From assembly GCA_950097015.1 (NCBI GenBank), contig CATNEN010000011.1:124001-188000 (forward strand): a stretch of DNA of 64,000 nt. Reading direction: 5' to 3'. The notes beneath the pieces are model-generated. The model ran no database searches. It saw only the letters and a program-made list of their open reading frames with translations, and had not been told where the DNA came from. A program made the position numbers and the translations under genes. Source of the DNA: Macrostomum hystrix. Its lineage: Eukaryota; Animalia; Platyhelminthes. Positions 1 through 64,000 of this stretch are shown here, one piece after another (the first letter of the stretch is position 1; every line of letters starts with the position of its first letter).

Positions 1-9
1 TAATTTCAG

Positions 10-1524
10 TTGCTGTCATCGTGCGTGCGTCGCCACTTGCGTCTCCACCCTCTGCTGGGGATGTCTGACGCGCCGGCTCGGGCGGACGCCTTGTGCAAGA
101 AGCGATATTCTGCAAAGTATGGGTGCGATAAATGTTACATTCAGACGACTCTTCATCCATCTGGATCTGGCCGAGTATTCAACGTCGTCATCACGCCGGC
201 GATGCTCAATGAAGCTGCTCGATACGGATGCGTGCAAACCGCTGTCCGGTCTATGACCGACACGTGCACTCTCGCTGATCACCATGCAGCACACGTCCAC
301 GACGCGAGGATGGACACGCTGGGTGTTCGCGGACATTCGCCTCTTGGCGAATTAGCCGGCTTTGACTTCGTACGGGCCTGTCCGCCATGCTATCTACACA
401 AGCTGTGTTCTGGCCTTGTGCGCATGATGCTATACCAACTCTTCCTGGTGCGACACGACAAGCCGGACCGCGGCGCCACGAACTGTCCAGATCTGCACAG
501 CCGTATCCCAGAGATTGATGCGCGTCTAGAAAGGCTCCGTTTGCCACGCTGTGTGCAGCGCCGGAGCGTGCGACCTCTTGTGGAACTCCGACACGCCAGA
601 GGACACGAATTGGAAATGTTTATTCTCATCTTTGGGCCTCTGGTTCTTCGTGGCTTTCTCCCCGACGCACACTATCAACATCTGTGTCGTCTGTCATCCT
701 GCGTTTTCTTGATGACACTTGAAGGAGGGCCAAGGAGCGAGTTGCGCCACGTGGAGATCGCTCTACGGCACTTTCATTCAATTCTGCGGCGCATGTACTC
801 CCTAAGGGCTCTAACCTACAACGCACATCAGGTTTGCGCTCACATGGTCCCTAGCGTTCAGCTTGGGGGTCCACTGTATCGGCTGTCAACGGGGCTCTTC
901 GAGACAATGCATTCGCGCCTCCGCCGTCGTGTTCACGGCTTACGGCGAAAGGACGTCGAACTGGTGGGAGCAGTAGAGCGCGAATTCGCCACTTTGCAGA
1001 CGAGGTTGGTCATTCAGGCCAACATCGTGCCTGATCATCCGCAACCGACGACCATGCGTCGTACGGAGACCTGTGAACTCGACGGTGTCGTCTTACGACG
1101 CCCGATCGGCCTCCTAAATGGTTGGCACAGTGCTACACTGCCTTCCGGTTGGCACTTCGACGTGTTCGAGCGACGTCAGGCTGAGTTAGAACCACAGTTT
1201 CGTTGGCGTCTGGAATCGTGCTTTGTCGCAATTGTAGGCCGTCGACCTACCGAATTAATTTTCGGGTGGGTCGAAGGTCTGCAATTAGTGATGGCCGACG
1301 TCCTAGCAGATCTCGTCCTGCTGCGGGTTCTGGAACCAGAGACGGACCCATTGGAAGCTCTGGCTGCTATTCCGTCAACGTCGCAAAATCGAGGCTGTGT
1401 TTGCACATATACGGAGGCTGGCGTGCGACCCTTTTGTCAACCAGCTAGACGGGCATCAGACAATGCGTGTCCGACTTGCCGACATCATTGGCACGTGCAT
1501 TCTGTCGGACACACGTCGCTCTAA
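10..1524 (+). CDS. EnSpm/CACTA-like (CMC superfamily) transposase of the outer element; 5' part probably lies left of the window
   Basis: Motifs DAPARA-x4-K-x5-GCDKC, YLHKLCSGLV, YNAHQVCAH and GPLYRLSTGLFE parallel the two complete transposases at 4127-6259 and 13321-15378. The ORF starts right after a splice-acceptor-like TAATTTCAG at 1-9. Confidence 0.8.
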   Translation: MLSSCVRRHLRLHPLLGMSDAPARADALCKKRYSAKYGCDKCYIQTTLHPSGSGRVFNVVITPAMLNEAARYGCVQTAVRSMTDTCTLADHHAAHVHDARMDTLGVRGHSPLGELAGFDFVRACPPCYLHKLCSGLVRMMLYQLFLVRHDKPDRGATNCPDLHSRIPEIDARLERLRLPRCVQRRSVRPLVELRHARGHELEMFILIFGPLVLRGFLPDAHYQHLCRLSSCVFLMTLEGGPRSELRHVEIALRHFHSILRRMYSLRALTYNAHQVCAHMVPSVQLGGPLYRLSTGLFETMHSRLRRRVHGLRRKDVELVGAVEREFATLQTRLVIQANIVPDHPQPTTMRRTETCELDGVVLRRPIGLLNGWHSATLPSGWHFDVFERRQAELEPQFRWRLESCFVAIVGRRPTELIFGWVEGLQLVMADVLADLVLLRVLEPETDPLEALAAIPSTSQNRGCVCTYTEAGVRPFCQPARRASDNACPTCRHHWHVHSVGHTSL

Positions 1525-2009
1525 TGCCGCACCCCCAGACTGGCTTTGAGTAAGGACATTGCACCCTCTTCTATTTCTTTGACCTGTCAATGTTTTCGAA
1601 AGATGTATAGTTGCTGTATAACGCATATTTTCGCGACCCCACACGTGTCGACACGATCGGCGATCAATAACTCTGCTGTGTACGTTTGCGTGTCGTCATG
1701 CATAACCTTCCATATTCTGCTCTGCACTCACGCAGGCGACGTCTTGCAAGTACACAAACAAGTTATATCAGCTATTTATAGTCATTTGTGACAATTTAAA
1801 TAGCTACTGACTTGCTTCTCTCTCTTGGTGCAACGCCACCTGTTCTGCTTCCAATTCGACGATGAAGCTGATTCGGATGCTAACGACTGCGTTAACTGCT
1901 GTGGCACATAATTCCAGAAATTCTGCTGGTCGACCAGCCAATTTCGATCGAAATTATTTCAACTTTCAATAACCTATGGACTTCAACGATGGCTGCCGCG
2001 ACGAAGCAT

Positions 2010-2275
2010 TGTAGGGGATTGGTTCCCAAAAAAAGGGAAAGAGCGAGGCGGTGGTTTTCTCTTTTGTTGATTATCAATGAGAGCGTGAGCTCGAAGGGTT
2101 GAAGAAAATGACGTCGATGGTGGCTCTATATTTATAGATGAAAACATGCATTTCCGGAAAATTCTAGAAAGTTGCAAGAGTTATAACAAAGCTAGTGCAA
2201 TACAGTTTAAGTAACTCTAATATTGTAGCGCGTGATGATGTTATTTACATGGATGATATTTGATTATAGTTATTA
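2010..2275 (-). mobile_element. Left half of a split Ty3/gypsy solo LTR
   Basis: Begins TGTAG at 2010 and from about 2045 closely matches the LTRs at 32483-32872 and 36668-37057. Preceded by GCAT (2006-2009). Confidence 0.88.
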
Positions 2276-2368
2276 CTAGCAAGTTTTGCCCCCCTTCGGG
2301 GAGCAGAAATACTTTTAATTCGTCTAGTATATACTTTTTAGCAGCTGAATTTACAGCTTTTTAAAGCT

Positions 2369-2758
2369 ACAATGAACCCCCAGTTGACAATGATCCCCCC
2401 GTTGATGATAATCTCCCAGTTGATGATGATCCCCCAGTTGACAATCATCCTCCAGTTGACAATGATCCCCCAGTTGACAATGATCCCCCAGTTGACAATG
2501 ATCCCCCAGTTGACAATGATCCCCCAGTTGACAATGATCCCCCAGTTGATGATGATCCCCCAGTTGATGATGATCACCCAGTTGAAAATGATCCCCCAGT
2601 TGACAATGATCCCCCAGTTGACAATGATCCCGCCCGTTGACAATGATCCCACAGTTGACAATGAACCCCCAGTTCACAATGATCCCCCAGTTGATGATGA
2701 TCCCCCAGTTGACAATGATCCCCCAGTTGACAATGATCCCCCAGTTGACAATGATCCC
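2369..2758 (+). repeat. 18-bp minisatellite (ACAATGATCCCCCAGTTG), about 21-22 copies
   Basis: Directly visible tandem array; it explains the repetitive ORFs (QLGDH, DNDPPV, WGIIVN) in several frames. Confidence 0.95.
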
Positions 2759-2764
2759 AATGAT

Positions 2765-2874
2765 GATTCAAACTCTGGTTTAGCCATGATTCAGACTCTG
2801 GTTTAGCCATGATTCAGACTCTGGTTTAGCCATGATTCAGACTATGGTTTAGCCATGATTCAGACGCTGGTTTA
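2765..2874 (+). repeat. 23-bp tandem repeat GATTCAGACTCTGGTTTAGCCAT, left part
   Basis: About 4.8 copies; the fifth copy is cut by element A and resumes at 9612. Confidence 0.93.
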
Positions 2875-4126
2875 CCCGCTTGGCAAGTTCACGTAAGGCG
2901 AACGTAACATTTTGGTAAATAATTTTTACGAACATTTTACGAAGCAAATTGGGGGGTTTACTAACCTAAAATGGAAAATCATGGGAAGGGATAAACCAGA
3001 AAGTATACATTGTTTCTGACATGTATGTGGTTGATGCTCTAACCATTAATTAAATTTTGGTAATTTTGTTACGTACCATTTACGGAACTAGTTTCCACAA
3101 TTAAACGTAAACTTTCGAAAAAAATAACGAATTACTATTTATCACGGACTATTCATTTAAAAATGCTTTTAAAATACTTACATGTTGCCTAAAGGCACCG
3201 GAATTTAGTCACAATATCAGTGTCATGGATGGTATTTTTTTGAGAAAAGCAAATCGTAAAAAATTCGTACTTTCTTTACTTAAAAAAATCGTACTTTTTG
3301 TTCAGATATTTTACGTTATTAATTTTTAATATATACAGAATGTACTTAAATTGAATCATTTATATTTAAATGGGTTAATTTGGTCTTTTGTAGAAACACC
3401 AGGACTTAATCGAGGAATGACACGTCTTTTTATATGCTATTAAATAAGTTAAGGCTGCCGAAAAATGTTAAACATGGTCGGATAAAAAGTAAAGCTTCGG
3501 TAGTTAAAAAAATTAAGCATAATAAGCAACGTAATTTTGTATCAAATATTATATATTTTTATGTCTTTTAAAAAAGAATTTCAATAATGACATTAATGCG
3601 CAATACTTTATCTTTTTATTTGAAGTTTTATCTAAGCCAAAAATTGGTCTAGAAACTTTTGTTATAGCATGTGTTCCGTGTTCCTCATGTTAATTTAAAT
3701 TTTCAGCTGCGACCACCTCCTTAACTGACTCAACTGTTTTGGGTGTTTTATTAGGTTTGTCAGTGTTATTATATATTATATATATACAACATATTGTCAT
3801 ATATGTGTATAGCATTTTTTTATATTTGTATAAATTAACTTTTTCATCCCAAATTCATTTTCTAATTTTTAAGATCAAATAGTTTGCAATTTTTTTATAT
3901 TTATGTGCTTCTAGGCTTGGTTACAATTTGAAAGTTAAAGTTTTGTAAAGTTATTTAAGACTTTTGTACTAATATCAAGCTAAGTAATACTTAATATACC
4001 TAAGTACCTAAGTAATACTAAATATATATATAATATATATTGCATTTTATCAATTTGCAGCTACGCAGTCATGGAAATGGATGATGATCCTGAGGACTGG
4101 CATATATCAGACTCCTCAATATCAAA

Positions 4127-6259
4127 TTGTCAATTTATGACACAAACAACAGACAAAGCTGCAGGCAAGCCACCTTTTTTGGCAGTTCACCATCATCACC
4201 CAGTGGTTTTTCATCAGATACATTGAGCAGCAATTTAGATCATGAGCATGAAGCTAAAAACCATGAATCATCACTAGACTCAGATGCCAGTTCATGTCCA
4301 AGTTCCTTGCCACTACCAGTTCAGAAGAACAATTACAACCAAAGTGCAGAGCAAGCTTTGGCAGATAGCTTGTCATCTACTTCTAGAGGCGACTTCATGG
4401 CCATGGGCCAACATTGGCAATACTCCTCATCAGAGAGCATTTATGGTTTCTCTTCAGATTTTGAAGCTGATGCTGTATTCCAAGCTGCCTCATTAGAGGC
4501 AGATCTGGTAGAGTACTGGAGAAATTCAAAAATCACTAGGTCAAATATGACAGAGCTACTGAAGGTGCTTCAACGATATCATCCCCATTTGCCAGGTGAT
4601 GCAAGAAGCTTAGAATCGGATTTAGCCGACAACAATGAGAAGTTGCATGAAATTAGGACTGTCATGCCAGGCAAGTACATTCATTTTGGCATTGAGGCTG
4701 GACTACAGTCTATACTGCAGAATTTGAAGCTTGAAGAAAGACAGGTACTGGATTTAATACTCCATATTGATGGTGTCTGCATCTACAAAAGCGTTCAGAA
4801 GGAATTTTGGCCTATATTAGTATCAGTAAAAGGAGTTGACACATCAACTTTTGTTGCTGGCATATATCATGGTTTCACCAAGCCTGATTGTCCTAATGAT
4901 TATCTTGCTGAGTGTGTGAAAGAATTGGAAAGTCTACTAACTAATGGAGTTATTATTGGCAAGAAAAGTTTCATCATTCAGATTTCACACATTGCTTGTG
5001 ACTCAATGGCAAGGGCATTCATAAAAAATATCAAGTATCCAACTGGGTACTTTGCATGTGACCGCTGTGTGACAGATGGAAAGAGTGAAGATGGTAGCAG
5101 GCGTTTCTTGGAGCATGATGCAATTCGCCGTACAGACAAAGATTTTAGAAGCCAAGTACAAGCTGAGCATCATCGTGGGACTTCACACATTGCAACACTA
5201 CCATCTATTGATTCGGTTATGGATTTTCCAAATGACTACATGCATTCGGTCTGCCAAGGTGTGATTCTGAGGATGCTAGAGTTGTTACGAGACAAAGACA
5301 GTGCATTGAGACTCTCTCAAAAAGGACTTCGTGAATTAAATGCCGACATAATTGAGTCCAGAGACTATGTGACGATTGACTTCCAAAGGCGGCCTCAAAG
5401 TCTAAACCTGCTGTCAAAGTGGAAGGCATCAGAGTTGCGATTTTTTGGCTTGTATATTGGCCATTTCATTGTCAGCAAATACAGGCCTGAAGTAGGTGAA
5501 CAACTGCGCTATCTTTCGGTAATAATGCGAATTTTGTGCCATCCAACTCTTTGCCAGACTGCTGGAGCCTATGCACATGATTTGGTGATGTCATTTTTGA
5601 ATAATTGTCAGGCAGAATTTGGTGCCAGGTTTATGACACTCACTGTTCACTCACTGATCCATCTCGCTGAGGACTGTCAGGCAAGAGGTCCTGCCGACAG
5701 CTTTAGTTGCTTTCAATTTGAAAGCTTTTTGCGGTTTGTGGTGAGTTCTATCAAGTCCTCTAAGAAACCATTGGAGCAATTCAGCAACTTTGTTAAAAGA
5801 AATGGCCAGCATCTAGGTCAGGCAAAGCTGCATCTACAGACTTCTGGTGTGTCTCATGCAGCGCATTGTGTCTCAAAGCCACTCGAGGCTGACCAACTAC
5901 AAGGCAAAATTGTTGTTGGATTTGCATGGAAGGACTTTGATCGGCTTTACCGCTGCTTGAAACTCGAGTCTTTTTCTATTGACTGCTCAAATGTGAATCG
6001 CTATGTGCTAACTAAGTCTGATTCAGTACTGATGCTAAGATGTATTGCTGTTCTAGATGACCAATTTTATCTGATTGGCAATGAGCTTTCAAACAAGTGC
6101 CCAGCATTTGAGTCGCCTCTTTCATCTGAAGCAGTGGACATCTACAAAGGAGATCGATTTCAACATCAGCTGAAAGCTATTCCACTCAGCAACCTAAAGT
6201 GCAAGATGCTTCGCTATAAAAACATATTTATTTCCCTGCTTCATACCTACCGTCTGTAG
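4127..6259 (+). CDS. EnSpm/CACTA-like transposase (element A); true start codon uncertain
   Basis: HIDGV..WPIL, CDSMARAFIK..PTGYFACDRC, DYMHSVCQGV, WKASELR, TVHSLIHL and GPADSFSCFQFESF motifs in an uninterrupted 710-aa frame. Confidence 0.88.
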   Translation: MSIYDTNNRQSCRQATFFGSSPSSPSGFSSDTLSSNLDHEHEAKNHESSLDSDASSCPSSLPLPVQKNNYNQSAEQALADSLSSTSRGDFMAMGQHWQYSSSESIYGFSSDFEADAVFQAASLEADLVEYWRNSKITRSNMTELLKVLQRYHPHLPGDARSLESDLADNNEKLHEIRTVMPGKYIHFGIEAGLQSILQNLKLEERQVLDLILHIDGVCIYKSVQKEFWPILVSVKGVDTSTFVAGIYHGFTKPDCPNDYLAECVKELESLLTNGVIIGKKSFIIQISHIACDSMARAFIKNIKYPTGYFACDRCVTDGKSEDGSRRFLEHDAIRRTDKDFRSQVQAEHHRGTSHIATLPSIDSVMDFPNDYMHSVCQGVILRMLELLRDKDSALRLSQKGLRELNADIIESRDYVTIDFQRRPQSLNLLSKWKASELRFFGLYIGHFIVSKYRPEVGEQLRYLSVIMRILCHPTLCQTAGAYAHDLVMSFLNNCQAEFGARFMTLTVHSLIHLAEDCQARGPADSFSCFQFESFLRFVVSSIKSSKKPLEQFSNFVKRNGQHLGQAKLHLQTSGVSHAAHCVSKPLEADQLQGKIVVGFAWKDFDRLYRCLKLESFSIDCSNVNRYVLTKSDSVLMLRCIAVLDDQFYLIGNELSNKCPAFESPLSSEAVDIYKGDRFQHQLKAIPLSNLKCKMLRYKNIFISLLHTYRL

Positions 6260-6403
6260 AGCTCAGGATGTTTGAAATTTGAAGAAAAAATGAATTTTCT
6301 TCAACCACCCCAGAACTCTCTGTCTGATTTCTGTTCTTTGCATGGTTCAAGTCCTACTAATCCTTTGCAATTATAATAATAGTAATTATAAAAATGTTCA
6401 TTA

Positions 6404-6671
6404 CAGTGTTGCCACCCCAGTGAATTTTAATTGCTGGGCAATTTTAAATAGCTGAGTGATTTTTTGTCATATTCAGCAAATTTCAGTGATTTTTTTTTCT
6501 GAGGGTAAGAATCATGAGATTCTGGGGGTAAGAATAGTGAGATTCTGGGGGTAAGAATCCTGAGATTCTGGGGGTAAGAATCATGCTCAAAACAATGTTT
6601 TTTTTTCAAAGTAGCTGTGATTTTTTATTGCCAATGCAATTTTTGTGAGCCAAGAGTCGGTGGCAACACTG
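6404..6671. mobile_element. hAT-type MITE inside element A
   Basis: 13-bp TIR CAGTGTTGCCACC / GGTGGCAACACTG; flanks GTTCATTA and GTCCATAA (6/8 match to an 8-bp TSD); internal 23-bp tandem repeat TGAGATTCTGGGGGTAAGAATCA. Confidence 0.8.
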
Positions 6672-7064
6672 GTCCATAACATGGGAGGACTAGTTATGAT
6701 TCTGCAAGATTGATATTTTAAATACTGTTTTTATTTATTGTTGCATATGCTCACTTATAAATGCCTGAAGATTTATTCATGTTTAAAGTCATTCTTTTGT
6801 TAAAAGATATCAATAAAATCAATTGACAAGTTGGGATTCTGTGCAATTAATATTTTGAATCAAGTTTTTATTGATTTTTGTGTCTGCTCATTAATGCTTA
6901 TATTATCTTTAGTACATTATTCAGTATAGAGAAAATCTTAGACTAATTTGGATGCTTAGATAAATGCTTAAGATTGGTTTGAAATTCTCAAAATGACTTT
7001 AGTATAATCCACTAGAAAATTATTTGTTTTATAACATGCTCACATTTAAATTTCAGTTGCAACA

Positions 7065-8585
7065 ATGAAGTTCATCATATGCTTTAAGGATGACAAACAA
7101 ATAATTGAGGCCCCTGCCTCTGCTTGCAAATTCGAGGCGCCGTATTCCAACTACCAGTTGGATCAGTGGAGAAAAATTGACCCAGTTGCACTTGTTCAAC
7201 TCAAATGCTCTTACCAAGACCAAGCTTATGACGCCGTCCTTCTACAGGTAGTTGTGGACGACAGAGAGGATGTTTCCCAGACAGTGGATCGTCTGAGATG
7301 CATTCAGAGAGACAAGAACAAATCAGCTCGCTCGATGGTCAAAGTCTGCAAAACACGTGTTTGTGTTGGCAAGCGAACTAACATAGCTGCTCAAGTTTCT
7401 TCAAGCTCAGAAGCGGAGAATGCACCTCCAGCGAAGCTTTCAGCTCAGGAGCCAGGCGAGTCAACAGTGAAAAAGGTACCTCCTCCAGCAGTACCTGACT
7501 ACCTACAAAAGACTACTACTAAAGCGCAGTCCCAGCAAATCAAATCAGCTTGTAGTGCTCCGCACCTGCGCGAGGACAATGCTGGTGGCGAACGTGCTGT
7601 CAATGAAGGGAGCAGATCCAATACTCCGCGGCAGCTGCGCGACGACAATGCTGGTGGCGAACGTGCTGTCAATGAAGGGAGCAGATCCAATACTCCGCGG
7701 CAGCTGCGCGACGACAATGCTGGTGGCGAACGTGCTGTCAATGAAGGGAGCAGATCCAATACTCCGCGGCAGCTGCGCGAGGACAATGCTGGTGGCGAAC
7801 GTGCTGTCAATGAAGGGAGCAGATCCAATACTCCGCGGCAGCTGCGCGAGGACAATGCTGGTGGCGAACGTGCTGTCAATGAAGGGAGCAGATCCAATAC
7901 TCCGCGGCAGCTGTGCGACGACAATGCTGGTGGCGAACGTGCTGCACGCAATGCAGGCAACTGTGCCAGTTGTGGCAGGTCAGCTGTGCGCGACGAGTTG
8001 ATGATGGACTTGCTGGCCACAGTGTTAAGCAATCAGGACAAAATTATGCAGTCGATGCGTTCAGGTCAGGCTGCCCATAGACAGGAAGTCAATGATGAGC
8101 TTCCAAGGGTGCCAGCGTTCAAGCGCGCTAACTCTCGTGAAGATCTAGAAGCAGTACTTGCTGACAAGAGCGCGGCAGTCAGCATCGTCCAGCGCATGGT
8201 TGAGGTGCGACGCCCATCATTTGTTTCTACACTACATCATATGCTCCTGGAAGTGGCCCCTGCTTCCGTTTGGAGCAAGTACAGCCGAGATGGAAAAAGA
8301 AAGAAGCGGTGTGCAAAGGACATTGGAATCGTTGAACTGCTTGTAAAAGCAATTAAGCTGCAAAGCCCCGGAGGTCAGATTAACGAGGTTAAACTTCACA
8401 AGAACGTCCTCAGAAAGCTGGGCGACGCGCTGAAGAGCATGCCAAGCGAGGCCAGACGACACCAGAATCGACAGGAAGGCAACCAGCAGGATGAGCAGGT
8501 TGACCAGGCTGACCAGCAGGATGACCAGTCTTTTGTCGCTGACTCTAATACAAGCAGTGAAGGAGAAATAGAGGAGGAAGACTGA
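7065..8585 (+). CDS. Accessory protein of element A (DUF4806-like C-terminal region, internal 23-aa repeats, acidic tail)
   Basis: ATG preceded by acceptor-like TTTCAG. CASC motif plus coiled-coil, then a helical domain ending WSKYSRDGKRKK...LGDA, typical of accessory ORFs of animal EnSpm-like elements. Domain name is from memory. Confidence 0.65.
   Translation: MKFIICFKDDKQIIEAPASACKFEAPYSNYQLDQWRKIDPVALVQLKCSYQDQAYDAVLLQVVVDDREDVSQTVDRLRCIQRDKNKSARSMVKVCKTRVCVGKRTNIAAQVSSSSEAENAPPAKLSAQEPGESTVKKVPPPAVPDYLQKTTTKAQSQQIKSACSAPHLREDNAGGERAVNEGSRSNTPRQLRDDNAGGERAVNEGSRSNTPRQLRDDNAGGERAVNEGSRSNTPRQLREDNAGGERAVNEGSRSNTPRQLREDNAGGERAVNEGSRSNTPRQLCDDNAGGERAARNAGNCASCGRSAVRDELMMDLLATVLSNQDKIMQSMRSGQAAHRQEVNDELPRVPAFKRANSREDLEAVLADKSAAVSIVQRMVEVRRPSFVSTLHHMLLEVAPASVWSKYSRDGKRKKRCAKDIGIVELLVKAIKLQSPGGQINEVKLHKNVLRKLGDALKSMPSEARRHQNRQEGNQQDEQVDQADQQDDQSFVADSNTSSEGEIEEED
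7563..7944 (+). repeat. 69-bp coding tandem repeat, about 5.5 copies (QLRDDNAGGERAVNEGSRSNTPR)
   Basis: Near-identical units visible in DNA and protein. Confidence 0.95.
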
Positions 8586-8654
8586 CTGCTCTATATTGAC
8601 TGTACTGACTGTGCACAGCTGTGCCTCTGTTGTTGTTCCTCTCTGGCCCTCTTG

Positions 8655-8760
8655 ACTGTCTGTCTGCATGTATCTGTCTCTGTCTCTGTCTTTCTGTCTG
8701 TCTGCATGTATCTGTGTCTGTCCCTCTGTCTGTCTGTGTGTCTGTTCTGTCTGTCTTGTG
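8655..8760 (+). repeat. Degenerate (TGTC)n microsatellite
   Basis: Run of CTGT/CTGTCT units downstream of the accessory ORF. Confidence 0.85.
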
Positions 8761-9611
8761 TCCGGTTTTAGTCCGGCTCTTCATTCAGTCTAAACTGCCT
8801 AACTAATTAGAGCCAGATGAGATAAATCTGGGTGTAGCATTTTACTAGTAAACTAGTTTACTAAAAGGTAGTACTACTTGCTTCTCTACATTCAGTTTCT
8901 ACGTATCTATGTTCAGTTCTCTCATTTCCACTTTATGTAGTTCTGTTTGAACTCTTTTTCATTTCATACCGTAAAAGTTGTTGCCATCATTATGCTAATT
9001 ATTTACTTAAGTATTAATATTTTGCTGGCTCAAATTCCTACTTCCTGTACAGCTGGCAGCTCGGCTTATCGCAATGATGATCCTGCTGAAAATAGTAGTT
9101 TACAATTGTAACTTTGTAAGTAAATGATCCTGTTTTCAAATAATTCTCAATTTAAATAGTTCAGAAATAAATATAGCGTTGTCTAAATAAATAAAGCAAT
9201 ATAATTTTGTACCAAATAATCATGAGATCAGCAGTCTAAAAATCTTGAAAGTCTAAAATCTCGAAAATAGCTATATCAGGTCGTTGTCAATGCTTTGTCT
9301 TACTTATTTATTTTTGTCGCATTTCTATCAAGGGAAAAAGTGGGAATAAAAAGCTCCGTGATGTGACACCTCTGGGTGATTGATGGCCCACCGGCTGTAA
9401 CCCAGGATGGAACAGGGTTCACAGGGTTTATATGTAAATTTACGAAAATAGTTTCACGTATAAATGGTACGTAAAAGTTACCAAAAACGATTCGTAACAT
9501 TCACGTGAAAAATGATGAATATGGTACGTAAACATACGTATCATATTGGCAAAATAGGTTAAAAAAAAATTCGTATTTTTTTCGTAACTTTACGCAAAAT
9601 TGTCACGCGGG

Positions 9612-9665
9612 TTAGCCATGATTCAGACTCTGGTTTAGCCATAATTCAGACAGTGGTTTTGCTAT
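9612..9665 (+). repeat. 23-bp tandem repeat, right part
   Basis: TTAGCCAT, then one full unit, then one degenerate unit. Confidence 0.9.
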
Positions 9666-10255
9666 GCAAAAGTGAATTAAAAGTTTCCCCCTTTTTTTCA
9701 AAATTAAATAAAAATTTATCGCTTCGCATCCATCACTACTGACTGACAATTAGTTTAAATGATTTGACGCAGTGCAGAGTCGAACCAGGGACACTTCGCC
9801 TAGCCTAACCTATTCCTAGTGCCTACACATCGGCTATTCCGACTGTTGGTTAGTGGGTGCAAAAATCTGCCTTATAAAATGAATTCTCAAAGTTCTGGCT
9901 TTGTACAATGAAGTAAGAAAATAGAGTACACTCAGTCTCGCGGTTGGTTATTTATTTCCAATTTTGTCTCCAGAGTGCAGGCTTTAAATTCAATCAGCTA
10001 GGGGTTGTTGCGCAATTTGACGATGCAATTTCAATTCAGTGGCAGTGAGTGAAATTCTCAATAGGCCAAGATAGTTTGACCTTTGAAAAATGGTCAAAAA
10101 GCATGTTTTCGAATATTTAATCTCCTTAGCAATAAAGTTAAGCTTAATAAAAATACGTGTATAATTGTCCCCATATTTGGCATCTTTTGGTGAAGAAATG
10201 GTGAAAATCGGTTGAGCCGTTTGGGAGAAAATCAATTACAAGCAACCAAAGAAGA

Positions 10256-10396
10256 TGTGCTTTACAGATCATTCGTTCTTAGAGTGGAAAGAGTGGAAGT
10301 TTCTAGAAAAATATTGAAAAGTCAATTTGTAGTTTTACGGCGAATTTTCTGGAATGGCAAGTACGGTACGATGGAAGATCATGATGAGACGCTACA
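10256..10396 (-). mobile_element. Right half of the split solo LTR
   Basis: Continues the LTR where 2275 stops (TATTA|TGTG), ends GAGACGCTACA at 10396 and is followed by GCAT (10397-10400), giving a 4-bp TSD. Confidence 0.88.
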
Positions 10397-11729
10397 GCAT
10401 CACAAGACCTTTTTGCTGAGTTCAGGGGATCGTTTGTGAACTGTATGCGTCAAGTGGAGGCTGATCAGGCCTTCTTCTTTGCGAAGACAGCTGACGCCTC
10501 AAACGCAGCAGATGAAACCAACACGCTTTGTGAGCCTAACACTGGCGATTGGGTTCCTGCCCAATTCGTGTGCAGCACGGAGGCCACCGGGCATTCCGCA
10601 TGTGAGTCTGCGCTCACTCCCTAGTCCAAGGTCTGACGTTAGAAGCACGTTAGAAAAACGTTACAGGACGAACGAATTTCCGTTAGGTTTACGTTAGACT
10701 TTAACGTTAGTCTTTCCGTTAGTTCGGTCGTTAGACTAATGTTAGTTTTCCGTTAGAATTTTAACGTTACTTTATTCCACAATAACTGACTATAACCTAA
10801 CGGTTTTTTCCGTGCTGATTTTATACTATATATTTTTCATAACGCACCGTTGCCAATGCAACAAAAGTATTAATTGGAGCAAGAATAAGACAGTGAACCA
10901 AAATCATGCAATTAAACTGACCAAATAAATATTTTCAAATGTGTAATTCCACTAAGTTGTCCAATAAAGTGTGACAATTACTTTAAACATTGCAATATAT
11001 TTAGCTATTTAAATAGATACGGTAATAAAAAAATACTTCTAATAGAAACAGTGTAAGTTTCCTCAACCCACCGCCACTCGAATCTACTTCCCAGTTTTAC
11101 TCGAATGTAAAAATGTCTCCATTTTTTGGGTGTTGCGACTATCAATCTTTCCTTGAATTCACCGCCTCTCATCTTTGTTGAGTTTACCTGCACTCTTGTC
11201 CCTCTGTCAGCTTACTTCTCCATATGGCTGTCTCCTCGCATTCTCTCTTATTTTTCTGATTGGCTGCGGGGCCAGCCACCTCTTATCTCCTCGTTCCTCC
11301 TGGCCAACTATACATTTAATACATACAACAATACATAAGCTCAGTTTTTTATTCTTATTTTCTCGACACATAACACATAAAAGACCTACATCAAGTAATA
11401 CAAAAGATGGCAAACTAATGGGCGTCGTTGTGCCGCAAAAAGGGGGCGTTAAGTATAAGGCTCTCAAATATTATTAGGGGCGACAAGTATGAGGGCCCTT
11501 ATGTAACAAGGACAGTGGTTTGGTTAGCATTTCGGGGCGGCGCCCCCTAAATTCGGTCTTGGTTGCGCTGTCATTGTGGGAAGTAACGACCCCAGAAAAA
11601 ATGTGAGCAAATAAATGAAAAAGCGAATAGAACTGGAACAAAAAATACAGAAAAAATTATTAGGATGTTGATGGCATAAAAATCAAAGCATGATAATTAA
11701 GTCAACTATGTTTAAGGAAAAAATTGGGC

Positions 11730-13346
11730 CTACTCTGCGGCATTAGCACTGTCTTTTTTTGCGAACGGGGCTTTTTTCAACCAACGCTGAACTGCATCGA
11801 TAACAGCTTCTCGACTCGCATCAGGTTGACTTAAACGAGTCAGTTTGAGAATGTAGTCAAAGGTTTTTGGAAATTCATCTCTTAGTGAAGCTTTTTCCGA
11901 AGCCCGATTTGTCCCAGCCCAATTCAGAACCTTTGCCACATTGACTGAAATGGTTGTCTTACATGCCATGTACGTGGCAGATCGCACATCTGAACCACCG
12001 ATCCGACCGATTGAATTCAGAACGACATTTTCATTTTCATTTAGGTGCTCTTCGAACAATTTTAGATCACCAATTGTTCCAATTGGTAAATGGCAAGGAA
12101 GTTGCTGAAGCACGTTTGCAGAACTTATCTGCTGTTTTGAAATGAGATTGCGAAGCATTTGATTGTTTTCTCTAACCAAGACAAACGTCGCACAAAGAAG
12201 ACGGAGGTGACTAGGACCAGTTGTTGCGTCTCTGTTTGCTCCACGTTCTGCCAATAGCTCAGTGGCAATAGATTCAAAGGCCTCATTGCTGATGCCGAAA
12301 TCAGCATTCCTGGCTGCGGAATTTCTGGCGCTTGCACCTCTTGGCGTTAATGTCACGTCTAGAGAGTCTAAGAGCTTCGGTTGAGTTGAAGCAGTAGCCA
12401 CGGTTGTTGCAACGTTGCTAGGCGTCACCCCCGCAGCAGCCACGGTTGTCGCAACGTTGCTAGGCGTCACCCCCGCAGCAGCCACGGTTGTCGCAACGTT
12501 GCTAGGCGTCAACCCCGCAGCAGCCACGGTTGTCGCAACGTTGCTAGGCGTCAACCCCGCAGCAGCCACGGTTGTCGCAACGTTGCTAGGCGTCAACCCC
12601 GCAGCAGCCACGGTTGTCGCAACGTTGCTAGGCGTCACCCCCGCAGCAGCCACGGTTGTCGCAACGTTGCTAGGCGTCACCGCAGCAGCCGACTTGGGTG
12701 TCGTAGTCGCGTCCATGAAAGTGGCAGCTGCAGATCCCAGTGGCAGACTCTGATTGTAAGCGGTCATTACTCTTACATAAAGAGGTGGCGGCACTGGATC
12801 ATCGTCATCACTAGTCTGTTCATATCTTGAGATGCTCGTGTCACTGCTTCTTTTATTCGCAGGATGTTTGTCGATTAACCTGGATTCTGCATTTGATAAG
12901 CACGGGAAAATAATTTCAAGTCAATACATTAGGAAAAATGCATTATAGTATATCCACCTGAAAACATACCTTCAGGACGTCTTCTTTTCCTAGCCAATTC
13001 ATGATCTGAGTCGCTGCAAGAGAGACTTGAAAATTGGTACTTCTTTTCCTTATCGACAGCAGTCGCATATTCATCTGAAGTTAAACGAATTGTTTAAACA
13101 CTTTAAACGATAGCTAAAAAATTGTTTCTTGAAAATAAAAGCAAAGTTACACTTACTACTTCGAAATACGATTTTGAATTCATGATATTCGTCCCAGTTA
13201 GCCATTGGGCTCTTAGAATACATTTTCCGATGGTCATCACTGGCAGGTGGGAAGTAAACTGTGTTAGAATTGGAATCAAGCCAGGTGCTAGGAATTACAG
13301 CAATGGTTCCTTCAGCAAAGCTAACAACAAGCCAATTTTTCTCCAT
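11730..13346 (-). CDS. Spliced accessory gene of element B (exons 13346-13157, 13074-12970, 12886-11730); DUF4806-like
   Basis: GT-AG introns with compatible phases. N-terminus MEKNWLVVSF..AVIPSTW; C-terminal LPIGTIGDLKLFEEHL...LNWAG...VQRWLKKAP. An extra 3' intron is not excluded. Confidence 0.72.
12391..12689 (-). repeat. 42-bp coding tandem repeat, 7 copies (AAAG[V/L]TPSNVATTV)
   Basis: Directly visible in DNA and protein. Confidence 0.95.
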
Positions 13347-15378
13347 GTGAATCTGGAAAGTCAAGGCGAAGAGGAATGATAACATATCCTTTCTTTACAG
13401 GAAAACCGCAAGCCTTGTCCAATATGCAATCATCAGTGACATCGAATGGTGCTCCAAAACAGCCATCTTTGACAAAAAATATTCCTACAGCTGAACTTTT
13501 TATTGGATAGGAATAAAAATCTTCTTTCTGTGTAAATTCCATCACCTTGAACTTAGCAGGCAAAACTTCAGTAACAAGACAGACTTGAAGAGTCCTTGTG
13601 ATAATAAAACAATCTCTGCTGTTAACTCTTATTGTACTCTTGTGAGATGGTACGGCAAGCTCAGCCCTGGACCTTTTTGTCATCAAATATTCACCAGTCC
13701 GATTTCTCAGTTGAGCAATCACTTGATTACCACTGCATAGTCTGTTCTTTAGAATCTGCAAAAAACTTTCAAATCGAAAAGCAGAAAATGCATCTACTGC
13801 ACCAAATTTTTCACAGTCATTTGGCAAATGAATCAGAGAATGAACTATGTTTGAGACAAATCCACGTCCATACAATCCAGATGACTTTGTAACAAATTCT
13901 TTTAGCAGATTGGTTGCAGCAACAACATTTACACTTAGCATTGCAGATTTACCACAAAGAAGATGCATTGCAATGTGAAAGTATAGAAAATGAGGATAAA
14001 TGTCCTTTGGAATACTAGCATCATTTAAAACAATGATTCCATAATAGAGAATAAATGATCGGAATTCAGCTCCTTTCCAATAGCAAAGCTCATTAAGCCC
14101 TCGTGGCTTTCGGCAAAATTCTGATGGGACATGTGATTTTAATGAAACTAAATTGGCAGATAAAGTCTTAATAGCCTGACTTGGCATTCGGACCTTGTAT
14201 GGGCCCTCTTTTATCCAGAAATACATCATCCTTCTCATAACACCAAGATATGCCACATGAAGAACATCAAGTGGAAATGATGCAACCATGTCAATTGAAT
14301 TTAATTCAAGAAATGGTGATAATCCATTGGCTTCATTATGGTGATCCTCATCAATTTGCAGTCGAAATTCAAGATCAGTTCGTAGATCAGCATTAACTTC
14401 ATCAAAGACAATGCAACTTCTTTCCTCACATCGAGTACCTTCTACTTTACATTTGTCACAACTATGATAACCAGTTGGATACTTAGTGCACTTCAATAAG
14501 CACCTAGCTGGTGCATCACAAATTATTGCCTTTGTTAAAATTGCATAATGATGACCACAATAATCAAATCCACTTGAAATTAGATGATTCAATTCTTTAA
14601 TCAGTTCAGAACACAGTTGTTTGGGATTTGGCTTATCTCTTGAATAATAGAACTGGATGACAAAAGGTTCAGATTGTAATTCAGGAACAAAACCAAGAAT
14701 AGGCCAGCACTGGTAGCCAGAACTTTTGAAAAAACTGATTCCATCAATATTTAGGAATAGAGTCAACTGATTAGATTTGGTATGTATGCTTGATAAAGAA
14801 TTATCTATTATAGATTCAATTGCAGACTGTACACCAACATAATAGATATCTTTAGAACAGTAATATGACTTTGCATTAGTGCTATGAGCCAACAATGTTG
14901 ATGCTGTCAATGGAAGATCCAAATTTGGAAAATGTTTAGCATGTAGATGCAGTAAAGACGTAATATGTACTTGACTCACTTTGGCTTCAACAACCCATGC
15001 AGCCAAGTCATCTTTGAAGCTACTTTGGACTTTGTCATAAGACTCTGACCTTTCTGATAAGTCTGATAAAAATTCTTTTGTAATGTCTACAAAATGTTGT
15101 AGCAATGTGTCTTCATGTTCAAAATGGTCAACATCAGAAGTATCTTCCACCTCAATAAGGTGAAGACCATTATTAGAAAACTCTTCTAAGACAAAGTTGC
15201 TCAAAATCTTGTCAATGTCAATATCAATATCTGACAAACAAATGCCACTAGATGATTCATCTTGAAGTGGGTATAAATAGTAAATTTGTTGAGACAATGA
15301 ATTTTCTATATGTTTCTCTTGGTCTTTTATTTTAGCTTCAATTTCATTAATACTTCGCTTTAGTTGCCTTTGGTTCAT
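13321..15378 (-). CDS. EnSpm/CACTA-like transposase (element B), intact 685 aa
   Basis: NIDGISFFKS..CWPILG, CDAPARCLLK..PTGYHSCDKC, DVLHVAYLGV, WKGAEFRSF, IVHSLIHL and FSAFRFESF motifs. Confidence 0.9.
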   Translation of the reverse strand: MNQRQLKRSINEIEAKIKDQEKHIENSLSQQIYYLYPLQDESSSGICLSDIDIDIDKILSNFVLEEFSNNGLHLIEVEDTSDVDHFEHEDTLLQHFVDITKEFLSDLSERSESYDKVQSSFKDDLAAWVVEAKVSQVHITSLLHLHAKHFPNLDLPLTASTLLAHSTNAKSYYCSKDIYYVGVQSAIESIIDNSLSSIHTKSNQLTLFLNIDGISFFKSSGYQCWPILGFVPELQSEPFVIQFYYSRDKPNPKQLCSELIKELNHLISSGFDYCGHHYAILTKAIICDAPARCLLKCTKYPTGYHSCDKCKVEGTRCEERSCIVFDEVNADLRTDLEFRLQIDEDHHNEANGLSPFLELNSIDMVASFPLDVLHVAYLGVMRRMMYFWIKEGPYKVRMPSQAIKTLSANLVSLKSHVPSEFCRKPRGLNELCYWKGAEFRSFILYYGIIVLNDASIPKDIYPHFLYFHIAMHLLCGKSAMLSVNVVAATNLLKEFVTKSSGLYGRGFVSNIVHSLIHLPNDCEKFGAVDAFSAFRFESFLQILKNRLCSGNQVIAQLRNRTGEYLMTKRSRAELAVPSHKSTIRVNSRDCFIITRTLQVCLVTEVLPAKFKVMEFTQKEDFYSYPIKSSAVGIFFVKDGCFGAPFDVTDDCILDKACGFPVKKGYVIIPLRLDFPDSHGEKLACC

Positions 15379-16096
15379 TTACATCTGGAATTCAAAATTA
15401 GTCAATTGTTTTAAATCAATCTTACAATGTCTATCACATTGAAAAAATATTATGATGATTGTACTAAGGTGCCAACTGTTAGGCCTAAGTTAAATTTATT
15501 TAGTAATATGAATAAGCTACATATAAAAAGTTGCTTTAGATATAAATAATAGATAGAAAATAATACTAACATAATAGATATTAACATACTATATAGACAC
15601 TGGCTACAATAGGGCAAACAGTTATTTAGACAAAATAATTATTTCAACAGATTTTATTTCATTGCCTAAAACAAAAATAACATTTTATAAAATTATGTTA
15701 TAAAATAACATTTACATTTACAAATAACGATAACATAAACATTTTTCTTAAACTATCTGTCTATATTTTTAGTTTTTGTAGCTGAATATCTAGATTATAG
15801 AATATAATAGAATATTCCGCTAGTTCAATAAGGATTTAATTTAAAATTTCATTGACGGCCATCTTGATTTTTGTATTATAAGAAAATTCATATTTCTTTT
15901 GCAACTTTTTTTATTTCTGCCTAAATCTCCAAATTAAAATAATAACTAAATTATTATCTATTAAGTTATTAGACTAAAAATTGATTTTACAGTTTGGAAT
16001 TATTGTTAATTTTTAGTTACCGCATTAACGTTACATAAAAATCTTATAAATAACGAGAAGCAAACGTTAGTCCTAACGTTAGCATGGACTAGGGCT

Positions 16097-16529
16097 GTTG
16101 CAACGTCTGACTATGCTGACGAGAACTGGAAGCCCAATGTGCAGAGGCCTTCCGACGCGCCGAAGTCGCCATACAGGTGAAACAATGTTCCTATTTAATT
16201 GGTATTTATTTTATTTTATTTAATCTGACTTTGCAGTCCCCGGCCACAATTCTCATCGCGCGTTATATGCGTTTCACAAACAGGATGTCCGAGACGCCAT
16301 GGACAAATTTGCTGACCTGCGGCTACGCAGGTTTCTGCGGCCGCGTGTGCCATCTACAGCTGCGAGCGCGGATCGGTTACCCCTGTCCCCGGTTTTCGGC
16401 CGGACAATCAACATCTGCTCGTTTGGCGATTTCGTATATGGTAGGCGTCGTCATTGGGCCGATGACGGCATGGACGAGCTTCTTAGTGAAGCTCTTGAAG
16501 AAGCGAAAGGCACAATTAACACTCTGTGA
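16097..16529 (+). pseudogene. 3' part of an outer-element ORF disrupted by the solo LTR and element B (other pieces 1976-2009 and 10401-10618)
   Basis: Removing the inserts restores open frames. A 60-bp GT-AG intron lies at 16177-16236. The correct frame is ambiguous. Confidence 0.45.
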
Positions 16530-17408
16530 CCAATAATCCCTGTGTAACATAACGAAAGGACTAACTGCAATTCGCACAGTCTCACATTGTCCACTCACAT
16601 AACACATGACTGACATTACGCACGGAGTTCTCACCTTTTTAACTGCATGCCCAAGCATCTCGCTTAACATCAACTTAAGTGTTGTTCCGACTGCTGTACT
16701 GTGAATTACCGTGCGTGACTGTATACTTTCATACTACAACATGTACCGAAGAAATATAACTGTCCTAGCATTTATGACGCCGCACTAGCATGTGACTTAA
16801 TACTGTTATATTGTACTCCATTTTAGCCATTTTTGATTGTCTCTCGCCAGCTTCTCTCTAGGTGATCGATCCTGTGATCGTACGCTGATGAATTCAAATC
16901 TTACTTTTGCATATCAATAATATGAGCACCTAAACCAACGCAATATTAACACGCAGTAGTCTTGAAAAGAAGAGCATAATGGTGAGAAGTTATCCGATAA
17001 AAAAATTTCCGGGTGTTGTGGTGTACTGACACTAGTTGTCAAATTAATTCATTCAGGAGGTAGCAATTACGCGTTTGCTAGGGGAACATTGTTGTGATTA
17101 CAGCGTACTTTCAATATTGCAGCACAACAGCACCACAATGAAACAAAAGTTTAACGACAGAACGACAATGTCGAAAGAGTCTAAATCCGGAAGACGTGCA
17201 CATGGACCGACGCACTTAAGCGACACGACTAACCTGCATCATCCGACTAAGGTGCGTAAGATAAAAGGGCGGGACACCACCAAAAAAGTGTCCTCTCGAT
17301 TGGCCAGCAATAAGCCCTTCGTAGCATCAATGAAGAAGTCGGTGCTCCCAAGGCTGGCCGCAAGGATGGGACAGTCCGTGATCCGCACCACAAAGCAGCT
17401 GTGAAAAA

Positions 17409-18683
17409 TTGGCAAATTGGCAAAATTGGCACAAGGGCACACGGAGTCCGAACCAACCCCCAGTGAGGTGCAGGGCAGCAGTGCACCATCTGCACAAGAA
17501 GACTGCATCACTAGTCACTCCACTACTAGTCCCTCAGACGAGACCTTACAAGCTGGGTTTGAGTAACGTATTCTTCGTGTTCCAGTACGCAGAGTACCAT
17601 GACCGCACAGAAGTAGTAGCCACTTCGGATGGCGCTACTCCAATCGTCGTGTCGTACAAGCGCGGATCGCCACTGCCTCTGTCGGTGGGCAGCGAGGTAG
17701 CCATCGTGACAGCTAAGTCGAATCGATCGAAAGCCAAGCGATGGTTCGGCACGATCGTAAAAGGGCCATTCGATACGAAGGCCGAAGCATCTGGTCAGGC
17801 TGCGCCAACTAACGTGCACGCACCAGCATGCGAGCTGCCTCGACAGTGCGCTTCCTGCCGAAGCCTGATTTTAGAGCTAAATCGCACCAGCAGTCTGGCT
17901 GAGACACTCCGTAAGTACAGCTATATAAGTTTTGTTCATGTATATCATCTTTCCTGACAGTGAAACCGTTTGATCGAGATGGAAACTAAATGGAGGGGAG
18001 GAGCTGCAGGGGAGGCAAAATGAAATATATCAGAAGCACTATTCACGAAAACTGATGCACATTAATTTACGATCCTTCCTCCAATTTATGTTCCACTATA
18101 CATCCGTTTCAACGTAGGTTCCGAGGTTCGCCGAAAAGGAGCCCTCGAGCAAGAATTCCGCACGGAGAACAACTCACTGCGTGAGCACTTGAAAGTAGCC
18201 TCGAAGATGGAAAAGTCTCTTTTACGGCAGCTCAAAACTGACCAGCGCCAAACAGCTCAGCTGAAGAGGCAGGCCAGCGAGTGCAATGCACTCTTAACTC
18301 AGGCCTCGTTGGCGCTGTGTTCCACCATGGTCGGAGGCACGGAGCGCACATCTGACCTTATCGACGGCTGTGCCACGATTGATTCGTTCGACGAGGAGGC
18401 CACTGCCAGTGAGAGAGCGACTGAGGCCGATCCTCCAACTGCCGATTCGACAACGCGCCTGTCCATTGTGCAAACGCGTGCGCTTGTGACCGCCTGTGAC
18501 GCTGCGGCTGCAGCTTCAACATCGGCGTCTGCACCGGGCACATCAAATGTGCCTCTGTCGGACAAGCACCCTTTAATACTGGTAACAGTACAGTCCCGAT
18601 TAGAGCTGCAGACGGCTCTGAGCATATCCAAAGAGGCAGAGAAAGCATGCAGTGTCGACTTAGACGCCGCGCCAACTAAGTAG
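17409..18683 (+). CDS. Spliced accessory gene of the outer element (intron 17911-18117); start uncertain
   Basis: GTAAGT donor at 17911 and TAG acceptor at 18117 join the two ORFs in frame. QCASCR plus coiled-coil parallels NCASCG in the element A accessory protein. Confidence 0.55.
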
Positions 18684-18905
18684 AAATATAAGCAAATTGA
18701 TTTAAGAGTTAAAAATGTTTTCGTAGACTAAGGCTTCATATAAAATAAAGTTAAACATAGCAGATATATTATTCACAATACGAGTATACACATAGAACTT
18801 GCAGCCATAAGCAGCACACTGTCGACGCGATTTTGTTGGCATGTTATGGATTGCTGTCTTCACAGATAATTATAGTATCTGTGGTCTTCTTAGCCTTAGG
18901 CTTTT

Positions 18906-19306
18906 ACTAGCTATTCTGCACCCGCTTTGCGGGACCTGTACAACATAAAGCTATTATCCAGGATGCAAAATGATTATAGTAGAATGAGCATGAACAACCA
19001 AGCAGTATAAATTTTATATTAGACTCTAGCTGCGCAGCCCAGACTTTTTAGCCACCATACACCATAAACTAAAATTTGAAGAATTGAGCTCTCACTGCAA
19101 GCAAAATACACTAAATGCTTAGGAAAAATACAGTTTTTCTCCATTTTAAGAGGCTAAATTTGCAACTGATAAAAATCAAAATAGTTTTGCATTGTCATTG
19201 CATTGGAAAATTTGCTTTCAATTGGTCCACGTTTCAACATAACTGGACAATTAGTCTAGGAGATATGAATATACAGACAGACAGATATTGATTTACTAAT
19301 ATAGAT
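18906..19306 (+). mobile_element. Helentron-associated non-autonomous element (HINE-like), about 400 bp
   Basis: 5' ACTAG with hairpin CCCGCTTTGCGGG; 3' ACAGACAGACAG...TTTACTAATATAGAT; inserted between T residues with no TSD. Confidence 0.55.
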
Positions 19307-20168
19307 TCCAACTCGAAAATAAACCATGCTGGTAATAAACGTAGCTAAGAGGCAAAATCATAAAGGTAGTTAATAAGGTCACGAGGTCTACGGAAAATTG
19401 GAGTACTACTATTATTTTCTTCACCAAATGAGTAGCTTAAGTTCAAATTTATTTTTCTGATAACTACATATGGCAAAATGTACGTTTCAGCATTCTGTGG
19501 ATTTTCAGTGGATTCGCACAGAGGAGCAAGTAAAGAGCTTTGCGTGTGCTGCTCTCACAGATCGCGTTTGCTGCTATTTCAGCCCTATGTAAGGGCGCTT
19601 AGAGCTCTAGATAGTTTCCTTGATTGAAAAGTGTATTTACACACACTCCCAGTCAGCAGGAAGATAGGAATGCAGCTAAAGCTTGTAGCTCGCGCTGTGA
19701 GCAAGTTTCAGCTAGCTGCTCTCACGGATCGCATTATGCTGCTAAATCAGCACTAAATACAGGTCTTTGCAGCTCTAGCTAGCTTGCTTGACTATGAAAA
19801 GCGTTTTGCTGTACGCTCATCTTGAAAATATATTATCTATGGGTAGGTATTACTCGTATCTATTAGGTCGGTATGTGTTCAAATCTCGAGAGCCGAAGGC
19901 TCGAGGGATTTAAGTGAAATACCGACCATGAAAACCATCATGACACATCTATATTATACTACTTTCATTTCCAGGATTTATTCGAAAAAATCCCTGAAAT
20001 GTTTTATTCCTTCCTTTATTCGCTAAGCGTAAGGGACAAGCAGCACAGAGGTCTGCTCTTTCATTTTGTCTATGGCTGTGAGTCTACGTAATACCAGCCT
20101 GTATAAGACTAGCAGCACAGAGGTCCTATCTGGGAAATTATTTATTTATTTCTAGCAGCTCTTTCTAA

Positions 20169-20375
20169 CAACCATGGCTTCAAGAGTCTGTCATCGAATG
20201 CACTGTGCCTCTGCAAGACATGAACGACTCCGAACTCAATTCTCTGCTGTCAAAGTTCATACACGAAGTCACTCATGCGGACGGCTTAAAATATCCTGCC
20301 GGTACACTCGTATCTTTGATCGGTGGATTGCAGCAGACTGTCTCGGACGTGCGGCACGTCGACTTCTTTCGATGA
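20169..20375 (+). pseudogene. Crypton-type tyrosine recombinase fragment (DUF3504/ZMYM-like N-terminal part)
   Basis: Frame absent from the ORF track reads PLQDMNDSELNSLLSKFIHEVTHADGLKYPAGTLVSLIGGLQ, matching the recalled LxxFxxEVxxxDGxxYxxxTL signature; premature stop; hairpin GAGCCGAAGGCTC near 19890. Confidence 0.65.
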
Positions 20376-20836
20376 AATCGATTTGTCTGTTGTCAGTTCT
20401 GCTTTAAGTGTATTCTTGTCAATGGTCCAAACTGTTTCGAATAAATCCCTCGAACTGCTAGAATTTAAAGTAAAAAGGACCCGCAATACTACTGAGAGTT
20501 AAATAATCTACCGGTAAAATCCTTTGAAAGTAGTATAAATTTTGTTAAATGGCGCTTGCAGAGGACCTGCTACTGCATGGCTGTGCTTTTGCCTATATAA
20601 TTTTAACCCCTAGCATCTAAACCCCTATGTAAATCAGCATCTGCTAAGGTTTATAATTTTATGACAGTGTCTAGGCAAGATTAAACTAAGTGCTTACCAA
20701 CGATGAAGTAATAGAAGGAATCGATGGTGCTCACACTATCAACTACCCTATGGCTATATACTCGTAGAACGGATAATATTTTAGGGTCTATAAAATATCA
20801 CAGTTAATAAAAAATAATGACCGAGAAAAAATGCGG

Positions 20837-21024
20837 TCAGTCATACCCTAGTGGAGGCGACGGCAGCTGCTCTTGTTTACTCTGAACGTCTGTAGAGACC
20901 TGATTGTTATGATTTAAACAGAAGAACAGATCAACGGCTTCACCAATTAGACTGCTGGCCGCTCGCCTCTCATCCTTGCTGGATATAAGCTTAGCACGAG
21001 TGTCTATCAGGCTCGAATGAAAGT
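20837..21024 (-). CDS. Tandem-CARD gene, exon 5 (terminal, or spliced onward at the GTATGA donor near 20846)
   Basis: ATTTTCAG acceptor, phase 1, frame open for 62 codons to TGA at 20837-20839. Confidence 0.6.
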
Positions 21025-21594
21025 CTGAAAATATGTTACAGTCGGAGACATGTAAAATAATAAACTTTCACTTTAGAAAATATAATCACGGGTCATATCT
21101 AGCTGCCAGTAGATCCTTTTGACAGGTTTCTTATCTTGTTGGTAAGGTGCTCAAAATGTATTCTCCAATAGGATTATTGCCCCTTTAGGTGAGAGCAACA
21201 TTTTTACTTTACAATTCAGACTTTTTGCTGCCTGCCAATGTTTTAATTCCGTCATTGCTTATCAAGTTCCATTTTAGATTCGATAGCTTTTTATAGACCA
21301 AAGCTAAAACTAGGGCTCTCTCCGATCCCATCGCTGGAATATGAAAATATTTGATTCCATCTGCTCCAATAAACCCAGATGTGCAGCAGACAGCAGAAAG
21401 CTATTGCGCGGCGCATCTGAATGCTGCGTACGGCTTCCTTACGCAGCCGTACGCATCCAGACCTTCAAGTCGTGAGTCAGACGCTCTTGGCTAAAACCCC
21501 CGCTATACGACCAGTATGAACGATTGCCCAAGTATGCGATTCCGTTCAGAATATGAAATTAGAGCACATAAAATGCTACAAATTCAATACTCAC

Positions 21595-21729
21595 TGCTTT
21601 CAAAGAACTGTTGAAACGATGGCAGAATCTGATCTAACTGGGACAGCATACCAGCTTGAATCATGGCTGTGATGAATTGGTGTGGCCAATTATGTTTTCT
21701 TATAAGGACTGACAGCAGAGTAACGTCTT
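21595..21729 (-). CDS. Tandem-CARD gene, exon 4 (DVTLLSVLIRKHNWPHQFITAMIQAG...)
   Basis: TTCACAG acceptor, GTGAGT donor, 135 nt, phase 1-1, no stops. Confidence 0.8.
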
Positions 21730-22703
21730 CTGTGAATGTAAATTGTACGCATTATGAGAACACAACAAACCACAGCACAAGAGTAGACAAGCAGTCATAT
21801 ACATGACATTAACCTCAATGAAAGTTAAAACAAATACTGTGGCGCCGTTTAAACATGTTTAACTCTGTTAACTATGTTCTATGTAACTAAACAATCTTCA
21901 TGATCGTTAACCATATCTGCCGTACTTTACTTGTTTGCTGATGTATTTATGATTTAGTGTCCACGTGCGGCACGTTACTCTGGTTTGTTCCTCTATATTT
22001 ACATCATGTTGTGGGCGGCACGTTGCCGCCAGGCATGTCCAATAATAATATAAAGGGCAGAGTGGCCATCAGTAAGTTTGAGTTTTTCGGCTGAGCTATC
22101 TCCTAAACCAAGAGTTCACTTCGTTACAAACGGCACGACAAATACAATAAATACTAAAATTAGAATACAAAAAATCAATGCTGATTTCAATCAAACCAGC
22201 AAGAGACTTCCGGTATTTCGTCGAGACTTATTTCATTCAATACTGAGACGTCAACAAAATTTTCCCAATCTGGGAGCGTCCACTTGTAATGAATTTTTTT
22301 TTGCTTTCACTCTCCATACTGCATCACGCCTCGCATGGGTTTGTATTATCAATTAACAAACATATCACAGCCATAGGTAGAAGCGACATGAAATCGTTCC
22401 TTTTAAGTTGAATTTGAAAAGTGAATTTTCTCTAATATCATACTTTGCTTTACGCTAATTTACATTTTACATTTAGGTTTGCGAAACGAAAAAAGAAGCG
22501 TTGTCGTAGCTGCAAAAATTGACTGGTAAATGTCCTTCTCGTACTTAAGTAAGTAAGTCAAGTCCTTCTCGTACTAGAGTATGCTAAGCTCACGAAGAGC
22601 GAGGTTCTGAGCGATTGGAGTTGTTCGTTGTTAATTAGCTTTGGAGCTAATTAACAAAAATATAACCATAATCAGTTAAAGGAAAATTTATACGCGCACT
22701 TAC

Positions 22704-22922
22704 TTTTGCGGTTACTTTTTGCGAGAGTTGTCATGTCATCTTCGGTCAAAATATTCATTGATAGCAAAGACGCCAGCAAATCATCTGACATCAACGAATC
22801 AAAGCTGATTGGAGATGAATCTGGCCTGTTCTGTTTGTGATAGTACTCCGAAAGGAAGCAGAATAGCATGTGCTCTCTACCACCATCAGGAAGTTTCACA
22901 AGGCCGTTGTTGCAACTAACAC
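22704..22922 (-). CDS. Tandem-CARD gene, exon 3 (...DDLLASLLSMNILTEDDMTTL...)
   Basis: CTTGCAG acceptor, GTAAGT donor, 219 nt, phase 1-1, no stops. Confidence 0.8.
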
Positions 22923-23174
22923 CTGCAAGTAAAAAGATAAACCTTCAAAAAACTTTGGGGCCGAAACGTTCAATAAACGAGTTTATGCACTAACATTTCG
23001 CATGTTAAAAATAAACACACTTCCGTATTTTATTAAATTTCTTATCTTCAAAATCGGCGCGTCTTTTAAGACCTTACAATCGCAATCAAAAAGTTCCCAG
23101 GAAGTACACATATTTACTAGATTAGATATTGTTGTATCAAAGTATTTGTTTCAAAGCGCGCAAAAAGAGTTTGT

Positions 23175-23453
23175 TTACATAAACCAATGTGACGCACAGC
23201 ACAAACAATAGGGGTAAACCAATAAAACAGGAAAAGTTACAAACGCATTTCGAACTGTCGACGAATGTTGTAAGCATGTTGTAAGTTTGACCCCAAACGT
23301 GTCAGCAATCTCGCGGATTGGAGCTCCTCTCTCAATCTCCTCCACCACTTCGCATTGCTCAAATTTTTGTGGGCCATAGGAATTGGAGCACTGAAATCTT
23401 TGAGCCACAGAATCGCGTTTCGAGAATGTCTTTTGGGCTTGTTTTGCTAACAT
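23175..23453 (-). pseudogene. pogo/Tigger-like transposase fragment (N-terminal HTH) in intron 2 of the CARD gene
   Basis: KFEQCEVVEEIERGAPIREIADTFGVKLTT resembles the CENP-B/HTH_psq helix-turn-helix. Confidence 0.55.
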
Positions 23454-24274
23454 TTCAGCTCGTGAATACCATAGACTAACGCATTTTATGACTTTCGAAA
23501 CTATAAAAAATTAAAATTGAAATTAAGAGCCTGCGACTCTGGTAGCGAAGGGCATGTCAGCTTCGTTGAAAATATGTTCGTCTATGGCATTCACGAGCCA
23601 ATAGGAAGGAACGGGGTGACAAGGATGCTAAAAGTGAAAATTGGGCAAATCAATAATAGCTGGGTCAGAATTGTACTCTATTCTATTCTTTCCTTCATGC
23701 ACAATGTTTCTTAAACTGTCAGCACTAGGCCTAGCGAGATAGGAACTTTACAAAAACGTTGATAAATTTTTTGGAGGCAGATCTAATAGCTATTTCGCGA
23801 ATAACTCAATTCAACTGTCACTTTCTAATTATTTAAAAGTGCATTACGAAAAGTTTTATGTAGAATATTTTCATTAACTAATCAGTAGGTAAAGCTACAG
23901 GCTAATTTTATGTCTGATTGGTTGCTATTGTGACAGGCCATCTTCATTTTGGGCACAGATACAGAAAGAGGGCTTAAGTGCAATTGTGCAAGCTGTCCAT
24001 AGGGTTCAACCCCAAGGCTTAGATATAAAGCATTGCGAATGCATGGTGATAAAAAGCCAATGCAGATGAACATTTGTGTATTTTTGTGCATGAAAAATTG
24101 ATCAGGGGTCAGCAAGAACTGCCTCCTTGTTAGCCATCAGTCACATATCACATGGCTGATAAGCAAATGTGATGATGTATGTGAAATATATGTCATAAAT
24201 CAGCAAATGATGTGAAAGTACAAAAAATATATTTTTCTTTATTCTTTGTTGAAAGATACATGAAAAAGACTTAC

Positions 24275-24427
24275 TTATTTGTAGAGCTTGGTAAAACCTT
24301 TTAAACTTGTTTGGCTTCTTAGAGCTATATAAAGCTTCTAGAAGCATGGTAGAAATCCCAACAAGTTGGTCATCTGATTGACTTTCCAAAACTAGCCCTT
24401 GCATAAATTTCAATTCCTGGAGAATAC
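24275..24427 (-). CDS. Tandem-CARD gene, exon 2 (ILQELKF...LLEALYSSKKPNKFKRFYQALQI)
   Basis: TTTGTAG acceptor, GTAAGT donor, 153 nt, phase 1-1, no stops. Confidence 0.8.
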
Positions 24428-25807
24428 CTACAAAGTTTTAGGGTTTAAATGAAAAATTTTCATGACAACAAACAGTCAGAACAACAAATGTCGAAAGTAG
24501 CATTGGCTAAAGTAAATAAATAAATATTTTTGCTAATATACTTAGTAGACTTCTACTGGGTTGACAGTCATTTCATCTGCCCCCTTTTTGTTTGCCAATA
24601 TACAATATAATTGTTTCGGCTGCCAATATATTATATAGTCCATTCATATACTAATGTAGGCATTTGTTGGAATAACTAATTATATCACCAAGCTTCATAC
24701 TGAAATGTAATGCAAACATCTTATATTTTTTAATTTTAATGCTAGGGTTTTTCTGAAAGTTCTAGGGCTAATAAGAAGCCTATAAATACACAAAGCCAGA
24801 ACCAACATTTCTATTTCTAAATATTGCCAATTGTCACATTTGACATTGGTTAAACTGAAGGGCATGCTGCCTAGCTGTAACAACAGCATGGCAAATAACA
24901 CAATCATCCATGAAAGCTAAAGCTAAAGCCATGAAGACAAAAATATTCTTCTTAAGACAGTTTCAAAATTGTCAAAATATGATAAGATTCTATGAATAAT
25001 ATGCTTTTTAACAAAAAAAATTATATTTTTCTATCACTAAGAACATTTATCATCATAAATTCTCTTTCTGTAATAAAAAATGTTTTATACTAGAATACTA
25101 TGTCTTTACAGTTCTCATTATTAAAAAAAATAGTCATTTCATCTGCCGGCAGACAAAGTGACCCCACATTTCCTACTGCTCATTTCAAATTTTGAATTTT
25201 AAGCAATTTGCTTGTATAACTACTAGCTAAAAATTGTGCAAAAATTATAATTTTTAGTAGAGTAAGACACAAAGAGAGTGAGATCATATCCCCATGAAAT
25301 AAAGATATGGAGAAAATGTGTTAAAAGTGCCTCTTTTAGGACAACTAATAATATGGGCCTAAAGGGAGTTATTCTAATTCAGTAGAGTTTATAGACAGAA
25401 TAAGTAGACAATACAGCAGAATGAGAAAAAGTGATAAGTCTTGTTACATGCAAATAAAAATAACTAAAGTTTAGTAGAAAGGAAAATGGAGGCAAAGAAA
25501 AAGTTCTAGAAAAGCAACCATTTTTAACAGTTTGAGCTATGATCAAAATCAACTTACAATATTAGGAATTTAGTCAGTTAGCCACTATTTTTTAAAAGTA
25601 AAAATGTTACAAAAATGCATATATAATTTGCAACTATAAATATTGAGACAACTAACTAGGGGCCTAAGAAGTAAGAATAATATAAGCAAGTGAGGGACAA
25701 AAAGGCATCTCATGGTCATCAGGACAGTAGGACAGGAGAGGGACAATGTCACAATTCAATCATGTAAATAAAGCTTTTAAAATCATTTTGATTTTAATAC
25801 CGCCTAC

Positions 25808-25925
25808 CTGCTTCGAAACATTCGTCGATATGATGACTAGGAATGTTAAGAACAATGTGCAACTTTTGTTCTAATTTAGCACTAGAAACTTCGATAAGAA
25901 GTTGGTAATAAACTTCTTGTTCCAT
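25808..25925 (-). CDS. Tandem-CARD gene, exon 1 (MEQEVYYQ...ECFEA)
   Basis: ATG at 25925, 118 nt, donor GTAGGC, phase 1 compatible with exon 2. Confidence 0.7.
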
Positions 25926-26809
25926 GCTAGACATTGCGCGTTGTTTGCGTGTTGCGGTCAGTTTAGGAGCAATGCCTATGTATTAAAATAGATTCAGTTT
26001 TCGCTTCTAAAATTTCCAAGAAATTAGTCACAAGTGAAGTCAAAATGAGAGTGAAATCTAAACAATAAATGTACGTTGAGTTCGCTAGTGTACAATAATA
26101 AAAAGAATTCATAATAACTCTGCGTTAAAAAAATAATTATTTACTGCTCTTTGTAGTCGTCATTTTAACACAGTTAACTTTTAACATATTTGATGTGCAA
26201 CAGAAGTAATGACTAAATTTTGTTATAATGTTAAGTATTACGGATACAGATACGCAAAAATGGTGTACATATTGGTAATTTTGTGTTGCGTGTAAACGCT
26301 CGTGTTTCTTGTGTTGACAAACTAATTTTGCAAGTCTTTGTTCTGCTCTTTAAGAACTTTTACTATTTTTCCTCGAATTTTACAGACATTAGCATGGAGT
26401 GCAGTCTAAATGCGCTTTATTACGCGTGCTTCGACTGCTTCGCAAAAACGACACAACGTATAATTTTTTAAGTTAAAATTCTTTTCGCTTCTTTTCAAAC
26501 CCCTCGACGATGAACTTCACACGTTCATCTGACATATCTATTCTCATAAATTCCTAACGATTTTTGGGATCGAGATTAGTCGACTTCCGATAATGGTATT
26601 TGGTGAACAATCTGTCTTCCGCAGCGTAACATAGAAATACCTTATCCACTTAGCTAGCTCCTCCACCTCGGCAAATGCGAAGTCCAGCTTCAAATTATTC
26701 GCGGCTAGGCATGCTGTTAGACGTGATAATATCGCTCTTGAACCTTTCAGTAATGACTTTGTCTATGGTCAAAGGACAATTCTATTCCTGTGTGATATTT
26801 TGACTTAGG

Positions 26810-29800
26810 CAAGGACTTCTATATAATAGCATCTGGACTGGAAGCGAAGAAATACCCATTACCTCATGAGGCCAGTTTTTCCCCTGCTTTCTATGGAATC
26901 TGTCAAATTGGGAAATGCAAGATCGGAAATTCAAATGTCGGAAATCCAGAGATGTAATGTTAACTGGCTAGTTCCTTTCTTCAGATTATTAATTTATGTT
27001 TACGAGTACCTTGAAGCAGCAACGCAAATTCAAATGGATTAACGCATATGCAGGTGTGCTTCAAACAATCGGTAACAAACAAAACACGTAGGCAATGGTA
27101 ACGTAGAACTTGAAGAAGAGTGTTCACAGATTCGTATTGGCATCAAATAAAAGTTACTTGTCTGTTCTGGCACTGGAAAGTTTGGCCGACTTTCGCTTAC
27201 TTCGAGCCCCAGCTCCACTAACCGAAACGTCCTTGACTAGATTTTTCATCATGCAGTTGAAAAATGCACAGACGATTCCTTCTTTCACATCATGGCCATC
27301 CGTGCACATCGTCTGACCCATGAAATGTTCCAGATAGTTGCTGTCATCCATCATCTCATCGACAATGTGACAGAACAGCTGCATCTGGTTGGGAGCATGC
27401 AGCAGCCATCTGCGCAGTTCATTGCTCTGCCGGATCTCCTCGAACACCTGCCAGCAGTGTCTGGCCAGCCCAAAAGCGATATCAGACGGCTTGGACAGGC
27501 CACCCCGGTTGATCTCCTCCAAGAAGACGATGGCCGTGGCCTGAATCCCGCCATCAGTCTCAAGAGGCGGCAGATCGTCAGAGCCAAGCAGAAGTTCGCG
27601 GCAAGATGCGCACCCGCGCTTTCTTTGCACGAATTTCTTAGCGACTGCTCCACTTATATAGTAGATGATGGTGCAGTCAGAGCTCAATGGCTGGATATTC
27701 ATCTCCATCTTGCTTGCAAACTCTCGCGCCAGTTCCTTCACGCACTGATCCTTGGCGCAGATTGACTCAATGGCATTGTCAATATCGGCCAGTGACAGCT
27801 GAGAAAACTTCAGCAGACTGATCGCAGCAATTTTGCGACTGTTTTCAGTTAGCTGCCTTGCAGAAATGAAGTAGTTGGCTCCGGACATCTGACGGAGCCA
27901 GCCGAATCGGCGTTCAATGCTGTCGGACTGGAGTGAGCCAAGAAGTACATAGGAGAATCCTTCGTGATCCAGCAGATGTCTCGCACAGGCAGCGATGGAT
28001 CGGCAGGTAATCCGGCATGCCAAAAAAGTCTCTTTTGACAAGCCATAGTCTCCAGAGGACTGCCACAACTGCAAATTGTTTGTGCATGAATAATTTAACT
28101 TATCCATGCCACTGGTAACAATAATTAAAGATAATAGTTAATTTAAGACTTACCTTTAGAAAACAACTGAACTCATCAAGAAATTGCAGCTTCCAGTCAA
28201 GCGACGAGCGCACTGGATCCTGCGCAATGTCACGCTTTCGAAGTCCCTTTGATGGTGTCTTGACGTTGAGAACTTTCCAGAGCTTCAGAATCAAACTGAA
28301 AAATCTTGCGGTGCCACTCCAGTTCTTATTCTCATGTGCAGTGTAGTATTTGAGTGCATCTCGAGTTGAATCACAGAATACTGCCACTGCCAGCTTCACT
28401 GACGACTTCTCTCGATATTTTTAGGGTTCAGCACAGCAGGGCTGAGCTTGTGAGCAAGTCTCACCGGCTTGTTGGCTTCAGCATTGAACAGCTCACCGAT
28501 GTGACAAAAGTGAGCGTCGCAGGCTTCTATCAAAACTGGTGGGAATGCTGGGCAGCGAAATGATTTCCGTGTCTGGAAGTTGTTGTATATGTTCTTGAGG
28601 TTGTGCACGGGATCGATCACAATGAAGATAGGCTGCCCTGTGACCTTGTCAGTAATTGACTCCTCCAAGTCTCCATCGCACAGAAAATCGGCGACGAACT
28701 TTCTGTTAACTGGTGCATTATCAACGGATATTGCAATGACGGAGAACTGCAGGCTACGCAGCAAATCCATGACATCCTGGAACCAGTGACTGAGCTTCTG
28801 TGCTGTCAGCTTTGCCACAGGAAACATGGACACCATGTCCTTGTACTTGCCTGCAATTGACTTTATCAAGAAGCAACAGTAGGTTGAAGCAACCACTCCA
28901 TCATTGTCCAATCCACTCACATGGCCTCCACAGTACTCAATTCGATTGGCCGCATAGATCTCATCAATGATCAGCACCACAACTCGCTCCATCTGTGTCA
29001 GCTTGGACGCTCGCAGCCGAAGGTAACTCTGAGAATCCAATCCATCCTTTCCAATTCTCCTAGTGACTGATCGCAGAGTTCGCTCTGATGGCAGGCAGAG
29101 AATCTCTTGCTCACGTAGAAGCCCGTAAGCTGCAGCACTTACTGAATAAATCATGTAGCACAAGACCATCAGCTGTTGAGAGTATCTCCTCGATGTCTTT
29201 GGCTCACAGCTCAACTGCAGCTGCTCTCGAATAAAAGTCACCGACCTGTCTTCCTTTTGCTCTAGAGCACTTGTCAGATTGTTGTGGGCCATGTCTATGA
29301 AGTGATCGAAATGCTTCTTAACAACAGCATCAGGCAACATCTGCTGCTCAGCGCGTTCAAGACCTTCTTTCAAGTTCTTGACTCGAGCCATCAAATTCAC
29401 AACTTCACTGATGGAAGAAACTTTTCCATCCGTGCCAACCAATTTTACCACCTGGTCTTGTAACAGTGCTGTGCCATTCAGACCAACGGAGACTTTGTGA
29501 TTCGGTCCAATGCAGATGGAGCACGCAACCTGGCAGACATGCTTTACCTCCAGCATGAAGATGCATAGGAACTCGTTGCAAATTGCAGTTTGAAAGCCAT
29601 CTGGTCTCGTTTCCTCTGATTCGAGCAATTCTTGAATTTCTCGGGGCGAGCAACTGAGAATTGAATCTTTGGCAAAGAAGTCGGCGATTTGATCATTGAG
29701 ACGCATGTTTTCAGCCTCCAGACGCGCAGATGATGTCGCAGAGCATGTGCTCCGATCTGCTTGCCGGACAGAAGAAAGGTATGCAGGTGCATTAAGAAAG

Positions 29801-30532
29801 ATAGTTGGCACTGCATCTTGCCTCAGATAACGATTGGTCAGCTGGCCTTTCTTCTCTCTGCGAGTGATATTGCTATCTCGAGTTGTTTCGACGAAGTCCT
29901 CAGTGGTGAAATGAAGCGAGCAGATACGAGAATACTTCGTGGGCTGAAACGCCTTCCTCGGATTTGCTTTATTCCATTTTTTCAATAGACTCGGGTTGTT
30001 GAGTGGATAGCAATGAAATGTCACAGTACCTGGCGTTGAACTATTAGCGAAGCCGCTCTTGCAACTGAATGCGGAACACTTGTTCACCATAGTGAAGGAT
30101 ATGCTTTTATGGCGCAGAAATCCTTGGCAAAGAAAACTGAGGAAACTGCGTTGAGTATGAAATGAAACAAATAGGAAATCTGATCCAATTCAAATTAGTG
30201 CCACTACGTGGCCATAAGTCGTGGCAGTTCTGGAACAAGTGTCTATGGTGAACAGCTGGGGACCGATGGAATGCCAATTTGAAACGCCATTGAAATCAAT
30301 TGGAAATGCTTCTCCGAAAAAAGTAGACTCCATTTCTCTCCACAACATAGGATTTCCACCAAATTCAATGTGCATGCCTGGAATGTAGGCGCCTTGAGAT
30401 GTGTGCCGGCTTAAGTAGATATGTTTCTCTGGAGAGCCGCTGTGCTCGGCTAAACATTGGCCTCATGTGGTAAAATAATTGTGAAATTTATTTCTCGTTT
30501 CCAGTCCAGATGCTATTATATAGAAGTCCTTG
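26810..30532 (-). mobile_element. P-superfamily (THAP) DNA transposon, 3723 bp
   Basis: Perfect 34-bp TIR CAAGGACTTCTATATAATAGCATCTGGACTGGAA and 7-bp TSD ACTTAGG (26803-26809 and 30533-30539). Confidence 0.93.
27154..30090 (-). pseudogene. THAP-domain P-element transposase; intron 28153-28069; frameshift near 28410
   Basis: THAP C2CH (CSAFSC...W...ICSLHF), LIIDE, VDNAPVN, DPVHNLKN and QSDSIERRFG motifs. An extra AG at IE(R)/KSSVKLA breaks the frame. Confidence 0.85.
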
Positions 30533-30743
30533 ACTTAGGTCTCTCTTTGCGTTGAGATTCCTAAATGAGGTCGGGTGTCCTACTCTTTGCGAGAGATTCT
30601 ATTGCCGTAACTTGAAAATAACGAAGACAAGACGATTTTAAAGTCCAAGCTAAACAGCTGATATTAAAGTGTTAATTCGTTAATAAGAGAAGGCTATGAG
30701 TGATTAATTCCCCTGGCAGCGCTCTTTCCGTCCCCTGCCATAC

Positions 30744-31742
30744 TGTACTTAACTCAATATTCAATTCACAACTCGCACTGGTAATTTACTTAACAAAATC
30801 TCGATAACCTCAACACAAGAACAGCAACGCGACTCTATTCGATAATGCTCTGAACAATAACAAGAACTCACGAAAATAACACGACAATTAACACAAATAA
30901 CTCCTAAACAAAAAACAGATAGTCCCTATAACAAAACAAGACATATTACGAGGCCCAATAACACGAAACCTAACCTAAAGTCCCTAGTCTGAAACCCAGG
31001 AGACCAGCAAGCACTTCCGCACTATGGCACAACGATAGTTCTATCGTGCCACACCTAATGTCAATTCGACGGCGTCCCACCGATGATTGTCGGCGATATG
31101 GAGAGTACTTCCGTGCTTGCCAATCCCTGTCTTACACTCAGCCAGCAGTTGGCCAGATGTGCCGAGCTCAGCGCAAGCTACTTACTGACGTGGGATTGAG
31201 TGTGGGGTTTTCTTCGACTAGCTGGTTGGACCGGTTTGCCTGTCCTGGTATCTATTACTAGGATGCGTAACAACGCGGAAAAGAACGATTGGAACGAAAC
31301 GAAACGATAGGAACAAAACGACAACGCAATAGTCCGTTATATAGTCCGCCCCAGCCCCCATCAAAGCCTGGGTGCCGGCCGCGCCGCTTGTTCCACTGCC
31401 AGGTCGACCCTGCCAGTTAACGAACTGGCCGCTGATTGGCCCGGCACGGGGTGTCGCGCTTAAGTAGGGTCGCATTAGATTGGCTAGCCGCCTTCCTATT
31501 GGCTGGGCCCACCAGACCGGGGGTTAGTCGGATGCCTTAGCTGTAGAGCAGGGTGACCGGCCGGTTGCGTGCGTAGGCCTGGCTGGGCACTCTGGGCAAT
31601 CTACTCACTTGCTATGGAATGCAGTACCAGACAAATTGCTAGTACTGCCCCGGCTAGGGCCTAAAGCCTGAAAGCAAGCTGGAGGTAACAAGGACTAATG
31701 CCGAGGCTGACAAACTACGAGCGTATATCCGCCTATACTAAC
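30744..31742 (-). promoter_or_regulatory. LTR-like segment with CCAAT boxes and a TATA box (possible solo LTR of another family)
   Basis: TG...CA ends are possible; on the minus strand several CCAAT boxes (about 31430-31500) precede TATATAA (about 31336). No TSD found. Confidence 0.35.
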
Positions 31743-31759
31743 AAGGTGGGATGCTGAGG

Positions 31760-32060
31760 ACACTGCAGCTGCTCCAAATACTTCGTAGCAGGCACCTGAT
31801 GTGGCAGCTAGATGCATCAACAAGTATGGAGCGGTGCGACTGCGATTTCACCCCAACCCTAGTCAACAAAGAAAACTGTGATTCCATGAATGCCAGATTT
31901 GCCTGCCTGTGCCTTGGATAGTGGTGAAGAGAACAATTAATGCACAATTTGCGAGCCGAAAGAGCAAAGAACAGTGTGGCAAAAATTAACAAAATTGCAT
32001 TCTTTGTGACTGAAGCGTGGCAATTTGCTGGCATGCAATTGTTTGTAACATTTTTATACA
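31760..32060 (+). pseudogene. Decayed piggyBac-like transposase C-terminus
   Basis: Fragments HPNPSQQRK..CQIC..RKSKEQC..CILCD..ICWHAIVC resemble the cysteine-rich C-terminal domain; several stops and frameshifts. Confidence 0.4.
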
Positions 32061-32482
32061 TGGCATATATATGTATAAATTAATGTGAACTTGTCATATG
32101 AACTTCTAGCTCGATGCCCGAGTCATATGAACTTGTAGCCTTTTGAATGTAATTTTGTTATGTAATTGTCTCATAAACTTTGCTATGTAAACTTGCTATA
32201 ATTGCATTTTTTAATTGTACTAATAATTTGTTCTTGTTTTGCATAAAAACATGAGAACATACTACATTAATTACTACAATAATACAATATACATTGATGT
32301 CAGAATTAAAATGAATAGTGTGCTCATATATATCAAGTTTCTTGCTATCAAAAGACTATTTTACAAAATTTGCAAACTTCGATTTTTTGGCTATTTTTGC
32401 TGCTCATGGCTGGTCCTAAGAGTAGTGTGAGAGAAAATTAACTGTGACCAATCTAGTTATATACTCCTATTATCAGTGGTAG

Positions 32483-32872
32483 TGTAGAGGTGTTTAATAA
32501 ATGAGGCGTAAAGGCGGTGGTTATTTTGGTTTTTTTGATGATTATCAATGAGAGCGTGAGCTCTAAGGGTTGAAGAAAATGACGTCGATGGTGGCTCTAT
32601 AGATGAAAACATGCATTTCCGGAAAATTCTAGAAGGTTGCAAGAGTTATAACAAAGCTAGTGCAATACAGTTTAAGTAACTTTAATATTGTAGCGCGTGA
32701 TGATGTTATTTACATGGATGATATTTGATTATAGCTATTATGTGTTTTACAAATCATTTGTTCATAGAGTGGAAGTTTCTAGAAAAATATTGAAAATTCA
32801 ATTTGTAGTTTTACGGCGAATTTTCTGGAATGGCAAGTACGGTACGATGGAAGGTCATGCTGAGACGCTACA
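32483..32872 (-). repeat. 3' LTR
   Basis: Direct repeat of 36668-37057; GGGGGACTGT PPT-like tract adjacent on the minus strand. Confidence 0.96.
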
Positions 32873-35791
32873 ACAGTCCCCCTGCCGGGGACGGAGTCCT
32901 GAGGGGTAGAACGGCAGGGTGGGAAGCATGCGCTGAAAATGCTGAACAGGAGAAGTAGACTTTTTACACGATGAATGCATGTGGAAGTTATAGTACAGAT
33001 GGGCACGGTGTATTACGCAGAGAAAGTCAGAAGTACAGATAGTCATTTTTGGCATTGAAGCGTACTGTCGTCCACTCCTAGTTCGGGTTGTTGTCGTCGC
33101 CTCCTTGTTGATAATGTCGCCGTCTGGAGTTTCAAGTGGAATTGTTGCCGGGGTCGCTTCCGTGCTGTCCTGTTTTTCTGGTGTGGAGGCGGCCTTGGGC
33201 TCCGGGGTTTTCTGGGTGTCTATGTCGGGCGGTCGCTGTGTCGGAGGCTGCCTTATGGTCGACCTGCAGGGCTTGAGCCTGTCGATGGAGATGGCTTCTT
33301 CGTGACCAGGGCGCGACTCGACGATGAAGAACTTGGAAGTGCGCCTGATCACTCGGTAGGGTCCAGAATACGGCGCTTCCAGAGGCTTACGAACCCTGTC
33401 GACGCGGACCCAAACATTGTCTGTCGACCATAGCTCCTGAGGTACATGTGGCATGGCGGACGGTGGCCTCGGCTGCTGCTCCAAGAATTGATCCAAGTGG
33501 AGCTGGATGGAGTTCGGATCCTTGTCGCGTATGATGATACGTGGGAGCATCGGATTCTCGCCAGTGAGCCTGGTGAACGGGCTGATTCCTGCGTCATCGG
33601 GTGCCACGTGCATAGCTAGGAGTACCAGAGGAAGATTGTCAAGCCAGGATGGTCCGCGCGCCTTGAGCATCGTCTTGAGGGTCCTGTGAGCGCGTTCGAT
33701 CTTCCCGTTGCACTGTGGGTGGTACGCTGTGGTGCGCAGTCGGTGGAAACCCACGGAAGACGAGAGGATCTGGAAGAGTTCGGACTCGAACTGCGGACCT
33801 CTATCGGTGATGACGTACAGGGGCACTCCGAAGCGAGAAATCCAGGTGGAGATGAAGGCTGCTCCCACACTCTGTGCTGTGACGGTCTCTAGCGGTGTGG
33901 CCTCTAGCCAGCCGGTGTTGCGGTCGATTATAGTGAGAAGGTACCGGGGTGTTAGACCGCACTGGATGTCGTGCTTCCTTTCGGGGACTGGCAGAGGTCC
34001 TACAATGTCGATGTGGACCGTCTCGAACCTGCTGGATGGTAGGTTGAAGGCAGCGCTGCCGGCCGTCGTGTGGCGGTCTACCTTGGTGCGCTGACAAACC
34101 TCGCATGTCCTGCAGAAAGCTTTGATCTCCGAGCGCATGCCGGGCCAGTAGTAGCGACTGATGAGGAGATTGGCCGTCTTGCGGAATCCGTAGTGACCGA
34201 GGTCATGGAAATGCTTCAGCAGGGATTCGCGCATGGAAGTGGGTACGACCGGGCGGGGATAACCCGTGGAGGTCTCACAGAGAATGCGACGGTCGTCTCC
34301 AAGCGGATAGAAACGGCATTGGTCTGCTTCGGATAGGTTGTCCGCTGCTTGTTGATCAGCGATTGCTGACATGTCGTTTGGTGCTGCGTCCTGTATGATG
34401 GCAGCGACTGGCGTTGGCTCCTCGAGTCGGGAAAGCGCATCGGCGACAATGTTGTCTGCGCCGCGGATGTACTGGACGTCGGTGACGTATTCAGACAGGA
34501 TGCTCATGTAGCGCAGGTTGCGGTCGGAGTTGCCATAGGAGCTGTGCTGGAAGGCCTGCTCGAGAGGCTTGTGGTCCGTGAAGACCGTGACGTGCCTGCC
34601 TTCGATCAGGTTCCGGAAGTGAAGCACGGCAAGGTAGGCAGCTAGGAGCTCGCGGTCGAAAGCTGAGTAGGCTCGCTGAGCTGCAGAAAGCTTCTTGCTG
34701 AACATACCAATCAGGGTGGTCGTCTCTCCGACCGACTGATGCAGGGCAGCTCCGACGCTGGTGGCAGAAGCATCTGTGACGAGCTGGTAGGCCGAGCAGC
34801 TTGGATCGGGATGACACAGAAGGAGTCGCTCGGCCAACTTCTGCTTGAGGTCATCGAATGCGGCTTGATGGTTGTTGCTCCATTGGTAGGCTCGGGGAGA
34901 CCGTAGTGATGCGGTGAGCAGATCCTGCAATGGGGCGGCAGTTGATGCGAAGCCGGAGATGAAGCGTCTGTAGAAACCGATCACGCCGAGAAAACGTCGC
35001 AGGGCGGCAGCATCGCGAGGCACCGGCCAGTTCTTGATGGTCTCGACCCTTGATTCTAGGGGTCGGATTCCGTCCGCAGAGACGTGATGGCCGAGGAAGG
35101 TGACCTCGCTCTTCATGAAGACGCACTTGCTTAGCTGTACTTTCAGTCCGTGATGTGCGAGACGTTTCAGCACAGCTTCCAGATGGTGAAGATGCTCCTC
35201 CTCGGACTTGGAGTAAACGAGCAGATCGTCCAGATAGGCAATGACGCCAGGCTGGCCACGCAGGACTGAGTCGATGAAGCGCTGGAAGGTCTGCGCGGCG
35301 TTGCGGAGTCCGAAGGGAATCCTGGTCCACTCGAAGATGCCAAACGGTGTTATGATGGCAGTCTTGGCGATGTCCTCCTCTGCGATAGGGATCTGATGGT
35401 AGGCGCGGACCAGGTCGAGCTTGCTGAATACGGTCGCACCATGGAGATAGCGGGTGAAACTCTGGATGTGTGGGACCGGGTAGCTGTCGGGTTTGGTAGC
35501 GCTGTTCAGCGCTCGGTAGTCGCCGCACGGTCGCCACTTGCCGGAGGGCTTGCCATCTGTCTTCTTAGGAACCATGTGTAGTGGCGAAGCCCATGAACTC
35601 TTTGAAGGTCGGATGTAACCGGCGTCGATTAGTTGCTGGAACTCGTCGCGAGCGATGCTGAGTTTCTCTGGATGAAGCTGACGAGCCCTTGCATGCACGG
35701 GCTGATGACCGCCGGTGTCGATCCGATGGACAGTGTCATGTTTGACGACGAGACAAGTTTTGCGCGCCGCTGCATCTGTGGCACTGCTCAC
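32855..35791 (-). CDS. pol: Pol (RT-RNaseH-integrase); no recognisable protease
   Basis: [35 protein letters not shown], integrase HHCC and DDE core, GPY. No D[ST]G motif between the Gag end and RT. Confidence 0.92.
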
Positions 35792-35814
35792 TGCGGCGTC
35801 ATGGGAAGTGCCTG

Positions 35815-36645
35815 TCAGTTTACCGGACGCTCAGGCGAGCTGGAGCGGGACTGGGCTGGAGTCGTCTCGGTAGGGCCCAAGATCCGAGGTTGAGGTCCGT
35901 TGGTCTTGCGAGGGAATTGACACCAGCGTCGACAGGTGCGCGTCCGCGCGCCGTAATAGAGGTGTCCGCGACAGATGACCGGACGTTGATCAGGGTGGAA
36001 GGGCTCCAGGGTCGATGTTGGCTTGGACTCTTGACGCTGCACTGACGTCTGCGGGGCTCCTGCTGCTCGCTGAACGGCGTTGACCCGGCGGCCCGTTGAC
36101 TGCTGGATGGCGAGCATGGAGTCGGCGATGGACGCAAGCTGCTCCGGCTTCTGATCTTGGAAACCGGAGAGATGGAGGCGCAACTCGGCCGGAAGGCAGC
36201 GAAGGAGGGTGGCCTTGACCATGTCGTCGTTCTCCTTTATGCCACACTGTGCCATCTTGGCTTGGAGGCGCTGGATGAAAACGCTGGGTTTGTCTCCTCC
36301 AAGATCCGAGACGTTCATTAATTCGTTGATCCTCTCTTGCTGACTCTTCTGAAGCATCTTCTCTACTGCTTTCTTCAGTGCCGTGTAATTGGCAGGGGTA
36401 TCGACAGAAAGCAGAACAGCTGCGATGTCCTCTGGTAAATGGCAGATCAGGTGGTTGAACCGTGTTGCCTCGGAGGTGATGTTCCTGAGCTGGAATTGGG
36501 CGTCCATCATGCGGAACCATGCGTCCGGATTGCTTCGGTAGAATGGTGGAATCTTGAGACTCACCGCAGATAGCGTAGGAGTCTCCTCGGCAAGCTGTTG
36601 CTGCGCACTGGCAGCGCCGTCGGTGTTTGAACTTCCTTCTGACAT
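35815..36645 (-). CDS. gag: Gag-like protein
   Basis: [16 protein letters not shown]-terminal motif, GDKPSVF, and C-terminal [12 protein letters not shown] motif. Confidence 0.88.
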
Positions 36646-36649
36646 TGTG

Positions 36650-36665
36650 ACGCCTCACCGGACCA
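36650..36665 (-). promoter_or_regulatory. Putative primer-binding site TGGTCCGGTGAGGCGT
   Basis: Starts with TGG 2 nt inside the 5' LTR boundary; cognate tRNA not identified. Confidence 0.65.
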
Positions 36666-36667
36666 GT

Positions 36668-37057
36668 TGTAGAGGTGTTTAATAAATGAGGCGTAAAGGC
36701 GGTGGTTCTTTTGGTTTTTTTGATGATTATCAATGAGAGCGTGAGCTCTAAGGGTTGAAGAAAATGACGTCGATGGTGGCTCTATAGATGAAAACATGCA
36801 TTACCGGAAAATTCTAGAAGGTTGCAAGAGTTATAACAAAGCTAGTGCAATACAGTTTAAGTAACTTTAATATTGTAGCGCGTGATGATGTTATTTACAT
36901 GGATGATATTTGATTATAGCTATTATGTGTTTTACAAATCATTTGTTCATAGAGTGGAAGTTTCTAGAAAAATATTGAAAATTCAATTTGTAGTTTTACG
37001 GCGAATTTTCTGGAATGGCAAGTACGGTACGATGGAAGGTCATGCTGAGACGCTACA
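36668..37057 (-). repeat. 5' LTR
   Basis: Direct repeat of 32483-32872. Confidence 0.96.
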
Positions 37058-37849
37058 GTAGATACGAATACAAAAATAGTTAGTCAAAAGCTATCTAGTG
37101 GCTAGTATATGCCAATCTATAGGCTAATTTAGGTCTGATTTCTAGTTATCATGCTTGATGATAAATACAAGCGAAAACAAAAATAAAATGAAGATAATTT
37201 TTTCATAAATCTTATTTCTAATTTTTCCTTAAAGCAACATATGTTTTGCAAGATATACTAAAAGCACAGCATAGGATCTGCTTCCTATAAAAAGTTATAA
37301 GCATTGAAATGTGAAAAAAGGGAAAGGATTCAATTTTTATTTAGTTTTTCTTTCTTGCATTTGTCCTAAAAAATCTGCCTTCACGAAATTTTCCAAGAAA
37401 CGAAGTGTCTCGTCCTTCTTCTTGCTGTCCTCGACCAGTCGTTTACAAACGTTTGCTAACGCGAAGTCAGAATTGAAAGTCAGAATGGCTCTACTGTCAT
37501 TGGCTGTAGTAGTCGGCCAATAGCATTTCTCTGTTAGATCTTGCTTTAACCAAGCTTGTTAATATCAGTGCCCACACAACAATCCAAGCAGAACTTAGAG
37601 ACATGAGCTTTAAAGAGATTTTAGCTGCATACATAAACAGACTGTGCGAGACCAATGGATAACTTAACTTCCGCGATGTCAATCAAAGAAAAAAATGAAA
37701 CAAGCCTGATACATGTGAGTTCTTTGAAGCGACTTCTTATCTTAATGATATGGTATTCTGAAAAAATGTCTTGATTTGTATCTTGACATCAAAAAGGCCT
37801 TCAATCCTGTCAGTTATTTTAGGCCTAATCCTTTAACATTACTAATATA

Positions 37850-39221
37850 CTTCGGGTGTCCGGAAAGTCATGAGAATGTGTTATTCTAACTACTTAGACA
37901 CAAACTATTGACAAGATACTGTACCATTCTAACACTTGACTTAATATATGTCTATGGCTGAAAGAGCTAGATTCTAGCTTCAAATTTGGGGGTAAGGCTG
38001 ATGGTTATAACTTAGAAGTCTAGGCCACTGCAACGCAGAGGCAAAGCAAATATCTATCGTTACTTTTTTCTTCATTGATCCTTGCTGCTGCTTTGAGATG
38101 GACGAGTTTCAAGCTTATGCTTATACCAGGTATAAGCTTGGTATATCTGCTCCTGATTGCCATGGAGAACTGCTGAAAGTGCATGGAGATGTGGCGCCTG
38201 GTCTGTCGTCAGTGTACCGATGGTACACAAGGTTCCGTGACGAGTCGTACCCACTGGCCCAAGCTGCCCGTACTGGCCGGCCGAGATCGACGAGAACACC
38301 AGAGCTGATCGAGACCTGCAGAAATCTCGTGAAAGAAGACCCAAAAGTGAGCGTCAGAGATCTTGCTGACTTCATGGAGGTTGGGAAATCAACAGTGCAT
38401 GAAATATTGACTGAAGACCTGCAACTTCGCAATGTGTCTGCCGTGTGGGTCCCGCATGTTCTCTCCGAGGAGAACAAGGTTGCTCGCGTCAATTGTGCCA
38501 AGCAAATACGTCGGATTTTTCATACCGAGGGCATGACCAGCTTCTGCAACAAGTACGTGGTGGAGGACGAGGCGTGGGTGTACCTTAAAAACACTGGTAA
38601 ACGGCAGAACAACCGGTGCTGGCTGGATCAAGGCGACCATCGACCTCAAGTTGTGAGACACTCAGTCGGGGACCCAAAGACAATGCTGGTAGTCGCTTTC
38701 ACCCCAAGCAAGCGATTCTCTATCATGTCAACGGCGCCAAAGCAGACTGTTGATGCCAATCGCATCGTTGAATTCGTTCGACACACAGGTGACCTATGGC
38801 GGAGCCTCAGATCACAGCCAATTCATCTGTCCGAAGTCTTGTGGCAGTGGGACAACGCACGACCTCGTGTGGCCCAGCCTGTGCAGCAGTACATGGAGAC
38901 TCGTGGAGTTCAACTGCTTTTTCAGAGTCCCTTCAGCCCTGATTTCAATTTATGCGACCGTTTTTTCCTTAATTGGCTAAAATCGGACTTCTCGAAGCGG
39001 GAGTTCAGCAGCCACGATGAGGTCCGCGAGGCCGCGTTGCAGTGGGCGAGGGGTCTGGATGCAAACTGCTTGAAACGCGAGGTTCTACGGCTCGTGGAGC
39101 ACTGCCAAGCTGTGATTGACTTCAGGGGAAATTACATTACTGATTAGTAAAGTTTCACTGTTCTGTGCGTTTTTATAATTAACCTTTTGTAGTTTTCTCA
39201 TGACTTTCCGGACACCCGGAA
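37850..39221 (+). mobile_element. mariner (Tc1/mariner) DNA transposon, 1372 bp
   Basis: About 29-bp TIR (..CGGGTGTCCGGAAAGTCATGAGAA) flanked by TA on both sides. Confidence 0.92.
38098..39147 (+). CDS. mariner transposase, DD34D, intact 349 aa
   Basis: HTH, WVPHVL, EDEAW, DNARP and FSPDFNLCD, with 34 residues between the second and third Asp. Confidence 0.92.
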   Translation: MDEFQAYAYTRYKLGISAPDCHGELLKVHGDVAPGLSSVYRWYTRFRDESYPLAQAARTGRPRSTRTPELIETCRNLVKEDPKVSVRDLADFMEVGKSTVHEILTEDLQLRNVSAVWVPHVLSEENKVARVNCAKQIRRIFHTEGMTSFCNKYVVEDEAWVYLKNTGKRQNNRCWLDQGDHRPQVVRHSVGDPKTMLVVAFTPSKRFSIMSTAPKQTVDANRIVEFVRHTGDLWRSLRSQPIHLSEVLWQWDNARPRVAQPVQQYMETRGVQLLFQSPFSPDFNLCDRFFLNWLKSDFSKREFSSHDEVREAALQWARGLDANCLKREVLRLVEHCQAVIDFRGNYITD

Positions 39222-39599
39222 TAAAACTTTATTAGTTCGACTATAAAAGTGTGAATAACGAAGGACGAATTTTTTCTTCAAATGGGGACCTCTAGTGATC
39301 TGTGCCCTCTCATATGTGCGTGTACGCTCTATGCATTCGATAATGTGCTCAGCCGCACGTTGCCGGCGTCCAGCTAACTCGTATATTGCGCTCAGACCCA
39401 AATTCAGTCCACACGAAGGGGAAAAGTTGCTCGGCCAGTCTTGTCGTTGCAGCGAAAATCGAAGACAAGAAGCGGCTGCGACAGTTTCTCCTTTACACGG
39501 CTGCAGACGGTCTGACTGTGCCAAACGAAATAGACGTGGACACTCGTTAAAGCTCTGGACGAAAACTTCGTCGACAAGCTGAACCTACCCTTGCCGCAT

Positions 39600-41560
39600 T
39601 ATCAGTTCAGACTCTGCACGCCGCCTCCGGAGGGCCTCCGGACGAGTGTATCCTTCGAATACGGATGGCTTTCGATTGCTGTGGCATCGGAGGTCTTCGC
39701 GATTCGCTTATTCGCCACAAGCTCGTTTCTGGCTGCAGCTCAGAGCAGCTCTTCCGGAAGCTGCTACCCATGGAAAACGTGAGCCCTAAACAGGCGATTT
39801 GCTTTGCCCGAGTCATGGAGGCTGCGGAAATCCAGGCGGCCCTACGAGGCCTACGAGGCAGCAGTGCAGTGAATTTGATGTAAACAGTCACGTCTGTCGG
39901 CATTGTCAGTACAGCAGCAAGCTGAAAAGTCGCTGGGGCTGTCCAAGCAACAGGAGGCCCCTTTATTGCATCCGATGCGGAGCCACGGGTGATTGCACGT
40001 GCAACGCAGCTCAACCACCTGGCGAGGGCATGCCTCTCCCGCCCACACAAGGACTTCCGGGCCCTGCAGACTGACAGCGACAGCGCAGCAACCTAGGACG
40101 GCATCTTCTGCCTCTCAGTGGCAGCTACTGGCATTGCGACAGCCGATGCTCAGGCGACAGTGTTGATTAGCCCTACGACTGAATCGGTCATCGTGGACAG
40201 TGGGGCCGACTGCAACATCCTGACCGAGAAGGCCTGGTGAATGCTTCCAGTGCAACCGCAGCTGCAGCAGCAGCTGCAGGACAAAGCTGAGTTCGCTTTC
40301 CACTCCTCCAAGGCGCTCGTCACGGTTGACTAGCGTAGCAAGACAGTCCGCTTCGTCGAACCGGGCGACTGCATCAGCATCGTCGGTCGGGTTGCCTCCA
40401 TGTCGTTGCCATGTCTTGAGTCTGGAGCCGCAGGTCCGAGCGATTGCGTCCATCGAGGCAGAGAACCCGGCGATCCATGCGATATCGAAGCATTTCCCAG
40501 AATTATTCAATAGCATTGGAAAATTTTAAGACGCCTCTGTTCAGATCAAGATTAAGCAGATCAAGACTTTACTACACCTGTGTCAGCCGAATCAATGCCG
40601 TAATGCCGAAGGAGCGTTTGAATCACTAAGGATCTGCTTGACGTCAACAAAGCAGCCCTGAGAGAGAGAAATCATATCCCGACCTTCGAGGAGGCGACCA
40701 GCTACATGGCCAGGTCGACGATCTTCACGAAACTGAGCTTCATGAATTAATCCAGATCAGCAAAGACAGCCGCAAGTACTTCGTGTTCTAGAGCCCCCCG
40801 AGGCCTGCGGCAGTTGACTGGCCTTAGCATGGGATTTGCATCGGCCTTGGGGTTCCTGCAGAGCGTGATGCAGACGGTGCTGGCAGGCCTGGCGGGCGTT
40901 AAGCGCATCCACGACATCATCATCCATAGCCAGGACCGAGCAACTAACTAGGGCACGTCGCTGCCGGTCTGCCACGGCATTACCCTTAACTCCAGTAAGT
41001 GCCGCTGGGGCATCACGAGGGCCAAGTTCATTGCCATGATGCTGTCTAAGTTTGGAATCCAGCCGTCCAGCGAGAAAATCGCCGAGCTGCAGACCCCAGT
41101 CTGTCAAAGAGGTCCAATTGTTCCTGGGCCTGACCAACCACCTGGAGAAATTCATGCTGCAGCTCGCCGACAAAGCCAAGCCGCTCTGGCACGGAAAGGC
41201 CAGGAGTTCTTCTGGCACAAGTTTGACGTACAATCTGGGACATCTGGCTCTGATATCGAAAGGCTACACCCTGGTATTCTCGACAATCGGCTGCCCACCG
41301 AGCTCGTCGTCGACGGGTCACCCGTGGGGTTTGCGCCATCCTGCAGCAACGGCACTCCGGCGGGCTAGTCCGCCCGGTGGCCTTTGCGAACATCCAGCCG
41401 GTCGAGCTGTTTAAATTCACTGGAATTCCATTAAAGTCTAGTGTCGACGCCGCACATTGAGCGACATCGAGCGCCGCTACAGCCAGATCATGAATGAGGC
41501 CCTGCGCGTCAAGTTCGGCTGCCAGAAGTTCGCCCTCAACCTGGAGGGCTGTTCACATTT
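39600..41560 (+). pseudogene. Decayed Ty3/gypsy gag-pol (second family)
   Basis: LRDSLIRHKLVSG (gag), IVDSGADCNIL (protease), IHDIIIHS (RT), PQSVKEVQLFLGLTN, VDGSPVG and ERRYSQI (RNaseH); many stops and frameshifts; LTRs not found. Confidence 0.8.
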
Positions 41561-44500
41561 ATAGCGTCTATAGACATATTGACATTTATACCGACCACAA
41601 TCGCTGCTTGACATCTACTTGGTAGACACCTGTCCGCCACTCCCGTCCCATCCGTCCCGTCCTATCCCACCTATACAATTGCTTTTTCATACAATAGCTT
41701 ATCCAACTCCGTGATCTGACTAGGGCTACAGCACCAAAGCATACTAATTAGGGCGTAGAAGCGAATCCGGCGCAATAAACCGTTTGAACAGTTTCATGTG
41801 AAGCACTGTGTGCGCTTTTTTGGCTGGCTTTGTTGGCTTTGGAGTCAAGAAAATGTTTTATGAGATCATTGAGGCTCGCATTTTTCCAACTCCTATATTT
41901 CGGATGTTAAATTCTGATGCAGGCTCTTCGCTAAACTAACAATATGGAGCGTTCAAATGTATTTAATTACCGAGAAGCCAAGACAGCATTTTTGATGGCT
42001 AATGATCTCAGGGCTTCATTGCTTTATTTCATCATTTATGGAAGTCCTATTTTTTACATGTATCCTTATTCATTCTCACTCGTCCATTTTTATCATCAGG
42101 CTCTGTCAAAATATTCCAATTTAAATTAAATTAAATTCAATTCTAAATTATTTCTTTTTGAGTAAAAAGTTTGTCTGAATAAAGTAAAAAATAGAGTAGA
42201 TATATCTTAACTCTAAAGAAAAACTTCGCTTTGCTTAACGTTGAACATTTTAGATTTTAGAAACAGTGTAGATTTGCTGCTGTTTACCGATCGGTTTTTA
42301 TTTCTATCTCTTGTTTTTCAAAAATTATGAAAATTTTTACTTAAGTACGAGCTATTATTGCGCGCGCAGAAGTGTCAGCCATCATCAGCTCCGCACAAGC
42401 CATGCGGCTGTCCTGTCCTGATAGCCTAACGCTCAAGAATTGAAGCGGGCGAGCTCAGCCTGCGCTGTACCGCCTTAGGTTCGAATCGTCTTCGCATTTA
42501 AGCATTAAGCATTAAGCACTTAGGCAGTTAAGATTCTAACTAAGCACGTTGGGCGGCTTGAAAATGACAACAGCCCAGTAGAACATACGTAGACCCTCAT
42601 TCTTCTGCTTGATGGTTTTTTGTAGGTCCCAGTTTACTTATCTTATTTGTAATCTACTTTCGCCTTTCGAGTTATCACGTTTTTTTACAAGTCTTATTTG
42701 ACTGTCCCAAAGCGACTTGCAATTAACGCTTCTCTATCCTTTATATTTTTCTAACAATCTTGGAGTCTACATGTCCTACACAACACAACAAAAAAACACA
42801 TCGCAATAAGGGAAAACAGAAAAGAAGAAAGAAAACAGAAGGATCAACTAAAATATAAGGAAAAGTGACACATAAGGTCATAGGAGGGCACGTTCAGAAG
42901 GGCATGTTCTGAGCAGCTGCCAGCTTCCTGAAGCTCTCAATCGCACTCGCCCACGTTTGGTGTTCACTGATCCAGGCATCTGCAAGCAGGCCTTCCATGT
43001 AGCACCGTGTTCTCCCCTGCCATCGGTTCAACCGGCCCTGCAAAGTGAGGAGCAAAACATCTTGCACATGTCGTAAGATACGTCTGAATCCATCATAAAG
43101 GCGTGCAGCTTAAATAGAGACGGATTACACTATAGTGACATGTACTGCTCTATATATCTTGGCTTGACTTGACTTAGCTCAAAAACATGCATGTATCGTT
43201 TCGGTATGGTGCAATAACTTTTGGGGCCACAGGCATTTCGAATGGTAGACATTTAAAGCTACCCAGCAGAATTGGAAAAGCCGTTCTCAAGACCATTTGA
43301 ATTACAAAAACTCTCCTGTTTGAGCAGCGGCTCATGCAACATGTTGCGCAGAGCATAAATTTTCGTTTACTTATTAAGAGCGCTTAACTTTACCACTAAG
43401 GGATTATACGAGCATATATAGGTAATTTAACCGATTGCCCCAGAGTGCATGTGTGGAGCTGGACTGAGCAATAGTGGAGGGGTAGCTTGTTTAACCTATT
43501 GTGATTAACTGCAAGAAAATGGGCTTCTCTGATCTGGCTCTTTCTCTTGCTCTTCACTTATGAGTCCTCCGCTAAATATACATGCACGTGCAGCTCTTGT
43601 AACTCCGGTCACTCAATCACAATAGTCAACGCAAACTCTGAGACACCCCTTCTTTACAGGCAAAGACAAAATTACTCGAAAAAAACCTGTAACGGTTTGT
43701 ACAGATCATTCTTTTGTTTAATACTGCACTAATGAGCCTCATATGTATTAATAATTCAAATGGTTTCCCTGCTTTTAGGAAAGTGCGCCTTTCTCTGAAA
43801 GTCCTTTTGAAAGAAATATTTTATCTGACTGAAACAACAGACGCAGTTTTCTTATCGAGCGTGCTTTAGAATATCGCTGATCAGCTTATTTTCAGAACTA
43901 ATATTCGATCAGGAAATCGATTTTCGCATATTTCTACGAGCGTAATCCTCAACTGCACATTGCGGCTCACGTTGAAGCCGTTCGTTGAATCCGAGAGAAT
44001 AATGCCTAAGTCTTGAATTCCCAAATTCAGTTTACCTCTCATCGATCAATTTAAAAAATGTAAAGCAAATGATACAAAATAAATTTTAATCCCTTAGATC
44101 GTATGTTTCATGCTTTTTTCGACCTAGACCGAAATATCATGTGTTTTGATCATGGGACGATCGATAACATTTAAGTGTTAAGACGTTCTTCACAACAAGA
44201 AGGTGTTAGGCTTTCTGAGAATACCAAGGTACGCGGACCGCTTGTGGCCTACAAGGCAACGCGTTGTACTATAGTTTGTTTATATAACTTCCGAGTTTCA
44301 CCAATTAGGTGGGCTGCAAGGCACGTTATAAGAAGTTGTTCGGATTACTCCTTTGGCACATAACCCACTCAGACCAAAATCCTGTGCGTTCTCCCAGATG
44401 GCTCGTTGGATTGATTGCCATCGTCTTATTACCAGAAGCGCCCGACCTATATGCTGGGAATACATGCCCACGCTCATTTCCCTCGATACCAGCTTTTTTG

Positions 44501-45065
44501 GACGACGGTTTGGAACTCAACTGAGTAGTATTCTCTCACATGCCCGCAATAGCATACGTTCATACGCTTAGGGCCTGCTTTATCGTTCAATCCACTCCGT
44601 CCCCAATTTTAGAGTTCAGTAATTTCACTTCTTATATTTGTGATTAGCTGAGTTCGAGCGAATTCTCCATTCGTTCAAATTCTCGGAATAGAATAAACTT
44701 CATAAGATAAGATAGTATAGGATAGGATCGAAGGAAGTGCTCGAATATATGCATCATACTAGAGCAGTCTCGGACTATTTTTCTCATTTTTTCTATTCCT
44801 AACTGATCGCTACGTGCCTGCCGCAAGTTGGTCCGTCCTGAAGAGAGTTGCGTGCCGAATGGGCAAGGAAAATCGAGAGTGGGTCAAGTAGTGTAGAGAG
44901 CAGCTTGTGAGCTGAACTTGGTTGTGTGATAATTGAACTGGACCTCGCCTAAGGACACTGGTTCATCTTACATGGACATGTACAAGCGTAGTTTCATTAA
45001 GGCTTTGATATAAGAAATCAGCTTTGGTGGGAAGACTTCACTATTCTACGAGTAATATAAAATTC

Positions 45066-46460
45066 TGCTTCTGCCGCGCCCCGCGAGTGGACAACCGCGC
45101 ACATCGTAGCGATTCCGAAGAAGCCAGGCACGAAACGGAAGGAGGAGCACAGGGGGATCTCGCTTATGTCCTGTGCCGCGAAGCTGTTCAACCGCGAGCT
45201 GCTAGCTCCGTTACATCCCGTGCTGGACCAGTTTTTGCGCCCTGAGCAGAACGGGTTCCGCCCACATCGCGGGACAGTGGCACATATCCTTGCCCTTCGC
45301 CGCATCATCGAGGAGGCGCGTATCCATCAGTCAAGTCTCATGGTAATATTTATTGATTTCATCAAGGCCTTCGACTCGTTGGCTCACGGCGCGCTGCCTC
45401 TCGTGCTTCGTGCGTACAATGTACCGGAGCAACTGATTTCCGCCCTCATGGCTATGTACCAGGATACGACCGCTTCGTTGATGACGCCAGATGGACTGCC
45501 AGACCAATTCAGCACGTAGTCAGGCTGCTGCAGGGTGACACTCTGGCGCGTTTCCAGTTTTTCCTGGCACTGGACTGGGTGCTGAGGACCGGCCTGCCCA
45601 ACCCGGATAACGCTTTCTGCTGAGAAGGCGCACGAGTCGGCGGCACCCGGAGAAGCGTTCCGTTCTTTGCTACGCGAATGACCTCGCGCTGCAGTCATCG
45701 ACGGCCGAAGCCGCTCATAGCTGCTGGATAGCCTGACGGCTGCAGCATCGCGGGTCGGCCTCATGCTGAACGCGCTGAAGACAGTCGTCTTCTCGGTGCC
45801 TCTGACTTGCCTGCCGAGATCAACTATTGAGACGCTGCCGGGGTAGCAATCAGGCTTACCCGCTGCCAGCGGTTCTTGTATCTCGGTGGAATCGTGCGGA
45901 CGCTGCCGACGACCTGGTGATGCGACGAGGACTGGACTGCGCCGCGTTTACCTCTGTGCGCTCTGTGCTCCGATCTGAGGTTGGACGACAGGCTCAGGGC
46001 TCGGCTATTTCAGGCAGTCGTTGAGACTGTCTCGCTGTATAATGCCGAGACCTGGACCCTGACGGACATCTAGGAGAGGCAGCTGGACGCTGCGCATGCG
46101 GTTATGCTGCGTGCGGTGTTTGGGGACCGCAGCGACCCTGGCAGCGAGACCAATTCCGCGCTCTACGAAAGGGCGCGCCTGACGCGCCTTGTGACCTGCT
46201 GCGCAGGCGGCGACTTCGACTGGCTGGCCACGTCATCCGGTAGGAGGCCCGCTGCCCTGAGCCGCTACACGACGTGCTGCTGCTCAAGCTGCAGGGACCG
46301 CGCAGGCGAGGCCAAGGGCGAACGGCGAGATTTCCTAACCGGCTTCTGAGTGATGCTGGCGCCGTGGACCAAGCTAGCGGGTGACCTTTGAGGTCGTTGG
46401 CCCAGAAACACGCTATCTCAGCTTCCTCCCCCTTTCTGGCCACTGATGGCTGGCGGGAAC
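45066..46460 (+). mobile_element. 5'-truncated, decayed RTE-clade non-LTR retrotransposon
   Basis: PREWTTAHIVAIPKK, RGISLMS, EQNGFRP, FIDFIKAFDS, LQGDTLA and LYNAETWTL; (TTG)n-like tail near 46450. Confidence 0.85.
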
Positions 46461-47581
46461 AGTTATTTGTTGTTGTTCTTTTCGCAGTGGAAAACCGATA
46501 ACTTGCTTTGTTGAGTTTTCAAGAAAAGATCGACTTAGCTTAAAAGAAAAGAGCTTTGTTTCGCTAAATGTCAGATTTCCTAGTATACACAAAATTGTTT
46601 AAATCAAGCTTTGCTATCTGCTTGTATGCCATTGTGTTGGGTGAATATGAGATGAAGTGATCGAATGAACACTCTTAACGTCAATGCTGTGTTCCATACT
46701 AGCTGACAGCAGTGTTTTAAGATACAGTAAGAAATTTGTCTTATCGGAAAGAAGCCTGTGATCAAGTGTACCTGATAATTTTGATTTAAAGAGGAGAGTC
46801 GTTAGCGCCTTTAGAGTCACATTTTGTAAAAATGAGTAAATCAAGTCAATTGTGCTGCGTGGCCTTGCGAATGACATGCCAGTTCTACCTACTTGCCTAG
46901 TATACTTACCCTACTGACCTCTTTAGCCAACAATGATAAGAACGCACATTATTTCAGAGGTATATTTCAAAGATTTATATACGACAAATCTGCTGAGCAT
47001 TCTTACGTGAATGTCACACAAAACCACTGGCTCATGTGTTTAACTTTTTAGTTTTTACTGCCAATTTTTTTACCTTGCTTTTACGGTTAATTCACACTTC
47101 TTAGAGCTTAGATTACGCTCTCCGACCATTAATAAAGTTAACTTTTAGATATATAATTTAAATATAACAGAAGCCAACGAAAAGTAATCGTGGCTCAAAC
47201 GAGATACCTGTTGACAAGTGCCATTTATGCTTGTAACAATACTTTTAATAATGAAGATAAATGGCTAATATACGAGCGTACGAGTCGAACGAGTTTTATA
47301 CTCGTAGAATACATTGATAAGATAGTAAAGGATATACTCGCATTAGAATAGAGACGTCTTCCTTGCAAATGTTCTTGCCTTACCAAAATGCTGAAGTACG
47401 AGTAACTGGTAATATTTGCATCCTAAAAAGAAGACAATAGCTTTTCGTGTTCAGCCTCGTTAATATTTTATATCGTTGTATTAATAAATTAAATCAATGG
47501 TAGAAGCTATAGCGAACGTACTTTTTTCTATGGAACTTTATACCCTTCTTCAAGTAAAGAAAGCAGTCAAAGGGCCTGGAT

Positions 47582-47674
47582 ATGTTTCAATCAAGGGAAA
47601 TCAAGTTAGCAATAGCAGTCAGATTTATCACAGCTTCCAAGCGTGTAGAAATTTTCACACCGCATCGGGAGCAG
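47582..47674 (+). CDS. Candidate N-terminal exon of the GPCR (MFQS...TPHREQ)
   Basis: Phase-0 CAG|GT donor; REQ|L resembles the TEQL motif before TM1 in NPS/CCAP receptors. The start is uncertain (possible internal acceptor). Confidence 0.45.
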
Positions 47675-48495
47675 GTACTTATGAGAATTTATGTTCGGCG
47701 AATTCTCATCGGTGGGAAGCGGTTGGACAGGTAGTGGGAATGCTTGAGATTTGAAACCAGAGCAAGCCGCAAGTCAACACAAGTACATGATCTTATTCAG
47801 ATGCTATAGGATTGAAAATTCCATTGCCAAGGTCCTAGACAAGGTTCAGAATACTGAGCCAGATATGCGCTTGTTGCGAATGCACTCAAAACGACATTTA
47901 TAATTCAATTTAGCAACAAAGTATATTATTGACATGGCACTGGCATTGTGAATTAAAGTTGGTCTTGAGAGCGATGGTTTAGGTGACGGTAAATAAGCTC
48001 CAGTAAAAGCTCTAGGCCTTGAACAGTTTATTTATTGCGCTAACAGGGGGCATAAACCGATAAGGGAGGGGTGGGTCTTGACAGGGGTACAGCTGAGTGC
48101 GCATAGCTGACAATAACAAGATAGAGTGGGGCGATCGATAAGTTACTACGTGTATATTAATTGAACGGAGTGGTGAGCGCATCAAAGCCGCGATGCGAAA
48201 TAGATAAAGACTAAGGGTAAAATTACTGGACAGTAGCACTTTCCGCGACAGGCATACTATTAATGGGGGTAATGAGATGATGAAAGAAGTGAGGATACGC
48301 TATCAAGCCGGCTTTAGGTATAAGAAAATGCTAATAAATTAAAATTAATGGAAGAGAGCAACGCAAAGATATGCAAATCAGCAGAGAGCTGCAATATAAA
48401 TTTGTAATATGGAAAGTAAAAAAAGTTGTTAAAAATGATAAGGTCAAAATTACGAAATGAATCTGCATACTTGCCTCTCACTTACCTCACTGTAG

Positions 48496-48631
48496 CTGGA
48501 TCACATTGTGTACTTCTCATTGTCGATCAACCTCGTGACCATTGTGGCGGGCAACATCGCGCTCCTGGCATTCGTAAGCGCACGTCCAAAGTCACGCATG
48601 ACCTACTACATCTGCAACCTGGGCGTGGCTG
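48496..48631 (+). CDS. Class A GPCR exon, TM1-TM2 (GN...KSRMTYYICNLGVA)
   Basis: TGTAG acceptor, GTAAG donor, 136 nt. Confidence 0.9.
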
Positions 48632-49630
48632 GTAAGACGGCTATTCGTTTAGCGCTTTTCACACGTTGGAAATTTGAGCCACAGACGCTTTCAAAACTTA
48701 GTCACAAAATACTGTCAGTAAACTACAGAATACTATCGGGTATAGTGAGCTATACAACAACGATTAAAAAAAGAAAGAAAGCCTACGAAAGACAGATAAA
48801 GCGAAGAAATAGGAACTGAATAGAAATGGGTAGATGGGATATGGGAAACGGAATGAGAGAGAGGAATCGAGAAAAACCAATTTAAAAAAAAGAATACGAG
48901 TATGAGGTAAAGGAGATGGATAAAAAGTTTAAAACTGTTAACTGATAGAAAGTAAAATACGAGTATTAATTTGCCCAAGCAATGATGCCCTCTTGTTCAG
49001 CATCCTTTCGTTGAGGGCGGACGCGCTTTCTGTACTGAGGTAAATTAAAGAAGGAAAGCCTCTTAGCTCGTATCATTAGGGACTCAGTAATGCGATTTTT
49101 CCGTCTTCAACAAAAGTACACGGGCTCACGAACAAGAGGTACAAGAGCTGCACAAAGCGAAAAGAAAATCTGTTTCTTTTCAGCTCCTCTTTTTCATCAG
49201 AAGTGTCAATTGTCACTAACAATGGTTAAATACTGATCAGTCAAAGAAAGATAAGACTTTTATTGAAGTAAAAATGCGTTTCAGGCAGAGTCGTATTTGC
49301 TCTGCGCAAAATACAATTATTGATTCCCTTTCTCTTGCGATAGATATTCTTTCTCAGGAATTGAAGAAGTGGCATACAATCTACTGCTGTTACTCGATTA
49401 ATTTATATTTTTTCTTGTTTAAAAAATGTATGCTTGAACAGTTATATTGATCAGTTGTTGCTCATAACAGTAAATTTCATCGCTTCTATAAGAATGCTTT
49501 GATCACGTACGAGCGCTCGAAATTATTGGGGCTAGTTCGCGGAGGAAGATATTTTTAATGTTATTAAATTTGTTTAGGACGGAAAGTTTGTTTGCGAAAT
49601 CGAAATCTCATTCTAGCAATTTTATTTCAG

Positions 49631-49734
49631 ATCTCTGCGTAGGAATATTTTGCGTTCTACCCCAGTTTATTGACCGCGTACTGATGCAATTCTACGGACC
49701 CGAGATACTCTGCAAGCTAAAATTCTTTACTCAG
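49631..49734 (+). CDS. GPCR exon, TM2-ECL1-TM3 (DLCVGIFCVLPQ...FYGPEILCK)
   Basis: TTTCAG acceptor, GTAATT donor; VLPQ/FxGP/LC recalls vasopressin-oxytocin family receptors. Confidence 0.9.
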
Positions 49735-50767
49735 GTAATTCAGAATGCTTGTATTACCTTGGCTTTTGCACTATCTATAAGTAAATAAGCACTAAACTGG
49801 ATTTAGCAAGGTAATATTGTTCAAAAGCTTCGTTTATTCATAGCAAAATTTCATCATTGCAGTGTCATCGTACATCTTAATTATTTGCATGATTGCATGG
49901 GATAGCATGAGAGCGCATCGGGGTGCACTTTTAATTAAAGTGTAAATTTTCAGATCACTTTATTTCCAGTTTCGTAGGTTCATACTCGTAGTTCGTAGTT
50001 CTTTTGTTCTTAGACTTTTTTGTTTCGTTAGGAATAAAATCCAGGAATTAACGAGTCTTCAACGGGTGAAGATCTATCGCTATTGTTGAATTCATGATGC
50101 AGATTTCCTATGTTGACCTTGCCAGTGTGATTTCCCACAAGCTTAGTCATTAAAAATGGCCAGCCTAATGTGCCATCGTTTTTCGGCAGGTGGTTCCGAG
50201 ACAGCTTTTATAGATAAAGATTAACTTTTCCGTGCCTCACTTAATGATAAGAACGAAATATAGTAAGTTCAGCGTTCAATTTTATCATCTGATCTCTGTC
50301 GCTAAAAAAGTCTCAGGCAAGTGATAAAAGTTGCCTTCAGTCTCTAATGTTTTTGGAACTCGCTTGATTCGCATTCGCTCTTTATATGTCAGTTTCCTAT
50401 GCATATGCTAATGTACGTATCTGCTTTGTATCTGCGCAAGCAACATAGAGCGGAGCGAAGGTAATTCTGGAATAAGATTAATTAGCTTTTTTAGAGAAAA
50501 TGATGGCAAAAATTACAGACAGCTCGGGTAAAAAAGTGTGATTCGGTTTTCAACGCCTCGGAAAACTTGGGATACTAGGAGTAGCTTTGTGAAGCGAGGG
50601 ACGGAACTTAGACATTTTTAAGTGAATTAAGCAGTTTGCATCAAATGGTATATCGGATATTTTACTCAAGCATAGAAAGATTGACGCCAGGTAAAATTTA
50701 GGTACATGATTTACCAACACTTTCAAAAAGACCATTTTCAACCGACTATCATGCGCTCGTATTTCAG

Positions 50768-50867
50768 ACAACGGTGAGTTACGGGGCAGCATATGCTCTA
50801 GTTGTCCTCAGCATCGACCGAGTTGACGCAATAGCTAATCCTCTGCGTACAACCACATCGCGACGTA
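50768..50867 (+). CDS. GPCR exon, TM3-ICL2 (LVVLSIDRVDAIANP)
   Basis: TTTCAG acceptor, GTAAGT donor; resembles the CCAP-receptor LSIDRYDAI motif. Confidence 0.9.
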
Positions 50868-53800
50868 GTAAGTCAAGGAAATTATAATTAATATGATTTA
50901 GCAGTAGTAGTGGTTATAGTCGCTGTACTAAGAATACAAGTAATAGTTCAATCGAGCCTGTCAATTAACATCAAAGTAAACATGCAAGTTGTAGTATACC
51001 CTTAGTCGTAATCCTGTCTGAAGTTAAGTGGGTATGATTAACGAATCGCCAATTGATGCACAAAGCACCAGATTCTTTGTAATTTTTAACGCATACTCTC
51101 TAAGTAATAAACCAAAGAAAATCGGTCCGCCAACAAAGCAGACGAGAGAGTAAGGACTACAAGCTTTTACTGCTTGGTTAAGAAGAACTCTGGTAATGAC
51201 CATTTTATCTCTTTTAACCCCGGTTGGCAAATACTTTCCCTTGTCTGGGCAATCCTCATTCGCAAAAAGAGCCGACTCATGGCACCCTGAGGATTTTAAA
51301 TCACTTGAATTAATTAAGGGAGGAAAGAAAAGCAGCGAGCCTAGCACTGTCCCCCCATCCCAGGCAGAGCTAGACTGGAGTGTTTCCTATATCCAGGCAG
51401 CCCTTGCAGCAGACAGAAACGCTCTCAAAATGAGGCATGTTGGCATGCTGGCTGTACAATAAATATTTTAAGCATTTTATATTTTGAATGCTCTCAATGA
51501 AGTGCGCAGCTTTATTATGGCAGTGGGATCAAAGATTCAAACCTGCGGATTGATATAGGGGGTGCTGAGAATGGTGGCCGGGTGGAGGTAGTTGAGGCGA
51601 CGATGCTTTAAAGCTGAAATTATAGATGGCAGGGTAAACATCGCATAGCTCATCGCAAATAGAACCTATAGGTATTGCTGGTGTCGACTGTACATTTTCA
51701 GCGCTGGCTTCAAAAAGTGGATAATCGAAATTCCTGTTTATTGGATTGCTACTGTCATTTAGTGAAGTAATTGCTTAAACTAATGTTACTATAGTCTTAT
51801 GCCTACGGTATACGCAAAGATACACATGGACAACCTAAAAAATCATCTACAGCCCCATTAGCGCAGCAGATATCTGGAATTTAGTGCATTTTAAATACAC
51901 ATGTAGTCACATTTTCGCAAACCGGTCCTACTGTTCATAGAAATGGAAAGCAAGTTGGTGTTAGAATATAATTTTTTCCAATATTTTATTGAATTTCAGC
52001 GAGTGTGCTGCACGGCTTTTGTAAAAAATGAGTTAATTAACACCAGAATAGCTTATGCTGCCACCCGCATTCACTTTTACGAGTGTATAATGTTTTGTTG
52101 GCTGACGAAAAGTCGCTACCAGCAACTCGTGCAATTAACTTGTTGTGTTAGTCCATCCGTAGGTTGCTTTATATTTAAAACTGCATTATATTTTTATCGT
52201 GCCTGCTTTTCGTCAAACGAAAGCTTGTCTCGTCAGTCTGAAAACAAGAAATTTCATTTCTCTTGCTGCTAAAAGTTCTTGAGAATGGTGGCCGGGTGGA
52301 GGTAGTGGCCCAATAAAATCAGAATTCTAGAAGCATGGCAGCATAAATTTCGAATACAACAGGCCGAGGGCCGTACATGAACGATACCTGCTAAAAGTAC
52401 GTACAATACTTCTATTCAGCGTCCTCATTGTATTAGTCCGTGAAGTTCAAGTACTTAGACATGATGGTGTACGATCTAACAAAGTTATAAGCTGTCGCGA
52501 GAGACTAAGCACAAAAAAGTCAATTCAAGCAATATTTCTTAATCCATAGTATGCCTGCTTGATTAATCAATACAGGTAAAAATTCGTCCAGCGTAAACTG
52601 AGCAGTTTGAAAGCTTCAAGAAGGATTGTTATAAAACATGCTGTTAGTCCTCATATAGTGCTCATGCAAACGCAATTTCGAGATTTTAATGTACTTGTAG
52701 GCTTTGTTTTGGTAATTTGTCCATACCTAAAAGAGGATTTTATTTTTTTAATATGCGAGAATATAAGGTAAATAAAAAAGAAACTACGTAAATTTTTCTG
52801 TGGCAAAACAACTTTTGGATTATGAGTTCGTCCAGATGTAGTAATTTTCGTGCGACTAAAGTTTGTTTAGTCTACTAACGACAACGAAAGTAAGGTTTTA
52901 TAAAATATTTTTAACTAAGAAGAAGACAGAAGAAAAGACTAAGAAGAAACGGTTTTATTTTTATAATAAAACATGCCTAGCAGTAAGTGTACCAGCCATG
53001 CAGACATGCTCGTACATGCAGTATTTTAAACGCAATTTTTTACTATAGTTTGTAATCCAAGGCATATACGACGTAAGCATAACTTCTCAAGGAAACTGAA
53101 AACTCAGTACGTAGGAAGATGGCGTCCAATTTTTGCTTTGCGGAAGCCTTGCGGTATTGCGGTATACAAGTACTGAAGTCCAGTTTTCCGATTTTTGGGC
53201 AACAGATTTCGGATTTTTTTATTTGTGACTTCCTAGCAAAACTTACTCGACGCTCTAGATCCCGTGGGCAAATATAGATTAGCACATTTATTCGACTTAG
53301 TCGCATTACTAATGTTTGTGCTCAGCGGATGTGATATATTTGCATGCGTTTCGAACTAAAATTAGCAATGAGCGATTAAATGTTGTTAAAATATTGAGTT
53401 AAGACACTGTGGGCTACCATGAATTTCAGATCTAAGTTGGGTGGTCAAAGTGAAAGTGATCAATCAATCAGCCAGTCAATGATTTTCATTACTGATGTCC
53501 GTCTAGGTCACACAGTGATTATGTATCTATAGAATTATGCGCAGTCGGCAGATTAGATGAAACCACTCTACTCGTAGCCATGCATGAGCGATCTCGTTCA
53601 AGGTCCAGAAAGTCCCAAGGAGGTCCTCCTTTGCTTCCTTGTTCAGCACTCTAAGGAATGACCTATCATAATATCCTGACAATACCCTAAAGTTCAACGC
53701 TCTACGAAATGTTGTATGAAAAACTACGCTCTATGAAAAAACCAGAGCAACTTCGCTGCCGCCATGGTTAGTTTAGATAAGTGTGAAAGTACAAATAAGT

Positions 53801-54317
53801 GTGAAATCATGTGTTAGGAACTTTTAGGGTTTATTTTTTTGCCAATGCCGATAACTAAGGAACTTGCAAAGTCTCTAATAATCAAATTAATTCGGACACG
53901 TATGTGATACTATTAGTATGCCTTGTAGAAGCTTTAGAATAAATTGGCATCTAGGATACTGCGGTAGAGTGGTATAGTGGCATTTTCAGACAATTTGATG
54001 GATACCAATCTCGCGATGGGTATGCGTGATGGGCTGTGATGCTGCAGAGGGCAAGGAAACAAACACGGCACTGCAGGTGACTTCTGACATAAGCACTAGG
54101 TCCTGGGTTAGTCTAAAGTAGACGAAGGAAGCTTATCTAAATTTCTGGAGGCTTTGTACTTATATTAGCCCGCATTAAGATAGAAAAATTAATGGATAGA
54201 ATAAAAAAGCTAAAAAATACCGATATATTATGATTAGTCATTAGTTTCAACCTACTGATGCTTATGACAAAACTATTACAAATGTTGTTATCCGCTCCAT
54301 GCTTTTTCCTCCCATAG

Positions 54318-54490
54318 AGTGTCAGACTGCAAGTTTAATAGCTGGCAGCTGGATTTTTAGCGCTTTGTGCAGTTCTCCGGTATTGATTTGGACTAATGTT
54401 CGACGCCACGACACCTTCGGGCGTCAGTGTTCGATCAGGTATGGCAGCAGCTCCAACACTACCCGGCTGGAAAAGGAGAACTTTTGGCAG
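54318..54490 (+). CDS. GPCR exon, TM4-ECL2 (SWIFSALCSSP...QC)
   Basis: CATAG acceptor, GTGAGT donor, 173 nt, phases match neighbours. Confidence 0.9.
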
Positions 54491-54916
54491 GTGAGTCAAA
54501 CAATTTTATAAACAGCAGAACACAGCGATTCTCAAAAAAATTCTACATTTTCCTATGTTGAATTCCGGATATATGCATGGGTTCTTGACAAAAACTGACA
54601 TTGTTGACACACTTTAGCGCAAACAAAACGAAAATTGGTAGAGTAAAAATAGAAGTAAAGTGTCTTTTTGGCACATCTGCCCTCACTTTCTCATCGTCAG
54701 GCAGTGTACACTGTCGGCTTTGGGGTTTGGCCCAAGGACCACTGTGGTATCACTATAAACTACAGTATAACTATATGCTATATTTGTAATATAGTGGTCC
54801 TTGGTTTGACCCACAAGGGCGTAAATTGCACGGCAAGTCCCCAAGTCTCCACCTTGGTGCGACAGGCAACGCGTCAACCGCTCTGCCATACTGGCCTCAT
54901 TCGATATCCATTGTAG

Positions 54917-55160
54917 ATATTTGTAACAGCCAACCTGGTGACGATAATAATTATACCTGTGACTATTGTGGCCATTTGTCACATTGTCCTGATCGTGATT
55001 ATCTTCCGAAGCGGCAGAGGACCAAAGCTACCAGCGGGTACCGATGCCTCAGCCAAAGGAAATTGCAGAAGAAGTGTCAATCGTAGTTCCGTTAACAATC
55101 GGAACACCATCACTCGAGCAAAAATAAAAACAGTAAAAGTTACTTGCACCATTGTGTCCG
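54917..55160 (+). CDS. GPCR exon, TM5-ICL3-TM6 start (IPVTIVAICH...ITRAKIKTVKVT)
   Basis: TGTAG acceptor, GTAAGT donor; RAKIKTVK is characteristic of VP/OT/CCAP/NPS receptors. Confidence 0.92.
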
Positions 55161-55485
55161 GTAAGTCCAACCTTTGTTGTTTCTACTATTTTTTACCTAT
55201 ATTTAAACTTTCTGACTCCTCATTAAGATTAGGGCCAATGAGCTATCGAGCTTTGGCTTTTTGAGAATTTAGTGTACGAGCGTATTTTGGCGTAGTGTAG
55301 AAAATTAGAGTCAAGGTTGCATGCAAGGGAGAATGCAGGTGTATTTTCGGCCAGATTACATACATGATCGTGCCGATATATCTGAGAATCGGGTTAAAGT
55401 TTTCGAGGTGCCGTGTGCGTGAAATCGTAGGTATAGTTCTTTGTATGATACTTCTAATTCCTGTAGTTACATTAAAACATTGTAG

Positions 55486-55580
55486 TATTCATCTTATGCT
55501 GGCTGCCATATACAGTGGGCAACTTTCTGGACCTTTATCATGTCAAGCGGTTGTCAATCTACTTCAAGGCGTTAATTCAG
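55486..55580 (+). CDS. GPCR exon, TM6-ECL3 (FILCWLPY)
   Basis: TGTAG acceptor, GTAAG donor, CWxP motif. Confidence 0.9.
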
Positions 55581-55882
55581 GTAAGAATTTTTATTTAAAA
55601 ATTTGTTGTGTCTGAACTGACAACACTTGTTATTCCAATCTACTGTAGTATTAAATAGTTGACCGAAAAATTGTTGTGACGAGAGGCAAGATTTCAATCT
55701 CTCGCTGCAATACAGAACGATAGATTTTCTGAATGGCAGTATGCTTCCTTTAGTTTCCTGCCATCACCCTGGCATTTAGTAGGACGGTTGATAGGAGTCA
55801 AGAATATTCTGCTTAAACCCTGGGTACATGCAGGGGTGAAAATAAAACTACTTCTGGCTCGCGCCTCCTCTGTACTTTTCAG

Positions 55883-55941
55883 ACTCTGGGAACTCTCAAT
55901 TCGGCGGCTAATCCAATCATATTCTTTATTTTCAACTACAA
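55883..55941 (+). CDS. GPCR exon, TM7 (LNSAANPIIF)
   Basis: TTTCAG acceptor, GTAAGT donor; LNSAANPII matches the recalled CCAP-receptor TM7. Confidence 0.9.
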
Positions 55942-56133
55942 GTAAGTTGTATTTACACTTCAGTAGAAATGTATGTTTGTAGTAGATTGCACGCCTTGTA
56001 GAACATAAGCAAGTGTCAATGACAAAAGACGGTTTTTCATCTGGCCGGCAGCATTAGGTGCATTATTAGGAGAATTTTAGCAGCATCGAGCAAAACCGCA
56101 TTCTTCGATTCAATTGTGTACTTATGTAAACAG

Positions 56134-56242
56134 CAGTAAATCTCACATCATCAACATCAACAGTCAGTGCTGCAATAGGAACCGACTTCCAACTGGTCGA
56201 AATTGCGACAATCAAAACCTACAACGTCAGTACCAAAATAAT

Positions 56243-56281
<39 letters not shown>

Positions 56282-56491
56282 CGACCGCTTTTTCAGGAGG
56301 ACCGAATGCAAGCAAATTCTCGGGACAAAGAAGAGGAAGATGCGATGGTCGTAAAAACTGTTTCTTTTAAAATGGAAGATCGTGTAGACGACGTGGAGCA
56401 AAACGGTGTTTTGACGAGCGAAACTGGGACCAAACTAGAAATGAAAAGGATGAGTGTGAATAATCCTTATGAATTGAATTGTACACATTAA
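56134..56491 (+). CDS. GPCR terminal exon (C-tail with polyQ)
   Basis: NAGNAG acceptor (56134 or 56137) in phase 2; open to TAA at 56489-56491. Confidence 0.82.
56243..56278 (+). repeat. (CAG)12 coding microsatellite
   Basis: Perfect CAG run. Confidence 0.97.
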
Positions 56492-56783
56492 CCCTCAAAC
56501 GGCTGATAAAAAATACTACGCTTGTGATACTTGGGGTCCATTGGACCCCAACATTAATCCTGTGGATTTATTTTATTATTAATTTAATTCATTTTTATTA
56601 ATTAGGCATTAATTAGTTATTGAATCAGTTAACTATTAAATGAGTTGTGAAAAATTCAAATGCAGAAAAACTTTTTTGCTTCTGTCTGCAGCTTTTAGCA
56701 AATTTCTATTTTTATTTGTACTCGTACATTCAGAACAATAATCTAATATCATAATTTTTAGCAACCGAATTTCGTTTCAAGGG
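56492..56783. mobile_element. piggyBac-type MITE
   Basis: TTAA|CCCTCAAACG ... CGTTTCAAGGG|TTAC; internal palindrome GGGGTCCATTGGACCCC. Confidence 0.65.
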
Positions 56784-58589
56784 TTACGATGGTTGTAGCC
56801 TATAGGGGCACGGACTCACTACTTGATCAATGATCATTGCCCGTCTTCACTTAAATTTTTTATCTAAGCTTATTAGACCTATAGGCCATAGGGGATTAAA
56901 CTCTGCATTACTTAAGTCAATTCTTTTTTTGATAGTTTTACTACCCGTTTAATCGGTACCAGCTTTAACTTTTTTAAAGTCACAAATCCATTATGTGAAG
57001 CAGTAAGACTGCTTGCAGCTTCAGCTTTTGACGTAAGGTCTCATCGAACAGTTTTTTTCGTAAATAATAATGAACAGCTTGTCGCAAGCCTGCAGTATTG
57101 TGCTCGACGTGTTACAGCTGTTAAAATGCCGTTCATCATCTTCATTGCTGCAGGGTCACTCAGTTCATTTATGCAGTGCTGCTTTAGCTTATGAAGCTAT
57201 CTGAGCGATACATAGGCAGGTACATCGCATTATGTGGTTTTTCAAATGATACCACTTGGTCCTTTCTAATTTAACCTACTCATTCACGGATCACAAACTA
57301 AAATGCACACGGGTCACCTAAAAGGTTTTCATTAAATCAGATCAAATTGACCGCTTCGAGGACAGTTTAGAGGACAATAGGTCAACCGACCAGTTAGCGG
57401 TAGTTAGTTCCACGGTGCATTCTCTCGGTGTCGGTGTGTGGCCCACTAGGACGCTTGACTAGCATCCCTGCTTAATAATAAGCATTGTACCAATTAAGCC
57501 AGTACAGCACTGTACTGAACTGTACCTGCACCTGTTATTTTTTTAATTAACAGATACCCAGTTTTATCTTTTCAAAGCTGCATTCCTAATTAAAGCACCA
57601 GTCTTACATTATAAGTTTCATACAAACGATGAGTTACACGAGCACAAGAGTTCAAATATTCGCAGATTTTATTGTAACGTAACAAGAAAGTTCATTTCCT
57701 CTGAACTTGATCTATTGAGCTTCTTCGCTCTTCACAAACAAAACAAAAACAATAATACTGTATCATGTATGTTGCAATGTTTTATTTGTGTAAACTTTTA
57801 TTCAATTTCTTCTGTTTTCCCAAACAAAAAAATGTAAAACTAAATCTTGAACACTTGCAATTTATCATTTACAAGTAATTTTTTTCTAACGTTCGTAGAT
57901 GGTCTAGTTAACTTAGCAATTAAATGTCATTATTTGATTCATGGTAATGTGAAAATGTGCATTATTATTTTGTTTTTTTTCATTTTCATGTTTTTGTGAT
58001 CAGTCATTTTATTGTTTTGATGAATCATGATGGCTGTTACTGTACTTCGATTGGCTTTAAAGCAACAAAATACACGCCTGATGTTAAGCATAGAGCATGT
58101 GACATTCGCAATAAAGCTTCTTTCCAAGCGAGAGCTCAATCGAAAAGGGCGTTTTAAGGAATTGTTTTATCGGACCAAAACAACAAAACTAAAAAATTAA
58201 GTACGCTCGTATTTTAGTAACTTTAGTAATTTAGTAACTAAACTTTAAACTATTATTTTCAACTGACTTTGACACCCTGCAATTTTACACAATATAAAAA
58301 TAGCGTCACTAATTAAAACTAACTGATTTATAGCAGCTGGCGTAAATCAGTACGAAGCAGCACAAGGCAAAGCCGAACTATATTTCCAAATATATACTTG
58401 TAATGGTTTTATTCCTTGCCTTAGAGCCAGTGATCGAACTGTAGCGTAAATGATGACAAATTTGTTGAATAATTATCGCTTTTAATGTACGCTCTCTCTA
58501 TGTACATCGCTAGTAATGAACTCCACATTGCATTCCATAAATATAGCGAGCACTGCCCCACGGGCAGTCGTTGATTTTTACACTGCCAA

Positions 58590-58900
58590 ATTCCTCGTGT
58601 TACAAGTGACGGTCTTCCTTGAGCTCGGCGTCAAGGACAAGAGCGACTACAGTCAAGTGTCCAAAGCATTAGCAGAGGCCTTTCACCCGGACAGCCAGCA
58701 CTTCTCAGCGCTGGAGGCTTTCGAGAGCAGGAAACTGCTGCCTGCTGAACCTCATCGGCTGTTCCTCTACCACCTGAAGCAGCTGCTCAAGGACGCTGGC
58801 ATCAGCAACAAGAATGCCACTGAAAAAATGCTGACCCATCACTTCATCCGCGGACTGCCAGCGGCCATGTCAGCAGGCAAATCGGAGCCGATACGTCAGT
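58590..58900 (+). pseudogene. Retrotransposon gag-like fragment
   Basis: ALEAFESRKLLPAEP...LKQLLKDA...HHFIRGLP resembles Ty3/gypsy capsid helices; no pol nearby. Confidence 0.55.
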
Positions 58901-60179
58901 CAAGACGGCGAGCGACGCTCTGGCGGGGGCACAACTGTCATTTTCAGTTTTCCCTCACGAGCTTTGCCCACACCCACAGCTAGCTTTTCCTGATTTAGGT
59001 ACTTGACGAGCGATATTCAGATTTTTATTCGAAGATTAACAAAATAACACTTTATCGTCATCGAATATACTCCAAACTCAATGAATAACTTTTCACCCAT
59101 TAGAACTGCAACGCAGAATATTTTTATGCAGTTCTCTCGGGGATTAAGAACACACTTATAAAAAACTGATGAAATAATGTTTCCTGCAAGCACAATATTG
59201 AAAAGAACACTTTTTCACTTAGACAAGCAGAGTAGGACAGAAAAAGGTAGTGAAAAAGGCAGGTGCAAGCTAGGCTGGCAGAATAAAAATATCTTAAGAT
59301 AAAGAAACTAGCGACTTCATTAGAACTTTGAAACTATTCCAAGTAGAATTATAATATATAAACGTCTATAATATATAAACTATTTATTAGGCAAAAGCAT
59401 CTGAAGCAGCAAAATGGGTGTAAAAAGAAAACATCGCAAGGCGAATGCTCATTTTAGAAGGCTTAATTTAATCACGTGCATTAGTCCGGATGCCTAAAAC
59501 ATTTAAGAGACGGGTTGAAAAAAGTCAACAGTTTAACAAATTAAACCAGGCTAATCCATAGGGATAGAAGGCCTGACTCCTGAGTCCAAGCGCAATGCAG
59601 GTCAAAGACAGCCGCCACTTAGAATCCGCATGGAATCTCGGTCCATCCAGCTGAGACCCCCATACCGAGCATTAGTTTCGATGTCAGCTGCAACTTCGCT
59701 TCAGTCATCTTCGCCGATGCCGTTGCGCTGAAGTCTGTTGCGAATCGTCGCTCCGCCGCAAGTTTGAACTCGAATCAGGTGCGCTCTCGCTGCTTCCAAT
59801 TCAGCGCTATCTAGCGCGCAAGCAATCGAAGCAGCACGCCACAGAGCATTCGCAGCCGGGTCGTCCGGAAGCGGTGGTTCACCACTAGCAGCCAAAACAC
59901 CCGGCAGATCGTCGGCTAATCGTCGACGAAAAGCCGCCAAGCGATCAAAAGAGCCTTTCTGGACAAGCATCGCAGCAGCTTCCGGATTCAATGGAGGCGG
60001 CGCCGCCGTTGAATCATTGCAGCCTTAACTATAGCATCCAGAATGCAAGATTACACGAGAATGTAATATTGTATCTAGATTTCACAGGCCGGAGTAACGA
60101 TTCGTCCTCGCGGGTACTCATAAATGGTAAAGAAAATATATAGAAACTATAGAAGCGGGCCGAAATGGAATGATGCGGC

Positions 60180-60725
60180 CCGGAAAAGCACGTTTACCAA
60201 TCTCATCCTCAACTTTAATGCTTTGTGCGCAGGGCAGTGGAAATCCGGTCTCATCAGATGTCTGCTCCACAGAGCTTTCACTGTCTGCAACACCTGGACT
60301 AACATTGACCAAGAAGTGAATTTTCTGACCAAAATGTTTCAACAAAATGGTTACCCTCGTGCATTTATCCACACTCACATTCACAAATTCGTCTCTGAGA
60401 AAATTGTCAAACAGCCTAGCGCTAAAACCAATCCCATCGATCTCAACGAACCAATCCTGTCCTCCCTTTCTGTGGCTATCCTTCTCAATTCTTCAAAAAT
60501 AGAATCTGCAAATTATTTCGCAACTCTCCTAATTGCAACATCCGCGTCATCTTTCGTTCTGCTAAGGTTGGCAACTTTGTCGGTCAGTTGAAGTCACGTG
60601 TTCCCTGTGACTCCAAATCCCCAAAAAAATTAATATTTATTCACTTCTCTACTCGTTTTCTTCATTTAAAATAAACCTGAAGATGCACACTGTTGTGCGA
60701 AACGCGTCGTTCAATTAAATGTTGA
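60180..60725 (+). mobile_element. Penelope-like element 3' fragment
   Basis: RKSTFTNLILNF...KSGLIRCLLHRAF...NGYP RT-thumb motif; 3' CTGAAGATG...CGAAACGCGTCG terminal motif. Confidence 0.75.
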
Positions 60726-60739
60726 TTTTCACTTTTCTA

Positions 60740-61232
60740 TAGGTTTCACCGGTCAAGTAGCAGACTAGCCTACTCAAGTGCCACATAGTAATCTCAAGTG
60801 CATGAAAGTCAGGTTATCTGCCAAAATAGCCAAGTCAAGTGCAAACGCCAGTTCAAGTGCAAATTAGCCAATCAGAGCGCTTCTCTATATAACCCCACTG
60901 TTGCGCAATGACGATGACAGAGAGAAAAGGCCAAACCAAGTGCGACAAAGCCAACTCAACAGCAAATGGCTGCCGCACGAGCCAGAATATCCGCTGGGGC
61001 AAGCAGCGACTGATAGAATCATTTGAGCGAGAATTGCGAGGATTCATTTGAAATGCACATAGAAACGAATGAGTTGCTTCTTAAATTGACTATGTTGCAC
61101 TTGACTTGCTCTTTTGGTAACTCTGAATAGACAATTTGCAACTTGATTTGGCTTGTTGCCACTTGACTTGAATATGTCGCACTTGAACTGCGTTATTTGC
61201 ACTTGAGTAGGCTACTTGACCGGAAAAACCTA
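60740..61232. mobile_element. MITE with long modular TIRs, TA-flanked
   Basis: TAGGTTTCACCGGTCAAGTAGC versus the reverse complement of GCTACTTGACCGGAAAAACCTA; repeated CAAGTGC motifs inverted between the halves. Confidence 0.78.
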
Positions 61233-61840
61233 TATAAGTCTAAAAAGCTAACGACAGTCTACATGAGTATGACACATAGTTGTTATCTATAGACCTAGCC
61301 TACCTAATCTAGATAGAAAGTTTTTTTACTTTGTCGAACCAATTATTTTCAGTGAATCAGTGCCTAGTAAATGAACTACTAAATAGGACGGTTGGCAGCA
61401 CAATGCGCAAAGCTCGATGCTAGAATATATGTTTCAAGGTACAAAAGGTATACCAATTTGGTCTATTTGTCACATCTTAGTTCGATCAGTATGCGAATAC
61501 TTCACGCATTTCTAATGCATTTTTCGCACAATTATGAATACATTTTAAACTGAATATTTATGTTACATTAGAAGAAGACATTAAAACAAACAAATCAGAT
61601 ATTAGCTATAGATAGCTAGAAAAACTATATTTGCAGAAAATGACTTACAAAAAATACATGTAGAATTTAAGAGATCATTTAACAACAATAAAAATTACAG
61701 CGTTGACATCATCGTTATTTTTTCTAAATAAATATTCTAGGACCACTTAGAAAAAAAGAAGAACGACGTACGTATTAATTTCCCGATTCACATTCACATT
61801 CACATTCAAACAAGAGTATTGTAACTGAAATAATAACCAT

Positions 61841-63283
61841 TCAATTACAGCGAAACTTACAAGATCTTCTGATGCAACTAAGATAACGTTCCAAACAAAA
61901 TATAATCTATTTTTTGTCAATGCACAAAAGAATTACACAGCTTTGAAGTTTGTTCCTATAGCTCCGCAGTGTATTTTCATGTACTTTCAAAAAGACACTT
62001 CTACTGCATCAATTAAACGCAATGAAAATTTACAAAACCTCTGATGCAATCGATCGAGTTGATTGGATGTGTACAATTTCAGACTGATTCATGAAAGCGT
62101 CTGCGGGTTATTCAAGGTTAAAGTGTGTTTCGTATCTCCGTAGTGTATTTTTTGGAGCCAGCTTGACATTCGCAGGCAGACACTTCTACTGCATCAATCG
62201 CAATGAAAGTTTACAAAACCTCTGATGCAATCGAATTGATTGGATGTGTACAATTTCAGACTGATTCATGATAGCGTCTGCGGGTTATCAAGGTTAAAGT
62301 GTGTTTCGTACTTTTTACTCTGGCGTGGTTGAGCATTGCACGCAAAGGGACTCGAGCAGTTGTAGCATATTTACCTGTCTGTACGGGCGCAGCATTATGC
62401 TAGGCAAAAGCCTGGCGTTTCCGACGGATTTTTCACTACTGAGGAATGCGCGAGCGTACATCTGGAAGCTGGTAATCCAAAATTACTCCTTGACACCGCA
62501 GGGATTGTCTGTCCCTATTGCGATCCAGCTTTCCGTGACGCAAGTTTTGTACACACGGCATATGAACACATATGAACACAGATATAATCTGCAGATGCGA
62601 GTAGATTTGTGTTATACACATAAAAAGCAGCGTTTTCTCATTTCCTTTTTAGTGCTCACTTGTCTGGGATTCCACGAAGAAAGCACATGCATCGTATCAC
62701 GTGGCTCATCGTACTTCTGTCGGAGCTGTCGATCATTATTCGAAAACTGAACTGAATCGATAGACATGCACACAACCTCTGTGCGCAGTCGTCGATCGAC
62801 GTGGGTCGACCCACCTACCCTGGGACCCCACTCCATAAATTCTACTCAAAGTATATGACTTTTCTACCTTTCCATGCCAGCTCTAGAAATCCTGGTTTGG
62901 GACGGGACCCGGCCGTCCCTCGTGGGACTGTGACAATTATTCATGCAGTAGAAGTGTCTGCCTGCGAATATCAATTAAGCTGGCTCCCAAAACTACACTA
63001 CAGAGATACGAAACACACTTTAACCTTGAATAATCCGCAGACGCTTTCATGAATCAGTCTGAAATTGCACACATCTAATCAACTCGATTGCATCAGAAGT
63101 TTTGTAAATTTTCATCGCGATTGATGCAGTGTCTTTTTGAAAGTACAAGAAAATACCCTGCGGAGATAGGAACAATCTTCAAAGCAGTGTAATTCTATTA
63201 TGTATTGACAAAAATAAATTATATTTATTTTGGAACGTTATTTTAGTTGCATCAGAAGATCTGTTAAGTTTCGCTGTAATTGA
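61841..63283. mobile_element. Foldback-like element with about 340-350 bp inverted arms
   Basis: 61841-62194 is the imperfect reverse complement of 62944-63283; 62179-62310 is a direct copy of 61994-62134. Confidence 0.8.
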
Positions 63284-63284
63284 T

Positions 63285-63420
63285 CACCCGACGGCAGAGG
63301 TCTAGACGGGGAAAAAGCTTAAAATATCTCCCGTCTAGCCTGGAAAAAGCTCGTCTGTTAAGCTTTCTTCTATGGACTAGACCGGAAAAAGCTCATCTGT
63401 TTTAACTAACTAGTACTTCA
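63285..63420 (+). repeat. Possible left end of another CMC-type element (CACCC terminus plus three CTAG-x-GGAAAAAGCT motifs)
   Basis: Three spaced copies of a motif follow CACCCGACGGCA; no partner end in the window. Confidence 0.3.
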
Positions 63421-64000
63421 ATGCAGCAAGGCTAGAAATTAAGCGATTTATTGTGTTTTGTTTAACCTGTTAAAAATCCTAAATTTTGAAATACGACTTT
63501 GTTTTAAAGTGCTGTTTGAATAAAAACGAATTTAAAATTCATCAGCACGGGGCTGGCACTGGTATATGATTCATTATCAGGTTTGATGTTACTTGCAGAA
63601 TTTACAAGCTAGTCAGTTGCTTTAAAGCTATACATAGATGTGACTTACATTGTATGGTGAAGTTGAAGATTGCTTTTTGTCGAATATGAATTTTCTTGTA
63701 ATGTAACAGTAAAGCCACTATATTACTACTTGCTAGATTAGAAAGTTGTAGTAACAGGTTACAGGAATTAACTATTAACTCAGGTTCTTTAGCTTTATGG
63801 GCTTTTTCTGATGTGAAACTTTTGTTAAGTAGAAATCAAGCTAGGCTATGCCTAGGCACGATATATTTTCTAAACATTTGATCTATTTATCCAATAATGT
63901 GCTGATAAAAACTGCATAGTTAGAACCTTTTGTTATTATTAATGCTAGTTTATATATATAAATGCTAGCTGTCCAGTCCTCTTAGTTACCCAGCCCTCTA

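Follow-up and report, generated by a model that had tools for sequence, protein, structure and literature searches.

Five short exons lie on the minus strand of the Macrostomum hystrix DNA analysed here, a stretch of 64,000 nucleotides (the window), and together they can encode a small protein with two CARD-like domains. This raises the question of whether the locus is a complete gene for a short tandem-CARD adaptor or decoy, or the 5′ end of a gene for a RIG-I-like receptor (RLR), with its helicase exons on the far side of an intron of more than 20 kb filled with transposable elements. Both had been offered in a first-pass annotation of the window. The analysis supports the second: exons for a helicase and a C-terminal domain (CTD) are present on the same strand at C11:112994-104835, outside the window, and an ortholog in Macrostomum lignano joins both parts. 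The five exons are probably the 5′ part of an RLR gene, with the helicase and CTD beyond a transposon-filled intron of about 32 kb (estimated probability approximately 0.7). The gene family is known, and what the locus offers is a well-founded annotation rather than a novel type of system.

Exon structure

The exons and the adjoining flank, in window coordinates, are as follows.

25934-25808, minus strand: exon 1, 127 nt (118 nt from the second ATG); predicted CARD1 helices 1–3; donor G/GTAGGC, phase 1
24427-24275, minus strand: exon 2, 153 nt, phase 1-1; predicted CARD1 helices 4–6
22922-22704, minus strand: exon 3, 219 nt, phase 1-1; inter-CARD link and predicted CARD2 helices 1–3
21729-21595, minus strand: exon 4, 135 nt, phase 1-1; predicted CARD2 helices 4–6; contains LLSVLIRKHNWPHQFITAMIQAG
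21024-20837, minus strand: exon 5, 188 nt; helical extension past CARD2 and start of the linker; terminates at TGA 20839-20837 unless it is spliced from an internal donor
20540-20836, minus strand: downstream flank, about 300 nt, single-copy and AT-rich; either the original start of intron 5 or, should the gene stop at exon 5, its 3′ UTR

All exon borders are GT-AG. The introns after exons 1 to 4 begin with gtaggc, gtaagt, gtaagt and gtgagt, respectively, and all end in AG; the splice sites and phases originally proposed for this hidden gene are thus verified. The junction codons are GGT, AGT, AAA and AAC. Exon 1 has two start codons, at 25934 and 25925, and the second aligns with the Met of the M. 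lignano ortholog. From the first, the frame has 273 codons plus a stop; from the second, 270 amino acids, in agreement with the stop-free protein of about 270 aa described earlier. The chance that a random frame of 270 codons and the same composition stays open is about 5e-9. Domain and homology searches used single exons or natural orthologs as queries, and the joined protein was checked for length, stops and junction codons.

Helicase and C-terminal domain exons

As had been noted, no helicase exon is found within the window; the nearest is 11 kb past its left edge. The proposed scan to the left for DExD/H helicase exons yields eight helicase and CTD exons, beginning 31.8 kb downstream of exon 5. 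A search of the M. hystrix genome itself shows a helicase exon match with 59% identity at C11:112798-112998, and open reading frames on C11:112994-108846 contain the SF2 helicase motifs APTGSGKT, FDECHH, GLTASPG and QSRGRGRA, with motifs I, II and VI all represented. The eight exons encode Hel1 (PTGSGKT, DECH), Hel2i/Hel2 (QSRGRGRA) and a zinc-binding CTD of the RIG-I type. A six-frame scan gives a RIG-I_C-RD (PF11648) match at C11:105400-105612 of 21.7 bits, which is under the cut-off of 25.6 because the domain is split across two exons. The cysteine motifs CLEC...CRHC are visible, i.e. the four zinc-binding cysteines of a RIG-I-type CTD. GT-AG sites allow an in-frame join at every downstream junction, and the frame terminates at the TGA at C11:104837-104835. 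The helicase exon carries its own ATG just ahead of RVYQEELA.

Orthologs and paralogs

PAA75803.1 of M. lignano (P0152, 1080 aa; BOX15_Mlig004869g3; UniRef A0A267FPZ7 "RNA helicase") was used as a tblastn query against 94 kb. It is collinear with all 13 exons, on the minus strand only. Its residues 1–250 match the five window exons with 40%–57% identity, and residues 370–1080 match the eight exons outside the window. Exon by exon, the window matches are to residues 1–42 (exon 1; 40% identity, E-value = 0.004), 45–93 (exon 2; 49%, 1e-8), 99–159 (exon 3; 54%, 3e-13), 167–212 (exon 4; 57%, 1e-10) and 211–250 (exon 5; 52%, 2e-6). The SF2 helicase exons are 55%–81% identical to P0152, and the CTD exons show 47%–60% identity to residues 906–1080. 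Domain order is the same in the two species, with the CARD exons less conserved (40%–57%) than the helicase and CTD exons together (47%–81%). Database entries for PAA75803.1 call it a hypothetical protein or an RNA helicase and mention no CARD.

In M. lignano the disordered, Q/S-rich linker of the protein is approximately 120 residues longer than that of the M. hystrix gene. No counterpart of this segment was found by tblastn in the 31.8-kb gap. A linker match at window positions 18326-18544 (minus strand; E-value = 0.01 without composition correction) is A/S-rich and was judged to be due to chance because it is antisense to a longer open reading frame in transposon-like sequence.

A large protein search shows M. 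lignano proteins that match the C11 helicase exon with 78% identity. In these the helicase match begins at residues 312–363, and the N-terminus before it aligns with the window exons. A further relative, P0003 (1026 aa), is encoded by a 3.4-kb Logan contig that is intronless and transcript-like, and it has the N-terminus, helicase and CTD (PF11648, 48.4 bits) in one molecule.

Two paralogous RLR loci, on C7 and at C11:2.0 Mb, have the same N-terminal exons immediately upstream of their helicases. Sequences like exons 3 and 4 are found at C7:8490219-8489796 (exon 3 at C7:8490034-8490219), directly before an exon with LQMRAYQLELA...APTGSGKT. Exon 1 aligns with exon 1 of both paralogs, exon 2 also aligns with a paralog, and the exon 4 motif LLSVLIRKHNWPHQFITAMIQAG is present at only three loci in the genome. 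The exon 5 acceptor (cag/AC) has an identical position and phase in the C7 paralog. Canonical in-frame sites were not found for every junction of the two paralogs, and conservation of intron phase is not claimed there. In both, the linker and motif I are on one exon; the linker intron is therefore specific to the gene lineage of the window locus.

The orthologs P0152, P0001 and P0153, the transcript-like P0003 and the two paralogs all suggest that the CARDs, helicase and CTD of the M. hystrix gene are joined in one polypeptide, and that the 13 exons would be carried on one mRNA.

CARD identity of the N-terminal domains

When the window gene and both paralogs were scanned exon by exon with Pfam, the sole match was CARD_2 (PF16739) on exon 4, at profile positions 56–84 of 93 (E-value = 0.0018; 18.7 bits, below the threshold of 28.2). 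Pfam detects no CARD at E ≤ 1 in full-length P0001, P0003 and P0004, and no CARD_2 at E ≤ 10 in the paralog exons. A word search with exon 3 yielded no candidate, which is a weak null given the length window of that search.

More sensitive methods give a different result. The Macrostomum N-termini were compared using hhalign with 26 RLR N-termini of other phyla, the Macrostomum paralog P0022 being left out of the template (93.7% probability, P = 1.9e-7). The score is 51.4; shuffled queries reach 11.7 at most, and reversed controls are also far lower. Both CARDs are collinear, and the CARD2 part aligns with the region of these 26 proteins in which Pfam recognises CARD_2; CARD1 by itself is weak (P = 0.003).

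Structure prediction, which had also been recommended, was carried out on the M. lignano ortholog P0153. The AF2 model has a pLDDT of 81–97 over residues 1–260 and displays two confident bundles, with six helices in residues 2–95 and six to seven in residues 110–213. The best Foldseek matches are duck RIG-I structures with tandem CARDs (E-value = 2.6e-12, 548–617 columns); these are whole-protein matches that include the helicase. VIA aligns 4a2w_A over model residues 3–587 with an rmsd of 13 Å; helicases fill the 50 matches listed, and this search thus speaks to the whole protein and not to the CARD part. Among named ESM-Atlas clusters the nearest are CARD families, with scores that make this only a lead. 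Designed armadillo repeats, the top PDB sequence matches for exon 4 and for a three-paralog profile, were rejected as spurious because their scores add up a short AxIxAGxL..LL motif across numerous repeats, none of the individual stretches being significant.

The locus thus appears to have the N-terminal tandem CARDs expected of an RLR, as two very divergent predicted helical domains formed by exons 1+2 and exons 3+4. The original tandem-CARD proposal holds, through sensitive methods only. The likeness of exon 2 to CARD2 of RIG-I does not: exon 2 is the second half of CARD1.

It could be argued that the two domains are some other all-helical module placed ahead of an RLR helicase. The Pfam CARD, CARD_2, Death and DED models are all under threshold on every exon and ortholog scanned, a PDB sequence search detects the tandem CARDs of MDA5 (7dni_A) only at E-value = 0.79 beside the armadillo sums, and with a six-sequence template the hhalign probability drops below 20%. 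This interpretation is nevertheless very improbable. It does not fit well with the hhalign result for the larger template, collinear in both domains and far over its controls, or with the number and length of the AF2 helices and their two-domain layout, which suit a CARD pair. Duck RIG-I entries with CARDs top the Foldseek matches (aligned across the whole model, helicase included), and tandem CARDs hold the same protein position in RLRs of other phyla.

The intron gap and the exon 5 donor

Features of the gap and the candidate donors of exon 5, in window coordinates, are as follows.

1-20539, no strand assigned: portion, inside the window, of the 31.8-kb gap that separates exon 5 from C11:112994; transposon-derived sequence
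20205-20372, plus strand: QRICH1/Crypton-type domain remnant, a 56-aa QRICH1 fragment
20944 (last base), minus strand: candidate donor TTG/GTGAAG, phase 1
20900 (last base), minus strand: candidate donor CAG/GTCTCT, phase 0
20881 (last base), minus strand: candidate donor AGA/GTAAAC, phase 1
20847 (last base), minus strand: candidate donor AGG/GTATGA, phase 2

Large open reading frames in the gap have weak Plavaka/DUF4218 matches, and left of the window there are a LINE (EN+RT) and an LTR element. The two 200-bp ends of the LTR element are 100% identical, and its insertion is therefore very recent. A DNA search of the M. hystrix genome shows repeats only at window positions 20380-20540 and not in the approximately 300 nt beside exon 5. 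Like this segment, the stretch of approximately 335 nt that leads up to the helicase exon is single-copy and AT-rich; in both the frame is closed, and transposon ends lie just outside them. This suggests an old intron that was later filled by insertions. The 31.8-kb intron would have been an ordinary one at first and would later have been bloated by nested transposons.

The best-looking donor, AGG/GTATGA, has no helicase-exon acceptor of fitting phase. In-frame joins require the weaker phase 1 donors at 20881 or 20944 and the acceptor catag/AA at C11:112994, or alternatively the phase 0 donor at 20900 and ctgcag/ATG. This mismatch, the missing linker counterpart, the lineage-specific intron and the ATG of the helicase exon all count against the favoured RLR reading.

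Could the two halves be separate? The locus might yield a free 273-aa tandem-CARD protein, ending at TGA 20837, and an LGP2-like helicase without CARDs that begins at its own ATG (MRVYQEELA...). Swelling of the linker intron with transposons would then have uncoupled the halves, conceivably into separate genes or regulated isoforms; the first product would be a constitutive signaller or a decoy, and the helicase half would perhaps depend on a transposon-derived promoter or on trans-splicing to the acceptor at C11:112994. The in-frame stop directly after the best-looking donor, whose phase does not fit the helicase exon, agrees with this, as do the helicase-exon ATG, positioned like the start of CARD-less RLRs, the size of the gap with its recent LTR element, and the intactness of both halves. 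Yet every ortholog and paralog has the CARDs and helicase joined in one protein. The 15 codons before the helicase ATG (EEDEGADSRESRTLQ) are open and align with the linker end of the C7 paralog and M. lignano, and between the acceptor and the helicase-exon ATG there is a further ATG that is out of frame. Flanks that are single-copy and intron-like point to a tolerated intron rather than a broken exon, and large introns full of transposons are commonplace in animal genes. Such a split is thus unlikely, and uncoupling by the bloated intron is equally doubtful. If true, the two products would be a natural experiment separating sensor from signaller. There is far less reason to regard the CARD exons as a decaying relic, unexpressed or unselected since the transposon nest recently cut them off, with only the helicase part or nothing functional. 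Some insertions are young enough (the identical LTR pair) that open frames may merely reflect a short decay time. However, the gap also has older, degraded remnants (the QRICH1 fragment and open reading frames with weak transposase matches), and the five exons have open frames, canonical splice sites, 40%–57% identity to the M. lignano ortholog and conserved hydrophobic-core positions.

Relationship to known systems

The RLR gene reconstructed here, with two CARDs, an SF2 DECH helicase with insertion domain and a zinc-binding CTD, has the same arrangement as vertebrate RIG-I (DDX58) and MDA5 (IFIH1) and the RLRs of molluscs, echinoderms and hemichordates (CARD-bearing examples are P0060 and P0067 of Haliotis, P0046 of Lytechinus and P0008 of Saccoglossus). 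It differs from these in that its CARDs are too divergent for Pfam; overall identity is about 27%–32%. By analogy with RLR biology, the CTD and helicase would bind viral double-stranded or 5′-phosphorylated RNA, and ATP-dependent closure on the RNA would free the tandem CARDs, which would oligomerise, recruit a CARD-bearing adaptor and start antiviral signalling.

Tandem CARDs are present in RIG-I and MDA5 and absent from LGP2 (DHX58), and the free tandem-CARD fragment of mammalian RIG-I is constitutively signalling. A product of the downstream half of the M. hystrix gene, begun at the helicase-exon ATG, would resemble LGP2 in starting just before YQ.ELA like a CARD-less RLR. The gene differs from LGP2 in that orthologs place the CARD module and the helicase in the same protein.

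A resemblance of exon 4 to the MAVS CARD had also been suggested. The CARD_2-type sequence in exon 4 bears this out; identity with MAVS does not hold. MAVS is an adaptor with one N-terminal CARD and a C-terminal membrane anchor after a proline-rich region, whereas the five-exon gene has two CARD-like domains and is orthologous to receptors, and the exon 5 translation contains no long hydrophobic stretch that could form such an anchor.

In flatworms, an "atypical RIG-I" of Dugesia japonica (Li et al. 2019, Dev Comp Immunol 91:72) is an RLR homolog implicated in immune responses, and the characterised planarian RLR is described as being without CARDs (PMC6652118). As far as that published description goes, the macrostomid RLRs differ in having an N-terminal tandem CARD-like module.

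Macrostomid RLRs thus appear to retain a signalling head of tandem CARDs that goes unnoticed in standard domain scans. Signalling in basal flatworms may thus involve CARD-CARD assemblies. What the partner would be is then a question, as searches of the M. hystrix genome found no MAVS-like gene. Two would-be wrong annotations are corrected, an orphan 270-aa open reading frame and a "CARD-less" helicase. The signalling and sensing modules are parted precisely by the 32-kb intron with its transposons, and the locus is a handy test case for effects on isoforms and gene splitting.

Exon structure of the N-terminal region

The minus strand was read directly over window positions 20500-26300 and every proposed exon was translated. 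This reproduces exactly the five minus-strand exons, splice sites, phases and open frame of the first-pass annotation; the window corresponds to G000:C11:124001-188000. The exons are:

Window 25934-25808, minus strand: E1, 127 nt (118 nt counted from a second ATG at 25925)
Window 24427-24275, minus strand: E2, 153 nt
Window 22922-22704, minus strand: E3, 219 nt
Window 21729-21595, minus strand: E4, 135 nt
Window 21024-20837, minus strand: E5, 188 nt, with TGA at its end

All four introns between E1 and E5 have GT...AG borders; E2, E3 and E4 are phase 1-1, and the codons spanning the junctions read GGT, AGT, AAA and AAC. The frame holds 273 sense codons, and the chance of a random frame of this length staying open is ~5e-9 at the local G+C of 36%. 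Intron 2 contains a 92-aa open reading frame (window 23178-23453, minus strand) that weakly matches HTH_23, a helix-turn-helix domain (E 0.017), and is probably a piece of the DNA-binding domain of a transposase.

Helicase exons and paralogous loci

Searches were run per exon, or with natural proteins as the query. E3 and E4 yielded one paralogous exon pair in the same genome, 116 bp apart, at C7:8490219-8489796. Encoded on the same strand, directly downstream, is LQMRAYQLELARSGLAGRNCMVVAPTGSGKT, the beginning of an RLR/Dicer-type helicase. With the C7 helicase exon as query, two exons were found. One, at C11:112798-112998 on the minus strand, is 59% identical and lies 31.8 kb downstream of E5, 11 kb beyond the window; the other is at C11:2006133. 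Pfam RIG-I C-terminal domain (CTD) matches are located at C7:8483571, C11:1999628 and C11:105400. Thus, together with the helicase exons, these show three RLR loci in the genome. The C11:2.0 Mb locus has CARD-like exons in its upstream part as well.

Helicase exons, which the first-pass annotation had proposed to seek left of the window, are present at C11:112994-104835 on the same strand. Open reading frames of C11:104001-114000 display APTGSGKT and FDECHH, as well as GLTASPG, QSRGRGRA and a CxxC...CxxC C-terminal domain.

At the exon 3′/4′ junction of the C7 paralog (positions 1480-1500 and 1391-1395 of stretch L002), no canonical GT-AG pair yields the in-frame junction of M. lignano (..SERK|MPALL..). 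The sole GT after AGCAA is phase 2, against acceptor phases of 1 or 0. This may reflect a non-canonical site, a misassembly or another junction. The introns of the paralogous loci are packed with long tandem repeats of ~20-40 bp units (L002 ~2040-2460; ~520-1110, 1400-2990 and 3270-4040 of L024, the C11:2.0 Mb stretch), and these produce, on either strand, very long spurious open reading frames, including a 624-aa one.

Orthologs in Macrostomum lignano

A word search with E3 gave no candidate; longer proteins are invisible to this search. A large protein search with the C11 helicase exon gave best matches of 78, 77, 70 and 60% identity, which are M. lignano proteins, labeled hypothetical proteins in GenBank, and one Logan contig protein. 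In these the helicase motif begins at residue 312-363, and the alignment of their N-termini with the window exons is visible in, for example, EIVYQLLIEVS, QLLGVSTMLLEALHSSK, DDLLASLLTTNTLTE and LLSLLIGKPDWTQRLIAAMIQCG.

A tblastn search of C11:94001-188000 with the M. lignano ortholog P0152 (PAA75803.1, gene BOX15_Mlig004869g3, 1080 aa) shows 13 collinear matches on the minus strand. Residues 1-250 correspond to E1-E5 (40-57% identity) and residues 370-1080 to eight exons at C11:112953-104838 (47-81% identity). The eight exons can be joined in frame via GT-AG sites, and the frame ends with TGA at C11:104837-104835. Independently, N-terminus, helicase and CTD are found together in a single molecule in P0003, a relative that passes Pfam for ResIII, DEAD, Helicase_C and RIG-I_C-RD. 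Its 1026 aa are encoded on a 3.4-kb contig, and it is therefore transcript-like.

One gene or two

It had been suggested that the five exons might be the 5′ end of an RLR whose helicase exons lie beyond a transposon-filled intron of >20 kb. The collinear P0152 matches and the transposon-bearing gap of 31.8 kb between E5 and the helicase exon support this, and a single RLR gene comprising E1-E5 and the helicase/CTD exons is given a probability of about 0.7. The window part of the gap has a QRICH1/Crypton-type remnant and large open reading frames with weak Plavaka/DUF4218 matches:

Window 20205-20372, plus strand: 56-aa open reading frame matching the Pfam QRICH1 domain (E 5e-7), 470 nt downstream of E5 on the opposite strand; a Crypton/ZMYM-type remnant
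Window 4127-6259 (plus), 7065-8585 (plus), 13321-15378 (minus) and 10-1524 (plus): large open reading frames of the transposon nest, 504-710 aa; no significant Pfam match, weak Plavaka transposase/DUF4218 alone (E ~0.01-0.02)

Left of the window, the gap contains a LINE that encodes endonuclease and reverse transcriptase, and an integrase-bearing LTR element. The two 200-bp ends of the latter (G000:C11:113334-113534 and 117459-117659) are 100% identical with the integrase open reading frame between them, and have many copies elsewhere in the genome (87-100% identical). The element looks like a member of a very young LTR retrotransposon family that is probably active.

Genes tolerate introns that have taken up transposons. 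The sequence beside E5 (about 300 nt) and beside the helicase exon (~335 nt) is AT-rich, occurs once in the genome and is closed in frame; such flanks fit an ordinary intron later invaded by transposons. A further point for a single gene is that the 15 codons ahead of the helicase exon's ATG contain no stop and can be aligned to the end of the linker in C7 and in M. lignano. A split gene or a locus of dual output is the unlikely alternative. Two points may count against a single gene: the paralogs lack an intron at the linker position, and the donor just ahead of the stop (AGG|GTATGA, window 20847) is phase 2, which none of the helicase exon acceptors takes. In-frame joins do exist, from donor 20881 or 20944 (each phase 1) to catag|AA at C11:112994, and from donor 20900 (phase 0) to ctgcag|ATG; with several candidate donors and acceptors, such a pair is expected by chance. 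For the single gene, there may also be a small intermediate exon between E5 and the helicase exon.

Relationship of the N-terminal domains to CARDs

The domains almost escape standard scans. Of the window exons, only E4 matches Pfam CARD_2 (E 0.0018, 18.7 bits, profile positions 56-84), below the threshold of 28.2 bits; no Pfam CARD match is seen on paralog exons or full-length orthologs. Matches from PDB sequence searches were dominated by a repeat artefact and were set aside.

Though CARD_2 stays below threshold, profile-profile comparison is positive. Macrostomum N-termini (natural proteins, with window and C7 exons as separate rows) were compared with those of 26 RLRs from other phyla, a template from which a Macrostomum paralog was left out. 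This gave 93.7% probability (P 1.9e-7, score 51.4 across 136 columns), CARD1 and CARD2 being collinear; shuffling the query columns 25 times gave scores of at most 11.7. For CARD2 by itself the probability is 80-90%, its match overlying the Pfam CARD_2 segment of the other-phyla RLRs; CARD1 alone is weak (P 0.003).

The AlphaFold2 model of a further ortholog, P0153 (alignment of 47 rows; pLDDT 81-97 for residues 1-260), predicts six helices for residues 2-95 and another six to seven for 110-213. Three more helices follow residue 213, then a disordered linker (266-340) and Hel1. By tblastn and this model, E1 corresponds to CARD1 helices 1-3, E2 CARD1 helices 4-6, E3 CARD2 helices 1-3, E4 CARD2 helices 4-6, and E5 the extension. 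The best Foldseek matches of the model are two duck RIG-I entries with tandem CARDs (548-617 columns); CARD-less entries align over ~260 columns. In a VIA structure search, 4a2w_A is aligned across model residues 3..587. Among named ESM-Atlas clusters, CARD families lie nearest (0.84 and 0.77), a lead only. The profile-profile comparison, predicted structure and structure searches agree on a CARD fold for the domains of E1-E4, which is well supported but not proven.

Relation to known RLRs and a possible signaling partner

CARD-bearing RLRs are known from molluscs, echinoderms, hemichordates and cnidarians. A published RLR tree already includes M. lignano RLRs (PMC8476169). The window locus therefore belongs to a known family. 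In contrast to the planarian Dugesia "atypical RIG-I", which in its published description works without traditional CARDs (PMC6652118), the M. hystrix locus displays cryptic tandem CARD-like domains. These cryptic CARDs in a flatworm lineage are of modest interest, as is the transposon-bloated intron precisely between the signaling and sensing modules.

By homology to RLRs, viral RNA would be sensed by the CTD and helicase, ATP-driven closure would free the CARD pair, and the freed pair may then nucleate CARD-CARD assembly with an adaptor. Neither the CARD_2 nor the exon-4 profile revealed a MAVS-like gene in the genome, an absence that means little because the CARDs are so divergent. The matches of these profiles are confined to the three RLR loci and one CARD-caspase gene. 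The latter (L003, G000:C30:3915933-3919199) is the sole full-length CARD_2/CARD-like match in a six-frame genome scan. This is a caspase-2/9-type gene: its open reading frames at local positions 1498-2118 and 2413-3183, both on the plus strand, encode first a CARD and then a caspase p20-like sequence, and the second continues into a long SEISGMRS tandem repeat.
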